Positions 1 through 61,102 of a stretch of 61,102 nt of DNA are shown here, piece by piece (position 1 is the first letter of the stretch; the number at the start of each line of letters is the position of its first letter). Source of the DNA: a virus. Its lineage: Duplodnaviria > Caudoviricetes. Location of the stretch: the IMG/VR virus record IMGVR_UViG_3300032893_000047, positions 1-61,102 of that record; one strand, given 5' to 3'. Made by a program: the position numbers and the translations under genes. The notes under the pieces were generated by a model. It was given only the letters and a program-made list of their open reading frames with translations. It was not told where the DNA came from and ran no database searches.

Positions 1-127
1 TCTTGAAATATTTTCCGAAGATATTTCTACAATAGTTCAAGGAGATGCAGAAAATATAATTGTAAGCGACAAATTTCAAACCACAAAAGGTATTTCAGGC
101 TTTTTAAAATTATTTAAAAAAAACTAT
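1..127. repeat. Terminal direct repeat, identical to 60976-61102; probably assembly overlap of a circular genome
   Basis: Exact 127-nt match with the window end; an ORF reads in frame across the junction. Confidence 0.95.
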
Positions 128-1210
128 CTGAAAATGATTTATAAGGGTATAGGGAATTATATTTCAATGCCTGGAACTAAATTATCTGATCCCTTGACTT
201 TACCAAATGATAGTGGAAGACAATGTTGTTTTAGTGATGATGGCGTTTATTTTGCAGTAACTACTCAATCGACGCCTTATCTTATTATATATAAAATATC
301 AGGAGATACTTTTACGGCACTTACTAATCCAGTGACATTGCCTGCAGGCGTTGCGTATGGATGTTGTTTTAGTCCTGATGGAATATATCTTGCGATTGCG
401 CACGCATCTTCACCATATATTACGATTTACAAAAGAACGGGAGATACTTTTACAAAATTATCTGATCCCGGCATTTTACCTGCAAGCGACGGAAGAGGAT
501 GTTGTTTTAGTCCTGATGGAACATATCTTGTAGTAGGTCATCAGAACTCACCATACATTACGATTTATAAAAGATCGGGAGATACTTTCACAAAATTAAC
601 AAATCCCGTTAATTTGCCTACTGGAGAAGGACATACGCCAGTATTTAGTTATGATATGAATTATCTTGCGATTGCGCACGCATCTTCACCATATATTACG
701 ATTTACAAAAGGTCTGCAGACACTTTTACCAAATTATCTAACCCGGGAACATTGCCTGCCAATGATTCATACGGAGCATCATTTAGTTATGATGGAATAT
801 ATCTTGCAGTTACAAATCTAACCACGTCACCATACATTACGATTTATAAAAGATCAGGAGATACTTTCACGAAACTTCCTGATCCAGCGGTACTTCCACC
901 GGGCAGCCCAGAATTTTGTTCATTTAGTTATGATGGTAATTATTTATCTATTTCTCATGATGTATCTCCTTACGTTACGATTTATAAAAGAACGGGAGAT
1001 ACTTTCACAAAGATAGCAAATCCCAGCATCTTGCCGAATGGTACTTCTCACGGATGTAAATTCAGTAGATTTGGAATGTATCTTGCAGTAAATAGTTTAA
1101 GTACACCTTTTGTTACTATATACAAAAATATGTTATCCGCTAATAAAATGTGGATTATTGAAGATTTAAAAACTTCTTATCCAGATGATATGCAATACCT
1201 ATTTAATTAG
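2..1210 (+). CDS. Tail fibre/receptor-binding protein, C-terminal WD40-like beta-propeller of about 7 blades
   Basis: About 44-aa repeats PYITIYKRxGDTFTKLxxPxxLP...CxFSxDGxYLA; continuation of the ORF starting at 60551. Confidence 0.8.
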   Translation, partial: LEIFSEDISTIVQGDAENIIVSDKFQTTKGISGFLKLFKKNYLKMIYKGIGNYISMPGTKLSDPLTLPNDSGRQCCFSDDGVYFAVTTQSTPYLIIYKISGDTFTALTNPVTLPAGVAYGCCFSPDGIYLAIAHASSPYITIYKRTGDTFTKLSDPGILPASDGRGCCFSPDGTYLVVGHQNSPYITIYKRSGDTFTKLTNPVNLPTGEGHTPVFSYDMNYLAIAHASSPYITIYKRSADTFTKLSNPGTLPANDSYGASFSYDGIYLAVTNLTTSPYITIYKRSGDTFTKLPDPAVLPPGSPEFCSFSYDGNYLSISHDVSPYVTIYKRTGDTFTKIANPSILPNGTSHGCKFSRFGMYLAVNSLSTPFVTIYKNMLSANKMWIIEDLKTSYPDDMQYLFN

Positions 1211-1444
1211 GAGGAAAATTGAAAACGGAATCATCTATTGAAATAAACAATTGATTATCTTTCAGAATTATATCAAGTTTTTCTGAATTACTGACTAATG
1301 GTAAATATGATTTGTCTTGATATATGATAGATGAAAAGGAATAAGGATCACATATTGGAAACTAATATTTTGTTTTTTTGACATTACATAAGATGTATCA
1401 AAAAAATTATAAATATGCACAATATTGGATAAGGAGTAAAAACC

Positions 1445-1597
1445 ATGAAATGGAACGATACAGAATATTTGCCCGGTCAAGCATTAGTTCAAGACGCCGG
1501 ATATGTTCATCAAAACATACAACCTAATAGGGATTATTTTATGGAAGCGAAGCCTGGATATACGCCTTATACGTATCCGCATCCATTGGTAACATGA
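1445..1597 (+). CDS. Small protein (50 aa) ending in a PGYTPYTYPHPL motif
   Basis: AAGGAG RBS, ATG at 1445, TGA at 1595-1597; below the ORF-track cutoff. Confidence 0.5.
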   Translation: MKWNDTEYLPGQALVQDAGYVHQNIQPNRDYFMEAKPGYTPYTYPHPLVT

Positions 1598-1758
1598 GAA
1601 AAAAAGGGAAAAAAATCGAAAGAGATTATAATATGAGAATAAAAAAAATATTAAAAACATGTAAATTGTGTGGTAAAGAATTTTACGGGGAAAATGATAA
1701 TGAAAATAAAATATGCTTTCATTGTTATCAAAAATGGAATGCAAGATAGGAGTTAAAT

Positions 1759-2814
1759 ATGGCATTAGCGGATCAGGTACTTGATAGTCGAGTTGAAAAA
1801 ACAACTTATAATGATAATGATATATATCAAATAGGCGATAGCGAAGAATTAGAAAATACTTTCAAAAAAAGTAAAAAGCAAAAGGGAAGTACTCTATCAA
1901 ATGCGGTAATCGCAAAATTCATTGCAAAAACAAATAAAGAAAGTATCGCCGATAACGATATATTTGTTGGCGGAGATAGTGCCTCATCAAATAATCCCGT
2001 AACGTGGTTATGGTCAATGATAAAGAGTACATTGAAAACATATTTCGACACATTATATGGCGGCACCTCAATAAAATCTGCAACGAGTGCTGGTTATACA
2101 ATCCTTGATAATGACAAATATACTGATATATTTTGTGATTCTACTGGGGGAGATTGTCCTATCGTAATGCCATTACTTGCGAATAACATACTTAGAAAAA
2201 TAAGGATATTTCATGTTAAAGGTGACGGATCACATAAAGTAACGATTGCTCCAAATGGAACAGATGCAAATAAATTAACTGTCGATGGATTAAATTCTTT
2301 GTATCTTCCTAAAATTGGGAATTATATTTTATTACAGCAAGATTCAATTTCCGGATATTGGATTGTCCTTGATGAAAAAATAACAAGTCAAGCGAGATTT
2401 AATACTCATGCTGGTTATGGTTCTACGGCTACCAAAATACCTTATTTTACCAATCAAGTTGAAAATATAGGTAATATGATGACAGTAACAAATGATAGTA
2501 CCAATGGTTTGCAGGTTACTATCAATCGATCGGGTCGATATTCTGGATTGTATGAAATGGCGAGTGCCACTTCTTCATCAACTTATTCAGGTGTAACATT
2601 AAACAGCACTCAATTAACAACGGCTATTGGTAGTGTAACGATATCCGATTGTATAACTCGATGCCTTATATCTAATGTATCAGGTGGATGGGATCCTGCA
2701 TCATCTCCATTTTCATTATATTTAAAAAAAGGCGATGTAATTAGACCTCATACAAACGGTGACGCACCCGGTAATGCAGGCTTTTGTTTTTTTAATGTAA
2801 CTTATGAAGGATAA
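1759..2814 (+). CDS. Tail fibre-related structural protein
   Basis: S/T/G-rich; YTILDND..IFCDSTGG..I.MP fibre motif; C1q-like C-terminus (YLKKGDVIR); RBS; follows the tail fibre gene. Confidence 0.65.
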   Translation: MALADQVLDSRVEKTTYNDNDIYQIGDSEELENTFKKSKKQKGSTLSNAVIAKFIAKTNKESIADNDIFVGGDSASSNNPVTWLWSMIKSTLKTYFDTLYGGTSIKSATSAGYTILDNDKYTDIFCDSTGGDCPIVMPLLANNILRKIRIFHVKGDGSHKVTIAPNGTDANKLTVDGLNSLYLPKIGNYILLQQDSISGYWIVLDEKITSQARFNTHAGYGSTATKIPYFTNQVENIGNMMTVTNDSTNGLQVTINRSGRYSGLYEMASATSSSTYSGVTLNSTQLTTAIGSVTISDCITRCLISNVSGGWDPASSPFSLYLKKGDVIRPHTNGDAPGNAGFCFFNVTYEG

Positions 2815-2818
2815 ATAA

Positions 2819-3472
2819 ATGTCAAAAAAAATTGAAGATCGACAAGACGACTTATTGGAAGTCAAAGCAGAATTACAACGATTATCGAATTTGGTAAGCG
2901 AAGCCAAAAAAAATCCTGGTTCAAGTATTGAAATGTTTGCAGTCATAAAATCTTTGAAAGATCAAATTTTAACGATGAATGAAATGACAACAACTATCTT
3001 ATCGCAGGCAAATAATAATTATGCGAGAGTTGAACAAAAAGTTGATGATAATAATAAGCGGTTAGATATGTTTCAATCTGAAATTCGAGATTTTACTACT
3101 GCAATAAGTCAACTTTCCATGAGGATAGAATCTAAAGTTATCGAGCAGGATAAAAAAATTGAAAACATAGAAAGTACTGTCGGACATTTTACTGGTGAAC
3201 GGGTTTGTGAAACATCAACAAAAAAATTTTGTGAAGAAATGGAAAAAGAAAAGCCAATGATCGAAACTTTAATTGAAAAAGAAAAAAATAAAAAAAGTGA
3301 TTTAAAAACTATTAAAAATGGATTATTAAAAAATATAGGGGCTTCTTTAGTCGGCGTTGGCATAGCGTTAATAATAATATTATATATTGGTTCCAGCATA
3401 TTTTTTAAGTCACAAATAGATGAAATAAAAAAAATGATACCAATCACAAAAAGTAAATCAGGGACACCATGA
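2819..3472 (+). CDS. Coiled-coil protein with C-terminal transmembrane helix (lysis region)
   Basis: Heptad pattern and hydrophobic segment near the C-terminus. Confidence 0.55.
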   Translation: MSKKIEDRQDDLLEVKAELQRLSNLVSEAKKNPGSSIEMFAVIKSLKDQILTMNEMTTTILSQANNNYARVEQKVDDNNKRLDMFQSEIRDFTTAISQLSMRIESKVIEQDKKIENIESTVGHFTGERVCETSTKKFCEEMEKEKPMIETLIEKEKNKKSDLKTIKNGLLKNIGASLVGVGIALIIILYIGSSIFFKSQIDEIKKMIPITKSKSGTP

Positions 3473-3562
3473 GTACAAAATGCGAGTTAAATTATTTTTT
3501 GAAGATAAATCATAAAATGACAACTTATGTTATTTTAGATAAAAAATTATAAGGAGAAAAAT

Positions 3563-4012
3563 ATGTTATATAACACACAAGGAGACCCCCGATGGGGAAA
3601 TGATGGGATGGGATTGCCTGCCGATCCAATGAGATTATGGGCGTGTCTTATTACTGCCATTGCTAATATCTATGATATTTTACCGGGAGAATTAAATAAA
3701 TGGTTAGTTGAAAATAATGGCTATTATGGGAAAGGATTTCCTGGGAAAGAATCATTTTTGAAATGGGAAATTATTGAAAATCATCTTAATTTCCTTCATT
3801 CTGATTTTTTTGAGATACCAGTTTTTGATGACAAGACTTTTTATATTGTCAGAATTCATCATCGGAAATACGGAACGGAACATTACTGCAATATGCTTGC
3901 AATCGATGATGCTGATCCGACAAAGTTCAAGATATTCGATACTGATTACGGTGATATACTTTCATATGCTACAAATCAAATATTGGGAATTACAAAGATA
4001 AAGAAATTATGA
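3563..4012 (+). CDS. Papain-like (C39-type) cysteine peptidase, putative endolysin
   Basis: Q-x-D-P-R-W start, WACLITAIA catalytic Cys, HYC His, IFDT Asp; lysis-region position. Confidence 0.65.
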   Translation: MLYNTQGDPRWGNDGMGLPADPMRLWACLITAIANIYDILPGELNKWLVENNGYYGKGFPGKESFLKWEIIENHLNFLHSDFFEIPVFDDKTFYIVRIHHRKYGTEHYCNMLAIDDADPTKFKIFDTDYGDILSYATNQILGITKIKKL

Positions 4013-4174
4013 AAATACGTCTTATATTTGAAGATGATACAAAGAAAATAATTCATTTCAACGAAGAGTTTGAAAAGTTCAAAGATGATCTATTCGAACA
4101 GGAACTTAGAAAGTTTTGCAAAGAACAATATGCAAAACAGTTGAAAAATTATATTATTTTGAAAGGAAAATAAA

Positions 4175-4420
4175 ATGAAACAATTTTTTGTTGATGATAC
4201 CGGAAGCCTTTCAATGGGACGGTTGGTAACATTTTTATTATTCCTGATAGCGACATTTATTTTATTTTGGTCATTGTTTAAAAATGAAATTGCTGTAAAT
4301 GGTGATATAATATTCAAACTTTATACGATTTCTTTAGGTGCAAAAACTTTCCAATCATTTGCGGAAAATATAAATAAAAACGGACAAAATCAAGGACAAA
4401 AAAATGATATGCAACGATAA
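4175..4420 (+). CDS. Holin-like small membrane protein
   Basis: Two hydrophobic segments, SLSMGRL motif, lies between two candidate lysins. Confidence 0.55.
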   Translation: MKQFFVDDTGSLSMGRLVTFLLFLIATFILFWSLFKNEIAVNGDIIFKLYTISLGAKTFQSFAENINKNGQNQGQKNDMQR

Positions 4421-4547
4421 GATTGTCCATTTTATAACGATTGTAATAAGTTGAAAAGCGGAGATGAGAAATTAATAATAATGGCAGTTATCCTTATTGT
4501 TTCATCCCGCATTACAATAAAAAAACGAATACGGATGAATGTTGTAA

Positions 4548-5213
4548 TTGGAGGGAAATAAAGTGAAATGGTATCATGTAACAATAATTATATTAAGCGT
4601 TATAGTGATTATTCTTATTACAGGTATATGCTTATCTGTATATTTCGGAAAACAGCAAATAACGACATTAACGAAAAAAATAGATTCCGATCTTTTGAAA
4701 TTCAAAAATTACGATAAGATTATTAACAATAATGACGCATCAATTGATATTCTTAATAAGCAATATAATGAATTAAAAAAACAAAAACAAATAACAATAA
4801 TAGAATATAAGACCTTGACTGATCCGCAAAAAGAAGCGGCGTATCAAACTCTTTTGACACAAAACAATTCATTTGATGCTTTGGTAAAATCTCAAACAAT
4901 CAAATTAGTTGAATTGGAAAAAGAATTAAAAGATTGTAACACTGATTTGAATACTGCTAAAGACGATCTTAAAAAAGCAAACGATAAATTAAAAATTATT
5001 TGGCACCCGAATATAGGATTGTTCTTATCCGAAAGCGCATCTATTGATACCGGACTTAATGCTGAGTTCATAACGAGTTTGAATGTTGATAAATATATTT
5101 GGGACCATTTTTATATCGGCGGAGGATTAAACTTTGATTTACGTCAGGATATAATGAACGATAAAACATATTACGGCAGTGGTGTAAATATAATTATAGG
5201 AGGAGTATTTTGA
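4548..5213 (+). CDS. Membrane-anchored coiled-coil protein, spanin-like
   Basis: N-terminal TM, long coiled coil, beta-strand-like C-terminus ending in Phe. Confidence 0.45.
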   Translation: MEGNKVKWYHVTIIILSVIVIILITGICLSVYFGKQQITTLTKKIDSDLLKFKNYDKIINNNDASIDILNKQYNELKKQKQITIIEYKTLTDPQKEAAYQTLLTQNNSFDALVKSQTIKLVELEKELKDCNTDLNTAKDDLKKANDKLKIIWHPNIGLFLSESASIDTGLNAEFITSLNVDKYIWDHFYIGGGLNFDLRQDIMNDKTYYGSGVNIIIGGVF

Positions 5214-5343
5214 TAACGATAAAAGATATTATTGGATTTTCTGCGATTATAATTATGCTTAAACTTGCAAAAGATAAAATCATAAAACAAGAAAAACTTA
5301 ATAAACAAAATGAGAAAATGAGAAAAAAATATACTGGAGTATA

Positions 5344-5850
5344 ATGAAAACATTATTGATAGAATTATTAATACTATCGATTTTTCTTTTTTCATCTTTT
5401 AGGGTAGTTGAGAATAAGCCATTAACGAGAGAACAATATTATTCCGAGATAACCAGACACCCGGAAATAATCAAAGAAATATTTTTCTATAATCAAAGAT
5501 ATGGGTATGAGCCGGAAATACTGATTGCATTGTGTTACCAGGAAAGCAGATTCAAACAATTTGCCATATGTCACAATAAAAATGGATCAATAGATTGCGG
5601 GCTCTATTCGTTAAACTCATATTATTTTAAAATACCTAATATATTTGATATAAAAGTAAATATTTCAAACGGAATATTTTATTTTGATTATTGTTTTCAA
5701 AAAGGAGGTTCAATTAAATCAGCATTAATGATATACAATTGTGGAAAAATAGATTATAATAAATCAGGTAAATATGTGGATGATATAATTTCATTTGCAA
5801 ATAAATTAAAGATAGGATATTTAAATGCAGGAAATATGGAAAGATATTGA
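5344..5850 (+). CDS. Lytic transglycosylase (SLT) with N-terminal signal/SAR-like segment
   Basis: QESRF catalytic Glu motif, NKNGSIDCGLYSLNS, ALMIYNCG. Confidence 0.85.
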   Translation: MKTLLIELLILSIFLFSSFRVVENKPLTREQYYSEITRHPEIIKEIFFYNQRYGYEPEILIALCYQESRFKQFAICHNKNGSIDCGLYSLNSYYFKIPNIFDIKVNISNGIFYFDYCFQKGGSIKSALMIYNCGKIDYNKSGKYVDDIISFANKLKIGYLNAGNMERY

Positions 5851-6340
5851 AAACTATGAAGGCTTATATAAAATAAGCAATTTTGGAAATATTAAAGCAA
5901 TGCCCAAAAAAGCAGGATTCAACAATCGAAAAGAAAAATTATTAAAATATAAAATTAATCAATTCGGTTATTTAACTATAGGATTATGTAAAAATAGTAA
6001 AAGAAAATGGTTTATGATACATAGGTTAATAGCAAATGCTTTTATTTCGAGTATAAAAAATAAACCACAAGTTAACCATAAAGATGGTAATAAACAAAAT
6101 AATCATATTGATAATTTAGAATGGTGCACTTCAAGCGAAAACTTAAAACATGCTTTTAAAATAGGATTAAGAAATGGTAATGGCGAAAAGCATAGTCAAC
6201 ATAAACTTAAAAATGAAGATATTTTATGGATAAGAAAAAATCATCAAGATTATTCGAGAGAAAATTTATCAAAAAAATATAATATTTCTAAGTCTAATTT
6301 GTGTTTGATTATAAATAATAAAACATGGAATCATATTTAA
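5825..6340 (+). CDS. NUMOD4-HNH homing endonuclease
   Basis: EIWKDIENYEGLYKISNFG; HRLIA...VNHKDGNKQNNHIDNLEW. Confidence 0.9.
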   Translation: MQEIWKDIENYEGLYKISNFGNIKAMPKKAGFNNRKEKLLKYKINQFGYLTIGLCKNSKRKWFMIHRLIANAFISSIKNKPQVNHKDGNKQNNHIDNLEWCTSSENLKHAFKIGLRNGNGEKHSQHKLKNEDILWIRKNHQDYSRENLSKKYNISKSNLCLIINNKTWNHI

Positions 6341-6448
6341 AATGAAAAAGCAGAAAAAAGAGCCGATCAGATAATCCAGACGGCTCTTAGGTTGAAATAC
6401 AATTATGAACGATATAGAAAGACTCATGAAATAGAATATCTAAAATAA
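6341..6448 (+). pseudogene. Orphan duplicate of the SLT C-terminus
   Basis: NEKAEKRADQIIQTALRLKYNY aligns with the SLT tail NKSGKYVDDIISFANKLKIGY; no in-frame start codon at its 5' end. Confidence 0.55.
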
Positions 6449-6774
6449 TCAATATTTCTCCTATGATTTTCCGGGCATGAGATTATATCAAATGTCCGGT
6501 TTTTATTTTTCACTAACATTTACTGTTTTTCAATACAAAAGATATAGTTATTGTATATTTTTAATAGATTTTTTGTTAATATATTGACAATATATTGTAA
6601 ATAACTATACCTCAAAAATGGCTGATTTGCTATAATGCTTATATATCTTAATCACAATCGCCGGACATATCAAAACATATAATTATACGATTATTGAAAA
6701 TTTTATCAATACAATCAATCTATAAACAAATTTTTATTTTATAGGTATTAAGTCGTCTGGTATTTCGATTATCA

Positions 6775-6963
6775 TTATTTACCCCAAAATAAAATCCAAT
6801 CTTTTTTATAATCTTTACAATCTTTATTTTTATTCTTTCGTCTGCAAAAATCAAGAATATAAATTTTATCTCCTTTATAATCATTTTCATTCGTTTTTAT
6901 TCTGCAATTGAAAAGACCTAATTCAGAATAATGTTTACAATATTTGCAATATCTTTCGGTCAT
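6775..6963 (-). CDS. Small Cys-rich protein, paralogue of 23336..23554
   Basis: YCKxCKxY...N.N.DCK.Y pattern shared with 23336..23554. Confidence 0.6.
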   Translation of the reverse strand: MTERYCKYCKHYSELGLFNCRIKTNENDYKGDKIYILDFCRRKNKNKDCKDYKKDWILFWGK

Positions 6964-6971
6964 AAAAACTC

Positions 6972-8135
6972 CTATTCAAATTTAATAAAAAGTAAAAGTG
7001 CGAGACATATACTTGCTAAAAGTTCTATCGCGAAAGACGGCAAAAACAAATATAATGCCAATACCCATCCCGAAAACAATTCATGCTTTTCTTCCTGGAA
7101 TATACCTGAATTATTTGATTCGGTTGTAATCTTTTCATCTCTGGCAGTCTTGATTTCATTATTGATTTGTGAAAGTTGATTGTCAATGCCCTGAAGTATT
7201 TTATATTGTTGCCCCCGTTCATATTTCAATCTCAATTTATCGGAAGTATTATCGCCTTTTTGAGAATCGATGTTTTTGATAAGATTGAATTGAAGGTCTC
7301 TTGATGATTGAATATTATTTTTTTTGGATTGAAGATCGTCGATATTATTTTTAATTTCTGATATTTTGTTTAAATCTTTTTTTGTCTGAATCTTTTCATC
7401 GGAGAAAACATTTTTTGAAAGATAAACATCATATTTGTAATAAAGAATTGTCCCGGTATTATAACAAAAAAGAATGAAATAAATAAAAGCAAATAAAATA
7501 AAAAGTAGATTTTTTTTGATTATAAAAAATATTGTAAACTCAAGACATATTATAGACATAAGAAGAAAAGCGAAGGCGCAAATAAAAGCGTCAATATAAT
7601 CCTTATTGTTAAAATTTTTCATGTTGCCGTAAAACACATATTTGACGCCGATATAAACAAAACATATCCCGACAAATGCTATGATTATCCTAAAAAACTT
7701 AAATAGATTGATATTTATGTTCGGTTGAACTTTTTTTACTTCCTGTTTTTTTTCAGGGATGATAATTTTATCTTCTGGTTGTTCGGGATTCAATTCATCT
7801 TTAATTTCTGGTTGTTCGATTGTTTTTTTTTCTTTCGGTTTTCTTGCGACCTTAACCATAAGATTATCATTAAGTTCCCCAGAATAATATTTATAAATAT
7901 TATTTTCTGTCATTCCGGTAGTTGATAACTGTTTCATGAGTGAAAGTAATTCTTCCTGGGTAAGATGAAATCTATCTTTAAGAATGGTCATCGGCGGGAA
8001 TAAATCTTTTAATACTCTATGACCGGACAAATGATTTTCTTTATATTTATCGGAGATGAATTGAATCAAATCCTTTTTATCATCGAATAAATTTATTTTG
8101 TTTTCTCGGATAGATGCTTGAAAATTATTTATCAT
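6972..8135 (-). CDS. Multi-pass membrane protein with coiled coil
   Basis: 387-aa ORF, three TM + coiled coil + TM. Confidence 0.65.
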   Translation of the reverse strand: MINNFQASIRENKINLFDDKKDLIQFISDKYKENHLSGHRVLKDLFPPMTILKDRFHLTQEELLSLMKQLSTTGMTENNIYKYYSGELNDNLMVKVARKPKEKKTIEQPEIKDELNPEQPEDKIIIPEKKQEVKKVQPNININLFKFFRIIIAFVGICFVYIGVKYVFYGNMKNFNNKDYIDAFICAFAFLLMSIICLEFTIFFIIKKNLLFILFAFIYFILFCYNTGTILYYKYDVYLSKNVFSDEKIQTKKDLNKISEIKNNIDDLQSKKNNIQSSRDLQFNLIKNIDSQKGDNTSDKLRLKYERGQQYKILQGIDNQLSQINNEIKTARDEKITTESNNSGIFQEEKHELFSGWVLALYLFLPSFAIELLASICLALLLFIKFE

Positions 8136-8148
8136 TTAGAAGCCTTTC

Positions 8149-8682
8149 CTAAAAGTCCATGTCCGTTAATTTCCAGATAGCGATAAAGAAAAATACAAAA
8201 AATGTGATAATGATAATTATCCATGTACAAAAAGCGATCCATTCCCACCATAAATAATATTCATTCCCTAAAAAATAACATCCGCTTAATTCATTCAGCA
8301 TTTTTGAAGCCTCACCCTGTTCCTGAGCAGTTATTTGTTGAATTGCTGTTTGATAAGCAAATGAATTTTCATCGATTGTTTGAATTTTTTTCAATCTATC
8401 TGATAAAGATTGTAATGCTTGCATATTTTTTTCAAATGAATTATCTGGAGTCTTTAGCCAAATTGCATTATAATCTGAATGTCGGCTATCTTTCAATTTA
8501 TCAATAAAACTTTGGATATATTTACTTTTTTCGGACAACGTCGAACTTTTATCTGCTAAAGTCCAATTGGAGTAAATGTTATTATTATATTCGTAATCTC
8601 GTTTTACACCTCCTATTATTAGATAAATAGAAAAAATAACACAGATAACACAAATGCCAAATCCTAAAAAAATTCTAATCAT
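8149..8682 (-). CDS. Two-TM membrane protein
   Basis: AGGAG RBS; hydrophobic N- and C-termini. Confidence 0.65.
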   Translation of the reverse strand: MIRIFLGFGICVICVIFSIYLIIGGVKRDYEYNNNIYSNWTLADKSSTLSEKSKYIQSFIDKLKDSRHSDYNAIWLKTPDNSFEKNMQALQSLSDRLKKIQTIDENSFAYQTAIQQITAQEQGEASKMLNELSGCYFLGNEYYLWWEWIAFCTWIIIIITFFVFFFIAIWKLTDMDF

Positions 8683-8708
8683 ATTCTCTCCTTATATTAA
8701 AATAAAAA

Positions 8709-9014
8709 TTATTTATCATTTATACTACCGTCAATTCTTTGAGAAGTTAAATATATATATGAAGATATGAGATAGGTATTTACTGGGTGCCCTTTTTCAG
8801 AAAGTTCATAAATATATTTTACTATATCTTTTATTATAAAATAAATATCTTTGATATAAGTTATATCCAAATTTGATATTGTTTTTCGATATTCAAAATT
8901 CTTAATAAATATTCTTAGAACCAAAAAATTTGAATATTCTAATATTTCATATCTATCAAAAAGATGTTTACAATATGTAAGTTCAGATTTTAAAGCAAAA
9001 ATAAAATTATTCAT
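8709..9014 (-). CDS. Hypothetical protein
   Basis: GGAGG RBS; coupled within the leftward operon. Confidence 0.55.
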   Translation of the reverse strand: MNNFIFALKSELTYCKHLFDRYEILEYSNFLVLRIFIKNFEYRKTISNLDITYIKDIYFIIKDIVKYIYELSEKGHPVNTYLISSYIYLTSQRIDGSINDK

Positions 9015-9192
9015 TCAATCCTCCTTCAATTCCTTTCATGATAATACCGAGAAGCGGGCAATGGGCGGAGGCGCAATAATCATCATTTTTACGGCAATAA
9101 TCTTCTACAACAGTATATCCATCATCAATAGATTCAATTATTCTTATATGTTTACAATAAGTTTTGATTTCTTCAAAAGTTTTTGACATTCC
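9007..9192 (-). CDS. Small Cys-containing hypothetical protein (start at MSKTFEE)
   Basis: GGAGG RBS upstream; overlaps neighbours. Confidence 0.5.
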   Translation of the reverse strand, partial: GMSKTFEEIKTYCKHIRIIESIDDGYTVVEDYCRKNDDYCASAHCPLLGIIMKGIEGGLNE

Positions 9193-9484
9193 TATACGCC
9201 TCCGTAGTTTCATTTGTACCATAATTTATATACGTTGCAGTATAACTATCGGTAATATTTGCATAAAATAAATTTGTGGATTGCGTAAAAACGCTATCAT
9301 AAAATTCAATAGTTTTTAAATCAACATCAAGATACCAATTTAATTGAAACCAACGAATAAAAGGTTTGCCAAAATTAAATTTTTTATTTTTGATAATAAT
9401 AAAGCACGGATTTATTTTTTTAAAAAGAAAAATCATTCTATTTGAGGGGAGATGTTTTTTATAACGCTTATTATAATTCATCAA
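9173..9484 (-). CDS. Hypothetical protein
   Basis: ORF within the leftward operon. Confidence 0.45.
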   Translation of the reverse strand: MMNYNKRYKKHLPSNRMIFLFKKINPCFIIIKNKKFNFGKPFIRWFQLNWYLDVDLKTIEFYDSVFTQSTNLFYANITDSYTATYINYGTNETTEAYRNVKNF

Positions 9485-9486
9485 AG

Positions 9487-9705
9487 TTAGTTTATATCCT
9501 TTAATTTGATAATGTTTCTTATTGTTGTGTTTTCATAACCGTCCATTTCAAAATGTTCCTTCAATTCATCATAATCAACATGTCTGGAAATAAGATGGCA
9601 ACTACTAAGACTATATTTTTTAGATGAAAAATTAATAACATAATTTTTATAACATTCCCGTTTTATTCTATCCAGTGATAATCTATTCATTTTATTTCCT
9701 TTCAA
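9487..9705 (-). CDS. Hypothetical protein, first gene of the leftward operon
   Basis: GAAAGG RBS before the second Met. Confidence 0.5.
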   Translation of the reverse strand: MKGNKMNRLSLDRIKRECYKNYVINFSSKKYSLSSCHLISRHVDYDELKEHFEMDGYENTTIRNIIKLKDIN

Positions 9706-9795
9706 ATTAAATATATCACAAATAAAAAATATTGCAAGAAAAATATTGTATAATTTTAATTTTTATGCTAAATTATATTTTAAGGAGTTTTAAAA

Positions 9796-9984
9796 ATGAA
9801 AACAGAAAATTCAGAAAAATTCACAGGTATTGGTATCTGGAAAGACGATCAGGAAAAGTTGACGAACATGAAGAAGAAATTAGGCTTAAGTCGATCACAA
9901 ACATTTCATGTCATTTTTTCCTATGTTGAAAAGCACCCGGAAATATATCCAGAATTATATAAATTTGTGAAAAAGGAATTATAA
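9796..9984 (+). CDS. Small ribbon-helix-helix/CopG-like DNA-binding protein
   Basis: IGIWKDDQEKLTNMKKKLGLSRSQTF pattern; AAGGAG RBS; divergent from the leftward operon. Confidence 0.55.
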   Translation: MKTENSEKFTGIGIWKDDQEKLTNMKKKLGLSRSQTFHVIFSYVEKHPEIYPELYKFVKKEL

Positions 9985-10260
9985 ATGAATCCTACGCAGG
10001 CAATCAAAAAAAAATGTGTCGATTGCAATCCGGTCAAAAGTCAAATTCTTTGCATCGATTGTTTTTTGAAAGACAAGAAATTATCAAATCTAAAAAAGAT
10101 TAGAAATTATTGCAAAGTTTTTTGTATGAATAACCAGGAAAAAGAAGTCGATCTTTGTCCATCAAAATCCTGCCCGCTATATAATTTCAGAAAAGGCAAA
10201 AATCCTAACCGGGCAGGCATCGGGAATCATAGGGCAAAATTGCCAAAAAACGTATCGTGA
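9985..10260 (+). CDS. Cys-rich phage protein (two CxxC-type repeats)
   Basis: AIKKKCVDC...IRNYCKVFC...CPSKSCPLYNFRKGKNP. Confidence 0.65.
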   Translation: MNPTQAIKKKCVDCNPVKSQILCIDCFLKDKKLSNLKKIRNYCKVFCMNNQEKEVDLCPSKSCPLYNFRKGKNPNRAGIGNHRAKLPKNVS

Positions 10261-10636
10261 GATCGAGTTTGAGAAAAAAGTATTTGAAAATTGAATAATT
10301 ATATTATCAAGATATTTTTATTAAAAAAAAATGACTATAATCGATCTTTGAAAATATGCTTATATCTTCGCTACAATCAAAAAACTTTTGTTATTTGAAT
10401 AAATATACGTTTTGAATGTTTTTTACGATAGCGTCAATCCTCGTGCAATATAGAAAATTGTATGTTTTTGTATACATAGTCATTGACAACTTATTGACAA
10501 ATTTTGAAATAAAAGAGGTTATAAAAAATACAAAAACTGTAAATAGCATACATTAAATGTCTAAAAGTTACTTATGCAATAATTTAAATAAAAGTGTAAA
10601 TAATTTGTAAATATTTAAAATTATTGTAGAAAATAC

Positions 10637-10670
10637 TTGACAAAAATTAAAATATGATATATTATATATA
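10637..10670 (+). promoter_or_regulatory. Sigma70-type early promoter
   Basis: TTGACA followed by an AT-rich -10-like element (TATTAT/TATATT) in a long non-coding region. Confidence 0.6.
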
Positions 10671-11481
10671 TAGAGATTAGAAATAATCTCGGCAATTCGC
10701 ATGAATTGCAAAAATGAGTTATGCAAAGGAAGGGAATTATGTTGTCTTATACAAAAGAAAGAGCAAGGGCAAAAATTAGTAACAAACTTACTAAATATTT
10801 GCATAATAAAAAAATTAATTTAAATACAAATGTACCCGAATTTTTAAAGGAAAAAGGATTTACATTTATTTGCGATGATTATTATAAGAAAAATGGCAAA
10901 ATGTATCTATATGGCGGAATAGATAATGGCTGTATTGCATTGGATAGAAAAAATATAACAGAAAAACAAATATTTGAATATAAAAATAATTGGGCAAATT
11001 ACATTGTATAATTCTGACACGCCGTTTCATTACGGCGTACTTAATGCGGGCTATGCCGGTCACAACCCCGGAAAACGCAGAGTGAGAAGGAAGGATTATG
11101 CCAGTAACAAAATGCCAACGATTAGCGAATGAGACCATAATAAGCATTATGCCTATGAGGACAAAAATGAAAGAATTGATATATGCTGGTAGACTTGAAG
11201 AGGCAAAAGTGCTGAAAGAACAGATTGCCAATTACCTTGAGAAATATTATGTATTTTGTGGCATTGAAAATATATTTTAAGGAGGGATTGACAACAAGTT
11301 GATAGTGAAAAGGAGATGAGATTATGAGTATTTTTAAAATTGGTGAAGCATTGATTTCTGTCAGAGTGCATATATCTGATGTTTTATCCATATACGAAAA
11401 AATTCGGATCAAAAAATATGATAATATGAAAATAATTTCGTTCGATAATATTAAATAGGATAAAATTGAAAAGGAGTTTAT

Positions 11482-11745
11482 GTGAAAACTTGCAAAAACA
11501 ATAACAATGAAGATCGATGTAATTCCTGGTGCCATAACGGCTACTACTGCCATGCGACAGACGAGCAACTTACAACCGATTGTCATGTATACAAGCCAGG
11601 CTATAATTGTCAAACCTGCCAGCATATGCGGAGATGTGCTGATTTTCTTACAGATGATGAGGATGAGCCAGAAGTGGATTCGTTTGCAAGATTTACGGAA
11701 GAAATAGAAAGGAGAATAACAAAAAATGAGGGAAATAAAATTTAG
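11482..11745 (+). CDS. Cys-rich hypothetical protein
   Basis: AAAGGAG RBS and GTG start; multiple Cys. Confidence 0.55.
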   Translation: MKTCKNNNNEDRCNSWCHNGYYCHATDEQLTTDCHVYKPGYNCQTCQHMRRCADFLTDDEDEPEVDSFARFTEEIERRITKNEGNKI

Positions 11746-12142
11746 AGGTTTGTCTATTAATCAAAAAAAATGGGTATATGGCGATTTGATAACCTCTCCA
11801 AATGGCGAAATAAAAAATATTATGATAAAAGATATAAGAAAAAACATATCTGAATATCAAAGATTTATAAATGAAAAAACACTTGATGAAAAAGGATATT
11901 ATTTTAATAATATTATTATTGAAATTGATGCGAAATCTATAGGACAGTTTACCGGACTGAAAGACAAAAACGGAAAAGAAATCTATGAGTTATGTGAAAT
12001 AAATAATAGATATAAAGTAATATACATGGAATATAAATATATCTTGCAAGATACATCAAATTATGATATAATAAAAGACATAAGCGAGGTAAAATTAAAT
12101 GAAAACGGAATTGAGATTACTAAAGAATACTCAGAAATATAG
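11726..12142 (+). CDS. YopX family protein
   Basis: MREIKFRG...WVYGDL...IGQFTGLKDKNGKEIYE. Confidence 0.9.
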   Translation: MREIKFRGLSINQKKWVYGDLITSPNGEIKNIMIKDIRKNISEYQRFINEKTLDEKGYYFNNIIIEIDAKSIGQFTGLKDKNGKEIYELCEINNRYKVIYMEYKYILQDTSNYDIIKDISEVKLNENGIEITKEYSEI

Positions 12143-12626
12143 AAAAACTCCAAAAGGATTATTAACTAATATTTATCAACGTATAAAAAATAGATGTTTA
12201 AAATATGAATATAGTCTTGATTTTACATTAAAGGATATACATATACTATTTTTAAACGATAAGAAATTTATAAAATTATTTAAATTTTGGGAAAAGAATG
12301 GTTATAAATATTATGATGTTCCAACAATAGACAGAATAGATGCTTATAAAGGTTATGAAAAAAATAATATACAAATATTATCGTGGCTAGAAAATAGAAA
12401 AAAAGGAGACAAGGAATGTGCAATTAAAAAATGGAAGCCGATAATAATGACAGATATGGACGGGAATAAAATAAAACGATTTGAATCTATAAAAAGATGT
12501 GCAAATGAAACTGGATTAAATTATAGTTTAATTATACTTGTTTGTCAAGGCAAAAGAAATCATACTGGGGGTTATAAGTTTATTTACGATAATCCAGAAT
12601 TATTAGATGGGAAGGCTACTTGTTAA
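12099..12626 (+). CDS. Homing-endonuclease-like protein (His-Me-finger-like TIDRID..KGY...NI, C-terminal NUMOD1-like HTH)
   Basis: PTIDRIDAYKGYEKNNIQILSWLEN; FESIKRCA..TG...VCQGKRNHTGGYKF. Confidence 0.7.
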   Translation: MKTELRLLKNTQKYRKTPKGLLTNIYQRIKNRCLKYEYSLDFTLKDIHILFLNDKKFIKLFKFWEKNGYKYYDVPTIDRIDAYKGYEKNNIQILSWLENRKKGDKECAIKKWKPIIMTDMDGNKIKRFESIKRCANETGLNYSLIILVCQGKRNHTGGYKFIYDNPELLDGKATC

Positions 12627-13331
12627 GCAGTCTTCCTTTCGGGGATGATCTGGGGTCCTGCCTGTCGTCAATACGGGCAGGTACTTTTAAAGGAGATTAT
12701 GAAAGTTATAAATATTCGAGGTCATTTATTAAAACTTTGGAATTATAAAAAAGATAATAAAATATCCCATAATTTTGGGATTGAATTATTCCGGAAAGTG
12801 TTGATACTTTTTTGCAAAAAGTCGCAAATGAATAGTGTTATTATTATCCGTCCACATATCAATAATGATGATAACACGGATAAAGAAAAGTTTTCAATAA
12901 CTTATTTAGGATGAAAGGAGAATAATATGCCAAATGAACAGATTATAGCAATTATTGTCTATGCAGCATTCGCTATTATCGGGATAGTCGCTATAATATT
13001 AGTAGCGAAGAAAATGATTTAATCGGGGAGCCGTGCCGGACTGCCATGCGACAGAATCTTGATTGCCGGATGTATCTAAATAAGACAGGAGGTGAATAAA
13101 TTATGTTAAAAGAAATGTTTTGCGCAAAATTAAAAAAGAATAAAGTAGAATGTGATTTAGAGAAAATTAAAGAAGTTTTAAACGATGAAAAGATTGAATT
13201 TAAAAATATTTTTCAGGTAGACGGGGGAACAACTGAAGAGGGATATGGATTTATAACATGGAGATTTTATTATAAAAAATGATTGAATCTTGACCGAGTG
13301 GAGGGCTCGGTTATTTTGAAAGGATGATTTT

Positions 13332-13703
13332 ATGTTGTTTATTATAAGCTTAATAATAGGAATTATATCAGGAATATTTATTCCAATTTATGATTTTGAT
13401 CATCATATATTTAACCCTTGTAATTTAATTATGTTATGCGCATTAGAAATGAACAAATTAAAACAACGAAATAATCTTGTGAAAGACATTCTTTCAAAAG
13501 AACTCAACTTAATTTCACAAGGGCAATTCAAATCAAAATATAGTTTTGAGTTGAATACCAATATTGCCGGATTTCATCGTAATACATATAATATAGATAG
13601 TTCCGAAAAAGAAATTGATACAATAGAAATTATCTATCTTGATTATGATGACTTATCGGAACAGATTCAAACTTTACAAAAATGGTTGGAGGAAATCAAA
13701 TGA
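13332..13703 (+). CDS. Hypothetical protein
   Basis: RBS and 123-aa ORF. Confidence 0.5.
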   Translation: MLFIISLIIGIISGIFIPIYDFDHHIFNPCNLIMLCALEMNKLKQRNNLVKDILSKELNLISQGQFKSKYSFELNTNIAGFHRNTYNIDSSEKEIDTIEIIYLDYDDLSEQIQTLQKWLEEIK

Positions 13704-14041
13704 GAATAACTTGGTTTATTGCTAATAAATTAAAAAAATTAGATCAAATTCGATATGCTATATTTGCCGCAAAACAAGTGCTTTATATTTTTGAAAAAAA
13801 ATATCCAGGGGACACTCGCCCAAGGTTGGCAATTCAAGCAGCTGAAAAATATCTAAAGAATCCGAATAAAAAAGCCGCCGACGCCGCCTATGCCGCCGCC
13901 AACGCCGCCGCCGACGCCGCCGACGTCGCCGCCTACGTCGCCGCCGCCGTCGCCTATGCCGCCGCCGACGCCGCCAACGACGCCAAATTGAAACTTAAAA
14001 TTATAAATTACGGTATAAAATTATTAGGAGTAAAACTATGA
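13700..14041 (+). CDS. Helical phage protein with Ala-rich low-complexity tract
   Basis: GGAGG RBS; FAAKQVL.IFEKKYPGDTRPRLAIQAA followed by AADAAYAAA repeats. Confidence 0.75.
   Translation: MRITWFIANKLKKLDQIRYAIFAAKQVLYIFEKKYPGDTRPRLAIQAAEKYLKNPNKKAADAAYAAANAAADAADVAAYVAAAVAYAAADAANDAKLKLKIINYGIKLLGVKL
13873..13985 (+). repeat. GCC-rich tandem low-complexity repeat encoding poly-Ala
   Basis: gccgccgacgccgcctatgccgcc... GC-rich island in an AT-rich genome. Confidence 0.85.
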
Positions 14042-14144
14042 CCAGAAAATTATCAACGAAGGATAAGATTTTTATTGCCTTTTGCATTGCGTGTTTGATC
14101 TATGGTTTTATCATGGCGACATTGAAAGTGATGGGGGTTATATA

Positions 14145-14939
14145 ATGTTACGTGAAATTATATACGATTATCTTGAAAACAATGAAGATAATTACATCTA
14201 CAAAAACAAAGAATTTACTGCATCACCTTCATCTATTTGCGATTGTCGACGAAAAATTTATTATCGAAAAAAAGGTTATACGCAATCAAATCCTATTTCC
14301 GCGCCCTCGAAATTAAAAATGGAAATGGGTAATATGATTCATAATTACATAAAAAAAATTTTAGAAGATAAAAATTATAATACTTTTAATATCAATTATA
14401 TTGAAGGCGAGCAATTAAAATGTGCTGAACTCGGCGGGTTACTTTGGTGGTATCGTGTCGATAATCTTATTGAAATAGACCAAAAAAAATATATGATTGA
14501 AGTTAAGTCTGTGTTTATGTCTGGCTGGTCTGAAGTGCAAAACAATGCTCGGATTGAAAATATTTTACAATTATATTTATATATGCTTTTTGAAAAAATT
14601 GATAACGGAATAATCTTGTATATAGATCGTTCATCTGGATATATGAAAGAATATAATTTTACTTTAAGATCTTTACAAGATTATGATAATGATCTTTGGA
14701 AACAAATCGAAGGATTAAACCAACTTGCATTGCAGGTAAATAATGATACTTTACCGGAAAGAGATTTTCAGGCTTACATGAAACGCACTGAATCATTATC
14801 ATGGGAATTCCAAAAAGATAAAAAAATGTACAAAACAGATTTTCATTGCAATTATTGTTCTTTCAAGGATTATTGCTGGAAAGATATAATTGAAATAATA
14901 CAACCGGGACAATTTTATATTGATGGAAAAATTATTTAA
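14145..14939 (+). CDS. Cas4-like PD-(D/E)XK exonuclease
   Basis: SPSSICDCRRK; GNMIH; RVD...IEVKS; QLYLYM; C-terminal CNYCSFKDYC. Confidence 0.85.
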   Translation: MLREIIYDYLENNEDNYIYKNKEFTASPSSICDCRRKIYYRKKGYTQSNPISAPSKLKMEMGNMIHNYIKKILEDKNYNTFNINYIEGEQLKCAELGGLLWWYRVDNLIEIDQKKYMIEVKSVFMSGWSEVQNNARIENILQLYLYMLFEKIDNGIILYIDRSSGYMKEYNFTLRSLQDYDNDLWKQIEGLNQLALQVNNDTLPERDFQAYMKRTESLSWEFQKDKKMYKTDFHCNYCSFKDYCWKDIIEIIQPGQFYIDGKII

Positions 14940-14957
14940 AAATATTTAATTTACTTG

Positions 14958-14985
14958 TTGACAAATATTTGTAATGCTATATAAT
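14958..14985 (+). promoter_or_regulatory. Sigma70 promoter
   Basis: TTGACA...TATAAT in the intergenic gap. Confidence 0.7.
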
Positions 14986-15005
14986 AGATTGAAAGGAGTT
15001 AAAAA

Positions 15006-15329
15006 TTGAAACATACAACCGATTTTCAAAGGATAAAAAAAGTAAAAGAATTTATTAAATTAAAAAAAATACTTCGAGAAAAAAAATATTATAAAACTAA
15101 TAAAGTTTCATGTGCTCATTTCGGAAGTTGGGCGGCTCAAGGAAAAGCAGGTGGATGTTTTATTTGTAATAATAATTATTATAATTATACATTGCATAAT
15201 CGTAGATTTTCTACGAGATCAGCAACGCAGAAAGTTTCATCATGGTCATTTATTGAATTTGGTAATTTATGTTCAGAATGTTATTCTGAATTAGAAAAAC
15301 AATGTAATTATATATTTGAAAAATATTAA
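15006..15329 (+). CDS. Zn-finger-like hypothetical protein
   Basis: CFIC...CSEC; strong RBS with TTG start. Confidence 0.55.
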   Translation: MKHTTDFQRIKKVKEFIKLKKILREKKYYKTNKVSCAHFGSWAAQGKAGGCFICNNNYYNYTLHNRRFSTRSATQKVSSWSFIEFGNLCSECYSELEKQCNYIFEKY

Positions 15330-15514
15330 TTATTTGTGAAGGGGGATTGTAACCTTTATTTTTCGGCAGGAAAATATAAAAAATCTATGGCGGTAATTAT
15401 GTATCAATATATATAATGAAACCCAACTATACGAATAATGTAATAAACATCGATGATAAAAACATTATTTTGGCAGGTATAGATTTTTCGCCATCCCCCT
15501 CCATGAATAATTAA
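15326..15514 (+). ncRNA. Putative structured ncRNA (~190 nt)
   Basis: 22-bp closing stem 15326-15347/15493-15514 (one mismatch, two G-U pairs) and an inner AAAAATCTAT/ATAGATTTTT stem; strand inferred from the G-U pairs. Confidence 0.55.
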
Positions 15515-15531
15515 TTAAAAGGAGTTAAAAA

Positions 15532-15663
15532 TTGAAAAAAATAATTGTAGAAGTTGACGACAAGTTTAAAGAAAAAATGAAATATGACATATTAAAAAAG
15601 GGTTATAACACAATCAAGGAATACATCATAGCCATTATCAAGAAGGAAATGGACAATAAATAA
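15532..15663 (+). CDS. Small ribbon-helix-helix regulator (43 aa)
   Basis: MKKIIVEVDDKFKEKMK...TIKEYIIAIIKKEM; AAAGGAG RBS. Confidence 0.6.
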   Translation: MKKIIVEVDDKFKEKMKYDILKKGYNTIKEYIIAIIKKEMDNK

Positions 15664-15673
15664 AGGAGAAACT

Positions 15674-16219
15674 ATGTTAAAGATTTTAGAAATTAAACAA
15701 ACAAATAATCCCTTTCACGGGACTAACAAATCAACGGGGAAGCCATATGATATTTATTCGTGGCTTGCGAATTTTTCGATTGACGGACAGAATATTCAGG
15801 GTGTTGTGAAATCATTTCAAAATATTGATTTTAATCAGCAAAAAGAATTTGAGTTCACAAAGAATGAATATCATAATCCGAATACCGGGAACATTGATAT
15901 TTCATACACGTTAAAACCTATCCAGCAAAAAAAACAGTGGAATAGCAAACCTTCATACACCCTGCAGGAATATGATCTACTTTTCCAGCATGCTATGAAA
16001 AAGTTTGAAATTAAGTTTAAAGATATTCCAATAACAGATATATATCAGAAATGGGAAATTATTCAAAAACTTGTAAGTACGTATTGCATCGGAGCAACAA
16101 ACGCCGGGGTAAAGATCGAAATAAAGCCAGAACAAAAACCAAATCCGCCGATGAATATTTCGGATAAACCGGAAGTAATGGATAATCCATTTTCAAGCGA
16201 CGAGTCCATACCTTTTTGA
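15674..16219 (+). CDS. Single-stranded DNA-binding-like protein
   Basis: Acidic C-terminal DESIPF tail; OB-like N-terminus; close to the exonuclease. Confidence 0.55.
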   Translation: MLKILEIKQTNNPFHGTNKSTGKPYDIYSWLANFSIDGQNIQGVVKSFQNIDFNQQKEFEFTKNEYHNPNTGNIDISYTLKPIQQKKQWNSKPSYTLQEYDLLFQHAMKKFEIKFKDIPITDIYQKWEIIQKLVSTYCIGATNAGVKIEIKPEQKPNPPMNISDKPEVMDNPFSSDESIPF

Positions 16220-16323
16220 GGTTATTATGGAATATTTTATAAAAGAAAAAATTGCTTTAAAAGAACTTGCTACAATAGGATATTGCCTACCTAAGAATTT
16301 GTTATGTGATAAGGAGTTAAAAA

Positions 16324-16947
16324 ATGAAAGTAAGAATAATTAAATGTAGTAATGCTTTGTCTTGGTATAATAATAAAATCGGCGATATAATTGATGTCGA
16401 TGATATAAGAGAAGATCGTTATATAGCCGATGGATTTTATGGTGATGGTATTATGAAATCCGATTGTGAAATTATATCTGATCCTAAAATAAAAAAGGTG
16501 AAATGTATTGATAATAATTCAGATGTAGATTTTTGGTTGACAGAGGGAAAAAAATATAATGTTTTGGATAGAAATCAAGATCAAATTTTAGTCAAGAATG
16601 ATCAAGGATTTGCATGTTGGTATTTTTTAAAACGTTTTGAAATAATTGAAGAAGATGAAATCGTTATACCAGAATCTATACTAAGAGATAATCCTATTCC
16701 AAATGTTTTGGCAAAGAACAAACCTGAATCCGCATTCCCTGAACCTATTGCCATTTTTAAGGCTGATATATATAAGTATTATATTGACGGCGAAAATTTT
16801 CAGGTTATCTTTGTTAATGGCGAATTTAAACAAGTTGATTATAATTTTAAAAATCCTTATACCCGTGAACAATGGCAAGCATTAAGCCGGATATATCAGT
16901 TAATAGTTCATCTTGAATTGGGATATATAGAAAAGGAGTTAAAATGA
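16324..16947 (+). CDS. Hypothetical protein with SH3-like modules
   Basis: VKCIDNN...LTEGKKY.V...ND.G motif. Confidence 0.55.
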   Translation: MKVRIIKCSNALSWYNNKIGDIIDVDDIREDRYIADGFYGDGIMKSDCEIISDPKIKKVKCIDNNSDVDFWLTEGKKYNVLDRNQDQILVKNDQGFACWYFLKRFEIIEEDEIVIPESILRDNPIPNVLAKNKPESAFPEPIAIFKADIYKYYIDGENFQVIFVNGEFKQVDYNFKNPYTREQWQALSRIYQLIVHLELGYIEKELK

Positions 16948-16986
16948 CACCAAATTGTAAATTATGTAAATGGAAAAGGATGTAAA

Positions 16987-17379
16987 ATGACTGATAAACC
17001 ATTACAGATTCCCGCGTATCTTGAAGGTTATAAATCGACAATGACAAAAGGGGTTAAACTTTCATTTTCAACAAATGAAAATATTGACCCTGAATTGTTA
17101 AGTCGAATTTTATCACTTCAAAATAAACTTGGTTGGTTATTTTTTGGAATAGAGACTATTGAAGCAGAGGATTTAATAAATCTTCCAAAGATCGACAAAT
17201 CAAAATATCCAGATGCTAAAACGCCCTCTGAACGTCTGAGATCAGTCATATTTATCTATCACAAAAAACTTTGCGAAGAAAAAGGGATTATAGATCAAAA
17301 TGAAATCAATAAAACTTTCCAAGTTTTTTATGACGGAATGATGGAAAAGTTTATCGGATGGATTAAGGAAAAATTGTGA
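16987..17379 (+). CDS. Conserved phage protein
   Basis: KTPSERLRSVIF motif. Confidence 0.6.
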   Translation: MTDKPLQIPAYLEGYKSTMTKGVKLSFSTNENIDPELLSRILSLQNKLGWLFFGIETIEAEDLINLPKIDKSKYPDAKTPSERLRSVIFIYHKKLCEEKGIIDQNEINKTFQVFYDGMMEKFIGWIKEKL

Positions 17380-17777
17380 AAAATAAAAAAGACAGAAAGC
17401 CATCACGGCAAAAACTTAAAAGTGAATTAACACAGATTTTCAATAAGTATATCCGGCTAAAAGGAAATAATACTTGTGTAGAATGTGGTAGTCAAAATAA
17501 TACGACAGCCGGTCATGTTTTTTCGTGTGTCAATTTATCGACAAAATGGGACGAAATGAATGTTTTTGTTCAATGTGCGGGATGCAACTTTAGACATGAA
17601 TACGATCCCTATCCTTATTTCAATTGGTATATAAACAAATTCGGCAAGGATAAATTCGATCAATTGTATATAAAGCATAAATTAACAGTTAAGTTTTCAA
17701 ACTCTGATTTGCAAACTATGATAAATATTTATAAGCAAAAAATTAATGAATTGGAATTAAAATTATTGACAAAGTAG
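17376..17777 (+). CDS. ninG: NinG-like recombination endonuclease
   Basis: FNKYIRL..CVECG..AGH...WDEMNVFVQCAGCN. Confidence 0.85.
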   Translation: MKNKKDRKPSRQKLKSELTQIFNKYIRLKGNNTCVECGSQNNTTAGHVFSCVNLSTKWDEMNVFVQCAGCNFRHEYDPYPYFNWYINKFGKDKFDQLYIKHKLTVKFSNSDLQTMINIYKQKINELELKLLTK

Positions 17778-18023
17778 TTCGTTGAATGAAAGATGTCGGT
17801 AATTGTCAATATATTAAATTTTTAATTGTTAGGGTGGTAAGCGCCCCCTGTTTATCACCCGTCTTTTTAGGAGGATTAAATGGATATACAAATAGCAAAT
17901 ATGACAGAAAAGCAAGCGAAGGAAATACTTTCAAGAATTATTGAACAATTAGACGATCTTGATACCGAAGACTTTTTTGGGACAGAAGGCTGGCGACATA
18001 TGTTTGGTTTTGAAGATTAAATT

Positions 18024-18296
18024 ATGAAAGCAAAGTATCACGATTTTAACGACACGCACAAAATATTAGCCCTTATGGAAAATTTTACACAAAGGCATAA
18101 TTTTTGCAATAGCGTCAAGATTTGGTCACATATAGGGCATATTTCTGACTGTCAGGATAATTTTACTTTCAAAAATGCTACAATTTGGGCGTCGGTAGCA
18201 ACTGACTTTGATTACCAGTTTTATCCCCGGATGATCCGAACTTTTGACGCTGCCGAAAGTGACTTTATTTGGCTGGTAGATGCGGAGGGAATATGA
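18024..18296 (+). CDS. Hypothetical protein
   Basis: ORF within the early operon. Confidence 0.45.
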   Translation: MKAKYHDFNDTHKILALMENFTQRHNFCNSVKIWSHIGHISDCQDNFTFKNATIWASVATDFDYQFYPRMIRTFDAAESDFIWLVDAEGI

Positions 18297-18447
18297 CATT
18301 ATTCAACCACAAGTTTAATCTGCAAATATCACCTGAAATTATCGAACGTGAAGCCCGCAAGATTATAACACGCGACTTTACTCATGATGATTGGATGCGG
18401 TATTTATTTCCAGACGGCTTTGATCCAGGTAATGAAAAGGAGTTTGT

Positions 18448-18765
18448 ATGAAAAATATAAAATGTATCAAATGTGATCATGAATTTCCAATGCCAGATAA
18501 TTTTTATGGGCATATTTTATGTGAATCTTGCGATCCATTTATGCAGGAGGAAGAGACAAAAAATGGTATTAAAAAACTTGAAGAAGAAAATGAAAAGCAA
18601 AAATCAATTATCAAAGAACTTGTTGAAAATTTGGCTGAAGATATCCAGCATTATTGTATAACGTGTCCAGATGATAATTTAAGTGATGAAAATAATATTG
18701 ATTGTAAAGAATGCCCTATAAATAATAAAAAAAATCTTTTAAATGAAGCCAAGGAGTTTATATGA
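18448..18765 (+). CDS. Zn-finger/coiled-coil hypothetical protein
   Basis: Several CxxC pairs; RBS. Confidence 0.55.
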   Translation: MKNIKCIKCDHEFPMPDNFYGHILCESCDPFMQEEETKNGIKKLEEENEKQKSIIKELVENLAEDIQHYCITCPDDNLSDENNIDCKECPINNKKNLLNEAKEFI

Positions 18766-19085
18766 ACATAGATTATAAAAAAATTAAAAAAGAATGTCCA
18801 AAATCTTTTAATAAATTTCTTGACGATTGTGGTTGTACATATCCACATTGGATGGGAAATCTTTGTTATTGTGATTTTGAAAAGTTTTTTGATGATAATG
18901 GAATTTATATTAAAACAGTCCCTAATGATTATAACAACAAAACATTTGCCTTTGAGATTGAAAAACATAAAAACGAAGATTTCGGTTTAATAAAATTATT
19001 TCAATCTGATTATATTTATATATTTCGTCCTGAAGCAAAAAAACAAGCAATCTACAAAGCCTTTTCAATCATGGAGGAATTATGA
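18762..19085 (+). CDS. Hypothetical protein
   Basis: RBS; ATGA overlap. Confidence 0.55.
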   Translation: MNIDYKKIKKECPKSFNKFLDDCGCTYPHWMGNLCYCDFEKFFDDNGIYIKTVPNDYNNKTFAFEIEKHKNEDFGLIKLFQSDYIYIFRPEAKKQAIYKAFSIMEEL

Positions 19086-19689
19086 AACATAAATGCCCTG
19101 TCTGCGGTGCATACGTCAAAAACGTTTGTTCAAAATGTGCAGTTCATAGAACTTTCATTGATCCTGAAAAGTACCCAGAATACTATGAACTTAAAAAGAT
19201 GAGGTTAACAAACTACTTGAAGAACTTGAAGAACTTGAACGCCTGGAACGGATAATATTACTATTGATCTTTCCGCGTGTTCGGAATAGGCGAGAGAAAA
19301 AGTTTACAGTAAAAGAATTATACGGTGCCGGAGATAATCAATGTTAGAAAAATGTAAAATTTTAGTTACAAGAAGGAAATATTTCAACATAAATTATATT
19401 ACTCATTATGTCGCTTGTGGAAGAAAAGTTGTTGCCGAAATTAAAAGCGAAAGGACGCTACATGGGCATTGGCAAAAAATTTGTAGTTATCATAAAAATT
19501 ATTTTATAAAATGGCATAATAAAAGAAATATAAATTATGAAATAAGGGCAATTAAGGAATGGGAATGATAGCAACAAAAAATGACTGTAAGATCACCGGC
19601 AAGCGATGCTTGGTAAAAGTACCCTGTAGGTTTTGTCAGATAAAAAAAGAGCATGAAAAGATTGACAAAAAAATAAAGGATATAAGATT

Positions 19690-20085
19690 ATGAAATATGA
19701 TGAATATATGGATAAAGAATGTATTCCTATATGTGATATGATAAATTCTCTTCCAGGATTAAAAACTTTTGAAAGTTGTTGCGGTCATGGAAAAGAATCA
19801 TTTTGTATTTATTTCCATGTATATTCAGAAATAACAGACAAAGGATTATTTATTTTAACTCGGTGTGTAGATAATAGATATTGGAAATATGGGGGCGATT
19901 GGAAAATAGAATTATATATTGGTGATTCTTTATTTGAAAATAAATATTTACCGATTGGTTATATTTTACATTCAGGAAATGTAATTGGAGAAAAAGCATA
20001 TAGACAAGCAAATGATTTGATAGAAAATATAAAATACCATTTGAATCATGAAGGATTTATTGAATTATTCTATTTTTTGGGATAA
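19690..20085 (+). CDS. Conserved phage protein with ESCCGH motif
   Basis: D.ECIPICD.INSLPGLKTFESCCGH. Confidence 0.6.
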   Translation: MKYDEYMDKECIPICDMINSLPGLKTFESCCGHGKESFCIYFHVYSEITDKGLFILTRCVDNRYWKYGGDWKIELYIGDSLFENKYLPIGYILHSGNVIGEKAYRQANDLIENIKYHLNHEGFIELFYFLG

Positions 20086-20162
20086 AGTCAAGAAAGAAAA
20101 ATTATTTTGTGGATGGTTAAAAAAAAAGAAATCGATGCTAATTTAAAAAAGATATTTAATTA

Positions 20163-20191
20163 TTGACAAAAAAAAGGAAATGATGTAATAT
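20163..20191 (+). promoter_or_regulatory. Sigma70 promoter of the Rha/replication operon
   Basis: TTGACA-17-TAATAT. Confidence 0.7.
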
Positions 20192-20247
20192 AAGTTATCA
20201 GGAGTGATAAACCTGAATATCTATCGCATGATAGATAAAAAGTAATA

Positions 20248-20334
20248 GGGCTATAGATAATAGCATAATGGGAGTTTATTACTTCTTCCATGCCAGACTT
20301 ATCATCTGGTGCTATTATCTGTAGCCTTTTTTTT
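20248..20334 (+). ncRNA. C4/CI-like antisense or attenuator RNA
   Basis: Long closing stem, two internal hairpins whose loops are complementary to upstream leader sites, then a U-tract. Confidence 0.6.
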
Positions 20335-20342
20335 GAGGTAAT

Positions 20343-21026
20343 ATGAATTTTAAGGAATTATTTTATAATTTATTTTTAGAAATTATTATTTTTTTATACG
20401 GCAAGAGTTTTGATAGATTTACTTTTAATTGTGATATAAAAAAAAATATTGATGATTGGTATTATTTTGAATTTATATTTAGGATAAATGGTCTTGAACA
20501 AAAAATATATTCAGAAAAATTCCCGCAAAAGAATAAAGAAGAATATATAAAAAGTATAAATGAATATTTGATACAATTTTATAATAAAATTCAATATATT
20601 TCGAATCCCAATAAACTTTATTTATTTCATAATTGCTATTTCTGTAATAGAATATTTAAATCATCTTCAAAAAAAATAGGTTTAGTTTGTTGCCCTGAAT
20701 GTTGTGAAATTAAAAAGAATCCTCATATTCAACCAGAAATGTATCTTTATATATTCCAATCTATTATTACTGGGTTAATAAAAATTGGCATATCAAAAGA
20801 TTATGAAAAAAGAAAAAAGCAACTTGAAAAATCTCATGGAAGTAGATTAAATATATTGCTTATTATTAAAGGTAATCAGACCATTGAGAAAGAATTACAT
20901 TCATTATTTAAACAATTTAAAACAGAGGGTGAATGGTATTATCCTGATAACGAAATATATTTTTATATTAAAAAGAAAAGAATTGAAAATAATGACATAT
21001 TATTTAAAGAGGAGAGCATAAAATGA
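20343..21026 (+). CDS. T5orf172/GIY-YIG-like domain protein
   Basis: YLYIFQ...IKIGISKDYEKRKKQL...EKELHSLF...GEWY. Confidence 0.8.
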   Translation: MNFKELFYNLFLEIIIFLYGKSFDRFTFNCDIKKNIDDWYYFEFIFRINGLEQKIYSEKFPQKNKEEYIKSINEYLIQFYNKIQYISNPNKLYLFHNCYFCNRIFKSSSKKIGLVCCPECCEIKKNPHIQPEMYLYIFQSIITGLIKIGISKDYEKRKKQLEKSHGSRLNILLIIKGNQTIEKELHSLFKQFKTEGEWYYPDNEIYFYIKKKRIENNDILFKEESIK

Positions 21027-21090
21027 AATATACAATTGAAGGATTAAATCAAGAATATTTATGCGAATTAGGATTTTAGAGGAGATGAAT

Positions 21091-21768
21091 ATGAACGAAA
21101 TAATAATCAATAATGGGATTGAAGATTTAAATATTTTTGAAAAAGATTCCGAGGCTTGGGTTTCAAGCAGAACTATTGCAGACAAATTTGAAAAACGGCA
21201 TAAAGACGTTTTGGAAAAAATAGATCAAATATTGAATGAAGATAATGATGAATTTACTGAGCGGAATTTTCGGCTTAGTAGTTTTAAAGATTCTTCAGGC
21301 AAAAAAAATAAAGAATATTTATTAAATCGGAAATCATTTTCTTTAATTGTGATGAGTTTTACTGGTAAAAAAGCATTGCAGTTTAAAAAACAATATATCA
21401 ATCGTTTTGAAGATATGTATAATTTAATTCAAACCCGATTATTATCAAAAGAAGGTTATCGAATTATGACCGATGCAATCAAATCATATATTGATAATCC
21501 TAAATTTTATGATTATGCACGGGAAGCAGATATGATAAATAAAATAGTATTGGGAATGTCTGCAAAAGAATTCAAGGAATTAAATTTTACTGAAAATGTA
21601 AGGGATAATATTGTCGCTGAAAAATTAAATAATCTTAATAAAGCACAGATATTAAATGCACAATTGATTATAGCGAGATTTTCTTTTTCCGAAAGACAAT
21701 CAGCAATTGAAATGAATTTTAATTCGGTTGAACAATATATGCTACATGAAGAAAATATTATTATTTAA
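21091..21768 (+). CDS. Rha family phage regulatory protein
   Basis: VSSRTIADKFEKRHKDVL...YLLNRKSFSLIVMSFTGKKALQFKKQYI. Confidence 0.9.
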   Translation: MNEIIINNGIEDLNIFEKDSEAWVSSRTIADKFEKRHKDVLEKIDQILNEDNDEFTERNFRLSSFKDSSGKKNKEYLLNRKSFSLIVMSFTGKKALQFKKQYINRFEDMYNLIQTRLLSKEGYRIMTDAIKSYIDNPKFYDYAREADMINKIVLGMSAKEFKELNFTENVRDNIVAEKLNNLNKAQILNAQLIIARFSFSERQSAIEMNFNSVEQYMLHEENIII

Positions 21769-21777
21769 GGATTAAAC

Positions 21778-22602
21778 ATGAATGAATTAGAAATAAAAAC
21801 TGAATTTGAAAACATAGAAGATAAATCGATTAAAATAACAACTATTGAAGAAAAAAAATATGATTTTTCCCTAATATATAATTTTAGTGTAGGATTAGCC
21901 GAAAAATATGGATTAAATGAATCTATTATGTTAAATAATTTAATTTTTTGGACAAAAACAAATCAAGCGAATGAAAAGAATTTTTATGACGGATATTTTT
22001 GGACATTTAATTCAGCAAGGGCATATAAAGAATTATTCCCTTTTTGGACTGAAAGACAAATCCGTTATATTTTAGAATCCTTAGAAAAACAAGGACTTAT
22101 TAAATCAGGAAATTATAATAAATTAAAATACGATCATACTAAATGGTACGCCATTATTGACAAATCGATATTACAGATTTGTAACATCAGAGTAACAGAA
22201 TTGTCAGATCAAAGTGACAAAAATGTTAGACCTATACCAGATATTAATACAGATAAAAAACAAGATAATAAATATGAATCTTTTTCTAATAAGAAATATT
22301 ATTTTAAGAATAAAAATACCTGGAAAGAAGTTGTAATTGAATATGAAAAATTCTATGAGTGTTTTACAAAGAAAAAAATATTATGGTCGCCGATGGAATT
22401 TAAATATCTAAAAGAAATTTGTAATCGTCTTAATAATCATTTTGATAATGCCAATTTGTGTTTTGCCGAAATATTCGGATCATTGGGTTGCGAACAAGAA
22501 TTTTGCGATCATTGGCGATATAAAAAAGGATTACCGGTTCCGAGTTTAATCCAAAAGGATTTAAATGATTTTATAAAGATTGAGGTTAAAAATGAATCTT
22601 GA
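21778..22602 (+). CDS. Phage replication initiator (winged helix)
   Basis: LAEKYGLNESIMLNNLIFW...WTFNS...LFPFWTERQIRYIL...GNYNK..YDHTKWY. Confidence 0.75.
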   Translation: MNELEIKTEFENIEDKSIKITTIEEKKYDFSLIYNFSVGLAEKYGLNESIMLNNLIFWTKTNQANEKNFYDGYFWTFNSARAYKELFPFWTERQIRYILESLEKQGLIKSGNYNKLKYDHTKWYAIIDKSILQICNIRVTELSDQSDKNVRPIPDINTDKKQDNKYESFSNKKYYFKNKNTWKEVVIEYEKFYECFTKKKILWSPMEFKYLKEICNRLNNHFDNANLCFAEIFGSLGCEQEFCDHWRYKKGLPVPSLIQKDLNDFIKIEVKNES

Positions 22603-23323
22603 AGAATTACAAGAATGTTCTATAGGGATTTTTAAAACAAATAAAGAGTATGTTACATCACAAAAAAACAAAATTGAATCATTGTCAAAATTATATCAAA
22701 TAGACGATCTTTATGAGTCAATGATAAATTATCGGGAAGTTAAAAAAAGAGGTATTTTCACTGATTATGTCAAAGAGATAAATAAGTGGATTCAAGGCGT
22801 AAAAAAAATAGAAATATATTCACGATATCAAAACAAAGATATTGAATATATTATCGAGAATCTTCTTGATAGCATGGAATATAATTTTCAAAAAAACGGA
22901 TTAAAAAATAAAAATGAAGTGACAAGATTCAACCGGATAAATTATATTTTTATAGGGAAAGAATATGCTGAAAAACAAAATAGTCAATATAAATCATTGG
23001 TTATAAATGAAAGATCGGAAATAGAAATTGTTTCGCAAGATCAAACATTGTTTATTAATCAAATACAGGAAATTATTGATAAATGGTTTGATCTTGTAGC
23101 ATCGCCAGAATTGAAACAGAAAATAAAAAACATTACAATCCGAGAATATTTAAAAATATTTCTTATAAATTATTTTTGGGATAACCGGACATGGACACGA
23201 TCTATTTTAGAGCCATTAACATATAATTTTGAAAATGATATAATAATAAAAACCGGCAATGACATGGCAATATCAATAAATGAGATAAATAAAGTTATGA
23301 TTAAGTTAAATTTAAAGAAATGA
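22592..23323 (+). CDS. Hypothetical protein coupled to the initiator
   Basis: GAGG RBS; overlaps the initiator stop region. Confidence 0.55.
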   Translation: MNLEELQECSIGIFKTNKEYVTSQKNKIESLSKLYQIDDLYESMINYREVKKRGIFTDYVKEINKWIQGVKKIEIYSRYQNKDIEYIIENLLDSMEYNFQKNGLKNKNEVTRFNRINYIFIGKEYAEKQNSQYKSLVINERSEIEIVSQDQTLFINQIQEIIDKWFDLVASPELKQKIKNITIREYLKIFLINYFWDNRTWTRSILEPLTYNFENDIIIKTGNDMAISINEINKVMIKLNLKK

Positions 23324-23335
23324 GAGGAGAATAAT

Positions 23336-23554
23336 ATGCAAAAAAAAATTTATTGTAAAAAATGTAAATGGTATAACCCTTCTAAAAATATATGGAAAAA
23401 TGGAAAGGATTGTTTTATAACACAAAAAGAAAAAAATTATATTGGCAATAAAATAATTTTACAAATGAGTTGCTATGAAAACAATAAAAATTGTGACTGC
23501 AAATATTATATTTCTGAATGGAATATTTTGGAATATTTTGGAATAAAGTTATGA
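23336..23554 (+). CDS. Small Cys-rich protein, paralogue of 6775..6963
   Basis: AGGAG RBS; shared Cys pattern. Confidence 0.6.
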   Translation: MQKKIYCKKCKWYNPSKNIWKNGKDCFITQKEKNYIGNKIILQMSCYENNKNCDCKYYISEWNILEYFGIKL

Positions 23555-23581
23555 TTAAGTTAAACAGATAAAAGGAATGAT

Positions 23582-25849
23582 ATGAACGAATATGAACAAT
23601 TTTTACTTTTAAAAAATCAAAGAAAAATAACTACTGGAAAAGTTATTGATAAAAAACTTATTAATGAAAAACTTTTTGATTATCAAAAAGATTGTGTAAT
23701 ATGGGCTTGTAAAAAGGGGAAATGCGCAATATTTCTTGATACTGGTCTTGGGAAAACATTTATATTATTGGAATATGCTCGATTGATGAATGAAAGGACA
23801 TTGATAATATCTCCATTATCAGTTGCCCGACAAACAGTTAATGAGGCTAAAAAAATAAATATTGATTTGAAATATATTCGTAAAGGCGAAATAGAAAACA
23901 AGAAAATATATATAACAAATTATGAGATGATCGAACATTTTGATTTTAGAAGTTTTGATACAATTATTCTTGATGAATCAAGCATAATAAAATCTATTGG
24001 TGGAATATACAAAAAAAAGATCATTGAAAAATGTAAAGACATAAAATATAAAATGGCTTGTACGGCGACGCCTGCTCCAAATGATAATGTTGAAATAGGC
24101 AATCATGCGGAATTTTTAGATATATGTACTTATCAAGAAATGCTAAGTCAGTTTTTTATAAATGCAAATAAAGAACATACTCATGAAATAAATGGAGATT
24201 TATATTTTACAAAAGGCAGTAATAAATCAGGTCAAGAATGGCGGTTGAAACATCATGCCGAAAACAAGTTTTATGAATGGTTATCTTCATGGGCTATTTG
24301 TTTTACCGAACCACAAGAATTAAATTATAAATATGATTATCGATTGCCAAAACTAAACATCATTAAACATGTTATTGATATAGATTATAATGGAGATTCA
24401 GGGACATTATTTTTTGATGGATTAAAAGGAATCGAAGACAGGATAATTTATAAACGAAAAAATATAAAAGAAAAAATAGATAAATTAAAACAAATAATAA
24501 TTCCAAATGAACAATATATAATATGGTGTACTTTACAAGATGAATCTAAAGAGATTAAAAAAAATATTGATTGTATAGAAATTAAAGGCGATGATAATCC
24601 AGATTATAAAGCACAGATGCTTGAAGATTTTCAGGATAAAAAATACAATATATTATTAACCAAAGGGAAAATTGCAGGATTTGGGATCAATATGCAGCAA
24701 TCGAATAATATGATATTTTTCGGATTAAATGATTCATGGGAATTGTTCTATCAATGTATTCGCAGGCAGTGGCGATTTGGACAATTTAAAGATGTTAACG
24801 TCCATATTATTTTAACTAATTTTGAGATAGAGATTTTAGAAAATATTATGAGAAAAGATTTACAGGCGAAAAGACTTAAAAAAGGTCTTATTGCACATAT
24901 AAAACGATATGAAGAAGGAGAATTAAAGATGAAGGAAATTAATTATGACGAAAATTATAAAAGTGAAAAGATTGAAGGAAATAATTTCATAGCAATTCAT
25001 GGAGATTCATGTGTTGAATTGAAACAGATACAAGACGATTCTATTGATTTGACAATTTATAGTCCACCTTTTGTTGATCTTTTTGTTTATTCTGATTCTA
25101 ATCGGGATTTAGGAAATTGTTTGAATGCTGATATTTTTTTCAAACAATATACATTTATCGTTAAAGAATTATTGAGAATAACAAAAAATGGAAGGTTGTC
25201 ATGCGTGCATTGTATGGACATTCCTGCAATGCTCCAAAAAGATGGATATATTGGATTGAAAGACTTCCCCGGTGATTTAATAAGATTGCATATCGAAGCA
25301 GGATGGAATTTTTATGGACGATGTTTTATTCAAAAAAATCCACAAGCGCAATCAATAAGGATTCATTCAAAAGCATTGTCTTTTAAACAATTGCATAAAG
25401 ATTCTGCAGATTTAAGACCTGCTTTAATTGACCAAATACTTATATTTAAAAAAGACGGCGAGAATCAAACTCCGGTTAATGCAGTTAAAAATGGTGACCT
25501 TGATAATGAAAAATGGATTGAATGGGCGAATGGCATATGGACAGATATTAACGAAACGAATACATTGCAATATTATTCCGCAAGAGATACAAACGATGAA
25601 AAACATATATGCCCATTACAACTTGAAACAATTGAACGATGTATTAAGTTATATAGCAATCCAGAAGAAACAATATTAACACCATTTATGGGTATTGGCA
25701 GCGAAGTATTTCAAGCATTAACATATAATAGAAAAGGTATAGGTATAGAACTTAAGGAATCTTATTTTAATACGGCGGTTAAAAACTTGAAAAGTTTAGA
25801 AGATAAAATTCGTGAGGACAATAAAGATTTATTTAAAGAGGTGATATAA
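23582..25849 (+). CDS. SNF2-type helicase fused to an amino (N4C/N6A) DNA methyltransferase
   Basis: DTGLGKT, DESS, TATP, Q..RR.WRFGQ; then SPPF and TPFMGIGS...GIELK. Confidence 0.9.
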   Translation: MNEYEQFLLLKNQRKITTGKVIDKKLINEKLFDYQKDCVIWACKKGKCAIFLDTGLGKTFILLEYARLMNERTLIISPLSVARQTVNEAKKINIDLKYIRKGEIENKKIYITNYEMIEHFDFRSFDTIILDESSIIKSIGGIYKKKIIEKCKDIKYKMACTATPAPNDNVEIGNHAEFLDICTYQEMLSQFFINANKEHTHEINGDLYFTKGSNKSGQEWRLKHHAENKFYEWLSSWAICFTEPQELNYKYDYRLPKLNIIKHVIDIDYNGDSGTLFFDGLKGIEDRIIYKRKNIKEKIDKLKQIIIPNEQYIIWCTLQDESKEIKKNIDCIEIKGDDNPDYKAQMLEDFQDKKYNILLTKGKIAGFGINMQQSNNMIFFGLNDSWELFYQCIRRQWRFGQFKDVNVHIILTNFEIEILENIMRKDLQAKRLKKGLIAHIKRYEEGELKMKEINYDENYKSEKIEGNNFIAIHGDSCVELKQIQDDSIDLTIYSPPFVDLFVYSDSNRDLGNCLNADIFFKQYTFIVKELLRITKNGRLSCVHCMDIPAMLQKDGYIGLKDFPGDLIRLHIEAGWNFYGRCFIQKNPQAQSIRIHSKALSFKQLHKDSADLRPALIDQILIFKKDGENQTPVNAVKNGDLDNEKWIEWANGIWTDINETNTLQYYSARDTNDEKHICPLQLETIERCIKLYSNPEETILTPFMGIGSEVFQALTYNRKGIGIELKESYFNTAVKNLKSLEDKIREDNKDLFKEVI

Positions 25850-26032
25850 TGAAAAAGATTAAAAAAGAAAAGTATCTTGATAAAAAGTTTATTCGTAACG
25901 GGAACATATACAAGGTGTTTGACGTTGACTTAGCAACTGAAACGTTGTCATTCAGAAACCTTGAAAAGCCGGAGCTGGTGACAAGAGAGACCATAAAAAA
26001 GTTTGATGATAACTATACGGAGGTGAAATAAA

Positions 26033-26410
26033 ATGGCTTGTAAATTATGTGAAGAATTTAGAAAAAAGTATCCATTAAAAAATAATCAGCATGAAGTTTC
26101 AAAGAATATATTTTATGCGCCAATAAAATGTGCATTCGAAAATAATAATTTTTCAGTAGAGAACTGGAATTGTCAAACAATGGCATTTCTAAGGGATCAC
26201 CTTGACTTTGAAAAAAGATATAATGATGAATCTATCGGAATAATATGTATTCCTGAAAATGAAGAATTTAGCGGATTTCTTGTAATGACATGGTATAAGA
26301 ATCGAGGAACAACAGGATCCGCTTATATAATGTGTGGAGGCAATGAACCAGAAGAATTGATTTTAGAAAAAGCGGAAAAGATAATTGAATTATTGGAGGT
26401 GAAGATATGA
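26033..26410 (+). CDS. Hypothetical protein
   Basis: GGAGG RBS; CAF...NWNCQTM...WYKNRG. Confidence 0.6.
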   Translation: MACKLCEEFRKKYPLKNNQHEVSKNIFYAPIKCAFENNNFSVENWNCQTMAFLRDHLDFEKRYNDESIGIICIPENEEFSGFLVMTWYKNRGTTGSAYIMCGGNEPEELILEKAEKIIELLEVKI

Positions 26411-26883
26411 AAAGATATAAATTATTAAAGGACTTAGTAAATATAAAAGCAGGAACTATTATTGAATTAAATGATAATGATGATTCTATATGGCGACCAA
26501 ACGAACATATTAGCCTTTCAATTGACTCTTTTAAAATTAATGAGAGTTGGTTTGAAGAAATCGAATATGATATCGAAAAAGAATATGATGAAGCTATTAA
26601 ACAATGGGAAGAAGATAATGTAAAAAGTAGTGATGCACCTGATCAATGGTACTTAAGACAAGTTGATATAATTAGATTAGGAAATAAAGTAATTGAAAAA
26701 TTGAGAGATGAAAAATATAAATTAGAAAAATTTGAAAAATATATAGGCGAGTCGGCGATGGATTTGATAAGAATTATTCAAATGAATGATAAAGTATCTC
26801 AATATTTTGGATTGAAACTAGGAGATGATATTTTACAAGGAATTGTTAAATGGATAAGAACATTGATTGAAAATAAAAACTAA
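26407..26883 (+). CDS. Hypothetical protein
   Basis: MKRYKLLKDL..IKAGTI; GGAGG RBS. Confidence 0.6.
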   Translation: MKRYKLLKDLVNIKAGTIIELNDNDDSIWRPNEHISLSIDSFKINESWFEEIEYDIEKEYDEAIKQWEEDNVKSSDAPDQWYLRQVDIIRLGNKVIEKLRDEKYKLEKFEKYIGESAMDLIRIIQMNDKVSQYFGLKLGDDILQGIVKWIRTLIENKN

Positions 26884-26925
26884 ACCGATTTGTTGTGCAA
26901 ATTAAAAAAAATATTAAAATAAATG

Positions 26926-26953
26926 TTGACAAATAAAATAATTATGATATATT
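26926..26953 (+). promoter_or_regulatory. Promoter of the RHH / Y-RNA / Ro60 operon
   Basis: TTGACA-16-TATATT with extended TGn. Confidence 0.75.
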
Positions 26954-26971
26954 TGTAATTAGGAATAAGTA

Positions 26972-27097
26972 ATGATTGGACAGATAAAAGTAGATCGAGA
27001 AATTATTAAGCAATTGAAGATATTAGCAATAAAATCAAATAAAAAATTGCAAGAATTTGTTGATGATATTTTTAAAGATTATTTAAAGAAAAAATAA
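26972..27097 (+). CDS. Small ribbon-helix-helix regulator (41 aa)
   Basis: MIGQIKVDREIIKQLKILAIKSNKKLQEFVDDIFKDYLKKK; AGGA RBS. Confidence 0.7.
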   Translation: MIGQIKVDREIIKQLKILAIKSNKKLQEFVDDIFKDYLKKK

Positions 27098-27160
27098 GCG
27101 GTAGTGAGAAAATCGTTACTTCAATTGGTGAAATAACACGATTTTTATTTTTATCCGCTT
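27096..27160 (+). ncRNA. Y-RNA-like element 1 (short)
   Basis: AAGCGG/CCGCTT and AAAATCGT/ACGATTTT stems; GTAGTGA and GTTACTTC motifs shared with neighbouring elements. Confidence 0.6.
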
Positions 27161-27173
27161 TATTATATTTGAA

Positions 27174-27309
27174 AAAAACAAGTAGTGAAATATGGGTTAC
27201 TTCGAATGTTAATCGAGAGGTCGGAGGTTCGAATCCTCCATTTTCCGGAAGGGGAATTAGCTTAATTGGTAGAGCGCTAAATTTCTCATATTGATTATCT
27301 CTTGTTTTT
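27174..27309 (+). ncRNA. YrlA-type Y RNA containing a circularly permuted tRNA-Asn(GUU)-like domain
   Basis: Anticodon arm 27201-27217, T arm GGAGG-TTCGAAT-CCTCC, acceptor helix closed by a GGAA loop, D arm GCTT-AATTGGTA-GAGC, all inside a long terminal stem; just upstream of Ro60. Confidence 0.85.
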
Positions 27310-27323
27310 ATATATTTGAAAAT

Positions 27324-27404
27324 AAAACATGAACTGATTTAAGAGTTACTTCATAAAACTTAAAATTTAATTAGAACAATCTCTTAAAGATTTTGTCATG
27401 TTTT
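27324..27404 (+). ncRNA. Y-RNA-like element 3
   Basis: AAAACATGA/TCATGTTTT and TTTAAGAG/CTCTTAAA stems; GTTACTTC motif. Confidence 0.6.
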
Positions 27405-27423
27405 TTTATTTTAGGAGGAAAGA

Positions 27424-28839
27424 ATGAGCCGTTTTAATTTATCTGTAGACAACAGGATTGAAAATCTGGCTGGAGGAAAAGCATATAAAGAATCTCCAGA
27501 AATGCAATTGATTTCATTAGTTTTAACATCATTTGTTAATGAACAATTTTATCGGTCAAGCAATGAAACAATTCAAAATCTGGAAGAACTTTTTAATCAG
27601 GTCAAAGATAAAAAGTTTATTGCCAAACTCGGAATATTTGCCAGAATAAAATATGGCATGAGATCAATAACTCATATTTTGTCTGCCTTGATTGCGAAAA
27701 ACATCAAAGGCGAATTATGGACGAAAAATTACTTTTCAAAGGTCGTTCATAGAGTTGATGATATTACCGAAATACTTTCGTATTATATTCAAAATTATAA
27801 AAAGCCTATTCCAAATAGTCTTAAGCGTGGACTTGCAAAAGCATTTGAAAAGTTCGATCAATATCAACTTGCTAAATATCGGTCTGAAAAAAAAGGATTA
27901 AAGTTAATAGATGTTGTTAATTTAATACATCCGAGACCAAACGAAAAGAACAAAGAAGCATTAAAATTGCTTGTTGAAAACAAATTAACTTCATCAGAAA
28001 CATGGGAATCTGAACTGACAAAAGCAGGTCAGAAAGCAACCAACGATGAAGAAAAAGAAGAATTTAAAAAAGATGTCTGGATAAAACTTATTTCTGAAAA
28101 GAAGATAGGTTATTTCGCACTTTTAAGAAATCTTCGGAATATTTTTGAACAGGCTCCTGAAATAATGGACAAAGCACTTGAAATGCTTATTGATGAAAAT
28201 CTAATTAAAAAATCATTGGTATTGCCTTTCAGGTTTACGACAGCATATCAGGAATTACAGCAAACAAATTCAAAAGTATTAAAATATGTAAATAAGGCTT
28301 GCGATATTTCATTGAGCAATATCCCTAAATTTGATGGCAATACTTTAGTTGTTTTGGATGTTTCAGGATCAATGCAAGGTAAACCGGCTGAAATAGGCAG
28401 TTTATTTTCGGTGGCGTTAGTGAAATCCAACGATGCTGATTTAATTATATTTTCTGACAACGCTCAATATCAAGTATTAAATACAGATGATAGTCTGATT
28501 ACTATTGCCAATTCAATCCGTTTTGCGAGCGGCGGAACTAATTTCCATTCAATCTTTCAGGAAGCAAGAAAGGCTTATGATCGAATTATCATTTTATCGG
28601 ATATGCAGGGATGGATCGGACATGGCACACCAGTAAGAGATTTTAATATCTATAAGCAAAAATTTAATTGCAATCCTTTTATTTATTCATTCGACCTTCA
28701 AGGATATGGAAGTTTACAATTTCCTGAAAATAATGTTTTTTTACTTACCGGTTTCAGCGAGAAAATTTTTGATTTAATGAAAATTCTCGAAACTGATAAA
28801 AATGCCTTAATAAATGAAATTGATAAAATAGACATTTGA
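27424..28839 (+). CDS. rsr: Ro60/Rsr RNA-binding protein (TROVE + vWA)
   Basis: NLAGGKAY, FDQYQLAKY, VNLIHPRP, TWESELT, ALLRNLRN, VLPFRF, vWA DVSGSM, GGT, IILSDMQ. Confidence 0.95.
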   Translation: MSRFNLSVDNRIENLAGGKAYKESPEMQLISLVLTSFVNEQFYRSSNETIQNLEELFNQVKDKKFIAKLGIFARIKYGMRSITHILSALIAKNIKGELWTKNYFSKVVHRVDDITEILSYYIQNYKKPIPNSLKRGLAKAFEKFDQYQLAKYRSEKKGLKLIDVVNLIHPRPNEKNKEALKLLVENKLTSSETWESELTKAGQKATNDEEKEEFKKDVWIKLISEKKIGYFALLRNLRNIFEQAPEIMDKALEMLIDENLIKKSLVLPFRFTTAYQELQQTNSKVLKYVNKACDISLSNIPKFDGNTLVVLDVSGSMQGKPAEIGSLFSVALVKSNDADLIIFSDNAQYQVLNTDDSLITIANSIRFASGGTNFHSIFQEARKAYDRIIILSDMQGWIGHGTPVRDFNIYKQKFNCNPFIYSFDLQGYGSLQFPENNVFLLTGFSEKIFDLMKILETDKNALINEIDKIDI

Positions 28840-29218
28840 CAAAATGTTAAATGAGGATTATTGATAAAAAAATTATGTGCTGAAAATGATAACAATAACA
28901 CATGAAGATTATGAAAAATCTCAACAAAAAATATTCTATAGATGAAATTCAACTTGAAAGAAAATTTGAAAAATAAATAAGGACACAATTATGTATTTGA
29001 TCCATACCGATTACTCATTGAAGCCAATTTTTAATGTTTTGCTTTTCCTTGAATGGAAAAATCCTTATTGCAAACCGGCTGAACTTATTATTGAGTCTGG
29101 AGAACCTTGCCTTTCACACGGCAAAGCATATGCACATTTTGTTAAAAATATTTGGATTAAAAAATCATTTATGCAAACAAAAATATTTAAATTTATATCG
29201 AAATTCATTGGGGGACAA

Positions 29219-29530
29219 ATGACCTATTACCAGAGACGAGAATATGAGAAACGCTATGAGATTGAAAAATATAGATGTGCAAAAACCGGCAAGAGGGCGA
29301 CACAAATCGCTCACAGGATCTCAAACAGTAAGGTAAATCGAAAATTATACGGCAATAAAATCGATCATAATTTCAATTTAGTCCCGGTATGCGATCTTGA
29401 ATCAAATGATAGTTTCAACATAGGCGGAAATCCCGGAAAAGTTACAAATCTTATTTATTTAATAGAGAATTGTCAGGATGAAGATTTGACCTGTGATTAT
29501 ATAACCAAATTTATCGAAGATGAAAAATGA
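29219..29530 (+). CDS. HNH-like small protein
   Basis: CAKTG..ATQIAHRI...NLVPVC..SN; GGGGA RBS (the ORF track starts at 28991). Confidence 0.5.
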   Translation: MTYYQRREYEKRYEIEKYRCAKTGKRATQIAHRISNSKVNRKLYGNKIDHNFNLVPVCDLESNDSFNIGGNPGKVTNLIYLIENCQDEDLTCDYITKFIEDEK

Positions 29531-29711
29531 TTGATAAAGAAAGACTTGACCTCGAAACACAAAGCATTATTCAAGAAAGTCTTGAAGAATATAGAAATAA
29601 TTTAGTCAAAAAATTAAATGACTATGAAATAAAAGTTAATGATATTATTATTGAAATAAGATATGCTATAATATATGACGAGGAGTTTAGGTTGAAAATC
29701 GAGGTTAAGAA

Positions 29712-30746
29712 ATGAGCAAAAAGAAAAAGCCTAACAAAAGAATCGAAGATATTACAACTCAGATATCTGATCTAAAATATTCCTTCGGGAATCCCCGGAA
29801 AACGAACAAAATAAAACAAGAAATTGAATCATTAAAAAAATCCATTAAACAATTTGGAACATGGAGATCGATTGGAATAGATGAAAATAATAATGTAATA
29901 TTTGGCAATAAATTATCAATGGCATTGAAAGAACTTGGAATACAACAAACAAGTGCAAAAAGGCTTATCGGTTATACTAATGCAGAATTAAAGGCAATAA
30001 ATATTAAAGATAACGAACATGTAGGCGAATGGGATTTTGATTTAAAATTTGAATGGGAAAAAGAAATAAGGATTGAAATGCCAAGTATAGATTTTAATAT
30101 TGTTGGTATTCAAAATAGAGATAAATATAAAGATAAAATCGATCATTATAACGATGAATTTTCCCCTAATTTATGTTTAGAAAAATTAGGTAACAAATTA
30201 TATTTGATAAAATATTTGCAAAAATTTGATAAATCAATAGAATTATATGCAGGAAGAGGACAATTATCATCTTATTATAATATAATTTTTAAAAAAAATA
30301 TTAAAAATGATCAGCAAAAATATTGTGATTTTAATTATAAAGCCATTGATTTTATAGAAAAAAAACTTGGCGATAATATTGATTTTGATCTTATAGATTT
30401 TGACGATGAAGGGACTCCTGCATTAGAATTAAAGCATTTTTTTAAAATAATAAAAATAAAAAAAAATAATTTTATTTTATCAATTACAGATGGATTGCCA
30501 ATGGCGCTAAAAATTAAAAGCAATATTGATTTTAAAAAATATTTTGATATAGAGATAGATAAAAATGAAAGATTTGATAAATTTGAATCTATTTATGTAG
30601 ATTTTATAAATAAATTAGCTGAAGATTCTGGGTTTAAAGTAGAAGATAAATGTATTTGTTATAAAAAAAACAAAAATGTATTATATTTATCATTTTTTTT
30701 AAAAAAACATTTCAATAAATCGAGGTCAAGGACGTCAAAGAAATAA
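29712..30746 (+). CDS. ParB/Srx-like N-terminus fused to a SAM-dependent methyltransferase-like domain
   Basis: NPRK...LKKSIKQFG...IDENNNVIFGN; ELYAGRG; FDLIDFDDEG. Confidence 0.7.
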   Translation: MSKKKKPNKRIEDITTQISDLKYSFGNPRKTNKIKQEIESLKKSIKQFGTWRSIGIDENNNVIFGNKLSMALKELGIQQTSAKRLIGYTNAELKAINIKDNEHVGEWDFDLKFEWEKEIRIEMPSIDFNIVGIQNRDKYKDKIDHYNDEFSPNLCLEKLGNKLYLIKYLQKFDKSIELYAGRGQLSSYYNIIFKKNIKNDQQKYCDFNYKAIDFIEKKLGDNIDFDLIDFDDEGTPALELKHFFKIIKIKKNNFILSITDGLPMALKIKSNIDFKKYFDIEIDKNERFDKFESIYVDFINKLAEDSGFKVEDKCICYKKNKNVLYLSFFLKKHFNKSRSRTSKK

Positions 30747-30856
30747 ATTACATCGAAATCACAGAAAAAAAGCATTATTTTGCATTTTTGATTTGAAATT
30801 ATATTAAATTTGTAATATAATAAATTAATCCTGAATAGGAAAGAAAGAGGTTTTTT

Positions 30857-31663
30857 ATGAGTATTATTTATCAACCAACGAACAAAGCCAGGGAATACAG
30901 TCCGCTCGCTTGTAACTTATATCTCGGATGCAACCATGGTTGTGCCTATTGTTTTGCTCCCGCAATCAATTACAAAAAAAGAGAGGACTATTTAACAATC
31001 AATCCCCGTCGAAATGTCATACAAGAACTCGAAAAAGATTGCAAACGTTATGTCAATTCAAATGAACAGGTATTATTATCATTCATGAGCGACCCATACA
31101 ATAGTCTTGAAAAAGAATTAAGACTCACCCGGGAAGCATTGAAATTATTCAAAAAATATCAAATACCCACGGCAATCCTGACAAAATCAAAAGACGTATT
31201 AAACGATATGGATATTATCAAGAAATTCGTAGAAAATATCCAGATCGGAATGACTTTGACATTCGATAACGATAAAGATTCTTTGAAATGGGAACCCGGA
31301 GCAAGTCTTCCGGACGAAAGAATCCGAGCATTAAAAACCCTAAAACAAAATAATATCAAAACATGGGCGAGTTTTGAGCCTGTAATAATACCCGAACAAT
31401 CAATATCTATGATTGAAAGATCCCTGGAATGGATAGACATATATAAAGTTGGGAAAATAAACAATTATCAGGGATTGGACAAAAATATCGACTGGAATGA
31501 TTTTCTCGATAAAACCGTAAAAATATTGAGAAAAGCAAAAAAGCCATTTTATGTTAAAATAGATTTACGGCAAGCCGCAAATAAAATAAAACTATTTGGG
31601 AATGAATGTCTACCGGATGAATTTTGCATTAAGCCTAATTGGGGTAATTTTCAAGATGAATAA
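30857..31663 (+). CDS. Radical SAM protein (SPL/DUF5131-like)
   Basis: CNHGCAYC; SFMSDPY; ILTK; WASFEP. Confidence 0.85.
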   Translation: MSIIYQPTNKAREYSPLACNLYLGCNHGCAYCFAPAINYKKREDYLTINPRRNVIQELEKDCKRYVNSNEQVLLSFMSDPYNSLEKELRLTREALKLFKKYQIPTAILTKSKDVLNDMDIIKKFVENIQIGMTLTFDNDKDSLKWEPGASLPDERIRALKTLKQNNIKTWASFEPVIIPEQSISMIERSLEWIDIYKVGKINNYQGLDKNIDWNDFLDKTVKILRKAKKPFYVKIDLRQAANKIKLFGNECLPDEFCIKPNWGNFQDE

Positions 31664-31698
31664 ACAAGATGTAACAATATAAAATTAAGGAGAATATT

Positions 31699-31896
31699 AT
31701 GCCAAAATTTAAGGAAGGCGATGTCGTAATGCTTCGCAGTGAAGAATTACGAGAACAAAGTATTTATATGACTATAGAATATGTAAGCAATCAAGAAAAT
31801 CCCATACGTTGTATTTGGTTTGATATTAATGGACGTTTACAAAAAGAATCATTTTTTAAACAATCCTTGATAATGATAAAGGAGAATAAATCATGA
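31699..31896 (+). CDS. YodC/DUF2158-like small protein
   Basis: FKEGDVVMLRS...MTIE...CIWFD. Confidence 0.7.
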   Translation: MPKFKEGDVVMLRSEELREQSIYMTIEYVSNQENPIRCIWFDINGRLQKESFFKQSLIMIKENKS

Positions 31897-32321
31897 AACC
31901 TAAAAAAAAGCCAAAAAGAATAAGATATCCAAATAGAGTCGGGCATCCAGTGACAAAATATACACCACAAAAGATAAAAGAAATAAAGAAAAAACTCGAA
32001 AAATATTGCAAAGACACACAAATACCTATAATAGCGGAGTTTGCATATCTGAATGATATCAGGAAACAAACATTATACGAACTCCCGGAATTGGCGGATT
32101 CTATTAAAAAAATAATAGAAAAAAAAGAAACAATGCTCGAAAGAGGATCACTCACGAATCAATTAAATACTTCTCAAGCGATATTCAGTTTGAAGCAATT
32201 GGGATGGCGGGACCGGTTCGATATAAATCATAATATTCCTGAAGACGTTGAAAATAACCTTAAGAAGTTTTTTGGACAAAGGGAGGACTTAAAAAATGAA
32301 GATAGCGAAGGTCGGGAATAA
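31893..32321 (+). CDS. Terminase small subunit (P22 gp3-like)
   Basis: GHPVTKYT...AIFSLKQLGWRD. Confidence 0.75.
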   Translation: MKPKKKPKRIRYPNRVGHPVTKYTPQKIKEIKKKLEKYCKDTQIPIIAEFAYLNDIRKQTLYELPELADSIKKIIEKKETMLERGSLTNQLNTSQAIFSLKQLGWRDRFDINHNIPEDVENNLKKFFGQREDLKNEDSEGRE

Positions 32322-33180
32322 ATATAGGAATCGAGAATGACTATAATTTGTCCTCGTTGTGAAAAATCCATCAAGCAAGTATTTCCAGGAATAGAATTTG
32401 ATTATCGATATTGTCCGCAATGCCAGAAAAATATTATAATGGAGGTCAAAAATGAAACAAAAAAATGTATGTAAATTAACCGGTAAGCCATGTAACGTGC
32501 CATTACTTTGTTCATCATGCCCGCATGCAAGAAAAAAGCAGGAAAAAAACAAATGACCAGGCTTGAACAAATCGAACAATACAATAATAAAAATCCTGAA
32601 AATATTTGCAAGGTTAAGGGCATTTTGAAAGCAAATGAAATCTTCAACGGCAAAATCAAGAGAGTTGTTCGACATTGTCCGCATTATAAAAATTGTTTAT
32701 GCACTATGAGAAATATTACGGCATGTAAATATATAAGGCCACTCCCCTATTTTACTTGAAATGTTTTTGAATAAGAAGTAGTATTTTTAAAGAAAGGAAT
32801 TAAATATTGATAGAAAATAAAATTGAAATTAATGAAACTATTTTACCGGATGGAAAGAGATTTGTTATCAGAAATGATACGCCGTATATTATGATTTATG
32901 GCAAAGATAATAATTTACTCTGCGATGCTGTCCCAGGCTTTGATAATTCATATGATATTTTTACACATTCAAAGAAAAAAATATTTTGTAAAGCATTTGG
33001 AGAAAACGGGAGAATATTTTAAATTAGAAAGGAAGGAAAAATATGAATAAGAAATGTTTTGCCTTGATTTGTCTTAAATGCGGGCATGCCTATGAAAGTT
33101 ATTACAACAATTTTCCCGTCTGAGTGTTTGAAAAAAAACATGGATTTGATAAGGAAAATAACGATAAAAACAATATAATG

Positions 33181-33208
33181 TTGACAAATAAATAAAATAT
33201 GATACGAT
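33181..33208 (+). promoter_or_regulatory. Sigma70 promoter upstream of the terminase operon
   Basis: TTGACA-16-TACGAT with TGn. Confidence 0.6.
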
Positions 33209-33246
33209 GTAATAGTTATACCTCTTTTTATAAACTTTCAAAGAAG

Positions 33247-33277
33247 GCAGGCGGACTTTATGGTTGCCTGCTTTTTT
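33247..33277 (+). terminator. Intrinsic terminator in the leader
   Basis: GCAGGCGG...TTGCCTGC hairpin followed by T6. Confidence 0.75.
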
Positions 33278-33297
33278 AATTTTAGGAGAAAAAAATC

Positions 33298-33846
33298 ATG
33301 AGCGACAAAGAAATTATTTTAGAAAAAAAAGAAATCGACGAGAACATTCCAAAGAATGCGACTGCAATCAAAAAAACATTTGATGTTCAGGAAACGAAAG
33401 AAATGTTAGGGAAAACAAACGATGAAGTAATAAAGGAAATCGAGCAAAGTAAAGAACCAATAAAAAATCCTGAACAACCACAAACCCCGATATACATGAA
33501 TACGGTAAAAAGAAAAAGCGATCTTATTATATGTTCTATGCAATTCAAGAAGATGGGCGATGAAGATTTGCTTGTAATATCCATATCAGATCACAAAGGG
33601 ACATTGCATTCTGATTCAGTTATTTTGAAAAAAGGTAGCAATACCTATGAACTTTCATTCTTTTTTATTATCGACCAGATAACTGAGTTTGCAAAAGGTC
33701 ATCATTACCGATTTTTCGGAGTATTGAGTATATCGCCAGGGCAATTTATATTCCTTGTCAAGCCAACACTTTTCAGAAAGATATTTGGCTTTAAAAAAAA
33801 GAGTAAAATAAGTGATATTCCATTTGCAAAACGGATGGAAGTTTAA
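33298..33846 (+). CDS. Hypothetical protein
   Basis: AGGAG RBS; 182 aa. Confidence 0.6.
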   Translation: MSDKEIILEKKEIDENIPKNATAIKKTFDVQETKEMLGKTNDEVIKEIEQSKEPIKNPEQPQTPIYMNTVKRKSDLIICSMQFKKMGDEDLLVISISDHKGTLHSDSVILKKGSNTYELSFFFIIDQITEFAKGHHYRFFGVLSISPGQFIFLVKPTLFRKIFGFKKKSKISDIPFAKRMEV

Positions 33847-33879
33847 AAATAAGAATTAACTGATGATTGAAGGATAATT

Positions 33880-34176
33880 ATGATAGGTATAATAATAACA
33901 GATTTTGCGTTTATTTTTGTCGGTGTTGTAATTGGTCTCGTCCTATATTCAATGTTATTAACTTCAAAAATGATACCATGCAAAAAATGTAAGGTTATGA
34001 TTGATGATAATGCAAGATATTGTCCGGAATGTGGATTTCAACAAAGCATATGCAAGAAAGATGAATTCGATGATTATAACGACGAAGAAATAACAGAAAT
34101 ATTGAAAAACGGGAATAAACAGCCCAGACAATCGTCAAATAAACCTACAACAAGAAGTAGGAAAGATTTGGTTTGA
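33880..34176 (+). CDS. TM + zinc-ribbon protein
   Basis: Hydrophobic N-terminus; CKKC...CPECG. Confidence 0.65.
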   Translation: MIGIIITDFAFIFVGVVIGLVLYSMLLTSKMIPCKKCKVMIDDNARYCPECGFQQSICKKDEFDDYNDEEITEILKNGNKQPRQSSNKPTTRSRKDLV

Positions 34177-34188
34177 TGGAGCGTTAAA

Positions 34189-35481
34189 ATCTATTCACTT
34201 TCTGAATCAGACAAATTAAAAATATTAGAACACCCCCACATCCTGGGAAATCTTGTCGGATATGATAGGTTAACCGAGATTCATTCACAATGGATCAAAT
34301 ACATTTGGAACGGTAAAAAAAGTCGAGCATTACAAGGGCATAGATATTCATTCAAAACGACTGCAATTACTGTTATTGGGACAATATATTGGATGTTATT
34401 CCATCCGGAAGAAACTATCGGCATAATAAGGAAAACTCAAACCGATGCGGAAGAATGTATCAAAAATATTTCAACTTTGATGAAGAAAGAAGAAATCAAA
34501 CAAATATTCAAGGCGTTTCATGGCAAAGTACCGGAATTCACCGGGGATAAAAATGATAGAATCGAATTTAGTTTCAAGAAAACGGTAACGAGGGAAGGAA
34601 ATATAAACGCATTTTCGGTCATGACTTCATCGGTGGGATCTCACGTTAAACGAGCAATATTTGATGACTTTGTAACAATAGATGATAGATTATCGAAAGC
34701 CTGCAGAGAAAAAACAAAAGTAATGCTCGAAGAATATGTAAACAATATTCTGGCACCGAATGGGACCTGCGGATTCATTGGGACACCCTGGCATAAGATG
34801 GATGCTTGGATATCGCCGGGCATACCGCATCCATTAAGATTTGATGTTTATAGTACGAAATTGATGGCTGAAAATGAAATATTGGAAAAGAAAAGTAAAA
34901 TGAGTCATGTTTCATTTGCGGCGAACTATGAATTGGAACTTGTCGCTTCGGACGATGTCATCTTCTCTCCTGCAAAATATGCCCCATGGGAATTCAGGTA
35001 TAAAAATGGTATTGGCGGGATTGATAAGAAATATGAAGGCACAGATACTAATGCCCTTGTCTTTATATCAAAAAAAGAAAATGGTCGTTATCAGGGATTT
35101 GGGAAGGTATGGACTGAAAACATAAAAACATTATATGACGAAATCAAATCATTACATCAAAAATACGGAATAGGAACGATCTATTCTGAAAAGAATGATG
35201 ATAAAGGATTTGTTACTGACAAATTGGCAACTATGGGAATACCTGTAATTGCGTATCATGAAAATATGAATAAGCATATTAAAATATTAAATCATTTGAA
35301 AGAGAACGGTTTTTGGGATATGATAGATTGGACACCAGAAACAGACCCTGATTTTATTGCACAAATTGAAGAGTACAACGAGGGAATGGAACCTGATGAC
35401 GCAAGTGACATTTGTTCGGTAATGGGGAAAATTCTAATTTCAGCCGGAGCGGAAGCATTTCGTCGAAGATGGAAAAAATAA
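34189..35481 (+). CDS. terL: Terminase large subunit (start uncertain; probably ATC at 34189)
   Basis: Walker A-like LQGHRYSFKTT lies upstream of the first ATG (34393); IFDD Walker B, IGTPWH, C-terminal nuclease GIDKK...PDDASD. Confidence 0.85.
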   Translation: MYSLSESDKLKILEHPHILGNLVGYDRLTEIHSQWIKYIWNGKKSRALQGHRYSFKTTAITVIGTIYWMLFHPEETIGIIRKTQTDAEECIKNISTLMKKEEIKQIFKAFHGKVPEFTGDKNDRIEFSFKKTVTREGNINAFSVMTSSVGSHVKRAIFDDFVTIDDRLSKACREKTKVMLEEYVNNILAPNGTCGFIGTPWHKMDAWISPGIPHPLRFDVYSTKLMAENEILEKKSKMSHVSFAANYELELVASDDVIFSPAKYAPWEFRYKNGIGGIDKKYEGTDTNALVFISKKENGRYQGFGKVWTENIKTLYDEIKSLHQKYGIGTIYSEKNDDKGFVTDKLATMGIPVIAYHENMNKHIKILNHLKENGFWDMIDWTPETDPDFIAQIEEYNEGMEPDDASDICSVMGKILISAGAEAFRRRWKK

Positions 35482-35490
35482 ATATTGTTA

Positions 35491-35519
35491 TTGATTTTTG
35501 AGCGGCAAAAAAGTATAAT
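35491..35519 (+). promoter_or_regulatory. Promoter of the moron between TerL and portal
   Basis: TTGATT-17-TATAAT. Confidence 0.6.
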
Positions 35520-35541
35520 ATATAAAAGGAATGGTTGTAGT

Positions 35542-36039
35542 ATGATATATTTTGTATCAGGGCATTTAGATTTAACTGAAGAAGAATTTGAGACTCATTA
35601 TAAGAATAAATTAATCGAATCTATGAATGATGAGTCTCATTATTTTGTTGTTGGTGATGCGAGAGGTTGTGATTTAATGGCTCAACAGATTTTAATCAAA
35701 ATTCCTGACCGAGTCACAGTATTTCACATGTTCGAATCGCCAAGAAATAATTTGGGATTTAAATCAATCGGTGGTTTTGGCTCGGATGAAGAAAGGGATG
35801 AAGCTATGACATTGAAGTCGGATTCAGATATTGCTTGGGTAAAACCTGGTAGAGAGCGAAGCGGGACGGCAAGAAACTTGCTTCGAAGGTTTTTCCTGAC
35901 TGAATTAAAAAATACAATCATATCTGATATTATCAGAGAAGCGAACGAAGAATTAAAAGAAGCCAATCTTTCTTTTCTCATAAAACGAGAAGGAATAATA
36001 ATAAAAAATATCACTGAAACTTTATTCAAATATATGTGA
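35542..36039 (+). CDS. SLOG-family (YspA/DUF2493-like) nucleotide-binding protein
   Basis: FVSGH, VVGDARGCD, RDEAM, IAW...SGT. Confidence 0.65.
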   Translation: MIYFVSGHLDLTEEEFETHYKNKLIESMNDESHYFVVGDARGCDLMAQQILIKIPDRVTVFHMFESPRNNLGFKSIGGFGSDEERDEAMTLKSDSDIAWVKPGRERSGTARNLLRRFFLTELKNTIISDIIREANEELKEANLSFLIKREGIIIKNITETLFKYM

Positions 36040-36409
36040 GGTATAAAATGCAAGTAACATTATTGGATACTAAAACAGGTCAAAAAGTTATTGTCGATGA
36101 TGATATTCCGCATTTTGCATGGGTGGATGGCAATTGGTAAAGATTTGACTGAAAAATATATAAAGGGGAAATGATAAAAATGGAATTAAATTATTATCAA
36201 AATTTAATAAATAAAAAAGTTGAAATTAAAGAAGATTGGTACAAAAGAAAAGGATGGGACATAAAAAATTATAATTATGAAGGTATTATTCAAAATATTT
36301 ATATTAGAATAGAAAAAAAAAATTCAATAATATTTTATGAAATAGAAAAGAGTGACGGGACAATGTTATTGTATGATGAAAATGATGTTACAATTTTATA
36401 AGGATTATT

Positions 36410-38356
36410 ATGACAAACAAAGAATTATCAGAGTTCAAAACGAAACAGGAATATTATAGATGCAATCCCGAAAGGATGATTGCCGATGCCAATGACAGGA
36501 AAAATAAAGAAACCTTTTTTGTTGTCAAACCTACTGAGCGCCCGAAGAAGCAAACGGCAACTACGAAAATAGATGAACTCGACAACTTCAAAAGAACGGG
36601 AGTCCCGCATCACGATAACTGGATGAATCTATTCACAGGACTTGGAACGAGAGGCGACAAATCAGCGTATACTTCATTTTCAGGCTATACCTGGCTTGAT
36701 GATAGGCTACTTTCCGAATTATGGGTAGGCGATGGATTTGCGAAAAAAATAAGTTCATGCTTTGCCGATGATTCTACCCGGGAATGGATAAAGATCAAAA
36801 ACGATACTGATAATGAATTATTCAACAAATTGGTAAAATTAAAATCAGCCAATGCTTTTAATAAGGCTCTGAAATGGAGAAGACATTTTGGAGGCTCGTT
36901 GATAGTCATGGGAATAAATGACGGTGGTAAACTGGAAGAACCGGTCGATATGAATAAAATAAAATCCGTCGATTATCTAAGAGTATATGACCGTGTCCGG
37001 GTATATATGACAAACTTCAATTTCATGCAGGACCCGGAAGATCCTAATTATGGCAATCCTGAATTCTATACGATTTTTCCGCAATGGTCGGCAGCATATA
37101 ATGTCCACAGATCAAGAGTTTTAATCTTCAAGGGTCTTGAAGTCCCAGAATGGATGATGTCTACCAGGTGGTGGTTTTGGGGGATGTCATGTATTCAGCC
37201 AATATGGACGGATTTGAAAAACCTTGCAGCCGGAGTAAATCATATAGTGAAATTGCTCTATGAATTCACAATGGGAAAATATAAAGTAAAGAATTTGGCT
37301 CAAATAATGTCCGAAGATGACGGGACGAATAAAGTAATGGAAATGCTCGATATTATTGATCTTGGAAAATCAATAATAAATGCTTATATCCTCGATGCAG
37401 ACGGAGAGGACTTTACAAGGGATTCGGTCGGCGTTTCAGGATTACCGGAACTCCTTGATAGATATATGATATTACTTTCAGGTGTATCAAATACGCCAGT
37501 AACGAAATTATTCGGAAGATCGGCAGCCGGATTAAATGCAACGGGAGAAAATGACCAGGATGATTATGACGATGCAGTCAAATCGGATCAAGAAAACTAT
37601 TTGAAGCCCGAGATTCAAACGCTTGTAGATATTATTAACGCATCAAAAGAGATAAAGAAGAAAGTCAAAGAGCCTATTGTAGAGTTCAATCCATTGAAAC
37701 AAATGTCAGAAAAAGAAAAACTTGCAAATCAATTGGTTCAAGCGCAAATTGATAAAATATACACCAATGATACTGGAGTATTGAACGAAGAAGAAGTAAG
37801 AACATCAAGATTTGAGAATGGATATTCATTTGATACGCAACTTATCGAACAAATGGAGGCTCCGGGAAAGCCAGAACCCGTGATACCTCCGAATATGCTT
37901 CCAGGGCAGGGATTGAATGAAAACCCTGATAATCCAAAAGAGAATCAAAGCCTTTCGGGTATTGAGTCCCTTGCGGGAGCATCCGGCAAATCAATTAAGG
38001 TATTGGAAGACCCAGATTTGACTGAAGAATCCAAAAATAACGGATTCCCCGGGAAACCGACTAAGGCAAAAACAAAAAAAGACGGATTTTATGATAGATT
38101 GAAAAAAAGATTTGATAATATTTTTGATGGCGGACCGGGAAGTGGTAGGCACAAAGAAACTTTTTCATTATCAATAGCGAAAATGAAAAAAATTCCAATG
38201 CCAAAAAATCTCAAAAAGAAATGGGCGAAAAATGGCGGAGTATCTAATCCAGAATATAAGCAATGGATTAAAGAGAATTGGAAATCTGATAATGAGGAAA
38301 TGACAGAAATATTTGATAATATAATGGAAATTCAATTTGAGGCTATTGATGACTGA
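36410..38356 (+). CDS. Portal protein (DUF1073-type) with long C-terminal extension
   Basis: W.N..TGLGT..DK; vHrSRvl.f.G; PVTKLFGRSAAGLNATGEND...YDD. Confidence 0.9.
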   Translation: MTNKELSEFKTKQEYYRCNPERMIADANDRKNKETFFVVKPTERPKKQTATTKIDELDNFKRTGVPHHDNWMNLFTGLGTRGDKSAYTSFSGYTWLDDRLLSELWVGDGFAKKISSCFADDSTREWIKIKNDTDNELFNKLVKLKSANAFNKALKWRRHFGGSLIVMGINDGGKLEEPVDMNKIKSVDYLRVYDRVRVYMTNFNFMQDPEDPNYGNPEFYTIFPQWSAAYNVHRSRVLIFKGLEVPEWMMSTRWWFWGMSCIQPIWTDLKNLAAGVNHIVKLLYEFTMGKYKVKNLAQIMSEDDGTNKVMEMLDIIDLGKSIINAYILDADGEDFTRDSVGVSGLPELLDRYMILLSGVSNTPVTKLFGRSAAGLNATGENDQDDYDDAVKSDQENYLKPEIQTLVDIINASKEIKKKVKEPIVEFNPLKQMSEKEKLANQLVQAQIDKIYTNDTGVLNEEEVRTSRFENGYSFDTQLIEQMEAPGKPEPVIPPNMLPGQGLNENPDNPKENQSLSGIESLAGASGKSIKVLEDPDLTEESKNNGFPGKPTKAKTKKDGFYDRLKKRFDNIFDGGPGSGRHKETFSLSIAKMKKIPMPKNLKKKWAKNGGVSNPEYKQWIKENWKSDNEEMTEIFDNIMEIQFEAIDD

Positions 38357-38494
38357 TAAGAAATCAATCGCAGAAATTATCAAACATCATAAAAAAATAA
38401 TTCAATTTGGAATTGCTAATGATTTGATTAAAATAGATAAAGATAGATTGAAAAAAATAAAATATAAAATTAAGATTTAATAAGGCGCATACAC

Positions 38495-40441
38495 ATGGAT
38501 AAAAAATCAATTATTGCGGAAATCATCAAACATCATAAAAAAACAAATCCACGACATAAATATAAACATCCGAAGCAAAGAATAAATCCAATAGCATATC
38601 AAAAGCAATATGAAACATTGGTTAAAAGCATATTTAATAAGTTCAAAGACATTACCGACAAAAAAGTATATAGCATTATTTCGTCATGGAAGGGCAGGGG
38701 GATAATTGACGAAGATGATCCCGAAGCCGATCTTGAAGATTTAGAAGATGACTTTGACAATGAACAAAATAAAATATTTAACATCGATGAAGATAAATTG
38801 AAAATGATGTTAATGGTGTTTGGATTGTCACTCGCAGTGTTTAATAAAACACAATTTGAAAAGATATTTGAAAAGGCGGTCGGGATACCCTATCCAATAG
38901 GCGGAATATCCGAAGATGCAATATTGAAATCATGGATATTTGGAAATGTCAAATTGATTAAGAATCTTACAAATGACTATAGAAAAAATATCGAAAATAC
39001 GTTATTCTATGGATATAAAAATAATGAAAGTGCAAGTACATTAACCGAAAAAATTAGTCAGATAGATGAAACATTTGAAGGTTATCGATCAGAACTTATT
39101 GCAAGAGATCAGACAGCGAAATTAAACGGGGATTATACAAAGGCAAGGCAGCAAGATGCGGGGATAAACACGTATATTTGGAGGACAATGGAAGATGAAA
39201 GAGTCCGCGGAGACCCATCTGGCAAATTCCCTGATCCTCAAGAAGGTGATAATCATTATTTAATGGATGGGAAATATTGTTCATGGGATGACGATACGGT
39301 TTATGCAGATACCTTAGAAGATGCACTTGCGGATAATTGGACACAAAGAACTTCGGAAATGGCTGAAGGACAGCCCGGATCAGCAATAAATTGTTTTTTA
39401 GGGCAAACGGAAGTCAGAAGTTACGTCCCTATACAAAAAATCTACAGACGTAACTATGTTGGTGAACTGATTCAATTTATTTTTGGCAAGACTGATTTTA
39501 CGTGTACACCGAATCACCCTATATTGAGGGCTGATGGCGTTATGGTTGCTGCTCAAAATTTGAATATCGGCGATAATATTTTTAATATTTGTTCTAAGGC
39601 AATCGATATTTCTAAAAATAATAATAAAAACGGAATATCCACTTTCAAGCAAACCTTTGATTTTTTTGCTAATTTTTATGAACCGATTAAAAGAAAAACT
39701 TTTATTGAAGATTTCCACGGCGATGGCATTCCCGACCAAGATATCGACATTATAGATATGGAATGCAAATTGGGGGACAGTTTTAAATCCATTCTTAAGC
39801 AATTCGATATTGAGAAATTCTTCTCCATCGCCAATCAAATGCTTAGTTTTTTGAGCGGCTCGAGCATATCCTTCACGACTATGTATTGTAGCGGGTTTTC
39901 CTCGTTTAACTTTATTTGCTTTTTCACAAAGCTTTTGCTTTTCTTTGAAGGACATATTTTGGAATCTGATAAAATTAGCCTGAGAACCATTTCTAATCTT
40001 AACTCCATTTTCAATGAACCGATCAGTAATGGTCTTACGGGAAATATTATATTTTTTGGAAAGGCTAAGAATACTTTCACCTTTGAAATACTCCGTGATA
40101 AGTTCTTTTTCAGAAAAATGCTTTCTATTGCAAGCCTCTCTATAATGATGAATAATAGAAATGCCTTTTTCCCTGAGATTAAAAGAAAGATTACCGCGAT
40201 CAACTCCCATGATTTCAGCAATTTCATTGATATTTTTCCCAGAAAGCATAAGTTTCTCCGCATTGACAAGAAGATCATTTGTGAAAACTCTTCTGTTCAT
40301 ATATACAACCTTCAAAATGATTTATCATGGTATAGCATAACCAAAAAAAATATTATTGTCAAGAATTGTCGTTGCTATGCCGAAGCCGTGTTTGAATCCA
40401 TAGACAATGAATCTGAAAATAATCAGGCAGGTGAAGAATGA
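38495..40441 (+). CDS. MuF/SPP1 gp7 head morphogenesis protein containing an intein
   Basis: LIARDQTAKLNG, YIWRT..DERVR, PG.AIN|CRC motif split by the insertion. Confidence 0.9.
   Translation: MDKKSIIAEIIKHHKKTNPRHKYKHPKQRINPIAYQKQYETLVKSIFNKFKDITDKKVYSIISSWKGRGIIDEDDPEADLEDLEDDFDNEQNKIFNIDEDKLKMMLMVFGLSLAVFNKTQFEKIFEKAVGIPYPIGGISEDAILKSWIFGNVKLIKNLTNDYRKNIENTLFYGYKNNESASTLTEKISQIDETFEGYRSELIARDQTAKLNGDYTKARQQDAGINTYIWRTMEDERVRGDPSGKFPDPQEGDNHYLMDGKYCSWDDDTVYADTLEDALADNWTQRTSEMAEGQPGSAINCFLGQTEVRSYVPIQKIYRRNYVGELIQFIFGKTDFTCTPNHPILRADGVMVAAQNLNIGDNIFNICSKAIDISKNNNKNGISTFKQTFDFFANFYEPIKRKTFIEDFHGDGIPDQDIDIIDMECKLGDSFKSILKQFDIEKFFSIANQMLSFLSGSSISFTTMYCSGFSSFNFICFFTKLLLFFEGHILESDKISLRTISNLNSIFNEPISNGLTGNIIFFGKAKNTFTFEILRDKFFFRKMLSIASLSIMMNNRNAFFPEIKRKITAINSHDFSNFIDIFPRKHKFLRIDKKIICENSSVHIYNLQNDLSWYSITKKNIIVKNCRCYAEAVFESIDNESENNQAGEE
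39398..40300 (-). CDS. HTH + Vsr/DUF559-like endonuclease encoded antisense within the intein
   Basis: About 300-codon ORF; two HTH-like segments; GEEFL..L...G....QF..IYNVDILV..IAVEI; GAAGG RBS before ATG at 40300. Confidence 0.8.
   Translation of the reverse strand: MNRRVFTNDLLVNAEKLMLSGKNINEIAEIMGVDRGNLSFNLREKGISIIHHYREACNRKHFSEKELITEYFKGESILSLSKKYNISRKTITDRFIENGVKIRNGSQANFIRFQNMSFKEKQKLCEKANKVKRGKPATIHSREGYARAAQKTKHLIGDGEEFLNIELLKNGFKTVPQFAFHIYNVDILVGNAIAVEIFNKSFSFNRFIKISKKIKGLLESGYSVFIIIFRNIDCLRTNIKNIIADIQILSSNHNAISPQYRVIRCTRKISLAKNKLNQFTNIVTSVDFLYRDVTSDFRLP
40334..40362 (-). promoter_or_regulatory. Antisense promoter overlapping the intein C-terminal splice junction
   Basis: Minus-strand TTGACA (40362-40357)-17-TATGCT (40339-40334). 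Confidence 0.65.
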
Positions 40442-40782
40442 TTTGTCAGACAAGAGAAAATAGACCAGATAAAAAATATAATAATAAATTAAATAGGGCG
40501 CTATTATTTGTCCCATATAATTTTAATGGTTATTTATTTTTTATTTCTGAAAATCATTATATGCAAAACTTTAGTCCGATTAAAAAAGCGGGACAAAATG
40601 AAAAATAAAACACAATGTGCAGATAAAAACAAAAGATTCGCTTATGAATGGAAATGGTTTCCAATACAATTATCGCATACGCCGAGTAGAGATGAATATT
40701 ATAGACTTGAGAAAGAATATAATAGATTAATAAATAAAGAATGTTTGATAATTGAAAAGCGATCGCTTATAAGAGGAAAAGA

Positions 40783-41016
40783 ATGAAAGATAAAATTATT
40801 CTTGGCGATGGGAAATATTTATTGAAAAAAAAATATAAGGGCAATCGTTATACTTTGAAAAAAGGAAGATTCTATGAGGGTGACGCGACCAAAGATTCTT
40901 ATGGGAAAATAATAGGCATAATGATTTTTTACAAAAAAACCATGTTTTTGATTTCTCCTGAATATTTTGATTTAAACAAAACAAAAAATATTGAATATAT
41001 TGCAATTTATAGATGA
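40783..41016 (+). CDS. Hypothetical protein
   Basis: GAGG RBS. Confidence 0.5.
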   Translation: MKDKIILGDGKYLLKKKYKGNRYTLKKGRFYEGDATKDSYGKIIGIMIFYKKTMFLISPEYFDLNKTKNIEYIAIYR

Positions 41017-41029
41017 AAAGTAAAAAAGA

Positions 41030-41326
41030 ATGAAATTATATGTAATAGAAGATTGTGGCGGTCAAGGGATGAATGACAATGGTGTATTAGCTGTTTTAGA
41101 TGAAGCAGAATATTTGAGACAAAAAAATGAACTTGAAGAAGAATGGTATATAGTTCATACCATAGAATTGAATGAATTTTATTCTGATGGCATAAGTAGT
41201 GCTCCTAAAGAAATCGAATTGAGTAATGAAGAATATGAAGAATTACGTAAATTAAAGAAAGAAGAACGTGAAAAATTAAGACAATCACCTTATTTGAAGA
41301 AATTGGAAGAAGAATATGTCAAATAG
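41030..41326 (+). CDS. Hypothetical acidic protein
   Basis: 98-aa ORF. Confidence 0.55.
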   Translation: MKLYVIEDCGGQGMNDNGVLAVLDEAEYLRQKNELEEEWYIVHTIELNEFYSDGISSAPKEIELSNEEYEELRKLKKEEREKLRQSPYLKKLEEEYVK

Positions 41327-41442
41327 CGAAAATTTTTGTCAGGAATGCGGGAAAAAAATAAAAAAGGACAAAATACTTTGTATTGATTGCCAGGCACTCG
41401 TTGGAGTTACTGAAAGTACTGATATAAAGGGGTATAGAACCG

Positions 41443-41661
41443 ATGAAATGTAAATATTGTGGTAAAGAATTGCCTGATAGGGAAAAAGGTAGGAAACAAA
41501 AACAATTTTGTAGCGATGAGCATAGGTCTAAATATCATCAAGAAAGAATACCATTACGAACGACCTCAGCGGAAAAAATAGAATATGAAATTAAAATAAA
41601 GCACTTAGAATTTATATCATTGTTAAATAAATACGGAGAATTGGAACGAAAAAGGATTTGA
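41443..41661 (+). CDS. Zn-finger protein (CxxCG...FCS..H)
   Basis: CKYCGKEL...GRKQKQFCSDEHR. Confidence 0.6.
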   Translation: MKCKYCGKELPDREKGRKQKQFCSDEHRSKYHQERIPLRTTSAEKIEYEIKIKHLEFISLLNKYGELERKRI

Positions 41662-41855
41662 TTTATGATTTTGACAGATAGACAAAAGGTTGAACTCGAA
41701 GAGGCAATCAAGGGATTGGAATACGGAGATATACTCATTAAAGCGAGATATGACAAAGTATCTATTGAAATCCACGAATCAAAGCGTATTGGAGAGAAAG
41801 ATATTGAAAAAATAGAACCAAATTTGAAATAATTTATTTTTTTAATAATTTTTAT

Positions 41856-41885
41856 TTGACAAAAAAATAAAAGATGTGATATTAT
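41856..41885 (+). promoter_or_regulatory. Promoter of the head/tail operon
   Basis: TTGACA-18-TATTAT with TGn. Confidence 0.65.
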
Positions 41886-41940
41886 TTGAAGTAACATAAT
41901 CATTTTCATAGAAATCCTCTCAAATAGGTAAAAGAACCAT

Positions 41941-41982
41941 AGGGAGAATCGATGATCACCGACATCGCTTCTCCCTTTTTTT
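41941..41982 (+). terminator. Intrinsic terminator in the head operon leader
   Basis: AGGGAGAA-TCGATG...CATCG-C-TTCTCCCT followed by a T-tract. Confidence 0.8.
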
Positions 41983-41998
41983 ATTTTTAGGAGTTGAA

Positions 41999-42463
41999 AT
42001 GCAGGGAAATCAAAACGTTATATCTTTTTTGAATCAAGCCTTAGTTTTTGAAAACGAAAGCCATGATGAATATTTGATTGTAAGACATCTTTACGAAAGC
42101 ATGGGATTTAAAAAAATTGGTAAATTTTTTGGTGATCTACATAAGGACGAATCCTCACATGCAAAAGAACTTATTGACAGAATATACTTCCTTGAAGGCG
42201 TCCCCGAGATGAATACTCCCCGGACAATTAATCAAACTCCAGACATAAAAGATCAACTTACATATAACCTTAAAAAAGAAAATGAAATGGTACTTAAATA
42301 TCGCGAAGGCATAAAAATTTGTGATGATGCATCGGATTATGATACCCAGGAATTACTTCTTGATTTGCTTGAAGATGAGACTGAACACGTTGACGAACTC
42401 GAGAAAGAACTTAATCGACTAAAACAGATGGGCGAAGATAATTATTATCAAGAAGGCAAATAA
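41999..42463 (+). CDS. bfr: Bacterioferritin
   Basis: Colinear with E. coli Bfr (from memory): E18, Y25, E51, H54, RI.FLEG.P, E94, E127, H130, MG..NY. Confidence 0.9.
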   Translation: MQGNQNVISFLNQALVFENESHDEYLIVRHLYESMGFKKIGKFFGDLHKDESSHAKELIDRIYFLEGVPEMNTPRTINQTPDIKDQLTYNLKKENEMVLKYREGIKICDDASDYDTQELLLDLLEDETEHVDELEKELNRLKQMGEDNYYQEGK

Positions 42464-44211
42464 TGAATATCGAAAATTTTGTTAAAACCTTAAATGACGA
42501 ATATGGCACTGGCTATACCATGCCGAATGTCCCAAAAGACGCTCCTGAAGGTTTGAAAAAAATGCTTAATGCAACTTATTCAAATATTCGTCAAAAATGG
42601 ACTGAAGCGCATCCGGACGATAAAGAAAATGAAGACAATAAAAGTTCGGCTGCGTCTATAGCATGGGAGCAAGTAAAAAAATATTATAAAAAAGATAAAG
42701 ACGGCAAATGGATTGCAAAAGAAAATAAAGATATTCACGATTCAAATTATTGTCATGAAGTTCTTATCAGAAATTTAAATGACTTTGAAGGCGGCACTTT
42801 CCATGAAGAATCTATTCAAGGCGTAGCCGGTGTATATTGCACAAAAGGCAGACTTGCAGAAACCGGAATTGAAGATATTCAATCCATGGAGTTTTCAAAA
42901 AGTCAGTTTACGCCGGAGCAAGTTAAAAAATATCTCGATGATAATAAAATCAATTATTTGAAATTAACCGTTGCAAAAGATGACGGCGAAACGATTATAA
43001 GCGTAAATCATATCGATATACTGGATGAAACGCAAAAGAATCTTTCAAAAAAAATGGTTGTTAACTCAGACGGATCAATTGAAGGTAAACCGATTGTCAC
43101 AAATATCGGAGTTTTCCAATATAGACAAAAAGACGGAACCGTTATTAGGGAATTAAGACCGCCTGAAGAAGTATTCGATGAAAACTCTTTGAATACGTTG
43201 AAAAACATTTCAATAACCAATTCTCATCCAGATCTGACAAAATATGAAACCGGGCTTGTAGATGAAACAAATAAGCATGAATTGGAAGTAGGAAAAACAA
43301 AAGAAGACGTTGAACATGACCATTATGCAGTAAGCGTCGGAGTTAAAATAACAGAAAAAAATGCAATACAGGAAGTAAAGAACGGTAAACGGGATATGTC
43401 CTGCGGATATAAAGCAGACCTTGATTTCACTCCGGGGAACTTCCTTGGAATGCCATATGACGCTGTTCAAAGAAAAATCAGATATAATCATATCGCCACA
43501 GTACCACGGGCAAGAGCCGGAGATTTGGCTAAGATGATTTTTGATTCGGATGATAATTGTTCAATATATGATGAATTTGATCTCGCCTCTGAAGGCGATA
43601 AATATAAAGGAGGATCAGATATGCCATTAAAGAAGGTTAAGATTGATGGCGTTGAATACGATGCAGAGGCAAAGGTCATTGAGGCTTATACCCTTGCAAG
43701 CGACAACGCAAAGACATTGCAGGTAAAGGTCGATGAAATGACTGTTAACAATTCAAAAGTTCAGGGTGAAAGAGATGCTCTGAAAGCAGAATTAGACAAA
43801 GTCAAAAAAGATTCAGTAATGAGCGATGAACAAATACAGTCACTCGTTAATGAAAGAATGAATGTTCTTTCGATTGCCAATGAATTGAAAATCACCGTCA
43901 AAAAAGACGAGAAGGATATGTCAAATCTTGAAATCAAAAAAGAGGTTATCAAGAAAAAAATACCGGCAGTTAAACTCGACGGCAAGGACGAGGTCTATAT
44001 TGATGCGATGTATGACACTATAGTTTTGACAATGAAAGAAGAGCCGGCGAAAAACAACAAAACAAAGGTTTTTGACGTCCCCGGAAAAACAAAGAACGAT
44101 TCAAGTGAGCCCGTAAAAAGTGCAGCCGAATTAAGACGTGACGCTTATCAACGCCAAATCGAAGAACTTGAAAACCGTCATACAAAACCAAAAGAACAGG
44201 TAAAGGAGTAA
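42463..44211 (+). CDS. DUF2213 prohead protease/scaffold with N-terminal ChaB-like domain
   Basis: ELRPPEEVF, ITNSHP, MSCGY, NHIATVPRARAG; coiled-coil C-terminus; N-terminal A..IAW..VK..Y.K..DGKW. Confidence 0.85.
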   Translation: MNIENFVKTLNDEYGTGYTMPNVPKDAPEGLKKMLNATYSNIRQKWTEAHPDDKENEDNKSSAASIAWEQVKKYYKKDKDGKWIAKENKDIHDSNYCHEVLIRNLNDFEGGTFHEESIQGVAGVYCTKGRLAETGIEDIQSMEFSKSQFTPEQVKKYLDDNKINYLKLTVAKDDGETIISVNHIDILDETQKNLSKKMVVNSDGSIEGKPIVTNIGVFQYRQKDGTVIRELRPPEEVFDENSLNTLKNISITNSHPDLTKYETGLVDETNKHELEVGKTKEDVEHDHYAVSVGVKITEKNAIQEVKNGKRDMSCGYKADLDFTPGNFLGMPYDAVQRKIRYNHIATVPRARAGDLAKMIFDSDDNCSIYDEFDLASEGDKYKGGSDMPLKKVKIDGVEYDAEAKVIEAYTLASDNAKTLQVKVDEMTVNNSKVQGERDALKAELDKVKKDSVMSDEQIQSLVNERMNVLSIANELKITVKKDEKDMSNLEIKKEVIKKKIPAVKLDGKDEVYIDAMYDTIVLTMKEEPAKNNKTKVFDVPGKTKNDSSEPVKSAAELRRDAYQRQIEELENRHTKPKEQVKE

Positions 44212-44214
44212 AAT

Positions 44215-45021
44215 ATGGGAGCATATAATTATATGGATTCCTGGATTCCAGGTCAATCGACTGAAGAAAATCAGGAAGTATTTTCCGTAAGAACCAGAGC
44301 CGCGCAGGAGGACATATCTTTCGGTAAGCCAGTTTGTGGTTATACCGGAGATGAATCAAAGGCATGGAATTACAAACTCGATACCACAAAATTGGTATTT
44401 TCTGGCGATTTGTCAGCCAGCAATTCGACCGTACTCACGGTAGACGGAGTAGCATTGACCGCAGTCGTATTTGCGACTACCCATTTGGCAGCGATGCAAG
44501 CATTAGCCGCTAAAGTCAAAGCCGCTACTTTTGTCGATGGACATGGCGATACAAAATATTATGATTGTATAATTGATCCAGAGGACGCAACGAATAGGAC
44601 TCTTTTGATAAGAGCAAAAGGCGCGACAAGCGTTTCTTCTGGCGTTGTTTCTGGCGGATCCGCCGTTACAATCACAGCAACTTATCAATCGGATCAAGTA
44701 TTTCTTGGAATATCATACTATTCCGCAAAAGACGTTGCCTTCAATGCAGCGGCGGCTTATGCGAAGTATTTCCAGAATCAGGATATCAATATTGCTGAAA
44801 AAGGAATTGTTGCAGTATACGTGAAGGGCACTATCCTTGCAGATAAGGTTGCTTACATTATGGCAACTTCAGGAGATTCAAAACTCGGATATTTCTATAC
44901 TTCCGGAGATTCTTGCAATGCCATTTTCAGATCAGATATGCAATTGATCGGAAGTGATTATCTGGCAGCCCTTGAGTTGAGAGGGATGGTAAAATTCCAC
45001 ACAGAAAGAACATGGTCATAA
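44215..45021 (+). CDS. Head decoration/cement protein
   Basis: Lies between scaffold and capsid genes; ISFGKPV...FLGIS. Confidence 0.7.
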   Translation: MGAYNYMDSWIPGQSTEENQEVFSVRTRAAQEDISFGKPVCGYTGDESKAWNYKLDTTKLVFSGDLSASNSTVLTVDGVALTAVVFATTHLAAMQALAAKVKAATFVDGHGDTKYYDCIIDPEDATNRTLLIRAKGATSVSSGVVSGGSAVTITATYQSDQVFLGISYYSAKDVAFNAAAAYAKYFQNQDINIAEKGIVAVYVKGTILADKVAYIMATSGDSKLGYFYTSGDSCNAIFRSDMQLIGSDYLAALELRGMVKFHTERTWS

Positions 45022-45034
45022 CAGGAGGGCGAAA

Positions 45035-46042
45035 ATGCCATTAAGTGTAAGAGTAACGGACGAAGATATACAGGCGTTTTACGATGAAAATCAACAAATG
45101 GTTGATTCGTTTCATGCCGTGAATGGAACAGTAATGTTTGACGATGTGAACCTGTCCGCTTTCTTTTTGAAAGAATTGGTTTCCATCGAATCAAGAACAT
45201 ATGATACGAAATTCAAAAAATTGAAATATGCCGAATTGTTACCAGTTGACACCTCGGACGATCCGGGTGCTAAGCACGTAGCATATCAGAAATATACCAA
45301 AAGAGGTCGGGCAAAGATCATCTCGAATTATTCGCAAAGTTCTCCGAGAGTCGATGTATTCGGCGAAGAAATATACGTCAAGGTATATCAGATCGGATCA
45401 TCTTTCGGATATTCCAGGGATGAAATAAGAAGTTCAAAACTTGCCGGAAAATCTCTCGATATGAAGAGGGCAGAATCGGCAAAACTTGCGATTGAACAAG
45501 AATTTGAAAGACTCGCATGGTCAGGAGATTCGGATTATCATATTTCATCGATGTTGGATTATCCCGGAATCAATGAATATGTAACACCGGATGGAATAAG
45601 CGGAGACCCGGAATTTTCAAACAAGACACCGCTTGAAATACTCGAAGATTTGAATGGATTGGTTTCAACCGTAATAAGTATCACAAACGGCGTTGAAGAG
45701 CCCGATACGTTGTTACTTCCAATCGATCAATACGAACTTATCAAAAATACGCCAGTTACCGAATTGGCACAGGCATCAATATTAAGATGGTTCCTTGAAA
45801 ACAACGTTCATATCAAAAGAGTTGATTGGCTTCCCGATCTTCATGGAGCGGGCGCAGGCGGATCTGATAGAATGATTTGTTATCCACTCGATAGGAATAA
45901 TCTCGCTTTCAAAATACCACTTCCATATACACAATTACCTCCGACTCAAGAAGGATATGGATTTGAAGTATTGACCGAAGCAAAATGCGCAGGGACGGTT
46001 ATCTATTATCCGTTATCAGTAAGTTTTAGTGACAATATCTGA
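45035..46042 (+). CDS. Major capsid protein (DUF2184-type)
   Basis: FFLKELVSIE..YD; GSSFGYS..E; PDTLLLP; GTVIYYP. Confidence 0.9.
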   Translation: MPLSVRVTDEDIQAFYDENQQMVDSFHAVNGTVMFDDVNLSAFFLKELVSIESRTYDTKFKKLKYAELLPVDTSDDPGAKHVAYQKYTKRGRAKIISNYSQSSPRVDVFGEEIYVKVYQIGSSFGYSRDEIRSSKLAGKSLDMKRAESAKLAIEQEFERLAWSGDSDYHISSMLDYPGINEYVTPDGISGDPEFSNKTPLEILEDLNGLVSTVISITNGVEEPDTLLLPIDQYELIKNTPVTELAQASILRWFLENNVHIKRVDWLPDLHGAGAGGSDRMICYPLDRNNLAFKIPLPYTQLPPTQEGYGFEVLTEAKCAGTVIYYPLSVSFSDNI

Positions 46043-46123
46043 GATTTGCATTAGGGGATGATATTTAAAATAGTTCTTTATTTTTATCTTTAAATATGTT
46101 AAAAAATATTTAGAGGTGATATT

Positions 46124-46891
46124 ATGAATAAAGAATTTGAAGGATGTATTTACGAAGTAGTATGCAGAGTAAATGGTAAGAAATATGTTGGTCAAACAAC
46201 AAATTTTAAACATCGGAAATCTTACCATTTGACTCCATCTACACACAAATATAATGCCAATCCATTATATTTGGATATAATAAAATATGGCAAAGACAAT
46301 TTTGAATTTAATGTTTTATTGGAGATAAAAGAATCTGATGAAAATATTTTTAAGTTCAAAATGCTTGAGCAAGAAAAATATTTTATTACGCTCTTTGATA
46401 GTATTAACAATGGATACAATTTAGAACTCGGAAATGAGTTGACGGCAAAAATGAAAATTCATTTAAGCGAGATTGCTAAAGGCAGAAAAGGATATTGGAC
46501 TGGCAAGCATTTGTCTGAAAAAATAAAACGCAAAATAAGTAAAGCACAAAAAGGCAAACCAGCATGGAATAAAGGTTTAAAATTAAACGGTTCTCAAAAA
46601 AATATGAATCGAGATAAAATTGGTAAACCTTCATGGAATAAAGGACTTATAAATGCTTATTCAAAAAAAACTCTCAAAAAAATGAGTGAAGGACGCAAAG
46701 GCAAATGTGCTGGTAAAGATAGTGGCAGGGCAAGAAAAGTTATAAATATTGATACCGGACTTATTTTTGACACAATACAAGAAGCGGCAAAATGTTATAA
46801 AATAACATATAGTAATATATCAAATTGTTGTGCGGGAAGAATAAAAACATCTGGCGGTTACCATTGGAAATACTTTGACGAACGAAAATAA
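46124..46891 (+). CDS. GIY-YIG homing endonuclease with NUMOD3/NUMOD1 repeats
   Basis: CIYEV...KKYVGQT; NGYN; PAWNKG repeats; C-terminal HTH. Confidence 0.9.
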   Translation: MNKEFEGCIYEVVCRVNGKKYVGQTTNFKHRKSYHLTPSTHKYNANPLYLDIIKYGKDNFEFNVLLEIKESDENIFKFKMLEQEKYFITLFDSINNGYNLELGNELTAKMKIHLSEIAKGRKGYWTGKHLSEKIKRKISKAQKGKPAWNKGLKLNGSQKNMNRDKIGKPSWNKGLINAYSKKTLKKMSEGRKGKCAGKDSGRARKVINIDTGLIFDTIQEAAKCYKITYSNISNCCAGRIKTSGGYHWKYFDERK

Positions 46892-46930
46892 AAGATCGTT
46901 GATCTTTTAAAAAAAACATAGGAGTTGAAT

Positions 46931-47545
46931 ATGCTTATTAACAATACCGATGACAGAGTTTTGGTTATGCCAAAGAAGGCAGGAGCAGACTCAAAGACAT
47001 CAAGTACGGTAAGGCTTATCCCCGGTATCAATGAAATCCCGACAGAGTTATGGACACAATTCAAGCGTCATTCTGGCATAAAGGCAAAACTCGATTCGGG
47101 AAAATTAATCGAGATCAAAAAGGATGTAGATAAGAAAATCGAAGCAAAAATCGAAAAAGATGAAACTGAATTTGCAAAAGAAATCGAAGAAGTTAAAAAA
47201 CTCAAACGCAAAATAAAGGCAAAAAGATTAAAGGGCGAAGACTTAACCGTAGCCAAAAAGAAAGTTGATGAGTTTGAGTCTGCTCATGACGCAATACTTG
47301 AAGACATTGCGGCAGAAGAATCCCAATATCTTGATCCATTATCCAATTTTGAGTCATTAACATCCGATGAAAAAGAAAAATATATTAAAGATTGTTATGA
47401 CGTTGAATTGTTGAACAAATGGAAAAAAGAAGACAAAAAAGCGGACTACAGAAGCCTTATTATTGAACAAATAGAATTCATCGAGACCGCTCCGACACAG
47501 GAAAGGATTGCATCACCTAAAAAACCAGAAGATTTGAGAAGGTAA
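46931..47545 (+). CDS. Post-capsid hypothetical protein
   Basis: GGAG RBS; LIPGINEI motif. Confidence 0.6.
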   Translation: MLINNTDDRVLVMPKKAGADSKTSSTVRLIPGINEIPTELWTQFKRHSGIKAKLDSGKLIEIKKDVDKKIEAKIEKDETEFAKEIEEVKKLKRKIKAKRLKGEDLTVAKKKVDEFESAHDAILEDIAAEESQYLDPLSNFESLTSDEKEKYIKDCYDVELLNKWKKEDKKADYRSLIIEQIEFIETAPTQERIASPKKPEDLRR

Positions 47546-47546
47546 C

Positions 47547-47957
47547 ATGAGCCTTGATATAAGCGTTGTATTATCAGCGATAGCCCCGCAGTTCGATGCA
47601 CCTTTCGATCAGAATGTCAGGGAGATTCATATTGACATGGCAAAGCCCCGGACTGCGATGCAATGGTTTGGAGCAGATAAATATCCGATCGCAGTGGCAT
47701 TAAGGGCGGCACATACGCTCGTATTAAGACAACACGAATTGTCATTTCCGGGATCAGCAGGGACAACGCAATCAATGCATGAAGGGGATCAATCTATCGC
47801 ATTCGGGAAAAAAAGTACTAAGTACGGCGATGATTATTTGAAGATGACAAAATATGGGGAGGATTTGATTTCCTTGCGGGATGGAGCGAATACAACGTTT
47901 GGCATTGTTAATAAGTATAATCCGAGTAGCGGAATACTGAATATCAATATATATTAA
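47547..47957 (+). CDS. Head-tail adaptor (DUF4054-like)
   Basis: ALRAAHTL...EGDQSIAF...TKYG. Confidence 0.75.
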   Translation: MSLDISVVLSAIAPQFDAPFDQNVREIHIDMAKPRTAMQWFGADKYPIAVALRAAHTLVLRQHELSFPGSAGTTQSMHEGDQSIAFGKKSTKYGDDYLKMTKYGEDLISLRDGANTTFGIVNKYNPSSGILNINIY

Positions 47958-47967
47958 GGAGTTAAAT

Positions 47968-48996
47968 ATGTTTTGGGATCAACAGGCATGGTTTAGGGCT
48001 GGAGTTTTCGGCGATTACAAAGGCGGAAATTATTCCATTTTCAATACAGATGGCAGTTTGCAATTTTTCGGAAGTGCGGGAATAAAATCATCGAAATACA
48101 AAGAATATTTTCTTGATCCGACGGACGGGAAAGATACAAATAAGGGGAAGACGCCGACATCGGCATTCAAGACACTTACGGCAGCAAAGGCAGTCATGGT
48201 CGACGGAGATCATTTGACACTGATCGGGCTCGCAGATGCAATCAATTTGAGTGCTAATATGGATTGGAATCTTAATGGATGCGTATTCGACGGATATTGC
48301 GCGCCGTTATTCACCGGGAAAAGAGCGAGAATACAGCAATTATCCTCGGCAACGACAATGAATCTTTTTACGGTTTCGGGATATGGCAACATATTCAGAA
48401 ACTTAAGATTTTTCCATGGAGTTGCAGATGCAACGAGTCTTGTTTGTATGACAGTAACCGGGCAAAGAAATCTATTTGTCAATTGTGAAATATCTGGTAT
48501 CGGCGATGCGGCAATGAACGTTGCTAACGCAGCAAGTCTTGTAATAGACGGCGGATCTGAAAACGCATTCATTTATTGTTATATCGGACTTGATACAATC
48601 GGCAGAGGTGCAAATCCTAACGAAATAGTTTTCAAGAATGCAGCGACAAGAAACCTTTTCGATTGTTGCCATATAGTTGCTTATTTGAACTCTGGAGCAA
48701 CTGCTTACAGTCTTGTAAAGATACTTACAGGAACTGGAATTGATAGATGGCAAAAGTTCAGAAATTGCCTTTTCCAGACCGATTCGGAAAATCAAACCGT
48801 TACAATGGCGAGTGCATTCAGCATTCCTTCGGGAATTGTGCAGGGTAAAATTATTCTTGAAGGTGCTGATACAATGTTGTTGACAGATGGATCAACCGGA
48901 TCGGGTGCATGGGATTCAAATAGCCGTGGTATTATATGGAATAATACGCCAGCGCCGGCAGCGACAGCCCTTGGAGGAATTTCTACAAAGAAATAA
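47968..48996 (+). CDS. Parallel beta-helix (pectin-lyase-like) virion protein
   Basis: YFLDPTDGKDTNKGKTPTSAFKTLTAA; repeated N.F.NC coils. Confidence 0.75.
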   Translation: MFWDQQAWFRAGVFGDYKGGNYSIFNTDGSLQFFGSAGIKSSKYKEYFLDPTDGKDTNKGKTPTSAFKTLTAAKAVMVDGDHLTLIGLADAINLSANMDWNLNGCVFDGYCAPLFTGKRARIQQLSSATTMNLFTVSGYGNIFRNLRFFHGVADATSLVCMTVTGQRNLFVNCEISGIGDAAMNVANAASLVIDGGSENAFIYCYIGLDTIGRGANPNEIVFKNAATRNLFDCCHIVAYLNSGATAYSLVKILTGTGIDRWQKFRNCLFQTDSENQTVTMASAFSIPSGIVQGKIILEGADTMLLTDGSTGSGAWDSNSRGIIWNNTPAPAATALGGISTKK

Positions 48997-49007
48997 TATT
49001 TAAATTT

Positions 49008-49030
49008 AAGGCTCTTTTTTAAGAGCCTTT
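49008..49030 (+). terminator. Intrinsic terminator
   Basis: AAGGCTCTT-TTTT-AAGAGCCTT followed by T. Confidence 0.65.
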
Positions 49031-49138
49031 TGTTGAAATATGAAATATTTACTTTTTAAGAATATAGATCGTGGTTATAAAAAAAATCAGATTTATGCCT
49101 ATGAAAATGTTTTGACAAAGAAATATAAGGGGAAGATT

Positions 49139-49501
49139 ATGGCGACAATCTCAGCGTATATGACTGGATTATATATATCAAAATATGCGACTCAAAGGGA
49201 TGGCAATTCTTTTGAATATAGAGATTCAATAACAAATGGATCGGCAAATACCGGGAATGCTGTAATTATCCCGCAAAATGCAAAAGTAGCGAAAGCAACT
49301 ATTGCACCGGCGACAGGGTCGGGTAAAATTCAAGGTTGTATTAACCTTGTTGCAGATATCATTGCCAATCCCGATGCTTGTACTTGGGTAGATTTGACGG
49401 CGACTGTTTCGGCGGTAACAAATATTGATGTTACTGGATATTCGGCAGTCAGACAGGTAAACGTTTCGGGGACAACGGCTTTTTACGTTAGGACAGCATG
49501 A
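49139..49501 (+). CDS. Putative virion protein
   Basis: AAGGGG RBS before MATISAY; beta-rich. Confidence 0.5.
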   Translation: MATISAYMTGLYISKYATQRDGNSFEYRDSITNGSANTGNAVIIPQNAKVAKATIAPATGSGKIQGCINLVADIIANPDACTWVDLTATVSAVTNIDVTGYSAVRQVNVSGTTAFYVRTA

Positions 49502-50043
49502 GCAAGGCAAAAGTTCATTCTACCGTAACAGTTCAAGATTTAGGATGGGATAAAATCCTGAAAGAGCATAAAGACCTTGACGGCTTTTCGGTAGAAGCGG
49601 GACTATATGGGCGGGGTGACAATCCACGGAGCAATATTGCAATGCGTGGATTTATCAATGAATATGGAATACGAATTGATGTCACTGATAAAATGAGAGG
49701 TTATTTGCATTCGATAGGATTGCATTTAAAAGCAGATACGGCGGTGATAACAATCCCATCAAGACCGTTCATGCGGGATGCGTTTGAAAAGAATCATACA
49801 TTGTTGATGGAAAGTATATCCAAATGGTACGGTGAGGTCATTGAAAAAAAGATAGAACTAAAAACGTTCTTTGATAGAATCGGCGTTATGATGACCGAAC
49901 AAATTAAGAATTCTATTCGTGATGGCGGATGGGTATCAAATCATCCAATAACGATAGAAATTAAAGGATCATCAAGACCTTTGATTGATAGTGGAGAAAT
50001 GCTGGAAAGCGTTAAATATCAAGTTGTCAGGACGGTAGAATAA
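49498..50043 (+). CDS. Neck/tail completion protein
   Basis: NEYG...IPSRPFMR...PLIDSGEMLESV. Confidence 0.75.
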   Translation: MSKAKVHSTVTVQDLGWDKILKEHKDLDGFSVEAGLYGRGDNPRSNIAMRGFINEYGIRIDVTDKMRGYLHSIGLHLKADTAVITIPSRPFMRDAFEKNHTLLMESISKWYGEVIEKKIELKTFFDRIGVMMTEQIKNSIRDGGWVSNHPITIEIKGSSRPLIDSGEMLESVKYQVVRTVE

Positions 50044-50393
50044 TGGCGGTAATGTTTCCAAAAGCATACAATATAAAAACAAGCCAAGCGGGAAATTATA
50101 TAAATGGCAGATGGGTTGAGGGTGCTAAGGTAAGTAATACGATAATTGGGAATGCATTTCCGATGACAAGTGATCAAGTAGCAAGACTTGATATTGGTGA
50201 TAAGAATATCGGTAAAATATCATTGATAACGGATCAGGATTTGAATATATCGAATAAAACAGACCAGACAAGAGGCGATTATATTCAATTCTCGGATGGA
50301 ATGTGGTATGAACTGATTGCGGTTAATTTGCATAAAGGCATATTACCTCATAAGACTTATATCGGAGAGTATAGAAAAAATGAAACTATATGA
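50043..50393 (+). CDS. Head closure protein
   Basis: GNYINGRWVEG; position in the neck module. Confidence 0.7.
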   Translation: MAVMFPKAYNIKTSQAGNYINGRWVEGAKVSNTIIGNAFPMTSDQVARLDIGDKNIGKISLITDQDLNISNKTDQTRGDYIQFSDGMWYELIAVNLHKGILPHKTYIGEYRKNETI

Positions 50394-51135
50394 TGATTTT
50401 TTATACCCGGTAGTTGATATGATGGTAAATCAGAGAACAAAGTTTTCTGATTATGCCGAGTTTACAAAAGATTCAGATCAAGTAATCGGAGTCGATCATA
50501 CAGATAGTCACGGTACTATCATACATACGAAGTTTATAACGGATGCAATTTTAAAAGTTGGTCAATACATAAAGTACAACAATGATGATTCAGTATATTA
50601 TGCTCAAATACAAAGTATTGATACCGAAACATCGTTGACACTGACCGCAGTATATCAGGGGAACGGAGGGACGGGAATCGGATATCAATCTGAAACGAAA
50701 ATACCTGTAATCATTGATGCGAAAAATAATCCCGTTCCCTCTATATTATATATTGTCATTAAAGAGCCGGCTATTATTGATATGTCTGAAGGGCAGGCGA
50801 TCAATGACGGATTAGCAGATGAAACAACCGGGATTCAAAGATCATGGTTATATAGAAAGGCGACCATACAGGTTGAAGAAATAAAAGGGAATGGAGACGT
50901 TCTTAAACGCATTGAAAGGAGTTTGTATACTCCCGAAGTCAAGAGATTTTGCAGGGCGTTATATTGCGCTGTTCAAAAATGTCAAGATATAAAGAACGCT
51001 TCAGAAATGCTTGGAATGTTATTTGAGTATAGAAATATCATGGACATCTCGGTTGAGTATCCGGATATTTTTGAATATAAAACCGGAGGTATTAAGGATG
51101 TATCATTTACAGGGAAATATGACGAGGAGGAATAA
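50380..51135 (+). CDS. Neck/tail terminator protein
   Basis: GGAG RBS; directly upstream of the sheath gene. Confidence 0.6.
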   Translation: MKLYDDFLYPVVDMMVNQRTKFSDYAEFTKDSDQVIGVDHTDSHGTIIHTKFITDAILKVGQYIKYNNDDSVYYAQIQSIDTETSLTLTAVYQGNGGTGIGYQSETKIPVIIDAKNNPVPSILYIVIKEPAIIDMSEGQAINDGLADETTGIQRSWLYRKATIQVEEIKGNGDVLKRIERSLYTPEVKRFCRALYCAVQKCQDIKNASEMLGMLFEYRNIMDISVEYPDIFEYKTGGIKDVSFTGKYDEEE

Positions 51136-52491
51136 ATGAGCAATTTGTCAGATAGAGTGGATATTCAGATAAGCAGGGAAACATCGACGCCGAGTGTAGC
51201 ATCATTCGGGACGCCTGCTATTATAGCGGAGTTTGCGACAAGCAAAACAAGTCCCGCATTTGATCGTACGAGAATATATTCGAGTACCGCCGAAATGATT
51301 GCCGATGGATGGTTGACTACCGATGAAGTATATAAAAGAGCACAGATTATATTTCAGCAAAATCCAAAGGTTTCTTATATCAGAATCGGCAGAAAAAATC
51401 CAGAGACCGAAGACTGGACGGCAGCACTTACAGCAATCAAAATTGATTCTGATGATTGGTTCGCTTTTGATGTTATATGCACTGAAAAAGGACTTATTAC
51501 AATTTCAGGAGATTATGTTACCGGATCAACAATTGTGGCGACTATAAACGGAACGGCGGTTCCGGGTGTATCATGGACTACAGATATGCAACACACAATG
51601 GGAGCATTAAAGACGGCAATTGAATCGGCTATAACAGGAGCGAAATGTACTGTAGGGGCAACTCCTTTCAGAACTATGACCATTGAACTTGATAGCGGGA
51701 ATATAACGTCTGCCTCATTCGTTTCAACAGGAGGAGCAACAAATCCGACATCAAGTGCGACTTATACGGTAAGTGACGATGTTCTTGAAGTTGCCGCATG
51801 GGCTGAAGAAGAAAAGAAAATATATTTCTTGACAGCGCCTGATACCGATATTCCAACATCAAGTACCGGGGATATATTCAGTCAATTGAAAGCGTTGAAT
51901 TATGATAATACGGTTCTTTGTTATCATCCAACAAGTTCGCTTTTTGGTTCTGGATGGATTGGCGAATGTATGCCTTTCAATTTTCCAACCGATTCGGCAA
52001 AGGCTCAATCATGGGATTGTAAAACCATTAAAGGCATAGCGGCATATGCCTTGACATCTTCTCAAAGAGGTTATATCGTCGGAGCGACGAATACAGATAA
52101 CGGCAAATGCGGAAATATCTATACGACTACCGCAGGAATTGATAATACAGAAAAAGGAATATGTGCTTCAGGAGAATCAATTGAGGTAATCGCCGGGATA
52201 TATTGGCTTGAGGCAAGGATCGCCGAAAATGTATTTACTGAAAAAGTTCAATCCAGAATTATACCGATGACCAATCCGGGTATACAGGTTATCGAGGGAA
52301 GAGTCAGAGAAATCCTTGAACTTGGAGTTGCAAACGGGTTGATAAAAAAGATAGTATCTTTGACCGTACCAGATGAATCTGCAATATCAGATGCGGATTT
52401 GAACGCTGGGCTATTGGAAGGCGTAGAGTTTGAAATACAACTTGCGAGAGCAATAAAAAAGACAGTAATTAAGGGTCGGGTTACGGCATAA
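51136..52491 (+). CDS. Tail sheath protein (DUF3383-type)
   Basis: V.I.ISRET...FG.P; IFQQNPK; IPMTNPGI. Confidence 0.85.
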   Translation: MSNLSDRVDIQISRETSTPSVASFGTPAIIAEFATSKTSPAFDRTRIYSSTAEMIADGWLTTDEVYKRAQIIFQQNPKVSYIRIGRKNPETEDWTAALTAIKIDSDDWFAFDVICTEKGLITISGDYVTGSTIVATINGTAVPGVSWTTDMQHTMGALKTAIESAITGAKCTVGATPFRTMTIELDSGNITSASFVSTGGATNPTSSATYTVSDDVLEVAAWAEEEKKIYFLTAPDTDIPTSSTGDIFSQLKALNYDNTVLCYHPTSSLFGSGWIGECMPFNFPTDSAKAQSWDCKTIKGIAAYALTSSQRGYIVGATNTDNGKCGNIYTTTAGIDNTEKGICASGESIEVIAGIYWLEARIAENVFTEKVQSRIIPMTNPGIQVIEGRVREILELGVANGLIKKIVSLTVPDESAISDADLNAGLLEGVEFEIQLARAIKKTVIKGRVTA

Positions 52492-52501
52492 GGAGGAATA
52501 G

Positions 52502-52936
52502 ATGAATGATCTACAAACAAGAAGTTATGATCCGAAACAGGTAATAATGACCTTTGGAGGAATAACAGTAACGGGATATATTTCTGGGACTTTTATCGAA
52601 GTTGAAAAAGAAGACGGATTCAAAGAAGACGTTGGAGCGGATGGAACTGAAAATAGAACAAATACAAATAAGACAGGTGCAAATCTGAAGGTTTCAATTC
52701 AGCAGCAATCTTTGACAAACGATCAATTTTCTGCAGTTCACGAGGCAGACATAAAGAGCAATACCGGAAAAGCACCGTTGACTATCAAAGATGGAAACGG
52801 AACGACATTGGTATACTCAAAACAAGCGTATATAAAAAATTATGCTAAAATAAATTACGGAGAAAGTGCTACCGGGAGGGAATGGAATTTCAGATTGCCG
52901 AACGTAGGTATATTAGTTGGAGGAAATCTCGTCTAA
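52502..52936 (+). CDS. Tail tube protein (DUF3277-type)
   Basis: YDPKQV..TFGG..VTGY..GTFIEV; VGADG; REW. Confidence 0.85.
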   Translation: MNDLQTRSYDPKQVIMTFGGITVTGYISGTFIEVEKEDGFKEDVGADGTENRTNTNKTGANLKVSIQQQSLTNDQFSAVHEADIKSNTGKAPLTIKDGNGTTLVYSKQAYIKNYAKINYGESATGREWNFRLPNVGILVGGNLV

Positions 52937-52958
52937 AAAAAATATATAGGAGAAATAT

Positions 52959-53471
52959 ATGGAATTGAAGACAGAAATTAAAGAAATTGACGGAGTTAAA
53001 TTTCTTATCACCCAATCACCCGGGAGAGCGGTAATAAGGCTTGATAAGAAGACAACTCAATTATTATTACCCGCAGCCAAATCAATCATGAGCGAATTCA
53101 AAAAAGTTAATAGTTATCTTGATCTTGACTTGTCAAGCATGATTGGTTCACTCGAAGAAGTTTTATCATCGATGACCGAAGATGAATACGAAGAATATGT
53201 CTTTCAAATGGTCAATGATACAAGAGCACAATTCACATCCGAAAAAAAACTCAAGGTAGTGGAATTAAGAAATGTAGAATCTTTCGATGAAGTATTCACG
53301 GGAAGATCACCATTGACGGTGTATAAATTACTCTTTGAAATTATGAAGGTTAATAGGTTTGCTTTTTTCGAGTTGGTGGGTGGGTCGGGAATCAGTCTAA
53401 CAGGTATCTTTCAAAATCTGAAGAAGAAAACAGGGAAACAACCAGACGAATCGGAAGTATCGGAGACTTAG
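52959..53471 (+). CDS. Tail assembly chaperone
   Basis: Between tube and tape measure; V.KVN.F.FF motif. Confidence 0.75.
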   Translation: MELKTEIKEIDGVKFLITQSPGRAVIRLDKKTTQLLLPAAKSIMSEFKKVNSYLDLDLSSMIGSLEEVLSSMTEDEYEEYVFQMVNDTRAQFTSEKKLKVVELRNVESFDEVFTGRSPLTVYKLLFEIMKVNRFAFFELVGGSGISLTGIFQNLKKKTGKQPDESEVSET

Positions 53472-53659
53472 ACGATGAAATGAAAGAGGAATGGTTATTT
53501 TGGCGACTGGTAGAAAAAGATTTTTCTATATTCGTCAATCAAGACCATATCAGTTACCCGGAAATGTGTAAGTTGAATGCTATAATTGACAGAAAAGAAG
53601 ATCAAGATAGTGCTTATCATGAATATATGAGAGAAAAATTGAATAAGGATATAAAATAA
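53363..53659 (+). other. Putative -1 frameshift site (T TTT TTC) and extended chaperone frame
   Basis: The -1 frame is open from the slippery heptamer to TAA at 53657-53659, abutting the tape-measure ATG. Confidence 0.6.
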
Positions 53660-55333
53660 ATGGCAGACGGAATAACAATTCGGCAATTAATAAACAAAAT
53701 TTCGTTTTCGGTAGATCACGAAGGTCTCAAAGAATCAGAAAGCAAATTCAACGAATTTAAAGAAAGTGCCAGTAAAATAGGCGAGGGAATAATGAAGTTC
53801 GCCGAGAGAGTTGTTGAGGCTGGTGCGGCTGTATTTGAATTTACCAATCTTGTCGCACATAATGCCGATGAAGTAGCGAAGACAGCCAGGGACATAGGAA
53901 TTGGCGGAGAAGCACTTCAGGAATTCCGATATGGTGCGAAATTGGCAGGTATTGAAACTCAAAATCTCGATCAAGGTCTAAAATTATTCACGAGAAATGT
54001 CGGTAAAGTAGCCGAAGGTACCGCCGGAAAAAACAATCCTTTTTCAATTCTTGGGATAAGCGTTAAGGATAATCAGGGAAAATTAAAAGATCAACAAGAA
54101 TTATTGCTTGAAGTATCAGATAAGATGAAAGGAATAACCGATCAGTCATTAAAGGCTGCGATTTCCATGCAATTATTTGGCAGGTCCGGGATTCGTATGG
54201 GGCAATGGCTTTCCCAGGGAAGAGAAGAGATTGAAAAAACAAGTCAAGAAGCAATTAATCTCGGGTATGTTTTTTCTGAAGATACTCTCAAAGCGGGCGA
54301 AGAACTAACCGAAAATATAGAAAGAATGGAAACAGTTGTTAAAGGTCTCGGGAAACGTCTCGGTGCTGCATTATTCCCGGTTGTTAACGAAGTCACTTCA
54401 GGACTACTTAATATATTCGCTCAAACTGATTTTATAAGCATAATTAAAAAACTTGCCGGGGGATTGGGGGCAATATTAAAAGGTGTTTTCAATGCACTCG
54501 TCCCGGTATTCAAATTAATTACTCCAATCATGAATATCTTAGCGGATGTTATTACAAAAGTTACATCATTTGTTGATACTGCAGCGGTGCCGATGCTTAA
54601 TAAATTTATTACCAGACTTATCCCGATTATTGAAAAAATAGGAACTATTATTGGAGAAAATATTATTCCTGCAATAATCGACATTGCAAAAATAATGATG
54701 CCTATTCTTGAAAGTCTTTTTGATTTGCTTTTTCCTATCCTGGATATGCTTATGCCTATTATAAGTATAATAATGCGTGTCCTGGGTATTGTATCAAAAA
54801 TGATTTTGACACAAATATCAATGCCATTAAGAATAATAATAACTCTACTGGCGCAAATGTTTGACAAAGTAAGTATTGTATTGGTTCCAGTATTGAATAT
54901 AATCGATGCAATATTATCAAAGATCAGCGAGATAGTAACATTTGTTTCCGAAAAAGTTCTCGGATTATTTGATCTTTTGATTAAAGGAAAATTCAAAGAA
55001 GCGTTTTTCTTTTTGATAGATTCGATCAAGCAGGCATTTTTTAACGTGCTTAACTTTTTTGTAGACGGAGCAAATGCCGTTTTGAAAGTTCTTAATACGG
55101 TATTACCGCATAAAATTGAATTGATTAAAAGATTCAATGAAGATAAAAATAAATCACTAAATCAGATAACAAATAATCAAAATACTAAATCAAATATAAT
55201 AAATATGAATAATCAATTTGATATAAGTGGGGCGACAGGATCACCGAATGATATTAAAAATGCTGTCAATGTTGCAGCGCAGAATGTCATGAACTTGCAA
55301 TTGAAAAAATTACTTATTTCGGCGGGGTATTAA
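53660..55333 (+). CDS. Tape measure protein
   Basis: Helical, with amphipathic repeats; follows the chaperone. Confidence 0.85.
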   Translation: MADGITIRQLINKISFSVDHEGLKESESKFNEFKESASKIGEGIMKFAERVVEAGAAVFEFTNLVAHNADEVAKTARDIGIGGEALQEFRYGAKLAGIETQNLDQGLKLFTRNVGKVAEGTAGKNNPFSILGISVKDNQGKLKDQQELLLEVSDKMKGITDQSLKAAISMQLFGRSGIRMGQWLSQGREEIEKTSQEAINLGYVFSEDTLKAGEELTENIERMETVVKGLGKRLGAALFPVVNEVTSGLLNIFAQTDFISIIKKLAGGLGAILKGVFNALVPVFKLITPIMNILADVITKVTSFVDTAAVPMLNKFITRLIPIIEKIGTIIGENIIPAIIDIAKIMMPILESLFDLLFPILDMLMPIISIIMRVLGIVSKMILTQISMPLRIIITLLAQMFDKVSIVLVPVLNIIDAILSKISEIVTFVSEKVLGLFDLLIKGKFKEAFFFLIDSIKQAFFNVLNFFVDGANAVLKVLNTVLPHKIELIKRFNEDKNKSLNQITNNQNTKSNIINMNNQFDISGATGSPNDIKNAVNVAAQNVMNLQLKKLLISAGY

Positions 55334-55879
55334 ATGGCTACTCAAGTACCTATTGTTTTGTTCTATCAAAGTCAAAAAACGTATTCAGTCGATACGATTA
55401 TATTTGATTTGATTTTGAAAGAAAGCCATAGTCTTGATGCGAGCATAACATCATTCAATGTTGAAGACGGATCACTTATAAGTGACCACATAAAAAATGA
55501 ATTGAGAACTGGTTCTTTGACGGGTAAAGTAACAAATTTTTCAATATATGAAGACGGATTCCCGGGAAACAAGGCTCTTGAGGCATGGGAAAAATTCAAA
55601 GAATTATGGGCTGCAAAAAAGAAAATGACTATAAATTGTATAATGGATAGTTATGATGATGTTTGTGTCGTCCATGTCGGATCAGGCAGAGAGCCAGGTC
55701 TCGGTGAAGCGCAGGAATTTGATGTCTCATTTCAACAAATGAATATCGTAAAACTTGAACAAATAAGTCTTAATACGACAATTTCTCTTGATAATACGAA
55801 TACAAATAATACGAATTTGAATAGACAATCGAATACGAATCTTGATCGAGGGAAAATAATAACAACGGGGGGTCAATGA
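55334..55879 (+). CDS. Baseplate/tube initiator protein
   Basis: ESH......T...VEDGS.ISDH. Confidence 0.75.
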   Translation: MATQVPIVLFYQSQKTYSVDTIIFDLILKESHSLDASITSFNVEDGSLISDHIKNELRTGSLTGKVTNFSIYEDGFPGNKALEAWEKFKELWAAKKKMTINCIMDSYDDVCVVHVGSGREPGLGEAQEFDVSFQQMNIVKLEQISLNTTISLDNTNTNNTNLNRQSNTNLDRGKIITTGGQ

Positions 55880-56229
55880 TAAATCTTCCTATGTTTCAAA
55901 ATGACTCGACGGATTTTCAATACTCAATTGATCTTGATAATGTTTCGGTTCAATTGAGATTCACTTATAACGTGAGAAGCGGATACTTCAGAATGAACAT
56001 AGCGACCGAGAATTATTCCTTATACGGGTTGAAAATGGTTCCTGATTATCCATTACTTGATAATCACAAAGCGTTATTCCCGGAATTGCTTGGGGATATA
56101 ATTATTACGCAGGTAAATAGACTTGATGAGCAAATTGATTGCACTTTTGATAATCTGGGTACGGATTTCAAAGTCTATTATTATAACGCTGATGAATTGG
56201 CATCATGGAAGGCAAACAATGGAATTTAA
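55876..56229 (+). CDS. Baseplate protein
   Basis: Q.SIDLD......F.YN.R; C-terminal LG.DF..YY. Confidence 0.7.
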   Translation: MINLPMFQNDSTDFQYSIDLDNVSVQLRFTYNVRSGYFRMNIATENYSLYGLKMVPDYPLLDNHKALFPELLGDIIITQVNRLDEQIDCTFDNLGTDFKVYYYNADELASWKANNGI

Positions 56230-56234
56230 AAAAA

Positions 56235-56380
56235 ATCATCGGCGGGGAGTCGAACCCCGCGGAAGCGAAAGTATAGGTCTATAGAACCACTTGAAAAACA
56301 GGATTAGTCGAATTGATAGTCGCTTTCTTGTCGCTCGCTTTCTATCTATAGTCAACATTAGACCGCTCTGTCACGATGAT
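56235..56380 (-). ncRNA. tRNA-like RNA with about 59-nt insert in the anticodon loop
   Basis: Acceptor ATCATCG/CGATGAT, D arm ACA-GAGCGGTCTAA-TGT, T arm GCGGGG-TTCGACT-CCCCGC. Confidence 0.75.
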
Positions 56381-56388
56381 TTGAATAG

Positions 56389-56417
56389 ATTATATATTTT
56401 TTTTTAAAAAAAGGCAA
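56389..56417 (-). promoter_or_regulatory. Promoter for the tRNA-like RNA
   Basis: Minus-strand TTGCCT-17-TATAAT, placing +1 near 56382. Confidence 0.7.
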
Positions 56418-56424
56418 GTAAGAA

Positions 56425-57315
56425 ATGGCATTTAATAGACAAGTTGAAGCGAAAATCATTTCAAAAGGTTCAGCGCAGACAGGCGATATTAATTATGCTA
56501 AGGCATTTGAAAAAGGATTGACTTTGACAAACATAAGCCAACTATTCATTGATTTTGAGATAGAACGAACTTTGATATTATCGTCAAATCAAGCGAATTT
56601 CACAATATATAATGCTAAGCCAGATACGCAGCAAAAGATTTTGACTCCGGGTAATAGAATAATATTCAATGCCGGGCATGAAGACGAGGGAAATATAGCA
56701 ACGATATTTTTTGGGATTATCAGTACGTCATCATCATATAAGAACGGCACAGAGTTCATAACAAAGATTCAGGCGCTTGACCTTGCAGCCGTTGCCGGAG
56801 GATTAGAATATCAATTTTTCAATTTGTCTTATAAAGAATCTACTCCATTGGTTCAAATATTCAATGATATTGCAGCACAATTAAATTTTTCAATTAATGG
56901 ATTGGCAAATATCTCAAATATTATATTGAATAAGGCATATGTATTTACCGGAAATATCGGAAGTCTTTTCAGATCATTAAGATTGATTATAAGATCGTAT
57001 GAATGCGATATGTATTATGATACGGGTTCGTTATACTTGTATAAGGTTGGCAATCAAATATCCAATTTTGGATTTGTGAAAATACCGAGCAATAATATAA
57101 TTGGCGGTGTTGAAAATGTTGAAGATGCAGGAAGACAAGATACAAGAAAAAGAATAAAATTCAATTGCATATTAAATCCAAAAATACGACCGAATACGCT
57201 CGTTGATGTATATGGCGAATATACAAAGGGGATTTATACCGTTGAAAAAGTAAAATTTGTCGGAGATAATCATGCAAGTTCAGACTTCAAATGCGAAGTA
57301 GAAGCGGTGGGATAA
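56425..57315 (+). CDS. Baseplate hub protein
   Basis: IDFEIER...NQANFTIYN...AGH...IFFG; LNPKIRP. Confidence 0.8.
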   Translation: MAFNRQVEAKIISKGSAQTGDINYAKAFEKGLTLTNISQLFIDFEIERTLILSSNQANFTIYNAKPDTQQKILTPGNRIIFNAGHEDEGNIATIFFGIISTSSSYKNGTEFITKIQALDLAAVAGGLEYQFFNLSYKESTPLVQIFNDIAAQLNFSINGLANISNIILNKAYVFTGNIGSLFRSLRLIIRSYECDMYYDTGSLYLYKVGNQISNFGFVKIPSNNIIGGVENVEDAGRQDTRKRIKFNCILNPKIRPNTLVDVYGEYTKGIYTVEKVKFVGDNHASSDFKCEVEAVG

Positions 57316-57327
57316 CGGAGAACTAAA

Positions 57328-58023
57328 ATTAAAGAAGATTTTGAAGCAGCATTTGACATATGGCTTGATTCCAAATTAAGGCAAGTGCATACAACCATGC
57401 CGGGGACTTTTGTGTCTTTTGATTCGTCGAAAAGGAAAGCAACGGTTCAACCTTCTTTGAAATTAAAATATTTGTCTGGAGATAAAAAGATTGTTATTAA
57501 AGAAATCAGTCCTATAAATAATGTCCCGGTTGTTTTTACGGGCACAAAAGATTTTGTTGTAAAATTTCCGATTAAAAAAGGCGATGGATGCCTATTGCTT
57601 TTTTCTGAATCTCCTATAGGAAATTATTTGAATAGTTCATCGGATCAGGTCGAAACGGATGATCTTGGAAGATTTGAATTAGGTTCATGTATAGCAATAC
57701 CTGGATTATTTTCATTTGCAAATATTCCGAATCCTGCATCGGAAATAAGTATTGATGATGCGGGAAAGATAATGATAAAGTCTCAAAGTGGAAAATTAAC
57801 CATTGAGAAATCAGGGATGATAACTTTCAATGATGGGACTGAAGCGGTTATTCTGGGGACTCAATTTATAACAGGTTTGAAAGTTTTTTTGAATGTAGTT
57901 CAATCAATAACGCCCGGAACATTGCCTCAAGACACGGCGGCATTAACTCAAATAGCGACGGCAGCGGGTGTATTATATGGATTATGTGATAATTACAAGA
58001 GTCAAAAAATAAAGGTGATGTGA
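57328..58023 (+). CDS. Baseplate spike (Gp138-like); probable ATT start
   Basis: HTTMPG.FVSFD...ATVQP; NVPVVF; PIKKGDGCLLLFSE; GGAG 7 nt before ATT at 57328. Confidence 0.8.
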   Translation: MKEDFEAAFDIWLDSKLRQVHTTMPGTFVSFDSSKRKATVQPSLKLKYLSGDKKIVIKEISPINNVPVVFTGTKDFVVKFPIKKGDGCLLLFSESPIGNYLNSSSDQVETDDLGRFELGSCIAIPGLFSFANIPNPASEISIDDAGKIMIKSQSGKLTIEKSGMITFNDGTEAVILGTQFITGLKVFLNVVQSITPGTLPQDTAALTQIATAAGVLYGLCDNYKSQKIKVM

Positions 58024-58410
58024 ATGAAGAACATATATATTGACTCAACAACAAATGATTTAGAATTGACAAAAAATAATTTTAGGTTCACGGAGAATGA
58101 TTCGGAATATGTTTCACAAAAACTTGAAGAATATTTCAATACGTTTAAGGGCGAATATTGGCTTAATGTTGATCTGGGAATTCCTTATTTTGACAAGACG
58201 GATAGAAGAAGTCCATTGAAAAATATATTGGGAGTATTCCCTGATATGAATTTTATTCGAGCAATTTTCTTGAAAGAAATCAATAAGATTGCTGAAATAA
58301 AACAAGTATTAAAATTAAATATAGAAGTAGATGATAGTTTGAATACATTATATATTGACATGATTTTGTCGCTTAGTTCTGGGTCTCTTGAATTATCATT
58401 TGTGTTGTGA
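58024..58410 (+). CDS. Baseplate wedge, gp25-like
   Basis: FKGEYWLN...GIPYF. Confidence 0.75.
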   Translation: MKNIYIDSTTNDLELTKNNFRFTENDSEYVSQKLEEYFNTFKGEYWLNVDLGIPYFDKTDRRSPLKNILGVFPDMNFIRAIFLKEINKIAEIKQVLKLNIEVDDSLNTLYIDMILSLSSGSLELSFVL

Positions 58411-58418
58411 GGTGAAAA

Positions 58419-59864
58419 GTGTCTGAAATATTTGTGACTTCGACAGGATTTCTAAAAAAAACATTGCCTACTATAATTTCAGAATATCAGGCATTATTTC
58501 AAGGCATTTGGGGTGTTGACATTGACCTTGATCCTCAAGGAGTGGTTGGTCAAGAAATAGCCATGCTTGCAAAAAGAGAAGCGGATATATGGGATGGAGC
58601 CGAAGAAATATATAATTCAAGAAATCCCAATTCAGCGACAGGTGTAAGTCTTGATAATATTATGATAGAGAACGGGATTGAAAGACTTGGCGCTTCTTAT
58701 ACAGTTGTAAAGAATGTCGTTCTTTTTGGTGCAAATTCGACGATCATTCCTTCCGGGAAACTTGCGAAGAATCCCGAACAATCTGTTCAATATTCTCTTG
58801 ATTCAACGGTTACTATTGATAAGACCTCTTGTCATGAAGCATTGATTACATTATCTTCGGTATCGGTTGGAGATCACTATATAATAACTATCAATGCAGT
58901 CAATTACGATTATACGGCAATTGGCGGAGATACCATTGATAGTGTTTTGGCTGCATTATTAGCCTTGATTGAATTAGGGACATGGGGCGGATCGGGATCG
59001 ATTTCAAGTAGTATTTTAGATCTGTATTATGCAACTTCATTTAGTGTTGATGTTAATGCTAATCTTTCATTCACTGATATTGGCAATTTTGGTAATTTTA
59101 CTTGTACGACAAAAGGATCAAATACACTTCCGGGAAGTTCGTTGACTGAAATTGTAACTCCCGTTTCAGGATGGGATTCAGTCTATAATCCAGAGGTAGG
59201 CATTCCTGGAAGATCGATAGAATCAGACCCGGCGGCAAGAATCAGACGCACAATTTCGGTAATGAACGGATCGGCAACCGATGAAGCGATAAAAGAAGCA
59301 ATATTGAATAATGTTGCCAACGTAGTAGGATGCACAGTAGCATCGAATAGAACAAATATTACGGATGTAGAGAGTCGACCGCCGCATTCATTCGAGGTTA
59401 TCGTATCTGGCGGAACGGATGCAGATGTTGCAGAAATGATCTATGAAAAACAGGGAGCAGGGGTTGAATCATATGGCAATACTTCAGTTATTATCACAGA
59501 CCCGGAAGGATATCAACAAACAATAAAATTTTCTCGTGCGGTTGATAAATATATATGGGTAAGAGTTTCAAGGGCGAAATATTCAGAGGAAACTTATCCA
59601 ACCGATGGCGACGATCAAATCAAGGCGCAAATTGTTTCATGGTCTCTTGATTCGTCAAACATCTCACCTGGGAAAGATATAATACCGCAAAGATTAAGTA
59701 TTCCAGTATATCAAGTTCAGGGAATTGCAAAGATAAAAATAGAATGTGCGAAGACTGATTCTCCTTCGGGAACGCCAACTTATAGCGAAGACGTAATAAG
59801 TTTGTCGGCAAGGGAAATCGGAGTATTTGCAACGACTCGTATAATTGTTCAGGATTTGACATGA
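58419..59864 (+). CDS. Baseplate J-like protein
   Basis: PNSATGVSLD; ESD...R.R; PPHSFEVIVSGG. Confidence 0.9.
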   Translation: MSEIFVTSTGFLKKTLPTIISEYQALFQGIWGVDIDLDPQGVVGQEIAMLAKREADIWDGAEEIYNSRNPNSATGVSLDNIMIENGIERLGASYTVVKNVVLFGANSTIIPSGKLAKNPEQSVQYSLDSTVTIDKTSCHEALITLSSVSVGDHYIITINAVNYDYTAIGGDTIDSVLAALLALIELGTWGGSGSISSSILDLYYATSFSVDVNANLSFTDIGNFGNFTCTTKGSNTLPGSSLTEIVTPVSGWDSVYNPEVGIPGRSIESDPAARIRRTISVMNGSATDEAIKEAILNNVANVVGCTVASNRTNITDVESRPPHSFEVIVSGGTDADVAEMIYEKQGAGVESYGNTSVIITDPEGYQQTIKFSRAVDKYIWVRVSRAKYSEETYPTDGDDQIKAQIVSWSLDSSNISPGKDIIPQRLSIPVYQVQGIAKIKIECAKTDSPSGTPTYSEDVISLSAREIGVFATTRIIVQDLT

Positions 59865-60541
59865 CAGAAATACAAAAAATAAGTGATTATAAAGATAGTT
59901 CACAATATCTTATTCAGCAATACAAGGATAAAGAAAAGTTTTTCGCACTTATTAACGGGTTACTTGATCGAGGGAATGCCATTGAAGGTGCATTATTTGA
60001 AATAAGGGACAATTATACTATAGATACCGCAAAAGGTGTTCAACTTGATGTTCTGGGATTGATTCAGGGTGAAACTCGGAAAGGATTTAATGATGATGAC
60101 TATAGAAATAATATCAAGACAAGAATTATTGTTAACAATGGCTCCGGAGAAGCATCGACGATCATAGCATATTTGAAGGGACTTTGTGGGGCGTCAAAAG
60201 TTCAACTTCAAACTCTCGGAAATATGAATTTGTATATTTGGACGGATATTTATATTACAGAATTTATTTTTTCTCAATTGCAAGTTATCGCAGAATCCGG
60301 AGTAACGATTTTTTCTCTTTCTGGAGATGTAGGGTTAAGACCTTTTGTTACTTCGGAAAGTGATGGAACTGAAGACCCTGACGGCGATGGATTGACTGAA
60401 GCAAAAGAAGACGACGTATTAGAATTTACTGACGGAACTATAAAAATGTTTACCGATGGAGTAATAGAAGTCTATACAGATTCGACTGGATCGGATCAAA
60501 CCATGGGCGGAGCATTGCAAGAAGTAAGATCGACAGAATAA
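59861..60541 (+). CDS. Baseplate wedge protein (DUF2612-like)
   Basis: QQY...IDTAKGVQLDVLG...R...DDDYR. Confidence 0.8.
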   Translation: MTEIQKISDYKDSSQYLIQQYKDKEKFFALINGLLDRGNAIEGALFEIRDNYTIDTAKGVQLDVLGLIQGETRKGFNDDDYRNNIKTRIIVNNGSGEASTIIAYLKGLCGASKVQLQTLGNMNLYIWTDIYITEFIFSQLQVIAESGVTIFSLSGDVGLRPFVTSESDGTEDPDGDGLTEAKEDDVLEFTDGTIKMFTDGVIEVYTDSTGSDQTMGGALQEVRSTE

Positions 60542-60550
60542 GGAGAATAT

Positions 60551-61102
60551 ATGGCATTACCCGATAAAAGATTTAGATGGGCAGAAAATGATGTAGTTGA
60601 CGGTACTTCATTATTGAATAACGTCGTTGAGCCGCCAGAAATAAAAAAAACAAATGGATGGAATAGACTCGAGAAGCCAGCAAGAAACTGGTGGAACTGG
60701 TGCTTCAGATATATTCAAAAATGGATTGATTATATATATGATACGGCACTTAATGACGTTTTTACTTTTGTGGGAATAAAAACATTTTCAAGTATTCCCA
60801 TTTTGCCAGGAAGTGATCCGACTACTGATAATCAGGCTACAAGAAAATTATATGTTGATAGTTTATCTAAAATATCTCTTGTAACTTCCGATTCTTTGTT
60901 ATCAAATATTCAAAGATACAAATCCGTAAATAATATAAATTTAACGTTGCCATCAAGCGCCAATGAGGGAGATATTCTTGAAATATTTTCCGAAGATATT
61001 TCTACAATAGTTCAAGGAGATGCAGAAAATATAATTGTAAGCGACAAATTTCAAACCACAAAAGGTATTTCAGGCTTTTTAAAATTATTTAAAAAAAACT
61101 AT
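60551..61102 (+). CDS. Tail fibre protein, N-terminal part (continues across the junction to 1210; about 544 aa in total)
   Basis: AGGAG RBS and ATG at 60551; MALPDKRFRWAENDVVDG...GWNRLEKPARNWWNW is a typical baseplate-anchoring tail-fibre N-terminus; open to the end and in frame with 134..1210. Confidence 0.85.
   Translation, partial: MALPDKRFRWAENDVVDGTSLLNNVVEPPEIKKTNGWNRLEKPARNWWNWCFRYIQKWIDYIYDTALNDVFTFVGIKTFSSIPILPGSDPTTDNQATRKLYVDSLSKISLVTSDSLLSNIQRYKSVNNINLTLPSSANEGDILEIFSEDISTIVQGDAENIIVSDKFQTTKGISGFLKLFKKNY
60976..61102. repeat. Terminal direct repeat, copy of 1-127
   Basis: Exact match to the window start. Confidence 0.95.

What the first reader, a model, noticed from the sequence alone, without database searches (positions are those of the whole stretch)
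26926..28839. Phage Ro60 operon with a tandem array of three Y-like RNAs: shared scaffold, different cargo
Seen: the order is promoter, 41-aa RHH regulator, three hairpin elements (27096-27160, 27174-27309, 27324-27404), then Ro60. Each element has an outer stem, an asymmetric internal loop (GTAGTGA, GTAGTGA, GAACTGA on the 5' side) and an 8-bp inner stem running into an invariant GTTACTTC. The stem sequences differ between copies but pairing is kept (AAAATCGT/ACGATTTT, AATATGGG/CTCATATT, TTTAAGAG/CTCTTAAA). The apical cargo differs: a short loop containing AATTGGT, a whole permuted tRNA, and an AU-rich loop. Established: bacterial Ro60 (Rsr) binds Y RNAs encoded next to it, which can tether it to effectors such as PNPase, and some phages carry rsr with a YrlA. 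Inference: a modular, probably autoregulated RNP system in which one Ro60 ring is loaded with alternative RNAs. No rtcB/rtcA is visible in this genome.
Basis: partly seen in the sequence, partly recalled or inferred. Interest (0 to 1): 0.88.

Follow-up and report, generated by a model that had tools for sequence, protein, structure and literature searches.

The report
Phage Ro60 with three Y-RNAs
A wetland phage carries a gene for the ring-shaped RNA-binding protein Ro60 and, just upstream of it, three small structured RNAs that share one conserved docking stem but have different tips, a known kind of system seen here in a clear modular form.

Summary
At 27095-27404 (+) three hairpin elements share an outer stem, a conserved bulged helix, an 8-bp inner stem and the heptamer UUACUUC. 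They lie just upstream of a Ro60 gene (27424-28839) in a 61-kb tailed-phage record.

A covariance model built only from elements of other Ro60 loci finds exactly these three in the window (45-54 bits, E about 1e-11 to 1e-14; next best 14 bits).

The same scaffold lies beside related Ro60 genes in 136 of 163 loci. All 306 hits are on the Ro60 strand, and the stems covary strongly.

Element 2 is a divergent YrlA-type Y RNA with T arm, closed acceptor-like hairpin and D arm. It scores 31 bits against Rfam YrlA, below the cut-off of 69. Elements 1 and 3 are short Y-like RNAs.

This is a Ro60/Y-RNA module of a known kind. Several Y RNAs per Ro60 are published, including two upstream of a Thermus phage Ro60.

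The 41-aa "RHH regulator" is an orphan ORF that is absent from related loci, so autoregulation is unsupported. Expression and Ro60 binding are untested.

The library searches found no paper describing this scaffold, arrays of up to six, true tRNAs inside scaffolds in crAss-like phages, or scaffolds inside tRNA arrays.

The parts
26926..26953 (+). Sigma-70-like promoter candidate (TTGACA, 16 nt, TATATT, TG before the second hexamer). Its 3' part is also the octamer TATATTTG.
   Evidence: 11 of 12 matches, the best + strand site in 26400-29100. The number of promoter-like sites there (18) does not exceed shuffles (16.3 +/- 4.1), so this is only a candidate.
26972..27097 (+). Orphan 41-aa ORF. 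Its stop codon touches the first base of element 1. It could be a ribbon-helix-helix protein or not a gene at all.
   Evidence: 56B_RHH 16.6 bits, below cut-off 27.2, E 0.008; AF2 single sequence: two helices, no strand; no homologue.
27095..27161 (+). Element 1, a short Y-like RNA. Outer stem 27096-27101/27155-27160; conserved helix strands 27102-27107/27147-27154; inner stem 27108-27115/27139-27146; UUACUUC 27116-27122; 16-nt tip 27123-27138.
   Evidence: R2 53.9 bits, E 5e-14. Fold -16.1 kcal/mol, z -2.78. The tip resembles that of short elements in other loci, with an A-rich run and ACA before the inner stem.
27174..27309 (+). Element 2, a YrlA-like Y RNA. UUACUUC 27197-27203; CGAAUG 27203-27208; variable-arm hairpin 27201-27217; T arm 27223-27239; closed 7-bp acceptor-like hairpin 27240-27257; D arm 27260-27275; inner stem 27189-27196/27285-27292; outer stem 27174-27182/27301-27309.
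   Evidence: Rfam YrlA 31.2 bits (cut-off 69), E 8e-5. R1 50.5 bits, although it was not in the training set. R2 45.3 bits. T arm covariation and a conserved D arm in 20 aligned elements. ARAGORN misreads 27173-27247 as tRNA-Asn.
27324..27404 (+). Element 3, a short Y-like RNA with a 28-nt A/U-rich tip (27353-27380). UUACUUC 27346-27352; inner stem 27338-27345/27381-27388; outer stem 27324-27331/27397-27404, followed by a U run.
   Evidence: R2 48.6 bits, E 2.5e-12. It carries the rare C:G version of the conserved G:C pair of the bulged helix, a compensatory change shared with two elements elsewhere.
27424..28839 (+). Ro60 / Rsr-like protein, 471 aa: TROVE ring plus vWA domain with D312-x-S314-x-S316. 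AGGAGG lies 6 nt upstream of the start codon.
   Evidence: Pfam TROVE 76.1 bits. phrog_850 'RNA-binding protein' 3.2e-41. PDB by sequence: only phage phiLo Ro60, 9KOP/9L5Y, E 4e-23. AF2 model pLDDT 83 matches Ro60 structures 9KOP, 1YVP, 2NVO and 9NEP with TM 0.6-0.74.

Best explanation
The locus is a phage-borne Ro60/Y-RNA module. The phage makes a Ro60 ring protein and three small non-coding RNAs, encoded head to tail directly upstream on the same strand.

Shown by sequence and comparison:
- Each RNA pairs its 5' and 3' ends into a long stem.
- That stem holds a conserved bulged helix (5' Y-A-G-Y-G-A opposite 3' U-C-U-U-U), an 8-bp variable helix, and a nearly invariant 5' bulge, UUACUUC.
- Only the tip beyond that stem differs between copies.

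Inferred:
- The conserved stem is the docking site for the Ro60 ring, as in metazoan, Deinococcus, Salmonella, Mycobacterium and Thermus-phage Y RNAs.
- The RNAs are cut out of one or a few precursors.
- The tips recruit different partners. The tRNA-like elbow of element 2 would attract a tRNA-binding factor. The small tips of elements 1 and 3 may contact a host exoribonuclease such as PNPase, as published for Yrn1 and for phiLo Yrl1/Yrl2.
- During infection the particles would redirect or gate host RNA decay and quality control of structured RNA. No RtcB/RtcA repair enzymes are part of this version.
For: - The Ro60 identity comes from domain, sequence and fold.
- The three elements are the only significant hits in the window to a model trained elsewhere, and also to R1.
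- R1 finds 147 hits in 63 of 80 genome loci and 159 hits in 73 of 83 viral/phage loci. All 306 are on the Ro60 strand, and 299 of 306 lie upstream of Ro60 (my hand tally).
- UUACUUC occurs within 700 nt upstream in 125 of 158 loci, against 21 in a 1300-nt coding control.
- Covariation in 150 aligned elements: 88.9% of cells paired against 60.5% in shuffles; covariation score 0.748 against 0.196; 0 of 500 shuffles reach it; slid controls 0.10-0.15.
- Inside the conserved helix, one pair is A-U in 131 and G-C in 15. The next is G-C in 141, C-G in 3 and U-A in 1.
- In three whole bacterial genomes the only R1 hits at E<=1e-4 lie at the Ro60 locus.
- Element 2 has a YrlA match, and its T and D arms are conserved with covariation.
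- Published precedent: at least two Y RNAs per Ro60 in three bacteria, with YrlA and YrlB of M. smegmatis cut from one precursor upstream of rsr (PMC4201824, passages and sections 5-6). Two Y-like RNAs upstream of the phiLo phage Ro60 bind it and host PNPase (PMC12135203, passages and section 17).
Against: - There are no data on expression or binding. The one run that holds the stretch is DNA.
- Single-sequence folds are only 2-2.8 sd better than shuffles.
- Element 2 is far below the Rfam YrlA cut-off (31.2 against 69), and the window has no Rfam hit at gathering scores.
- Elements 1 and 3 lack the published GNCGAAN0-1G motif. Element 2 has it in 7 of 8 positions.
- Element 1 has G opposite A at the covarying G:C position.
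- 27 of 163 loci gave no R1 hit at E<=1e-3, and only 8 of those lack upstream sequence.
- In 101 Bacteroidia genomes TROVE was found in 10, but R1 at E<=1e-4 in only 1. Only 48 candidates per genome were scored there. This exact scaffold therefore belongs to one Ro60 clade.
- Loci were chosen through Ro60, and the training elements through a stem-requiring scan. The percentage paired is therefore partly built in.
- The A3 alignment is fitted to the model.
- Several viral loci are near-duplicates.
Confidence: 0.75

Rival explanations
1. The three hairpins are a cis-acting leader of the Ro60 mRNA. Ro60 binds the scaffolds in its own 5' untranslated region and controls its own translation or transcript stability. 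No free small RNAs act in trans.
For: The array lies on the same strand 20 nt from the Ro60 start, and the scan finds no terminator-like site between them. A single promoter-like site lies upstream. This does not exclude trans-acting RNAs as well.
Against: Some related records have the same scaffolds downstream of Ro60 (7 of 306 hits; crAss001). Others have them more than 100 kb away inside tRNA arrays. A pure leader cannot explain either. Read by eye, L001, L002 and L003 have a terminator-like hairpin between array and Ro60. Characterised homologues are stable trans-acting RNAs (PMC4201824).
Confidence: 0.1
2. The scaffold is a processing or stability cassette of RNAs descended from tRNA operons, for example a double-stranded handle for RNase III, RNase P or RNase Z. 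It would work without Ro60, and the neighbourhood with Ro60 would only reflect shared mobility with tRNA clusters.
For: In the 634.8-kb phage LR745206.1 three scaffolds abut tRNA genes inside tRNA arrays far from the single TROVE gene. In two crAss-like phages the scaffold encloses annotated tRNAs that pass the Rfam tRNA cut-off. Several bacterial loci have 8-12 tRNA genes next to the array. TROVE genes in 20 of 29 archaeal tRNA clusters are reported in PMC6333295 (one passage read).
Against: Every record examined that holds the scaffold also holds a TROVE gene, although all were reached through Ro60. In three whole genomes the hits lie only at the Ro60 locus. An invariant single-stranded heptamer plus a conserved bulged helix looks like a protein-recognition site, not a generic nuclease handle. 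The window itself has no tRNA genes.
Confidence: 0.1
3. The elements are decaying tRNA-derived or repeat remnants with no function.
For: Element 2 contains tRNA-like arms, and ARAGORN calls a false tRNA there. The spacer plus outer stem of elements 2 and 3 look duplicated.
Against: Compensatory changes keep all three helices across 150 elements from several phyla and from viruses. UACUUC is held in 146-150 of 150 at each position. Strand and position relative to Ro60 are fixed.
Confidence: 0.03

Closest known systems
Thermus phage phiLo Ro60 with Yrl1 and Yrl2 (PMC12135203, NAR 2025; PDB 9KOP, 9L5Y)
   Same: It is a phage-encoded Ro60 with more than one Y-like RNA directly upstream of the gene. 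phiLo Ro60 is the only solved protein found by sequence (E 4e-23) and the top fold match. No PNPase or Rtc genes were reported in that phage; here I tested and did not find RtcB and RtcA only.
   Different: There are three RNAs here rather than two. The phiLo RNAs were recognised by a CGAA motif in a large bulge, whereas only element 2 here has CGAA. Whether phiLo RNAs have UUACUUC and the bulged helix was not tested, because the phiLo record was not among the hits listed. Binding and a PNPase complex are shown for phiLo and are not shown here.
YrlA / YrlB of Salmonella Typhimurium and Mycobacterium smegmatis (Chen et al. 2014, PMC4201824; Rfam RF02553; structure preprint 10.1101/312249)
   Same: The RNAs are encoded within 4 kb of Ro60 on the same strand. 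One RNA has a tRNA-like domain (T arm, closed acceptor-like stem, D arm, long variable arm), and there are shorter companion RNAs. In M. smegmatis both lie upstream of rsr and come from one precursor. The modular design is a Ro60-binding stem plus an effector tip.
   Different: The Rfam score is 31.2 bits against a cut-off of 69. The published motif GNCGAAN0-1G is met in 7 of 8 positions in element 2 and not at all in elements 1 and 3. The conserved features here are UUACUUC and the Y-A-G-Y-G-A / U-U-U-C-U helix. There is no rtcBA operon and no RtcR. The host is unknown and the setting is a phage.
Deinococcus radiodurans Rsr with Yrn1/Yrn2 and PNPase (RYPER), and metazoan Y RNAs
   Same: A Ro60 ring plus several Y RNAs whose paired ends form a conserved bulged helix. 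The tips tether other proteins. The predicted fold matches 2NVO and 1YVP.
   Different: There is no sequence similarity of the RNAs to Rfam Y_RNA (no hit). Which nucleotides contact Ro60 here is unknown.

Membership tests
Ro60 / Rsr (TROVE + vWA ring proteins) | TROVE (HEAT-repeat ring) domain | tested here: met
   Pfam PF05731 E 4e-21, 76.1 bits against cut-off 23. phrog_850 3.2e-41.
Ro60 / Rsr (TROVE + vWA ring proteins) | C-terminal vWA domain with MIDAS D-x-S-x-S | tested here: met
   D312, S314 and S316 are invariant in 13 aligned homologues. The Pfam vWA_Ro60 match is below its cut-off (21.3 against 27.7). The model has a beta/alpha domain from residue 307 that matches vWA structures.
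Ro60 / Rsr (TROVE + vWA ring proteins) | Overall fold like solved Ro60 rings | tested here: met
   Foldseek: 9KOP E 8.6e-16; 1YVP TMq 0.72; 2NVO TMq 0.66; human Ro60 9NEP TMq 0.72. Model pLDDT 83.2, pTM 0.79.
Ro60 / Rsr (TROVE + vWA ring proteins) | Binds Y RNA on its outer surface | not testable with these tools
   No tool for protein-RNA complexes was available. This needs EMSA or RIP.
YrlA (Rfam RF02553), element 2 only | Encoded within 4 kb of Ro60 on the same strand | tested here: met
   27174-27309 (+), 115 nt upstream of the Ro60 start.
YrlA (Rfam RF02553), element 2 only | tRNA-like domain: T arm, closed acceptor-like stem, D arm | tested here: met
   RNAalifold on 20 elements: T arm of 5 bp, with 3 pairs changed on both sides in 8-11 sequences; D arm of 4 bp, conserved. 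The acceptor-like hairpin was not called by RNAalifold because its length varies, but it is visible in each row of A4.
YrlA (Rfam RF02553), element 2 only | GNCGAAN0-1G motif near the 5' end | tested here: inconclusive
   Element 2 reads U-U-C-G-A-A-U-G at 27201-27208, 7 of 8 positions with U for the first G. CGANUG is conserved in the aligned YrlA-like elements.
YrlA (Rfam RF02553), element 2 only | Reaches the Rfam gathering score | tested here: not met
   31.2 bits against 69. Other Ro60-adjacent YrlA-like RNAs also stay below it: Gordonia phage Neville 44.1, and 7 of 8 Bacteroidia loci at 36.6-46.9.
Y RNAs in general, all three elements | 5' and 3' ends pair into a long stem with a conserved bulged helix | tested here: met
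   Three helices supported by covariation in 150 elements. Bulged pyrimidine and conserved 5-step helix.
Y RNAs in general, all three elements | Stable small RNAs bound by Ro60 in vivo | not testable with these tools
   No RNA run is listed for this stretch.
Ribbon-helix-helix regulators (the 41-aa ORF) | Significant match to an RHH family, or a strand-helix-helix fold | tested here: not met
   56B_RHH 16.6 bits against cut-off 27.2. The AF2 single-sequence model has two helices and no strand, which is weak evidence because the strand forms in dimers. No homologues were found.

The most novel reading that the evidence does not exclude
One large clade of bacterial and viral Ro60 proteins may use a so far undescribed, nearly invariant docking cassette: a bulged Y-A-G-Y-G-A / U-U-U-C-U helix, an 8-bp helix and a UUACUUC bulge.

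This cassette would serve as a universal adaptor. Genomes plug different tips into it: 13-nt loops, T-arm hairpins, YrlA-type tRNA mimics, complete tRNAs (crAss-like phages) and domains of 160-230 nt with no Rfam match (huge-phage-like contigs).

They also multiply it into arrays of up to six and scatter it inside tRNA operons. Ro60 would then be a general holder or quality-control hub for tRNA-operon products. Phages could use it to protect or deliver tRNAs and to retarget host RNA decay.
Probability: 0.3. Interest if true: 0.75.

Novelty: new variant of a known kind. Interest (0 to 1): 0.55.

Why it matters
The module itself, Ro60 with neighbouring Y RNAs including in phages, is established. 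The window is therefore not a new kind of system.

The locus does point to a sharply defined candidate Ro60-recognition cassette shared by hundreds of elements in several bacterial phyla and many viral contigs. The cassette has clear mutational targets: the UUACUUC bulge and two covarying pairs. Bacterial Ro60 recognition has so far been tied only to a loose 5'-strand motif.

The link to tRNA genes also bears on the published idea that YrlA arose from dimeric tRNA transcripts. That link consists of scaffolds abutting tRNAs in arrays and true tRNAs inside scaffolds. It suggests that phage Ro60 particles act on tRNA metabolism during infection. All of this is testable with ordinary RNA-protein assays.

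Tried and rejected
- Rfam at gathering scores gave nothing in the window. It gave no YrlA in 20 related loci, only 47 tRNA hits.
- Rfam and single-sequence folding of the 232-nt tip of the second element of LR745206.1 gave no match at E<=1. The fold was no better than shuffles (z -0.73). Its nature stays open.
- Public runs: one listed holder, a wetland metagenome DNA run that may be the source of the window. No RNA holder is listed.
- The idea that TATATTTG marks a separate promoter for each element was dropped. It occurs 14 times on the + strand (3.8 expected), and 3 of those lie before the 41-aa ORF, element 2 and element 3. The other 11 lie mostly inside coding sequence with no promoter context. 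The two copies in the spacers look like part of a duplicated unit.
- The 41-aa ORF as a conserved regulator was rejected.
- A test of scaffold against TROVE across 101 Bacteroidia genomes was uninformative for sensitivity. R1 hit only the centre genome, while 10 genomes hold TROVE, and only 48 first-look candidates per genome were scored. Fetching 8 of the 9 other TROVE loci showed weaker R1 hits (18-29 bits) and sub-threshold YrlA hits next to those genes. The count of 10 of 101 includes G099, which the tool flags as unpublished. I fetched nothing from it and no other claim rests on it.
- A scan of viral contigs with a 14-base scaffold pattern was considered and not run. By my rough estimate, chance matches would outnumber true ones.
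- Complex prediction, the search of protein representatives, the protein-atlas search and the metagenome-contig scan were not used.
- The two Wolin-laboratory reviews (PMC10870794, PMC6047535) are not held.
- Supplements are closed. Supplemental Tables S1/S2 and Fig. S4 of Chen et al. 2014 may already list several Y RNAs per genome, phage loci or this motif. I could not see them.
- 'Not in print' rests only on searches of the held library.
Full report
What is in the window.

The record is a 61,102-bp virus contig with direct terminal repeats. It encodes a portal, head protease, major head protein, tail sheath, tape measure and baseplate wedge, so it is a contractile-tailed phage.

Between a 158-aa ORF that ends at 26883 and the 471-aa ORF at 27424-28839 lie these features:
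- a promoter-like site at 26926-26953;
- a 41-aa ORF at 26972-27097;
- three hairpin elements at 27096-27160, 27174-27309 and 27324-27404;
- an AGGAGG site.

The large ORF is a Ro60. Pfam TROVE scores 76.1 bits. A D-x-S-x-S motif is invariant among 13 homologues. The only solved relative by sequence is the Ro60 of Thermus phage phiLo (E 4e-23). An AlphaFold model (pLDDT 83) matches phiLo, Xenopus, human and Deinococcus Ro60 with TM 0.6-0.74.

Check of the observation.

Taken alone, each fold is only 2-2.8 sd better than shuffles.

The decisive test was comparative. I collected 163 loci around relatives of this Ro60: 80 of 158 confirmed places in species-representative genomes, 80 of 104 in IMG/VR, and named phage records.

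A blind k-mer count showed UUACUUC in the 700 nt upstream of Ro60 in 125 of 158 loci. The count was 21 in a coding control. UUUUCUC gave 81 against 5.

A motif-plus-stem scan found 1.60 scaffolds per kb upstream on the Ro60 strand, against 0.078 per kb elsewhere.

Covariance model R1 was built from 30 short elements. It found 147 hits in 63 of 80 genome loci and 159 hits in 73 of 83 viral/phage loci, every one on the Ro60 strand.

Model R2 was built from 22 elements, none from the window. It scored the window's three elements at 53.9, 48.6 and 45.3 bits. Nothing else was above 14.4 bits.

Anatomy.

In 150 aligned elements the six bases UACUUC are each held in 146 to 150 of 150.

After a bulged pyrimidine, the 5' strand A-G-Y-G-A faces U-U-U-C-U. 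The first pair is A-U in 131 and G-C in 15. The second is G-C in 141, C-G in 3 and U-A in 1. There is a constant Y.U mismatch in the middle. Element 3 of the window is one of the three C-G cases.

The outer and inner stems covary at every position. In all, 88.9% of cells are paired against 60.5% in shuffles. The covariation score is 0.748 against 0.196, and 0.10-0.15 when partners are slid.

These counts lean towards the structure for two reasons. The alignment is model-fitted, and the seed elements were picked by a scan that required stems. The variety of pair types cannot be produced that way.

The tips.

Among 153 distinct high-quality elements, tips fall into four length classes:
- 13-34 nt;
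- about 45-61 nt, often a T-arm hairpin;
- about 73-111 nt, tRNA-like;
- about 160-280 nt.

Element 2 belongs to the tRNA-like class. It matches Rfam YrlA at 31.2 bits (E 8e-5, cut-off 69). Aligned with 19 relatives, it shows a covarying T arm and a conserved D arm. It also has a closed 7-bp acceptor-like hairpin and a 5-bp/7-nt hairpin before the T arm, which ARAGORN misreads as an anticodon arm. The YrlA literature would call that hairpin a long variable arm (10.1101/312249, passages).

Element 1 has the tip typical of the short class, with an A-rich run and ACA before the inner stem. Element 3 has a 28-nt A/U-rich tip. I did not find a close counterpart for that tip.

Arrays are the rule. 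By my tally, two or more hits occur in 45 of 80 genome loci and 37 of 83 viral loci, with up to 5 and 6 respectively. L001 has five. These are lower bounds, because long-tip elements are often missed. Several viral loci are near-duplicates.

What it most likely is.

It is a Ro60/Y-RNA module. The literature already shows several relevant points:
- YrlA-like RNAs lie next to Ro60 in 254 bacteria and 22 phages.
- There are at least two Y RNAs per species in Salmonella, M. smegmatis and D. radiodurans.
- In M. smegmatis both are processed from one precursor upstream of rsr (PMC4201824, abstract, passages, sections 5 and 6).
- Two Y-like RNAs upstream of the phiLo phage Ro60 bind it and assemble with host PNPase (PMC12135203, passages, section 17).

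The conserved stem is therefore most likely the Ro60 docking site, and the tips are effector-binding modules. This is an inference; nothing here shows binding or expression.

RtcB and RtcA are not in the record. I scanned 23 further window ORFs against Pfam or PHROGs, and none matched an RNA-repair or RNA-decay family.

What is not supported.

The 41-aa ORF is an orphan. Its RHH match is below threshold. It has no homologue among 5.8 billion proteins, none in 164 related loci and no PHROG. Its model is two helices. It is not part of the conserved system, so 'autoregulated' has no basis.

How far from the known.

The scaffold in this exact form belongs to one Ro60 clade of 470-490 aa. That clade is found in Bacteroidota, Verrucomicrobiota, Sericytochromatia, Chloroflexota and many viral contigs.

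In 101 Bacteroidia genomes, TROVE genes were found in 10 but a strong R1 hit in only 1 (limited sensitivity). Next to 8 TROVE genes of other clades there are weaker R1 hits (18-29 bits) and sub-threshold YrlA hits in 7 of 8. A Gordonia phage YrlA also stays below the Rfam cut-off at 44.1 bits.

My six library searches found no paper that links UACUUC to Ro60 or Y RNAs, or crAss-like phages to Y RNAs. Subscription papers, two reviews and the supplements of Chen et al. 2014 could not be read.

I therefore rate the window as a new variant of a known kind. The module is known. The sharply conserved cassette and its modular use appear undescribed.

Side findings.

These bear on mechanism.
- In the crAss-like phages csAssE-Sib and cr111_1 the scaffold encloses annotated tRNAs in normal cloverleaf order (tRNA-Tyr, tRNA-Lys, tRNA-Gln). 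These pass the Rfam tRNA cut-off at 43, 53 and 52 bits.
- In crAss001 the scaffolds lie downstream of the TROVE gene.
- In the 634.8-kb phage LR745206.1, which has one TROVE gene, three more scaffolds abut tRNA genes inside tRNA arrays 100-150 kb away.
- Several bacterial loci have 8-12 tRNA genes next to the Y array.

All this fits the published proposal that YrlA arose from dimeric tRNA transcripts (10.1101/312249, discussion passage). It also keeps open a rival reading, in which the cassette serves tRNA-operon processing.

Noticed in passing
L003 (OR575929.1, phage csAssE-Sib) 1996-2415; L166 (NC_055880.1, cr111_1) 1389-1520: In two crAss-like phages the Y-type scaffold encloses annotated tRNAs in normal cloverleaf order: tRNA-Tyr 2166-2238, tRNA-Lys 2311-2384 and tRNA-Gln 1417-1492. 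All pass the Rfam tRNA cut-off. The conserved CGAA then forms the start of the acceptor stem. R1 scores 26-28 bits with filters off.
   Followed up: partly
L165 (MH675552.1, Bacteroides phage crAss001) 3968-4288: Two scaffolds lie downstream, not upstream, of the TROVE gene. They are followed by a 144-nt match to the tRNA model whose insert, at the anticodon-arm position, contains GUUACUUC. This may be a non-permuted tRNA carrying the Ro60 cassette.
   Followed up: no
L169 1459-1530, L170 1533-1674, L171 1395-1502 (LR745206.1, about 343, 369 and 389 kb): In this 634.8-kb phage three more scaffolds (65.7, 34.5 and 27.6 bits) sit inside tRNA arrays and directly abut tRNA genes. They are 100-150 kb from the genome's only TROVE gene.
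   Followed up: partly
L016, L019, L030, L040, L042, L043 (bacterial genome loci), upstream of Ro60: Arrays of 8-12 tRNA genes lie on the Ro60 strand, next to or interleaved with the Y-like elements. A paper on archaeal tRNA clusters reports a TROVE gene in 20 of 29 clusters (PMC6333295).
   Followed up: partly
L002 2125-2409 and similar elements in L115-L132, L150, L156: Huge-phage-like contigs share a two-element array whose second element carries a 161-232-nt tip. That tip has no Rfam match, and its single-sequence fold is not significant.
   Followed up: partly
window 26948, 27164, 27311: The octamer TATATTTG occurs 14 times on the + strand (3.8 expected). Three copies sit just before the 41-aa ORF, element 2 and element 3. 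The two spacers and the outer stems of elements 2 and 3 look like one duplicated unit.
   Followed up: partly
window 27173-27247: ARAGORN calls a tRNA-Asn(GUU) here. It is a false cloverleaf built from the variable-arm hairpin and T arm of element 2, so automatic annotation would mislabel this locus.
   Followed up: yes
L015 1693-1763; L128 4225-4301; L145 4244-4538; L147 4210-4339; L131 2594-2822: In a few loci, scaffold hits lie downstream of Ro60 on the same strand (7 of 306 hits).
   Followed up: no
window 23582-25849, 30857-31663, 29712-30746, 21061-21768: Neighbouring genes are a 755-aa helicase fused to a DNA methyltransferase, a radical SAM protein, a ParB-like nuclease/methyltransferase-like protein and a Rha regulator. 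The ORFs directly flanking the Ro60 module (26033-26883, 28991-29715) match no family.
   Followed up: no
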